Positions 1 to 19,583 of a DNA stretch of 19,583 nucleotides are shown piece after piece. The number at the start of each line of letters is the position of its first letter. Within the stretch, counting starts at the first letter, position 1. A program made the position numbers and the translations under genes. The DNA is from Candidatus Dadabacteria bacterium (GTDB lineage Bacteria > Desulfobacterota_D > UBA1144 > Nemesobacterales > CSP1-2), in contig PSLL01000008.1 of the NCBI GenBank assembly GCA_040289575.1, positions 22,887-42,469 on the forward strand. Reading direction: 5' to 3'. The notes under the pieces are model-generated. The model ran no database searches. It worked only from the letters and a program-made list of their open reading frames with translations, and was not told where the DNA came from.

Positions 1-2
1 GG

Positions 3-359
3 ACTATAGGTGTTCTAAAAAATGGGGCGCTGGTTGGGGTCATAGGACAAAGCGACCTTGCAAATAAGGTTGTGGCTATGAGTAGAAGTCCCTCAGATGT
101 TAAGGTCTCCGAGATTATGGACACCAATATAGTGGCGGTTCAGCTTAATACATCCTTCTTTGAGTGCCTGGAACTCATGGATAAACACCATATCTCACAT
201 CTGGTTATACTGGACGACAACAGGAAATATTACGGAATGCTTTCATGGAAAGACCTGCAACAGAGATTGGTTGAAGAGCTGAAGCATCAGCTTGAGTTGA
301 CTCAGGAATACGCCTTTGGGCCGCATTGCAATCTGTTTTTGAATCAGCTAAGAAAATAG
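3..359 (+). CDS. CBS-domain (CBS pair) protein, 5'-truncated by the window edge
   Basis: The frame of ORF 72..359 is open back to position 3: TIGVLKNGALVGVIGQSDLANKVVAMSRSPSDVKVSEIMDTNIVAV...ECLELMDKHHISHLVILDD...YYGMLSWKDL. This contains two CBS motifs (LVGVIGQSDL and YYGMLSWKDL) with the typical V.EIM linker. The GTG at 72 is therefore internal. Confidence 0.88.
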   Translation, partial: TIGVLKNGALVGVIGQSDLANKVVAMSRSPSDVKVSEIMDTNIVAVQLNTSFFECLELMDKHHISHLVILDDNRKYYGMLSWKDLQQRLVEELKHQLELTQEYAFGPHCNLFLNQLRK

Positions 360-388
360 CAGTAAATGATTGATATACTCGCTACTTA

Positions 389-1108
389 TCATGAGAATTC
401 TATTTCTCTCACTCTTTTCGGATCAAACTCCCGGATCAGATTTAATTCCTCTTCCGTCGGTGGCGGAGTAAAGGGGACGGGCGAAACCGGAAAGCCCGTA
501 TTTTCTCTAACCTCTTCATAACTCGAATATGGATGAATGGTATCTAATACGAGGCTTCCTTTTTCTTTTCTAAAGACCGCAAGAGGTGTAACAACTCTAT
601 AGAGGTTTCCGCTTGCCGTAACAATCGGGCATTTATCTATGAACGTGCGCCTGTCGTGCCTTGTTCTCCACAGTATTACGCGCCTGGTGTTCGGATAAAT
701 CAGGGCGCTTCCTGCACCGCCCGTAAATTGGGCTTTTATCCTCTCGCCTTCTGCAATGTGACTCAGATTAAAATTTCCATATTTATCTATCTGTACTCCT
801 GAGAGGAACGCAACATCCAGTTCCCCCCTTGCCGAGATATCAAATATCTCGGCAAGGGTGATAGATGCCCTTCCTTTATAGAGTTGATTGTGAACGGTTG
901 TGTGTGGAGCAAAATCGGGGGTTGGATTGATTCTTCCGGGAATATTGAGCCAAGTGAGGTTTGGATTGTAGAGTCTTCTGCCGAGCCAGATTGCAAAAAA
1001 GGGGAGATTCGATGCCACACCCATAAATGCGTTTTCTGCATCTCTAAGAAGCCGAGCCATCGTAACTATCATCATATCGGCCTTTGAAAATTCTGTTGAT
1101 TTACCCAC
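389..1108 (-). CDS. Class I CoA-transferase-fold protein, beta subunit (GctB/AibB-like), lacking the canonical catalytic Glu
   Basis: Motifs DVAFLSGVQIDKYGNFN, FTGGAGS, RHDRRTFI, VVTPLAVF, EEVRENTGF and PPTEEELNLIREFDP are typical of GctB/PcaJ-like beta subunits. It lies directly downstream of an alpha subunit. GTG start with a purine-rich RBS (AAGGAAGGGG on the minus strand). Confidence 0.88.
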   Translation of the reverse strand: MGKSTEFSKADMMIVTMARLLRDAENAFMGVASNLPFFAIWLGRRLYNPNLTWLNIPGRINPTPDFAPHTTVHNQLYKGRASITLAEIFDISARGELDVAFLSGVQIDKYGNFNLSHIAEGERIKAQFTGGAGSALIYPNTRRVILWRTRHDRRTFIDKCPIVTASGNLYRVVTPLAVFRKEKGSLVLDTIHPYSSYEEVRENTGFPVSPVPFTPPPTEEELNLIREFDPKRVREIEFS

Positions 1109-1185
1109 AATTAAGCCCCTTCCTTTTTAGCCACGAATGAATATAAGTAAAATAACTAAATAACAAATCTAACCGGACGCTGACT

Positions 1186-1278
1186 GTCATTCTGAGCGAA
1201 GCGAAGAATCTAATACATCTAAAAATCAAGATGCTTCACAGAGTTTACACTGAGCAGAGCGAATGTGTTCAGCATGAC
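1186..1278. repeat. REP-like intergenic palindrome of the GTCATTCTGAGCGAAGCGAAGAATCT type
   Basis: Left arm gtcattctgagcgaagcgaagaatct (1186-1211). The right arm is split into agatgcttcac (1229-1239) and gttcagcatgac (1267-1278), with an internal ctgagcagagcgaa (1250-1263) resembling the arm motif. The ends GTCAT...ATGAC are complementary. Confidence 0.8.
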
Positions 1279-1305
1279 TTTTAGCGGTGTTTTTATGGCT
1301 CAACC

Positions 1306-2097
1306 TCAAGGTCTAACCTCTTCAAGATAATATCTAAGTCCTTCCCTATCTTTTATTGATAGATACTTCTTTATGTGCTCGGAGGAGTAGTCATAATACG
1401 GATAACACGCTCCTGGAAAGGCGCCTTTTGGTGATTCCACAACAGCCGATACCTTAAATCCAGGGATAACGGCTAAGTCTCCTTCCATCGTGATTTCATC
1501 CTTAGAAACTATCTTCTCCGTTGTGACAATAATCTTCTTTGCGGCGCGGGTCATGAAAATATCCTCAAAAACCGGCCCATAGATAATGGCGTTTCCTTCT
1601 TCATCCGCCTTCTGGGCGTGAATCACAGCCCAGTCGGGATAGATAGCGGGCACAGTTAATACCTCTCCCTCTCCATAGGGGTTATTTACGGCTTTAAATT
1701 TATTAACCAGATAACTCTCGCCTAAGTTGGCAATTGGCATAAAGGGTACTCCAAATGCCGCTGCTCTGAGGCTTGATATGACTGTATAGCAGGAGTTTTC
1801 CTCAAAACGGACTTTTCCTTCTTCAACGGCGCGCCGGAAATTGGGCGCAAGACCGAATTCGGCTTCAAAGCTCACGTACCCTGCTGTAACTTCATCTAGG
1901 CATTCTGCAAAGCAGAGCAGATCAAAGTCGTAATTTGCCGCCGTTTTCATAACCTTAAGCCCCTTTTTTCCCTGACGTGCAATCTCTCTTGCAAAGGCTG
2001 CAGGTATACGCTGAAGGAGGAGTCCCCCCATAGCCAGCCTCTGTCCGTCGGATATAAGGGATGCCGCCTCTTCAATTGTCTTTACTTTACTATTCAT
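1306..2097 (-). CDS. Class I CoA-transferase-fold protein, alpha subunit (GctA/AibA-like)
   Basis: Motifs TIEEAASLISDGQRLAMGG, RIPAAFAREIARQGKKGL, LRAAAFGVPFMP, VPAIYPDWAVIHAQKADEEGN and VSAVVESPKGAFPGACYPYY. GGAG RBS upstream on the minus strand (ctcc at 2110-2113). Confidence 0.9.
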   Translation of the reverse strand: MNSKVKTIEEAASLISDGQRLAMGGLLLQRIPAAFAREIARQGKKGLKVMKTAANYDFDLLCFAECLDEVTAGYVSFEAEFGLAPNFRRAVEEGKVRFEENSCYTVISSLRAAAFGVPFMPIANLGESYLVNKFKAVNNPYGEGEVLTVPAIYPDWAVIHAQKADEEGNAIIYGPVFEDIFMTRAAKKIIVTTEKIVSKDEITMEGDLAVIPGFKVSAVVESPKGAFPGACYPYYDYSSEHIKKYLSIKDREGLRYYLEEVRP

Positions 2098-2246
2098 CTG
2101 GTTAGGTGTCTCCTGATTTTAGTTGATACATAATCAAAGATTAGCATAAACCAGGAATAAAAAGAAGAAAAACCCCTTTTATTATAATATTGGGTAGGGA
2201 TTTGAAGCAATATTTTATCATCTCCAAAACTTAAAACCCCAGTCCA

Positions 2247-2302
2247 TGACATTTTTTGTCACATAAAGCTCTCTCTGTGGAGTCAATTCTGAGGAATTGA
2301 CT
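2247..2302. promoter_or_regulatory. Two dyad-symmetry sites, candidate upstream activator sequences for a sigma54 enhancer-binding protein
   Basis: TGACA-N5-TGTCA at 2247-2261 and a perfect AGTCAATTC-N4-GAATTGACT at 2281-2302. They lie about 180-240 bp upstream of the sigma54 element, separated from it by a very AT-rich tract with an IHF-like site (AATCAACGTATTT on the minus strand, about 2330-2342, one mismatch to WATCAANNNNTTR). Confidence 0.5.
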
Positions 2303-2483
2303 AAACATATTTTACGAGTATAACTGTTTAAATACGTTGATTTGAAAAACTAATTACCACTTAATTTTATACATTAATTTTGATTAGATATATTTCCTTT
2401 TGGTTATTATAATGACTTTTCTCATCTTAGTATTTAACCATTATTAAATGGAAATAATATAGAATAAATTATGGAATCATAAA

Positions 2484-2499
2484 TGGCACAGATATTGCA
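2484..2499 (+). promoter_or_regulatory. Sigma54 (RpoN) -24/-12 promoter
   Basis: TGGCAC-AGATA-TTGCA matches the TGGCAC-N5-TTGCW consensus exactly. It is intergenic, correctly oriented and about 50 bp upstream of the GTG at 2548. Confidence 0.85.
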
Positions 2500-2547
2500 A
2501 ATAACAAAGCAGGAAAAATTATATATCAAAACCCAGGGAGCTAGGGT

Positions 2548-2922
2548 GTGAGTACTAAGGGTATTCTAGATAATGAATCCAATCTGTTTAAGGTATGCCT
2601 CTACATTTTAACGGTAATCGTTATCATAACTGGGATCTTAAAGCTGACTTTACCACAAACAGTCTTGCAGAAGCCCTTAAGCCCGGTCTTATCTCCCTAT
2701 AGTTATAATTCAATTCGGCAGAAGTACCTTCTTAAAAAAGAGGATTCCATTAGAAAAGTTTTAAAAGAGGCTTCTGAGCTCTATTCGGCAATTCTTGGAT
2801 ATTTGACTTCTCCTCTTATTACGAACTTATACTGGGAATCGCTCATTAATATAGGAAAGCCACTTCATTATACCTTCTTTTTCGCTTTACCTCACCACAG
2901 ATCACCGCCTATTTTTAGTTGA
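2548..2922 (+). CDS. Membrane-anchored leader protein with a C-terminal RSPP (RAPP-like) motif; putative ribosome-arrest uORF
   Basis: RBS AGGGAG at 2535-2540, 7 nt before the GTG. N-terminal hydrophobic segment VCLYILTVIVIITGILKLTL. C-terminus FFFALPHHRSPPIFS*, with RSPP encoded at 2899-2910, three codons before the stop. Confidence 0.65.
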   Translation: MSTKGILDNESNLFKVCLYILTVIVIITGILKLTLPQTVLQKPLSPVLSPYSYNSIRQKYLLKKEDSIRKVLKEASELYSAILGYLTSPLITNLYWESLINIGKPLHYTFFFALPHHRSPPIFS

Positions 2923-3006
2923 ATCTCCTTAGTTTAGCTATTACCACTCTAGAAAAACTAATCCGCCCTGTTTCTTGTCATATTCAGGACAGAGTTAGTT
3001 TGGCAA

Positions 3007-3025
3007 TTTCCCTTGGGAAGGGAGG
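3007..3025 (+). promoter_or_regulatory. Hairpin that can sequester the sulfotransferase Shine-Dalgarno sequence
   Basis: tttccctt (3007-3014) pairs with aagggagg (3018-3025), giving 6 Watson-Crick plus 2 G-U pairs and a 3-nt loop. The 3' arm includes the GGAGG RBS (3021-3025) of the ATG at 3032. Confidence 0.45.
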
Positions 3026-3031
3026 AAATAA

Positions 3032-3997
3032 ATGGAAATACAGAGAGTAAATACACTAAATGAAAAGCACAGGTATTTAGGTGCGGGACGTCATGTACCC
3101 AACTTCTTCATAGTGGGTGCTGCAAAGTCTGGTACAACGTCGCTTTATCACTACCTTAAACAACACCCTGAGATCTATATGAGTCCTGTAAAAGAACCAA
3201 AGTACTTTCTTGCATCTATAAACAAATTCCCTCACAATGGACCTGGCGACATTGAGGTTGATAAAAAAATTATTAGAACATGGGATGAGTACTTAAAACT
3301 TTTTAGCAATGCCTCTGTCGAAAAATGCATCGGAGAGGCTTCTTGTGGTTACCTTTATTACTGTGAACTTGTTGCACCATCAATAAAACGCATCAGCCCT
3401 GAGGCAAAGATAATTATAGTTTTAAGAAATCCCGTAGAAAGGGCCTTTTCTGCGTATTGTTATCTTTTTAGGGAAGGTAGAGAAACCCTCAGCTTTGAGG
3501 AAGCCCTGAAGATTGAAGAAGAGAGGAAAAAAAGGAATTATGAATTTATATGGTTTTATAAAGACCTTGGTTTTTATTATTGTGGGGTTAAAGCTTATCT
3601 TAATACATTTGGTGAAGAAAATGTAAAGATATGCTTATATGATGATTTCAAGCGAAACCCTCTTGGAGTTATAAAGGACATCTTTAGATTTCTTGGAGTA
3701 GATGAAAACTTTGTTCCGGACATATCTATAAAACATAATGTCTCGCAAATAGCTAAAAATAAATCTTTTCAGAACCTTCTTTTAGATTACAATCATCCTC
3801 TAAAGAAGCTGTTTCGCTCCCTCTTATTGAATGCAGTGGGCAAAGAAAATACTGAGAAGTTGGTTAATTATTTTAGGAATGTGAATTCAGTAAAGATGAA
3901 ACCAAAGACAAGAAGATATTTAGCCGAGTTTTACAGGGATGACATCTTAATGTTACAGAGTCTAATAAGGCGAGACCTCTCGGATTGGCTAAAATAG
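3032..3997 (+). CDS. PAPS-dependent sulfotransferase family protein
   Basis: 5'-phosphosulfate-binding loop PNFFIVGAAKSGTTSLYHYLKQHPEI, KEPKYF, GEASCGY, the 3'-phosphate-binding motif KIIIVLRNPVERAFSAY, and IFRFLGVD. Strong GGAGG RBS. Confidence 0.95.
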   Translation: MEIQRVNTLNEKHRYLGAGRHVPNFFIVGAAKSGTTSLYHYLKQHPEIYMSPVKEPKYFLASINKFPHNGPGDIEVDKKIIRTWDEYLKLFSNASVEKCIGEASCGYLYYCELVAPSIKRISPEAKIIIVLRNPVERAFSAYCYLFREGRETLSFEEALKIEEERKKRNYEFIWFYKDLGFYYCGVKAYLNTFGEENVKICLYDDFKRNPLGVIKDIFRFLGVDENFVPDISIKHNVSQIAKNKSFQNLLLDYNHPLKKLFRSLLLNAVGKENTEKLVNYFRNVNSVKMKPKTRRYLAEFYRDDILMLQSLIRRDLSDWLK

Positions 3998-4032
3998 AAT
4001 CTTGTATTGAGAATATCATCACCTGTTGGTGA

Positions 4033-6615
<2,583 letters not shown>

Positions 6616-6618
6616 CCA

Positions 6619-7092
6619 TTAATACGGCAGCCATCTGGGTCTCTTAGAAGAGATGACGCCTGTATAAACACCAATAAAATTAAGCCCTCCGAATAGACGT
6701 GCGTGCTCAATCTTCATACATCGGTTCATAACGACCTCAAGCCCCGCCTCTTCGGCTCTTTTGGCGGCCTCTTCATTTACAATTCCCAGTTGCATCCACA
6801 CGACCTTTGCCCCTATTCTAATTGCGTCTTCTACAATAGGAGGAACATCCTCGGGTCTTCGGAAAATATCCACAACGTCCACTGGCTCTGGAATCTCAAG
6901 CAGTCCCGGATAGCATTTTTCCCCTAAGACCTCTTTATATGCGGGATTTACGGGAATGATCCTATATCCGTGATCATGAAGGTACTTTGCGGCAAAGAAG
7001 CTCGGGCGATACCAATTTGCCGAAAGCCCAACTACGGCAATGGTATGATTTTCCTTTAAAATCCTCCGCAGAGTTTCTATATCATCTCTCAT
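6619..7092 (-). CDS. CoA-binding protein (YccU/CoA_binding_2-like)
   Basis: Motifs TIAVVGLS...RPS, GYRIIPVNP, VLGEKCYPGLLEIPEPVDVVDIFRR, GAKVVWMQLGI and AGLEVVMNRCMKIEH. Confidence 0.93.
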   Translation of the reverse strand: MRDDIETLRRILKENHTIAVVGLSANWYRPSFFAAKYLHDHGYRIIPVNPAYKEVLGEKCYPGLLEIPEPVDVVDIFRRPEDVPPIVEDAIRIGAKVVWMQLGIVNEEAAKRAEEAGLEVVMNRCMKIEHARLFGGLNFIGVYTGVISSKRPRWLPY

Positions 7093-7621
7093 TTGGTTTG
7101 CCTCTATAGGTAAACTTTCTGCTTGAGCGACAAGATAAAGAGATTATTATATAATCTACCTTAGTTTATTTAGATCCTACAAATTTGAGAGATCGTAGAT
7201 AACGGAACTATCATTCGATTCTGAGAAAACAGATGAACGCATAAGGGACTTGAGAAATACTTTAATCGCTTTACAATCTTTTTGGCAATGAATCTGTATA
7301 TGATAGAGGCTGACTCTGTAAGTTGACACGAGTGATAATTTAAATTCGAAGAATTGAGCAATGACCCAAATATAAGCCAACTCACCTGTTCTGTATTGAG
7401 ATCAAGCTGTCGTGAAGTTGAGTTGTATTGGAAAAATTGTAAACTAGATGATTGGTTGGGAGAAGCACAATGCATCCGAAAAGATATATAGTCTGGTCAA
7501 AAAATGAGATTGATTGGTTGAGTTCTATAGGGTGAGTCTTGTATTTGCCTGGAAATTAGAGCAATCATGAGGGTTATCCACTACAATACTAAATCAAACG
7601 ATTTGGTGAATAGGGACAAAT

Positions 7622-8299
7622 ATGTGCGGACGATACACGCAAACTATTGATTTAGAAACCCTACAGAGGCGTTTTGAATTTGATTCGGGTGGGGTCGCGC
7701 TTGAGCCGCGATACAATCTCGCCCCGGGACAAGAGGCGCCTGTGGTTGTTGGGGAAGGTGCAAGGATTCTCAAACTGATGCGGTGGGGGCTTGTGCCGTA
7801 CTGGGCAAAAGAGGCTTCTATAGGATACAGGATGATAAATGCGCGGGCGGAGACACTGACGCAAAAACCGAGTTTCAAGAAATCTTTTAGAGAGAGGCGC
7901 TGCCTTGTTTTAGCGGATGGTTTTTACGAATGGCGTAAATTAAAGGACAAACGCGCTGGGATTCCGATGCGCTTTACGCTAAAAGGCCGAGAGCCATTTG
8001 CATTCGCCGGTCTATGGGATATATGGAAAAGACCGGAGGGAGATATACTTCTCTCATTCACAATCATAACGACAGAGGCAAATGAACTGCTGCGCCCTAT
8101 TCATGATAGAATGCCCGTGATTCTCAGACATGAGGATGAGGATAAATGGCTTGATCCCGATTTGAAGAACGTTGACCATCTGATTCCGCTCCTTTTGCCC
8201 TATCCATCCGATATGATGGAGGGATACGAGGTTTCAACGCTGGTTAATTCTCCTAAAAACGATGTTCCAGAGTGTATCATGCCCAAGGGTGGTCAGTAG
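7622..8299 (+). CDS. SOS response-associated peptidase (SRAP; YedK/HMCES family abasic-site protecting protein)
   Basis: N-terminal MCGRY (catalytic Cys2), RYNLAPGQ, MRWGLVPYW, INARAET, RCLVLADGFYEW (Glu), FAFAGLWD and IHDRMPVIL (His). Confidence 0.96.
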   Translation: MCGRYTQTIDLETLQRRFEFDSGGVALEPRYNLAPGQEAPVVVGEGARILKLMRWGLVPYWAKEASIGYRMINARAETLTQKPSFKKSFRERRCLVLADGFYEWRKLKDKRAGIPMRFTLKGREPFAFAGLWDIWKRPEGDILLSFTIITTEANELLRPIHDRMPVILRHEDEDKWLDPDLKNVDHLIPLLLPYPSDMMEGYEVSTLVNSPKNDVPECIMPKGGQ

Positions 8300-8417
8300 A
8301 CAGTGTATTTCCACATTTGCGGTAACGAGCTCGATATTGCTAGGGGGCTTTATTCGGTTATTATATAATCAGTTTTTTGTAACGAGATAAAATTTCGGAG
8401 AATAAAGGAAGAACAAA

Positions 8418-9191
8418 ATGAATTTTAAAGATGACATACACGTTGCACTTCCGTGGTATATCATGGAGAAGTACTTTAGTCTTGCGTACTCAACGGGGCT
8501 CAATCTGGAATTTGGGCTAAGCAGTGATGTATTAGACCGCCTTGAATTTAAGGAGGTCGAGAGAGTAGGAGAACTAATGAAAAATAAGGGACTAACCTGT
8601 ACACTCCACGCCCCTTTTTTGGATCTCTCCTCCGGCGCGCTTGATTTAAAGGTCCTTGACATTACAAGGCTCAGATTCAAACAGGCTATGGATGTAGCCA
8701 ACATTCTAAGGCCAAGATGCATTGTGTTTCATACCGGATTCGACACACACCACTATGGTGGATATGTAGAACATTGGGTTCGGAAGTGTATCGAGACATG
8801 GAAATTGGTGATGGATTATGCGGAAAAGTTTGAGTTAAAAATAGCCATAGAAAATGTCTTTGACACTAACCCCGGTGTACTAAAGAAGATAATCTCTTCT
8901 ATTCCTCATCCACTTTTGGGAGTTTGCCTCGATGCGGGTCATATAAATGTCTTTTCCCGAGTCTCTATCGAGGAGTGGTTTGATGAACTAGGGGATAAGA
9001 TTTTCGAGACGCACCTTCACGACAATAACGGTAAGTACGATGAGCACATCGGGATTGGTGCTGGCACATTTGATTTTCAAAAGTTCTTTAAACTCCTCTG
9101 GAGAGATAGCACACGACCCCTTCTTACAATTGAGGCATCTAATCCAAATTCGGTAAAAGAGAGTATGGATTATTTAATCAACCTAAAATAA
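8418..9191 (+). CDS. Sugar-phosphate isomerase/epimerase / AP-endonuclease-2-like TIM-barrel metalloprotein
   Basis: Metal-ligand motifs LHAPF.DL, VFHTG, IAIENV, CLDAGH, HLHDNNG..DEHIGIGAG and LTIE. The stop overlaps the next start (TAATG at 9189-9193). Confidence 0.9.
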   Translation: MNFKDDIHVALPWYIMEKYFSLAYSTGLNLEFGLSSDVLDRLEFKEVERVGELMKNKGLTCTLHAPFLDLSSGALDLKVLDITRLRFKQAMDVANILRPRCIVFHTGFDTHHYGGYVEHWVRKCIETWKLVMDYAEKFELKIAIENVFDTNPGVLKKIISSIPHPLLGVCLDAGHINVFSRVSIEEWFDELGDKIFETHLHDNNGKYDEHIGIGAGTFDFQKFFKLLWRDSTRPLLTIEASNPNSVKESMDYLINLK

Positions 9192-10768
9192 TGGCTAAAG
9201 GGCATAGGGTCTGTTTCATTAATCCCGCTTTTCCAGAATCGCTTTGGAGCTTTCATGGTATCACTTCACTCATAGGAAAAAAAGGGGCTTTTGCACCGCT
9301 GGGGATTGCGACCATAGCCGCCTGCACCCCCCCTGATTTCGAGATCGAGATCTACGATGAAGAGATTGAATCCATCAATTTTGATACAGATGCCGACATT
9401 ATTGCCCTTACTGCTTTTAATGTCCAAGCAGTAAGGGCTTTTGAGATTGCAAGAGGGTTTAAGAAGCGCGGGAAGTTGGTCTGTATGGGCGGGCCATACG
9501 CGAGTCTCTGCCCTGAAAAATGTAAACCGCACGTGGATGTTCTATTTGAAGGGGAAGGAGAGCTTATATGGGGTGAGTTTTTAGCCGATTATAAAGCGGG
9601 GAATCATAAAAGCTACTACAAGCAGAGGAAGAAGATTTCAATGTCCTCTTCTCCTTTGCCGAGATTTGATCTGTTAAAGGTGGGAGATTATTTTGAGTTC
9701 CCAGTTCAAACAAGCCGAGGATGCCCGTTTACATGTGAGTTCTGCGATATTATCGTCACGGATGGAAGGGTCCCAAGAGCTAAGTCGGTTGATCAGGTTT
9801 TGGTGGAGATAGATAAGCTCTATGAGCTTGGCGTCGGCTCGGTTGTATTTACAGATGCCAACTTTATAGGTAACCCGAAATATACAAAGCTGTTGCTTGA
9901 GGCGCTTGTAAGATTTGGTAAAGAACGCGGTTTCCCAATTAGCTTTGCATGTGAGGCGACGATAAATTTGGCGACAAATGAAAAAGAAGAGATTCTAGGC
10001 TTAATGCAGGAGGCGAACTTCGACCGCGTGTTTGTGGGTGTAGAGTCTCCTAGAAGATCCAGCCTCATAGAGACAAAGAAGCTTGTAAACACGCGCGGGT
10101 CTTTGGTGGACAATATTAGAAAGATTCAGTCTTATGGTATGTACGTTGCTGCGGGTATGATTGTGGGTTTCGACAGCGATGATAAGGGGATATTTCAGGA
10201 GCAGTTTGATTTCTTAACGGAGGCAGGAATACCGTTTACTACCGTAGGCACATTAGTCGCTTTGGAAAATACGCCTCTTTATGAAAGGCTGAAGAGAGAA
10301 GGGCGTCTAGTTGATGATTATACATACGAGAACTTTCGGGGTCATGGAACAAGTGATACGAATTTCATTCCCAAACAGATGACTCTTGAGGAACTCCAGC
10401 GTGGATACAACTGGCTTATCCGCGCTCTTTATGCGTACGATAGCTACTCCAAACGACTTTTGACATGGATAGACAACTTTTCTAAAAACGGAGATGGACA
10501 CAAGCGCATACAGAGTAGGCCCTTTCCAAATAGATTCTTGAGAATAATAAAAAACGTGCTTTGGTATTATCTAATTACCAGAGACAAAAAGCGGCGGCAA
10601 TTTTTTATATCAACTATACTTAAGGCACTTAAGGGCGGATTAAATCCTCAGAGGTTAGAAGGTGCTTTGCATCTCATTGTTCTACACAAACACTTTCATG
10701 GGTATGTTGCGAAAGCCCACGGAGACCCGGAGTCAGCGGGTCATCTCTCTCCGTATTCGTCTAATTAG
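9191..10768 (+). CDS. Cobalamin-binding radical SAM protein (class B; HpnP-like architecture with DUF4070-like C-terminus)
   Basis: N-terminal INP.FPESLWSF...PLGIATIAA and the B12-binding-type MGGPYASLCPE...GEGE. SRGCPFTCEFCDI gives CxxxCxxC. Also DANFIGN, VFVGVES and GMIVGFDSD. Confidence 0.92.
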   Translation: MAKGHRVCFINPAFPESLWSFHGITSLIGKKGAFAPLGIATIAACTPPDFEIEIYDEEIESINFDTDADIIALTAFNVQAVRAFEIARGFKKRGKLVCMGGPYASLCPEKCKPHVDVLFEGEGELIWGEFLADYKAGNHKSYYKQRKKISMSSSPLPRFDLLKVGDYFEFPVQTSRGCPFTCEFCDIIVTDGRVPRAKSVDQVLVEIDKLYELGVGSVVFTDANFIGNPKYTKLLLEALVRFGKERGFPISFACEATINLATNEKEEILGLMQEANFDRVFVGVESPRRSSLIETKKLVNTRGSLVDNIRKIQSYGMYVAAGMIVGFDSDDKGIFQEQFDFLTEAGIPFTTVGTLVALENTPLYERLKREGRLVDDYTYENFRGHGTSDTNFIPKQMTLEELQRGYNWLIRALYAYDSYSKRLLTWIDNFSKNGDGHKRIQSRPFPNRFLRIIKNVLWYYLITRDKKRRQFFISTILKALKGGLNPQRLEGALHLIVLHKHFHGYVAKAHGDPESAGHLSPYSSN

Positions 10769-10855
10769 GTTTGAATCTAAGACAATCTATTCCATTGGAC
10801 AGTGCTATGGTAAATAATGACGGGGCGAGTAAGAAAGTATAAAGAGGAGAGAGGC

Positions 10856-12447
10856 ATGTACAACATATTCAATGTCCCCCACAATAGTGCTATCAGCTCT
10901 TTTGCTAGTGCCATGTCACAGGCGCTTTGTCATCTGGATAAAGACGGCAGGATGACAGCAGAGGATGTTTGTATACTCCGTCAAGCAGTTGCCAATATAC
11001 CGAATGAACTTCGGCTTAACGGTGTGATTGAGATTAACACATGCCTCGAGCCGTTTGAATCACTGCCTGTTGAGGCTCAACACGCCATTTTACGGGCTAT
11101 CATAGACGATGAGCGATGGCGTATGGCTGGCTACGAGTTGTGTAGATGGTACTTTGCTATAGCCAGAATCCTGCAAACGCTTTACCTTAGGCTGCTTCAA
11201 TACAGGCTTAACCGTATGGCGGATTTTATCCATCTACTTGCCGATGGAGCACGTAAGGGACCCAGATGGATGTTATATGCGATATATAGGCTACAGTTGG
11301 AATGGAATGGAAAGTTCTATAGACGCCCAACACTAAAAGCCGTGTTGGGTATCTCTGGAATCAAACCCTGGAACCTTGCCGTGTGCTATGCCCGGCGTAT
11401 TCCACAGGCTGTGAGGTATCGTGGATTTTGGCATGATTCGTCACTTCATAATACCATCGGTGTGGTGCTCGGCATTGATCTTATTCCTACACCTGAGGGG
11501 TGCTGGTATGTTGAAAGTAACCTTAATTGTGCTCTAAGGCCTGAGCGCACGGCGCTATACAACCTCGACCCGTTCGTATCAAATCTTCTCGATTTCGTAA
11601 AGGGGTATGGTTACCGTCATCTAGTTGTGATGGCTGGCAATTTGCAACGTGTAGACAAATTGATGACCAAACGGTATGAGGAGAGGGTGCTGTTGCTCGA
11701 GGGATCAAACTGAGTATTATAGAAGACATCTATTTACCAAAGTTACATTACACACAAAGTTTTGGTATTCCGCCATTGCATAATGACAGTACACTTGTAG
11801 TTCGCATCAAATTCTACCATACCAACCTTGATTATCTGTTTAATCACAAATGGACTAGCATCCAAGCACTTGAGACTTACAAAAAACGCTCATCCGATCT
11901 AGCATTGCTGCTGCCGGCCACTGGTCCTGAGCCTGTGTTGGGCGACATTTACCCCGACGATCCATTCCCAAATCTGGTCTATAAGCTCCCCGATTTAGAT
12001 GAGGGTAAGGGTGTGGCTTTTCTCAAGGTTAGTTCCGCTGAGCACGCCCGTACAGTTCTCAAGGAATCCTTACACCTGAATCATCGGCGGAAATTATTGT
12101 GGAATTGCTACTTAATCAAGGAACAGAAAGGGCTTTTTCAGTCATACATAAGATCACAATTATTATCCGGTCGCAGGCTGTACATTATACGAGTCCATGT
12201 GTTGATCACACCAATTGGTATTAAGTTTCTTTCCGCGCACCGCGTTGTTTCGGAACGAGCGGTGCCAGAGTATCTGCCGCTCGGTGTAGTACAAAATCCA
12301 TTACCCTATATAGTGAACTACTCAGTAGGTTCAAAGTATGAGGTTGTTCCACCTGAAGAGGAACTAGCGGTGGAGACAGCCGCGCTGGCTATTGCAAGGG
12401 GTCTTGCTTGGGCTGCTACATACGGTTTCCAAACCATGACTGTTTAG
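10856..12447 (+). pseudogene. Single gene of about 530 aa for a circularly permuted ATP-grasp ligase, split by one frameshift near 11680-11690 (genuine mutation or sequencing error)
   Basis: The ATG at 10856 has a strong RBS (GAGGAG/GAGG). The frame of ORF 11776..12447 is open from 11680 and reads on seamlessly (...RYEE/GAVARGIKLSIIEDIYLPKLHYTQSFGIPPLHNDSTLVVRIK). ATP-grasp motifs are split between the two ORFs: GIDLIP...WYVESN in the first; NHK, VYKLPDLDEGKGV, FQSYI, IIRVHVLIT and IVNYS in the second. Confidence 0.75.
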
Positions 12448-12737
12448 ATAAAGAAGACAAAATAGACAAAATCTACGGGAAGATGAACGTTATTCTCGAA
12501 GACTTGTGACTGATTTTTGATACCGGATTTAATAGATATATCTAAAAAGAGAAGCGAATTTATAACGTTCTTAGAAAAATTCACTACTCTTTATGGTTGT
12601 AAAAGATCCCTTAATAATACTTTAGAATGGCCTCAGAACTCGACTAAGGTCTAATGGATATTTTAAAAAATGAAATATAAGATACTATGTGGGGTCTATA
12701 ATTTATAAAATCCCGATTAATAATTTCCTTTATCAAA

Positions 12738-14315
12738 ATGAGTCTTATATCCAACATAAGAAAAGGTAGTAGATTACTTTTTGGTCTTAAAGATTATTTA
12801 AAAGATAATCTATCCCTTGAGGAGAGCAGGGAAATAATCAGAAGTAGAATAGAAAGCAGGGAAGAATTATTTCTAAATATTTTGAAAAAAGGGGTTTATG
12901 AGAACATAAACAGTCCCTATTTAAAACTCTTAAAACTCGCCCGGATTGAGTTTAATGATGTTAAATCTATGGTACTAAGAGTTGGTATTGAGGAGACATT
13001 AAAAAATTTAAGGGACGAGGGTGCTTATTTAACCCATCAAGAATTTAAGTGCATAAAGGGAGTAGTTCGTAATGGAAGGGAGTTTAGATTTTATGAAAAG
13101 GACTTTAATAACCCATACTTGTCTACTTATTATGAAGTAGAAAGTGGTGGCAGCAGAAGTGCAGGAACCAGAACTATGATTGACCTAGATTTCCTGCAAT
13201 CCATAGCCGCTTATGATTCTATTGCATTTAATGCCGCTGATGCAATGAGGTATCCATTGGCTCTTTGGACTCCTATACTACCCTCTAATCTTGGAATATC
13301 TTGTTTATTTAGATTTGCGAAAATCGGAAAGGTGCCGGATAGATGGTTTTCTCAGATTGGGAAAGGGTTCATAAAAACGTCCTCTGTAAATAAGCTTGGA
13401 ACTAACTGTATGGTTTATATCACTAGGTTGTTGGGGATGGATTTTCCAAAACCCGAGTATGTTGGCTTAAGGGATTCTTATAAGATAGCCGATTGGGCAG
13501 CACAGATGGTTAAAGATTTCTCAGGCTGTAGTATATATACATACGTTAGCTCTGCTGTAAGAGTCTGTAAGACGGCAAAGGAAAGAGGCTTGGAAATAAA
13601 CGGAACTAAATTCTTTGTTGGTGCGGAGCCAATTACCCCTTATAAGCGAAAGGAGATCGAGTCGGTGGGTGCCGTCTGTGTTCCGAAATATGGCTTTACA
13701 GAAGGAGGAACTATTGGATACGGTTGTTTTAATTCCTCTTCTCCCGATGACACTCACCTTTTTAAAGACTCTATAGCAGTGATTCAGCACAGAAGGAGAG
13801 TAGAATTTAGCGATACGGAGGTTAATGCGTTTTTGTTTACCTCTCTTCTGCCTTCGGCGCCCAAAATACTCCTAAACGTGGAATCAGATGACTATGGCAT
13901 CTTAGAGAAGAGGGATTGCAACTGTGATTTTCAGAAGCTGGGTTTTACGGAACATCTCCATGAAATAAGGAGCTTCGGCAAGCTAACCAGTGAGGGGATG
14001 ACCTTTGTTAATAGCGATTTAATACGGATCTTTGAGGAGATCCTTCCCCAGGAGTTTGGGGGGAGCTCTATTGATTATCAACTCGTAGAAGAAGACGGTA
14101 ATGGATTGACTCGACTAAGCATCCTCGTTAGCCCACAAATCGGTGAGGTCAACGAGAAGGACTTAGTGGAAAGGTTTTTAGCAGAGATAGATAAAAAGAA
14201 ACGAGGGATTTGTGTCGAAATGTGGTCTCAGGGAAATACGATTCAGGTAAAACGCGCGCATCCCATTCCGACGAAAAGAGGGAAAATTTTTCCCTTCTAT
14301 ATCGGTATGAAATAG
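12738..14315 (+). CDS. Divergent phenylacetate-CoA ligase/CapK-like adenylate-forming protein
   Basis: P-loop variant ESGGSRSAG, GAEPITPYKRKEIE, YGFTEGGTIGYGC, LLNVESDDYG..EKRDCNC, DYQLVEE and a C-terminal TKRGK (A10-type Lys). Confidence 0.75.
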   Translation: MSLISNIRKGSRLLFGLKDYLKDNLSLEESREIIRSRIESREELFLNILKKGVYENINSPYLKLLKLARIEFNDVKSMVLRVGIEETLKNLRDEGAYLTHQEFKCIKGVVRNGREFRFYEKDFNNPYLSTYYEVESGGSRSAGTRTMIDLDFLQSIAAYDSIAFNAADAMRYPLALWTPILPSNLGISCLFRFAKIGKVPDRWFSQIGKGFIKTSSVNKLGTNCMVYITRLLGMDFPKPEYVGLRDSYKIADWAAQMVKDFSGCSIYTYVSSAVRVCKTAKERGLEINGTKFFVGAEPITPYKRKEIESVGAVCVPKYGFTEGGTIGYGCFNSSSPDDTHLFKDSIAVIQHRRRVEFSDTEVNAFLFTSLLPSAPKILLNVESDDYGILEKRDCNCDFQKLGFTEHLHEIRSFGKLTSEGMTFVNSDLIRIFEEILPQEFGGSSIDYQLVEEDGNGLTRLSILVSPQIGEVNEKDLVERFLAEIDKKKRGICVEMWSQGNTIQVKRAHPIPTKRGKIFPFYIGMK

Positions 14316-14405
14316 ATTATATATTATGCAAAATCGATGTTGTGTATTGGTAAAGCTAGGTATAAAGATCAAGTTGATATTTAATAGACCGGTGATCTAG
14401 ATAAA

Positions 14406-15158
14406 ATGAAAAAAGCAATTGTCATTGGGTGCATGTTTGCGGCCTAGGAGTAATAAGATCATTAGGGCTAAAGGATTTTCAAATAATAGCCATGTCCTAT
14501 GACGAAACAGATTTTAGTCAAATTTCTAAACACGTTTATGAAAGGGTTAAAATTCCGCATCCATGTATAGAAGAGAAGAAGTTTATTGACTTTCTAATTA
14601 GGAATTCTTATAGGTGGAATGAGGCATTTCTCTTCAGAAAAATAAGGCAAAATCCTCCGAAATTTGGAGTGGCAAGGGTTGGAATTAGCCAAGATAGAAT
14701 TCCTCAAATAATAGAGGAGTTTACCGAAAGAATATTAAAAGAGGCCAATTTTAAGGGGATTGCTAACGCTGAGTTCAAAAAATACCCTAGGGATAACCAA
14801 TTCAAGCTGCTGGAAATTAATGTGAGGGCATTCAGATCAAACTGGCTCGCGACATATTGTGGTATAAATTTCCCGTGGATTATCTATATGGATCTGGTTG
14901 AAAAAAACAAGTAAAAATAATAGATTACAAAAAAGATGTGTACTGGATAGAGCTATATCAAGATATATTGAATTCAGTTTTTCGTCATAGTAAAGAGAAT
15001 CTGGGGTTTAGAGACTACATTAAGCCTTACATGTCGAGAGATAAAACCTTTGCCGACGTGTCTGGAGATGATCTTATGGTATTTTAAAGCGAATCATTAT
15101 CTTACCAATTAAGTATTACAGGTTTTTTAAGTCTATTATGATAAGGCAATATGAATGA
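14406..15158 (+). pseudogene. Decayed ATP-grasp carboxylate-amine ligase (D-aspartate ligase-like) with frameshifts and a large internal deletion
   Basis: The ATG at 14406 gives MKKAIVIG, which shifts near 14430 to HVCGLGVIRSLG. The N-terminal domain (...EKKFIDFLIRN..RWNEA) is joined directly to the C-terminal RKIRQNPPKFGVAR...GIANAEFK..PRDNQFKLLEINVR...GINFPWIIY. A shift at the A7 run (14901-14907) leads into QVKIIDYKKDVYWIE...YIKPY...DDLM, and a probable third shift lies near 15083. The central KP and QE.I motifs are absent. Confidence 0.85.
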
Positions 15159-15230
15159 CATATAAAGCCGATAAAGATATAATTTAGCGAACTTAGAAAG
15201 AGTAAGACAGGTTATAGGGGCCCTCTAAAG

Positions 15231-16361
15231 TTGAAGAAAAAAATATTAATGCTAAATTACGAGTTCCCCCCTATTGGCGGCGGTGCAGCCATAGCAAACT
15301 ACTATTTATTAAGAGAACTTAGAGATAGTCCTGATTTAGAAATAGATTTACTTACATCCAGTGCTAACAACAAATTCGAGGTTGAACAATTTTCTGATAA
15401 CATAAGAATATTTAAATTAGACGTTTGTAAGAGGAGTCCACATTATTGGACAATGTCCGAGATTATAAGGTGGACTTGGAAGGCTTATTGGTTTTCTAGA
15501 AAGTTAATCAATAAAAACAAATATGACTTATGCCATTGCTGGTCTGGATGGCCTCCGGGGATAATTGGCTACTTATTTAGAAGGAAGGTGCCTTATATTA
15601 TTGCCTTACGTGGTTCTGATGTCCCCGGCTATAATCCAAGGTTAAAGATTTTAGATAAACTCATTTTTGGATTTATCTCTAGAATAATCTGGAAAGATGC
15701 CAAAGTAGTTACCGCTCTAAGTAGGAATTTGAAAAAATTAGCCTGGAAAACCTCCGATAAAGTAAATATCGAGGTTATCTACAACGGTGTAGATACTGAT
15801 AAATTTAAACCTGTAATAAATAAATCCGACTTTGGTATAGATATCCTTTTCGTAGGGCGTCTAATCGGGCGAAAAGGGATAGTAAATTTATTAAAAGCCT
15901 TTAAAGAGGTGCGTGATGAATATAAAAACTGCAAATTAACCATAGTTGGAGGGGGGCCTAAAAAGAAGTATTTGGAGGACTTCTGTAGGCGGGAAAAGGT
16001 AGAGTCGAGTGTAGAATTTTTAGGGGCGGTTAAATATAAAGATATTGATAAGATATATGAAAAAGCCAGTATTTTCGTTTTGCCCTCTCTTGAAGAATCA
16101 TTGAGTAATGTGATTCAGGAAGCAATGGCCTCTGGGTTGCCGATAATAACAACGGATACTGGTGCGGCTGAATTAATGGATGAAAACGGTTTTATAGTTG
16201 AAAAAGGCAATTATAATCAGATTAAAAAAGCGATAATAGAATATATTGGTAATACTGAGTTGATGAGAAAGCATGGTATACAATCTAGAAAAATAGCTGA
16301 GAAGATGAGTTGGAGTAATACGGCTAAGGCGTACATTGAAATTTACCATTCTGTAAGATGA
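15231..16361 (+). CDS. Glycosyltransferase family 4 (GT-B fold)
   Basis: Motifs ILMLNYEFPPIGGGA, GSDVPG, VIYNGVDTDKFKP, ILFVGRLIGRKG, IVGGGP and FVLPSLEESLSNVIQEAMASGLPIITTD (Ex7E motif). Confidence 0.95.
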   Translation: MKKKILMLNYEFPPIGGGAAIANYYLLRELRDSPDLEIDLLTSSANNKFEVEQFSDNIRIFKLDVCKRSPHYWTMSEIIRWTWKAYWFSRKLINKNKYDLCHCWSGWPPGIIGYLFRRKVPYIIALRGSDVPGYNPRLKILDKLIFGFISRIIWKDAKVVTALSRNLKKLAWKTSDKVNIEVIYNGVDTDKFKPVINKSDFGIDILFVGRLIGRKGIVNLLKAFKEVRDEYKNCKLTIVGGGPKKKYLEDFCRREKVESSVEFLGAVKYKDIDKIYEKASIFVLPSLEESLSNVIQEAMASGLPIITTDTGAAELMDENGFIVEKGNYNQIKKAIIEYIGNTELMRKHGIQSRKIAEKMSWSNTAKAYIEIYHSVR

Positions 16362-16453
16362 GACTGATAAATCCATGACTGTAGCTTTCTAATAGTTGAG
16401 CAAAGATAGAATAAAAGCATTAGCGAAAGAAATCTAAAAATAGAAGAGATATA

Positions 16454-17728
16454 GTGATTAAAAACTCTCTATTCCTGGTATCAGAATTTCTTCGCCTTGA
16501 AAGGGAGCAGTGGCTTCCAGGGGACCAGATTGAGGAACTACAGTGGCAGAGATTGAAGAAGATTTTAAAGCACGCTTATGACAACACTGAATTTTACAAA
16601 AAAAAGTTCAAAGATATCGGGCTCACACCCGATGATATAAGAGAGAGAAAGGATATAGAAAAAATTCCTTTTACAACAAGAGAGGATTTGAGAAGTCCAG
16701 AGAGACTAATAGCCAAGGGGTTTGATAAGAACAAAATGTATTTTTCTATTACCTCTGGCTCTACTGGTAGAAGAACAACCGCCTATTTTGATAGAAAATC
16801 TTGGTTAATAGGAAAATTTTTACTAAAGCTTAGGGCGCGGATTGCATGTGGCTTAAAGCCTTCAGACAGAATAGCCGTTTTCAGTGAGGGAAAGGTACAT
16901 AATAGTTTCTTCAACGAGTTTTTCTTAAGGCAGAGGTTTTTTCCTATCTCGGATCCAATCGAAGAGCATCTTTCGGAAATAGAAAGATATAATCCGTCAG
17001 CAATGTATGGTTTCCCGTCTTATTTCTCACTCCTTGCTGATATGAAAACAGATAAAATAAACCCTTATCGTATTTTTACTTCCTCAGAGATGCTAGACCT
17101 AAAAACGAGGGAAAAAATTGGAGGCTCTTTTAAAACCGAATTGTTCGATACATACGGTTGCACCGAGGTAAAAGAAATTGCGTGGGAGTGCCAAGAGCAT
17201 AATGGGTATCACATAAACGATGACTGGTTACTGGTTGAGTTTATAAAGGATGAGAAAGCTGTTATAGAAGAGGAGGGTTCGATTATTGTTACATCGCTTT
17301 ATAATTATGGGATGCCTCTTATAAGATACGAATTGGGTGATACAGGGAAATTGCTCGAAGGAAGATGTCGCTGTGGCAGAGGGTTGCCCCTTATGGCCCC
17401 AGCCCTAGGGAGGAGCGTTGACTACTTTATCCTGCCGGACAATTCAATGATTTCACCTTATGCTATGACCTGTGCCATAGAGAATGTCGAGGGGATGAAA
17501 CAATATCAAATTATTCAAGAAGAAAAAAGCCTTGTGATAGTAAATATCATTCCAAACAACCAGTTTAGTGAGGAAAGCAAACAAAGTATTAAATCCGCTT
17601 TGGAACAGGTTCTCCCCAGTACAGCAGTTCATATAAACCTAGTTGAAGAAATTAAAAGAGAAAAAAACAGAAAGTATAGAATAGTTATTTCAAAAGTACA
17701 AAATGCAAGGTCCGGTCTATTTGAGTAA
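16454..17728 (+). CDS. Phenylacetate-CoA ligase family / CapK-like adenylate-forming protein
   Basis: Motifs QWQRLKKILKHAY...FY, IPFTTREDL, P-loop TSGSTG, GFPSY, YGCTE..EIAWEC, TSLYNYGMPLIRYELGD, CRCGRGLP, GRSVD and QYQIIQ. Confidence 0.9.
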   Translation: MIKNSLFLVSEFLRLEREQWLPGDQIEELQWQRLKKILKHAYDNTEFYKKKFKDIGLTPDDIRERKDIEKIPFTTREDLRSPERLIAKGFDKNKMYFSITSGSTGRRTTAYFDRKSWLIGKFLLKLRARIACGLKPSDRIAVFSEGKVHNSFFNEFFLRQRFFPISDPIEEHLSEIERYNPSAMYGFPSYFSLLADMKTDKINPYRIFTSSEMLDLKTREKIGGSFKTELFDTYGCTEVKEIAWECQEHNGYHINDDWLLVEFIKDEKAVIEEEGSIIVTSLYNYGMPLIRYELGDTGKLLEGRCRCGRGLPLMAPALGRSVDYFILPDNSMISPYAMTCAIENVEGMKQYQIIQEEKSLVIVNIIPNNQFSEESKQSIKSALEQVLPSTAVHINLVEEIKREKNRKYRIVISKVQNARSGLFE

Positions 17729-17785
17729 ACTATTAGGTCTAGAGATTAATAAACAGCGCCCTGTTGCCAGGATGAGCGAAACTCC

Positions 17786-17809
17786 CATCGGGGTAGAAAA
17801 ACCCCGATG
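17786..17809. terminator. GC-rich stem-loop between convergent genes; probable terminator
   Basis: catcggggt (17786-17794), loop agaaaa, accccgatg (17801-17809) form a perfect 9-bp stem 8 nt after the MFS stop. No strong U-tract follows. Confidence 0.55.
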
Positions 17810-17817
17810 CAGGGGCT

Positions 17818-19386
17818 CTAGTGCATTGAAACTGGCGCTCCCCCCTTTTTTGGTTTCATAAGGAAGATAAATGGTAACATAAGGGCATAAGCGGCTGTAA
17901 CCATCCAGAAGATATCTATGTATGCCATCATAGTGGCCTGCTTTTGCACCATATCATATATGACTGTCAATCCTTGGTATGTTGCGGTCCATGCATCACT
18001 CCCCCGAGCTATCATACCGCTCTTTATGTTTTCAACCATATTTCGGAAGGTGGGATTATAAGGGTTGGCATTATAGACAAGGTAGTTCTGATGCGCCTGA
18101 GCAAGACGAACAAGAAACGTCTGCGTTATGGCAATTCCAATACTGCCGCCTATATTGCGTGCAAGGTTAAAAATCCCTGTGGCATTACCCATTTTTTCTT
18201 GAGAGATATTTGACATAGTGGCTGTGGCCAGTGGCACAAACACAAATCCCAGTCCTATCCCCTGTATAAAGTTGGGCCAAGCGATATTAAAAAACCCGGT
18301 CTGTAAATCCAAACTGGCAAACTCTATACTGGAGTAGATAAGAAATGGCATAGCCATAATAAGCACCCAGCGTGCATCTAGCTTCTTTAGTAACCATCCG
18401 ACCAGAAACATTACTATCATGACGCCGATGCCTCTGGGCGATATAACTAATCCGCTTTTTACTGCCGAATAGCTCAAGAGGTTTTGCGCATAGAGCGGTA
18501 TAATGGAAACTATTGCATATATCCCAAAACCGAATAGGAACATCGAGATTGTTCCCGAAGCAAAGGTTCTGTCTTTAAATGTTCTTAGGTCAACCACTGG
18601 GTCCTTTATTAAGAGTTCTCGAATGATAAGCCCGATAAATCCTATTATGCAAAGTACCGTTAGTGTGGTGATAAGATGGGAGCTAAACCAATCTTCCCTT
18701 TGCCCCTTGTCTAAAACAATCTGGAGACAACCGATGGCAATGGCGAGGAAAATGATTCCCCACCCGTCTATTCTGCTCTTTTGGCGCCTCGCGTATGAAG
18801 GATCAAAGACAAAGAGATTTATCATAAAAAGCGCTATAAATCCTATAGGGATGTTGATATAAAAAACCCATCGCCATGTGGAGTTGTCTGTAATCCAACC
18901 GCCTAAAAGCGGTGCAACTACGGGAGCCGTTACAATACCGACTCCCCAAAGGGCCATGGCCATCCCACGCTCAGCTGGAGGAAAGCTCTCAAGGAGGATT
19001 GCTTGAGAGATAGGCTGAAGCGCGCCACCCGACATTCCCTGCACAATACGGAAAAGCACTATCATACTCAGGGAGGTAGAGATACCGCACATAAATGACG
19101 ACACTGTAAAAATGGCTACGCATCCCATGAGAAACGATTTTCTACCAAAGAACCGACCCAACCAGCCAGTCATGGGAATTACTATCCCATTAGCGACAAG
19201 GTATGATGTTATAACCCATGTGATCTCATCCTGCGTAGCCGCAAAGCTTCCCTGCATATGAGGCAGAGCCACGTTGACTATACTGGTGTCAAGCACCTCC
19301 ATAATCGTCGGGAGCATCACTGTGACTGCAATGAGCCATGGATTTATAACGGCTCCCGTTTTGGGTTTAGCTCTTAACTCGTCCAA
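17818..19386 (-). CDS. emrB: DHA2-family (EmrB/QacA) MFS drug-efflux permease, 14 TM type
   Basis: Motifs MEVLDTSIVNVALPHM, WVITSYLVAN, GWLGRFFGRK, FRIVQG, APLLGGWITDN..WRWVFYINIPIG, LQIVLDKGQREDWFSS and RNIGGSIGIA. TTG start with a GGAG RBS; downstream of an EmrA-like gene. Confidence 0.93.
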   Translation of the reverse strand: MDELRAKPKTGAVINPWLIAVTVMLPTIMEVLDTSIVNVALPHMQGSFAATQDEITWVITSYLVANGIVIPMTGWLGRFFGRKSFLMGCVAIFTVSSFMCGISTSLSMIVLFRIVQGMSGGALQPISQAILLESFPPAERGMAMALWGVGIVTAPVVAPLLGGWITDNSTWRWVFYINIPIGFIALFMINLFVFDPSYARRQKSRIDGWGIIFLAIAIGCLQIVLDKGQREDWFSSHLITTLTVLCIIGFIGLIIRELLIKDPVVDLRTFKDRTFASGTISMFLFGFGIYAIVSIIPLYAQNLLSYSAVKSGLVISPRGIGVMIVMFLVGWLLKKLDARWVLIMAMPFLIYSSIEFASLDLQTGFFNIAWPNFIQGIGLGFVFVPLATATMSNISQEKMGNATGIFNLARNIGGSIGIAITQTFLVRLAQAHQNYLVYNANPYNPTFRNMVENIKSGMIARGSDAWTATYQGLTVIYDMVQKQATMMAYIDIFWMVTAAYALMLPFIFLMKPKKGGAPVSMH

Positions 19387-19406
19387 ATTGTCTCCTTTGA
19401 TGTGAA

Positions 19407-19583
19407 CTATCTTATGATTACAGTGGGGACAACCGACATCCCTGGGCCTAATATGTATTTAGACTGGTTATAGTCTTCTTGCAGATCATCAAAGACTATT
19501 TTTACGGGGATGCGTTGAGTAACCTTAACATAATTGCCCGTTGCGTTTTCCGGCGGCAGGAGGCTGAATGCAGCGCCTGAACC
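19407..19583 (-). CDS. emrA: EmrA/HlyD-family membrane fusion protein, C-terminal 58 aa (5'-truncated by the window edge)
   Basis: Manual minus-strand translation: GSGAAFSLLPPENATGNYVKVTQRIPVKIVFDDLQEDYNQSKYILGPGMSVVPTVIIR*. FSLLPPENATGN.VKV.QRIPV and PGMSV are EmrA signature motifs. Not in the ORF track. Confidence 0.93.
   Translation of the reverse strand, partial: GSGAAFSLLPPENATGNYVKVTQRIPVKIVFDDLQEDYNQSKYILGPGMSVVPTVIIR

Follow-up and report, generated by a model that had tools for sequence, protein, structure and literature searches.

A sulfotransferase gene in the 19,583-nt stretch of DNA analysed here (the window) is preceded by a sigma54-type promoter and by a short open reading frame (ORF) whose product ends in Arg-Ser-Pro-Pro (RSPP) and three further residues. 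The first-pass annotation of this DNA proposed that the ORF is an arrest-peptide leader acting on the sulfotransferase, and the locus raises the question of whether the two genes constitute a regulatory system in their own right or whether the leader belongs, by origin, to something else. The features of the unit are given below (SD, Shine-Dalgarno sequence; TM, transmembrane segment).

2484..2499, + strand: sigma54-type promoter, -24 TGGCAC and -12 TTGCA, an exact match to the consensus (TGGCACAGATATTGCA)
2535..2540, + strand: SD of the leader, AGGGAG, 7 nt 5' of the GTG, conserved in the orthologous locus of genome G001
2548..2922, + strand: leader ORF, 124 codons from a GTG start, ending in HHRSPPIFS and a stop; member of the TM...RSPP family
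2584..2640, + strand: codons of a single N-terminal hydrophobic, signal-anchor-like segment (residues 13-31)
2840..2990, + strand: C-rich, G-poor tract that runs from the ORF end 68 nt into the spacer, defined by composition only
2899..2910, + strand: AGA TCA CCG CCT (Arg-Ser-Pro-Pro), candidate arrest motif, three codons ahead of the TGA
2923..3031, + strand: leader-sulfotransferase spacer, 109 nt, whose fold is no better than that of shuffles
3008..3024, + strand: local hairpin UUCCCUU-GGG-AAGGGAG, 7 bp, present in the minimum-free-energy and centroid structures
3032..3997, + strand: PAPS-type sulfotransferase, 321 aa, with Pfam and PDB matches
4018..4033, + strand: terminator-like hairpin and T-run at the end of the two-gene unit

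The components that the first-pass annotation had read from the letters are largely confirmed. The promoter is the single exact match to TGGCAC-N5-TTGCW in the window, where 0.01 would be expected by chance (200 shuffles), and the 3.06-Mb genome contains 13 such exact sites in all; transcription would start at approximately 2509-2511. The ORF, its ribosome binding site and its one N-terminal hydrophobic helix are all present, residues 13-31 being the sole hydrophobic stretch of the protein (Kyte-Doolittle mean 2.56 in the best 19-residue window), while searches of Pfam and NCBIfam gave no match for the leader. The downstream ORF is a sulfotransferase, with matches to Sulfotransfer_3 (4e-18; 66.8 bits, cut-off 27) and Sulfotransfer_1 (3.5e-15; 56.5 bits, cut-off 22), both above the curated cut-offs, and to PDB 3rnl ('Sulfotransferase', 1.8e-75). 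The gene at 4033-5211 is convergent to the unit. An Rfam scan of the whole window gave no family at gathering score, and the four public runs that contain part or all of the stretch are all soil-metagenome DNA.

Both promoter elements are unchanged in the G001 orthologue (TGGCACAGCTATTGCT); the flank 5' of them is diverged, and a short block at approximately 2440-2456, some 30-45 nt 5' of the -24 element, is conserved in the same alignment. The genome carries a gene for RpoN and at least 12 Sigma54_activat domains, the nearest of which on contig C28 lies approximately 47 kb past the end of the window. Among the other 17 members of the leader family described below, an exact sigma54 site was found upstream of the G001 leader only, L012 has a site with one mismatch, and the remaining members have at least three mismatches to the consensus or no site. 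Because the exact site is restricted in this way, sigma54 is not a family feature, and the predicted promoter is peculiar to the window locus and its G001 orthologue.

Relatives of the leader come from soil metagenome-assembled genomes labelled Dadabacteria or Deltaproteobacteria. A profile search of 1.84 billion representatives returned 49 matches at E <=0.001, of which 46 have RSPP within their last 14 residues, and pooling the profile-search matches with genome loci gave 75 distinct members. The proposal had been staked beforehand on conservation of RSPP in homologous ORFs, and the motif is kept: it lies <=12 residues from the stop in 72 of the 75, with exactly 3 residues after it in 53; of the three members outside the 72, one is a truncated fragment, another is interrupted by an IS and the last reads RSPF. 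In an 18-sequence alignment with a mean column identity of 35%, the invariant columns are one TM leucine and the R, S, P and P of the motif, and no conserved Cys or His column, including CxxC, is present. An N-terminal hydrophobic segment, taken as a Kyte-Doolittle window >=1.6 starting in the first 60 residues, occurs in 41 of 45 representatives, and the family is multi-copy within genomes. The architecture originally suggested, like that of ApdA or CruR but lacking CxxC, stands as regards the TM, the C-terminal RSPP and the missing CxxC. None of 18 members matches PF11162, the Pfam model of the CruR family, at E up to 1. On sequence grounds, the leader ORF is a real gene and a genuine member of a lineage-restricted TM...RSPP family, which was previously unnamed.

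In the genome as a whole, RSPP occurs once in 1,593 long ORFs, against 5.2 expected. Another TM leader of the same genome, which has a CxxC and lies within a ZnuA/ABC locus, also ends in RSPP; alignment of the family with this leader by hhalign matched the 5 motif columns only. A candidate leader on contig C104 (HSIHH...RSPPISV, before CopC and CopD) is doubtful and was set aside, there being no ATG, GTG or TTG start that gives at least 40 codons.

The search of related genomes for upstream ORFs with a TM and RSPP, which the first-pass annotation had recommended, therefore yielded a conserved family, but not a sulfotransferase as its usual downstream gene. Since a leader alignment offers no sufficiently conserved stretch, related loci were gathered with an alignment of the partner protein, a conserved 200-aa protein encoded after most of the members examined. 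Other targets of family leaders are a small exported protein, a ketoacyl synthase and a cupredoxin. The order leader, partner, small exported protein, HtrA is seen in L028, L034 and L038 and also within the same genome, on contig C65, where the leader lies at 74368-74793; in L025 an M48 peptidase follows. When loci with enough flanking sequence are counted, the small exported protein and the HtrA-type protease are often present. A detectable leader is lacking at 20 of 31 partner-gene loci, one of these not being assessable. The partner itself has no Pfam or NCBIfam match; its AlphaFold model is all-helical (pLDDT 78.6), a Foldseek search of this model against the PDB returned nothing at E <=0.001, and in the ESM Atlas it falls in unnamed clusters only (0.83). 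Its assignment as a zinc peptidase was considered and rejected, the top VIA-align Z of 6.6 involving helical parts only and lying below the helical noise level, with no HExxH seen. Canonical leaders precede the 200-aa protein, often with the exported protein and HtrA, a gene order that suggests a sensor of envelope or secretion status.

To assess whether the Pro-Pro codons pair with the downstream SD, we combined ensembles of single sequences, controls with swapped ORF ends and counts of pairs at anchored positions. In the ensembles, predicted pairing between ORF end and SD reaches P >=0.87 in 13 of 14 canonical loci and P >=0.96 in 7 of 10 loci with other targets; the swap control with 40 ordinary ORF ends gave means of 0.06-0.42. 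These figures are to be read with the caveat that thermodynamic models pair any CCUCC with any SD. By anchored counts, the wobble base of Pro2 and SD position N-1 form a pair in 22 of 25 loci (U-A 13, U-G 2, G-C 7), and the Ser wobble base pairs with N+1 in 16 of 25, this pair being C-G or A-U depending on the clade. Changes at the wobble bases and in the SD flanks appear to compensate one another, although the covarying clades are few and perhaps represent one or two evolutionary events. RNAalifold, run on a MAFFT alignment of the 14 intergenic regions in which the SDs are unaligned, returned no structure, and nothing could be learned from duplex energies set against mononucleotide-shuffled ORF ends, as pyrimidine-rich ends still pair with SDs after shuffling. 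Taken at the level of these predictions, family loci show the anatomy of a RAPP-like arrest leader, and canonical members resemble anti-SD switches that act on translation rather than transcription.

The window locus presents a different picture. Here the predicted pairing of the ORF end with the sulfotransferase SD has P 0.33 (0.00 in the G001 orthologue), mismatches occur at the wobble base of Pro1 and in the codon after it, and the predicted anti-SD helix is decayed. The local hairpin at 3008-3024 takes up all but one of the six bases of GGGAGG (3020-3025), the sulfotransferase SD, which is predicted to be paired at P 0.9-0.99, and a ribosome stalled some 100 nt upstream would not be expected to open this hairpin. 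The gap between the genes does measure 109 nt, as first described, but it is not structured: minimum free energies relative to dinucleotide shuffles gave z = +0.16 for 2923-3045 and +0.56 for 2890-3045, and its folding is therefore at chance level. No terminator-like sites were called within 2923-3031. The C/G ratio across the ORF end is 3.29 in 2840-2917 and likewise in 2860-2937, and 2.38 in 2880-2990, so that the tract is a possible Rho loading region. The genome encodes rho, and the coincidence of a C-rich tract with the candidate stall site makes a CruR-like mechanism, in which Rho is blocked, possible.

As for the sulfotransferase, a leader was found at 2 of 19 loci of its homologues (15 genomes of the family). 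Genome G002 has the same gene order as the window and no leader, and in L073, a related contig, the leader is interrupted by an IS1595 element; because of these two cases, the leader module is regarded as dispensable at this locus. Residues 1-21 of the sulfotransferase form an N-terminal extension found in genomes G000 and G001 only, and absent in six other homologues. The SD and start of the sulfotransferase (GGAAATAAATGGAAATAC) resemble partner-gene starts at 17 of 18 positions, but with E = 0.33 the likeness does no more than hint at a recombination junction. The sulfotransferase pairing most likely arose by a recent rearrangement confined to this locus and does not reflect the usual role of the family, and the idea that it forms a system in its own right does not hold up, other members preceding other genes. 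The alternative that the first-pass annotation had itself offered, replacement of the original target, is better supported by the rarity of the pairing, the other targets and the weak anti-SD pairing. Because the pairing is so rare, the anti-SD helix decayed and the sigma54 promoter locus-specific, grafting of the leader module onto a new target is the most likely account of the window.

The reading that we prefer, and consider moderately probable, is that the window carries an arrest leader of the RSPP family, a family built around an anti-SD switch, and that the module was regrafted here and its helix has decayed. We infer that the ribosome would stall with the two Pro codons in the P and A sites, as on RAPP-type arrest peptides. 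CCU CCN and the neighbouring codons would also serve as anti-SD strand, forming a long-range helix in which the SD of the next gene is masked; stalling would free this SD and permit translation of the downstream gene. The release signal would most likely be the force exerted on the N-terminally anchored chain as it is inserted into the membrane or exported, after which termination would occur three codons on and the helix would re-form. In the window, the leader module would stand before a sulfotransferase with a 21-residue extension, with the sigma54 promoter driving the unit, and control by stalling would need another route (e.g. blocking of Rho on the C-rich tract, cf. CruR) or would be weak.

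Possible, although on balance doubtful, is that the leader is a hitch-hiking remnant which decays while being carried along with the promoter segment and regulates nothing, the sulfotransferase being controlled by the sigma54 promoter alone. In comparison with G001 the leader has a dN/dS of 0.73, and its evolution at this locus appears almost neutral; it has HH before RSPP where 58 of 72 members have PL, and the poor anti-SD pairing with its codon mismatches, the SD hairpin in which the leader takes no part, the leaderless syntenic site in G002 and the IS-cut leader in L073 all fit such decay. Yet G000 and G001 both retain an intact ORF, with start, SD, TM and RSPPIF tail kept, and the two indels that separate the window leader from that of G001 (+6 and -3 nt) preserve the frame. 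Moreover, its dS of 0.18 lies below that of the neighbouring sulfotransferase (0.53), which would point to nucleotide constraint, and a tract of Rho type runs across the stall site.

A broader proposal, which we advance tentatively and rate as rather unlikely in its entirety, is that RSPP leaders are portable, multi-copy modules that sense the handling of their own anchor and tail and switch an envelope quality-control operon (the 200-aa protein, a small periplasmic protein and HtrA) through the helix between Pro-Pro codons and SD, and that they have been recombined before cytoplasmic enzymes. If true, envelope status would be wired to sulfation through the present sulfotransferase, and to lipid synthesis through the ketoacyl synthase.

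That the family members are instead mature proteins, small and bitopic in the membrane, whose PLRSPPLFS tail is a binding or recognition motif (e.g. for the PDZ of HtrA) and not an arrest signal, we regard as improbable. HtrA genes (Trypsin_2 and PDZ) do share a gene string with the leader in 4 loci, the K/R before the TM suggest an N-terminus that stays inside, which would place the tail outside, and purifying selection acts family-wide (dN/dS among paralogues 0.34-0.52). The extreme C-terminal residues that a PDZ would read, however, vary in identity and number (LFS, LFF, LSS, YFTL, YTILYHVQ, PSK and others) while RSPP is invariant; covariation of wobble bases with the SD of the next gene is not required of a protein-binding motif, and leaders also precede genes with no HtrA nearby. 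Least probable by far is a pure RNA element, an untranslated 5' leader whose CCUCC box serves as anti-SD strand only and whose ORF is incidental: enrichment of CCT at Pro1 (21 of 28 members against 28% genome-wide), exclusive use of AGR for Arg and TCN for Ser (28 of 28), which suggests nucleotide constraint, and the low dS of the window copy would agree with it, but a frame of approximately 115-175 codons with a hydrophobic N-terminus stays open in 72 of 75 members at pairwise identities of 20-36%, the motif varies at third codon positions only (with AGA and AGG, all four TCN and all four CCN in use), indels come in multiples of three and dN/dS is below 1.

If the arrest-leader reading is correct, the family would provide a natural case of RSPP fixed across 72 members. 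Its useful properties include several paralogous copies per genome and a readable RNA switch whose anti-SD strand would be the stall codons themselves, and its target set (the HtrA operon, the 200-aa protein and enzymes) lies outside the Sec/YidC and metal-homeostasis groups. It would thus be a compact, testable system for studying how stalling modules move between genes, and would serve a second question, namely whether envelope quality control is driven by a monitoring substrate. The window by itself offers something narrower, a sulfotransferase with a sigma54 promoter and a 520-nt, presumably translated leader as a candidate regulator.

Among known arrest systems, SecM-secA of Escherichia coli is one in which a secretion-dependent chain arrests near its C-terminus, disrupting an mRNA helix and exposing the SD of the next gene. 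SecM resembles the RSPP family in having an R-x-x-P-type arrest site a few codons before the stop. Its motif, however, is RAGP and it has no homology to the family, whose target is not a translocase component and in which the Pro-Pro codons themselves would be the anti-SD strand. Among the arrest-peptide papers listed in our literature search, neither HtrA nor a sulfotransferase occurs; the upstream-ORF lists of the Fujiwara papers may contain related RSPP ORFs.

The closest counterparts are ApdA, ApdP, RQH and the RAPP/RGPP small proteins, which, in the portions of PMC10987492 and PMC12992588 drawn on here, likewise have an N-terminal localisation signal and an R-x-P-P motif a few residues before the stop. 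In ApdA, ApdP and RQH, as in the family, the motif is conserved while the rest diverges, and the ORF lies directly upstream of its presumed target. The same portions of both papers (PMC12992588, PMC10987492) treat RSPP as a RAPP-like motif, as the first-pass annotation had also taken it, describe it as depleted from proteomes, and report that it is partly permissive when substituted into ApdA and ApdP (only 'partially' active), recovered in random-library stalling screens and present in homologues of RAPP-bearing upstream ORFs; their small-protein surveys extracted RAPP or RGPP. What precedes the motif also matters, and there the window copy has HH in place of the usual PL. In comparison with ApdA, ApdP and RQH as there described, the natural motif of the present family is RSPP, in essentially every member, rather than RAPP or RGPP, its targets are not secA, secDF or yidC, it shares no sequence similarity with them outside the motif, it is multi-copy per genome, and its arrest is predicted. 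It does fit the wider class that PMC12992588 places 'upstream of diverse genes'. CruR (Bp2923, DUF2946/PF11162) of Bordetella pertussis, as outlined in the part of PMC9426467 consulted, has RAPP 3 residues from its C-terminus and, like the RSPP family (109-160 nt), a long intergenic region (162 bp). The family differs from it in lacking a PF11162 match and any conserved CxxC, Cys or His, the window leader has no copper operon downstream, and canonical RSPP members look, from their predicted pairing, like translational anti-SD switches. Set beside these systems, the window leader would be an additional case of the known RAPP-like leader class.

The window ORF and its RSPP motif are real and under selection. 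The unit to which they belong consists of the following features:

2484-2499, sigma54 site TGGCACAGATATTGCA, an exact match to TGGCAC-N5-TTGCW
2548-2922, plus strand, leader ORF with a GTG start, 124 residues, ending HHRSPPIFS before the stop codon
109 nt after the leader, sulfotransferase of 321 aa
4018-4033, terminator-like hairpin that, with a convergent gene, closes the leader-sulfotransferase unit

The site TGGCACAGATATTGCA is the sole exact TGGCAC-N5-TTGCW match in the window, against 0.01 expected from 200 dinucleotide-preserving shuffles, and stays the single match when one mismatch is tolerated. Across the 3.06-Mb assembly there are 13 exact sites (about 2.4 expected by base-composition arithmetic), and the genome encodes RpoN and at least 12 sigma54 activator domains. 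The consensus promoter proposed in the first-pass annotation is thus borne out, as is the 124-aa ORF with its ribosome binding site and single N-terminal hydrophobic helix: AGGGAG lies 7 nt ahead of the GTG, and one strongly hydrophobic stretch spans residues 13-31 (Kyte-Doolittle 2.56). The sulfotransferase assignment is backed by two Pfam models above their cut-offs and a match to PDB 3rnl at 1.8e-75. What had been called a structured 109-nt gap kept its length and lost its structure, the leader-sulfotransferase spacer folding no better than shuffled sequence (z +0.16 and +0.56).

A word-indexed search returned a single homologue of the leader, 73% identical and ending HHRSPPIFI, while six-frame searches yielded two paralogues in G000, the genome that holds the window, and showed the family to be present in 11 of 61 related genomes. 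With a better profile, the family was located in 19 of 120 genomes of the phylum; most of these belong to the taxonomic families f1 (9 of 14 genomes, plus G000) and f2 (8 of 33), with a single one in f8 (1 of 37), and the six-frame profile search found no leader in the 35 genomes of six other families. Among 1.84 billion cluster representatives, a profile search gave just 49 matches at E 0.001 or better. The related contigs are recorded as Candidatus Dadabacteria, Deltaproteobacteria or Thermodesulfobacteriota MAGs, the Spirochaetia and Ignavibacteriales labels on some of them being taken to be bin mislabels, and the window DNA is itself present in soil metagenome runs. Pooling and de-duplication left 75 distinct sequences, of which 72 carry RSPP at most 12 residues from the stop; in 53 the motif is followed by exactly three residues. 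The three sequences that depart from this are a truncated fragment, one RSPF and a copy interrupted by an insertion sequence. Conservation of RSPP in homologous ORFs, on which the original proposal had been made to depend, therefore holds. In an 18-sequence alignment, whose members (orthologue excepted) share 20-36% pairwise identity with the window ORF, no column is invariant except those of R, S, P and P and of a single leucine in the hydrophobic segment.

Within the motif, codons differ at third positions only (AGA/AGG, all four TCN, all four CCN). Two indels (+6 and -3 nt) separate the window ORF from its orthologue in the related genome G001, and dN/dS among leader paralogues is 0.34-0.52. 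Across 28 members, Arg is AGR and Ser is TCN throughout, and CCT encodes the first Pro in 21 and the second in 16, compared with 28% in the genome's long ORFs; these counts come from related sequences and are not independent. By its sequence signature, the leader family is under selection both at the peptide level and at the RNA level.

The motif is scarce elsewhere in G000, with RSPP occurring once in 1,593 ORFs of at least 250 codons (5.2 expected), RGPP not at all (6.2 expected) and RAPP twice (5.4 expected). The 21,459 stop-to-stop frames of at least 50 codons contain 47 occurrences of RSPP, 11 of them within 10 residues of the stop; exactly three residues follow the motif in eight of these 11, and three are leader-family members. 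RSPP also ends the following frames:

G000 contig C47, 14759-15148 (locus L074, 1275-1649), transmembrane leader with a CSAC motif, ending FPRSPPVIL before the stop
G000 contig C104, 6852-7169, minus strand (locus L075, about 4353-4670), HSIHH frame with a hydrophobic segment, ending LIRSPPISV before the stop

The CSAC leader is flanked on one side by an ABC-3 permease and on the other by an uncharacterised 443-aa protein, ZnuA and an ABC ATPase. It represents a CxxC...RSPP leader at an uptake locus of the zinc/manganese type; beyond five motif columns it is unrelated to the leader family. Downstream of the C104 frame come an exported 297-aa protein, CopC, CopD, Cu/Zn superoxide dismutase and VKOR. 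With no ATG, GTG or TTG start yielding at least 40 codons, the frame is doubtful and may either begin at some other codon or be spurious.

Listing the genes downstream of related leaders placed the sulfotransferase pairing in a minority. Of the first 18 members, 11 precede a conserved partner protein of about 200 aa across a spacer of 136-159 nt, and a near-identical locus shows a twelfth such case; a sulfotransferase follows in two (the window and G001), a ketoacyl synthase in one (an arrangement occurring in two f2 genomes) and a small exported protein in one, and two are unreadable. The pairing noted initially is thus found in 2 of 18 members, and the partner dominates with 11-12. The usual f2 order is leader, small exported protein and TfoX_N protein, and a cupredoxin lies downstream of one f1 copy. 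The partner matches nothing in Pfam or NCBIfam, lacks a convincing structural relative, and is predicted to be all-helical (model pLDDT 78.6); 20 of 31 partner loci have no detectable leader, one of these 20 not being assessable. Among eight canonical (leader plus partner) loci with enough flank, four continue through a small protein to an HtrA-type protease (L028, L034, L038 and contig C65 of G000; L028 and L034 are syntenic and not independent), and a fifth, L025, has an M48 peptidase in its place. Frequent neighbours are cation transporters and regulators (P-type ATPases, VIT1, NRAMP with a DtxR-like repressor, TerC). Small proteins recur at these loci as follows:

L076 5541-5903, L038 5668-5994, L012 1895-2182 and L093 1787-2107, among others, exported protein of about 100 aa, no Pfam family, downstream of leader or partner in f1 and f2, pattern GKV..I....L.L....GK...V.A...L.G...GD.V.V...NG.A.SI.K
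L028 and L106 (same position) and L002 3065-3259, second small protein (...LKEEAE..SWLLGEEL...)

The motif codons (...UCC CCU CCU UUA...) are complementary to a Shine-Dalgarno (SD) sequence. In full-length ensemble folds running from the ORF end to the downstream start, the next gene's SD is predicted to pair with the leader ORF end at P of at least 0.87 for 13 of the 14 distinct canonical loci. Replacing the 33-nt ORF end by 40 ordinary G000 ORF ends gave a mean P of 0.06-0.42, with at most 2 of 40 replacements reaching the observed value. At ten loci with other downstream genes, P is at least 0.96 in seven and 0.68, 0.49 and 0.00 in the remainder. Anchored pair counts reveal compensating change at synonymous sites: at 22 of 25 loci the second-Pro wobble base can pair with the nucleotide 5' of GGAGG (U-A in 13, U-G in 2, G-C in 7), 7 of 9 CCG second-Pro codons face C, and at 16 of 25 the Ser wobble base is matched by the nucleotide 3' of the SD core (C-G in f1, A-U in f2). 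Since the switch in pair type tracks the f1/f2 split, this covariation may amount to one or two events. The covarying anti-SD helix supports the arrest-leader reading, which is the best available at family level; by analogy with RAPP structures, a ribosome stalling with Pro-Pro placed in the P and A sites would cover the anti-SD strand exactly.

Canonical spacers (e.g. L005 1366-1524, L006 1885-2033, L017) also share a hairpin GUCCGUUxA...ACGGAC and a second long hairpin ending ...GAUCGGUUAAA immediately ahead of the SD. These conserved hairpins may form a structured RNA domain inside the anti-SD/SD helix; RNAalifold on a MAFFT alignment of the canonical spacers did not resolve it.

The window copy departs from this pattern. 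Leader and sigma54 site accompany 2 of 19 sulfotransferase-homologue places in 15 f1 genomes, namely those of G000 and G001, and the exact consensus lies upstream of the window leader and its orthologue alone, with a one-mismatch site at one other member. In G002, of the same genus, CoA-transferase, sulfotransferase and metX keep the window's order around an intergenic region of 569 nt unrelated to the window's 932 nt, reflecting either insertion of the leader at the window locus or its loss from G002. On L073, a metagenome contig with the window's flanking genes, the sulfotransferase is absent from the syntenic locus and the leader, 58% identical, is interrupted after codon 63:

L073, 1495-2277, IS1595-family (ISXO2-like) transposase, inside the leader ORF at the syntenic locus

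The window sulfotransferase begins 22 residues ahead of PNFF, where the segment conserved in all homologues starts, compared with 3-12 residues in six other homologues; its SD, start and first codons match those of partner genes at 17 of 18 nt, at an E of only 0.33. A second sulfotransferase paralogue in G000 (contig C20, 84120-85004; L069) is 35% identical and has an in-frame TGA. In the window the anti-SD helix contains two mismatches as well as several G-U pairs, predicted pairing is 0.33 in the window and 0.00 in G001, and the sulfotransferase SD is instead predicted to lie within a local 7-bp hairpin (3008-3024). HH precedes RSPP here, and PL in 58 of 72 members. Compared with G001, the leader has a dN/dS of 0.73 (dS 0.18) and the adjacent sulfotransferase 0.17 (dS 0.53). 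The earlier suggestion that sulfation is coupled to membrane insertion rests on a two-species rearrangement with a decayed canonical switch. Given a C-rich, G-poor tract over 2840-2990 (C/G up to 3.29) and a rho gene in the genome, composition suggests as possible a CruR-like mode at the window, in which a stalled ribosome would block Rho.

Elsewhere in the window, a same-strand gene string at 8418-17728 with low G+C (0.30-0.39 from about 12500 to 17000) encodes, in order, a xylose-isomerase-like TIM barrel, a radical SAM enzyme that has a B12-binding part and DUF4070, three proteins of 298, 223 and 525 aa that match no Pfam family, a short ATP-grasp fragment of 161 aa, a GT4 glycosyltransferase and a PaaK/F390-synthetase-like ligase. 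The string resembles an uncharacterised cluster for modifying small molecules or glycans.

According to two reports (PMC12992588, PMC10987492), RAPP-like motifs act jointly with their N-terminal neighbours to arrest translation, Ala-to-Ser replacement (RSPP) in the arrest peptides ApdA and ApdP partly keeps arrest, random-library screens yielded RxPP (x = G, A, S or P), RSPP ranks among the most depleted tetrapeptides, and small secretory or membrane RAPP and RGPP proteins sit upstream of diverse genes. CruR (PMC9426467) has RAPP three residues from the C-terminus and a 162-bp intergenic region, and works by relief of Rho-dependent termination. CruR and the small RAPP/RGPP proteins share their anatomy with the leader family. 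The family differs from DUF2946, whose Pfam model matches 0 of 18 members, in having no CxxC, and from Sec/YidC arrest leaders in its context, which is not that of Sec/YidC. Because the anatomy is shared without DUF2946 membership or Sec/YidC context, the leader family, a candidate for ribosome stalling, is a new, unannotated addition to the RAPP-like arrest leaders.
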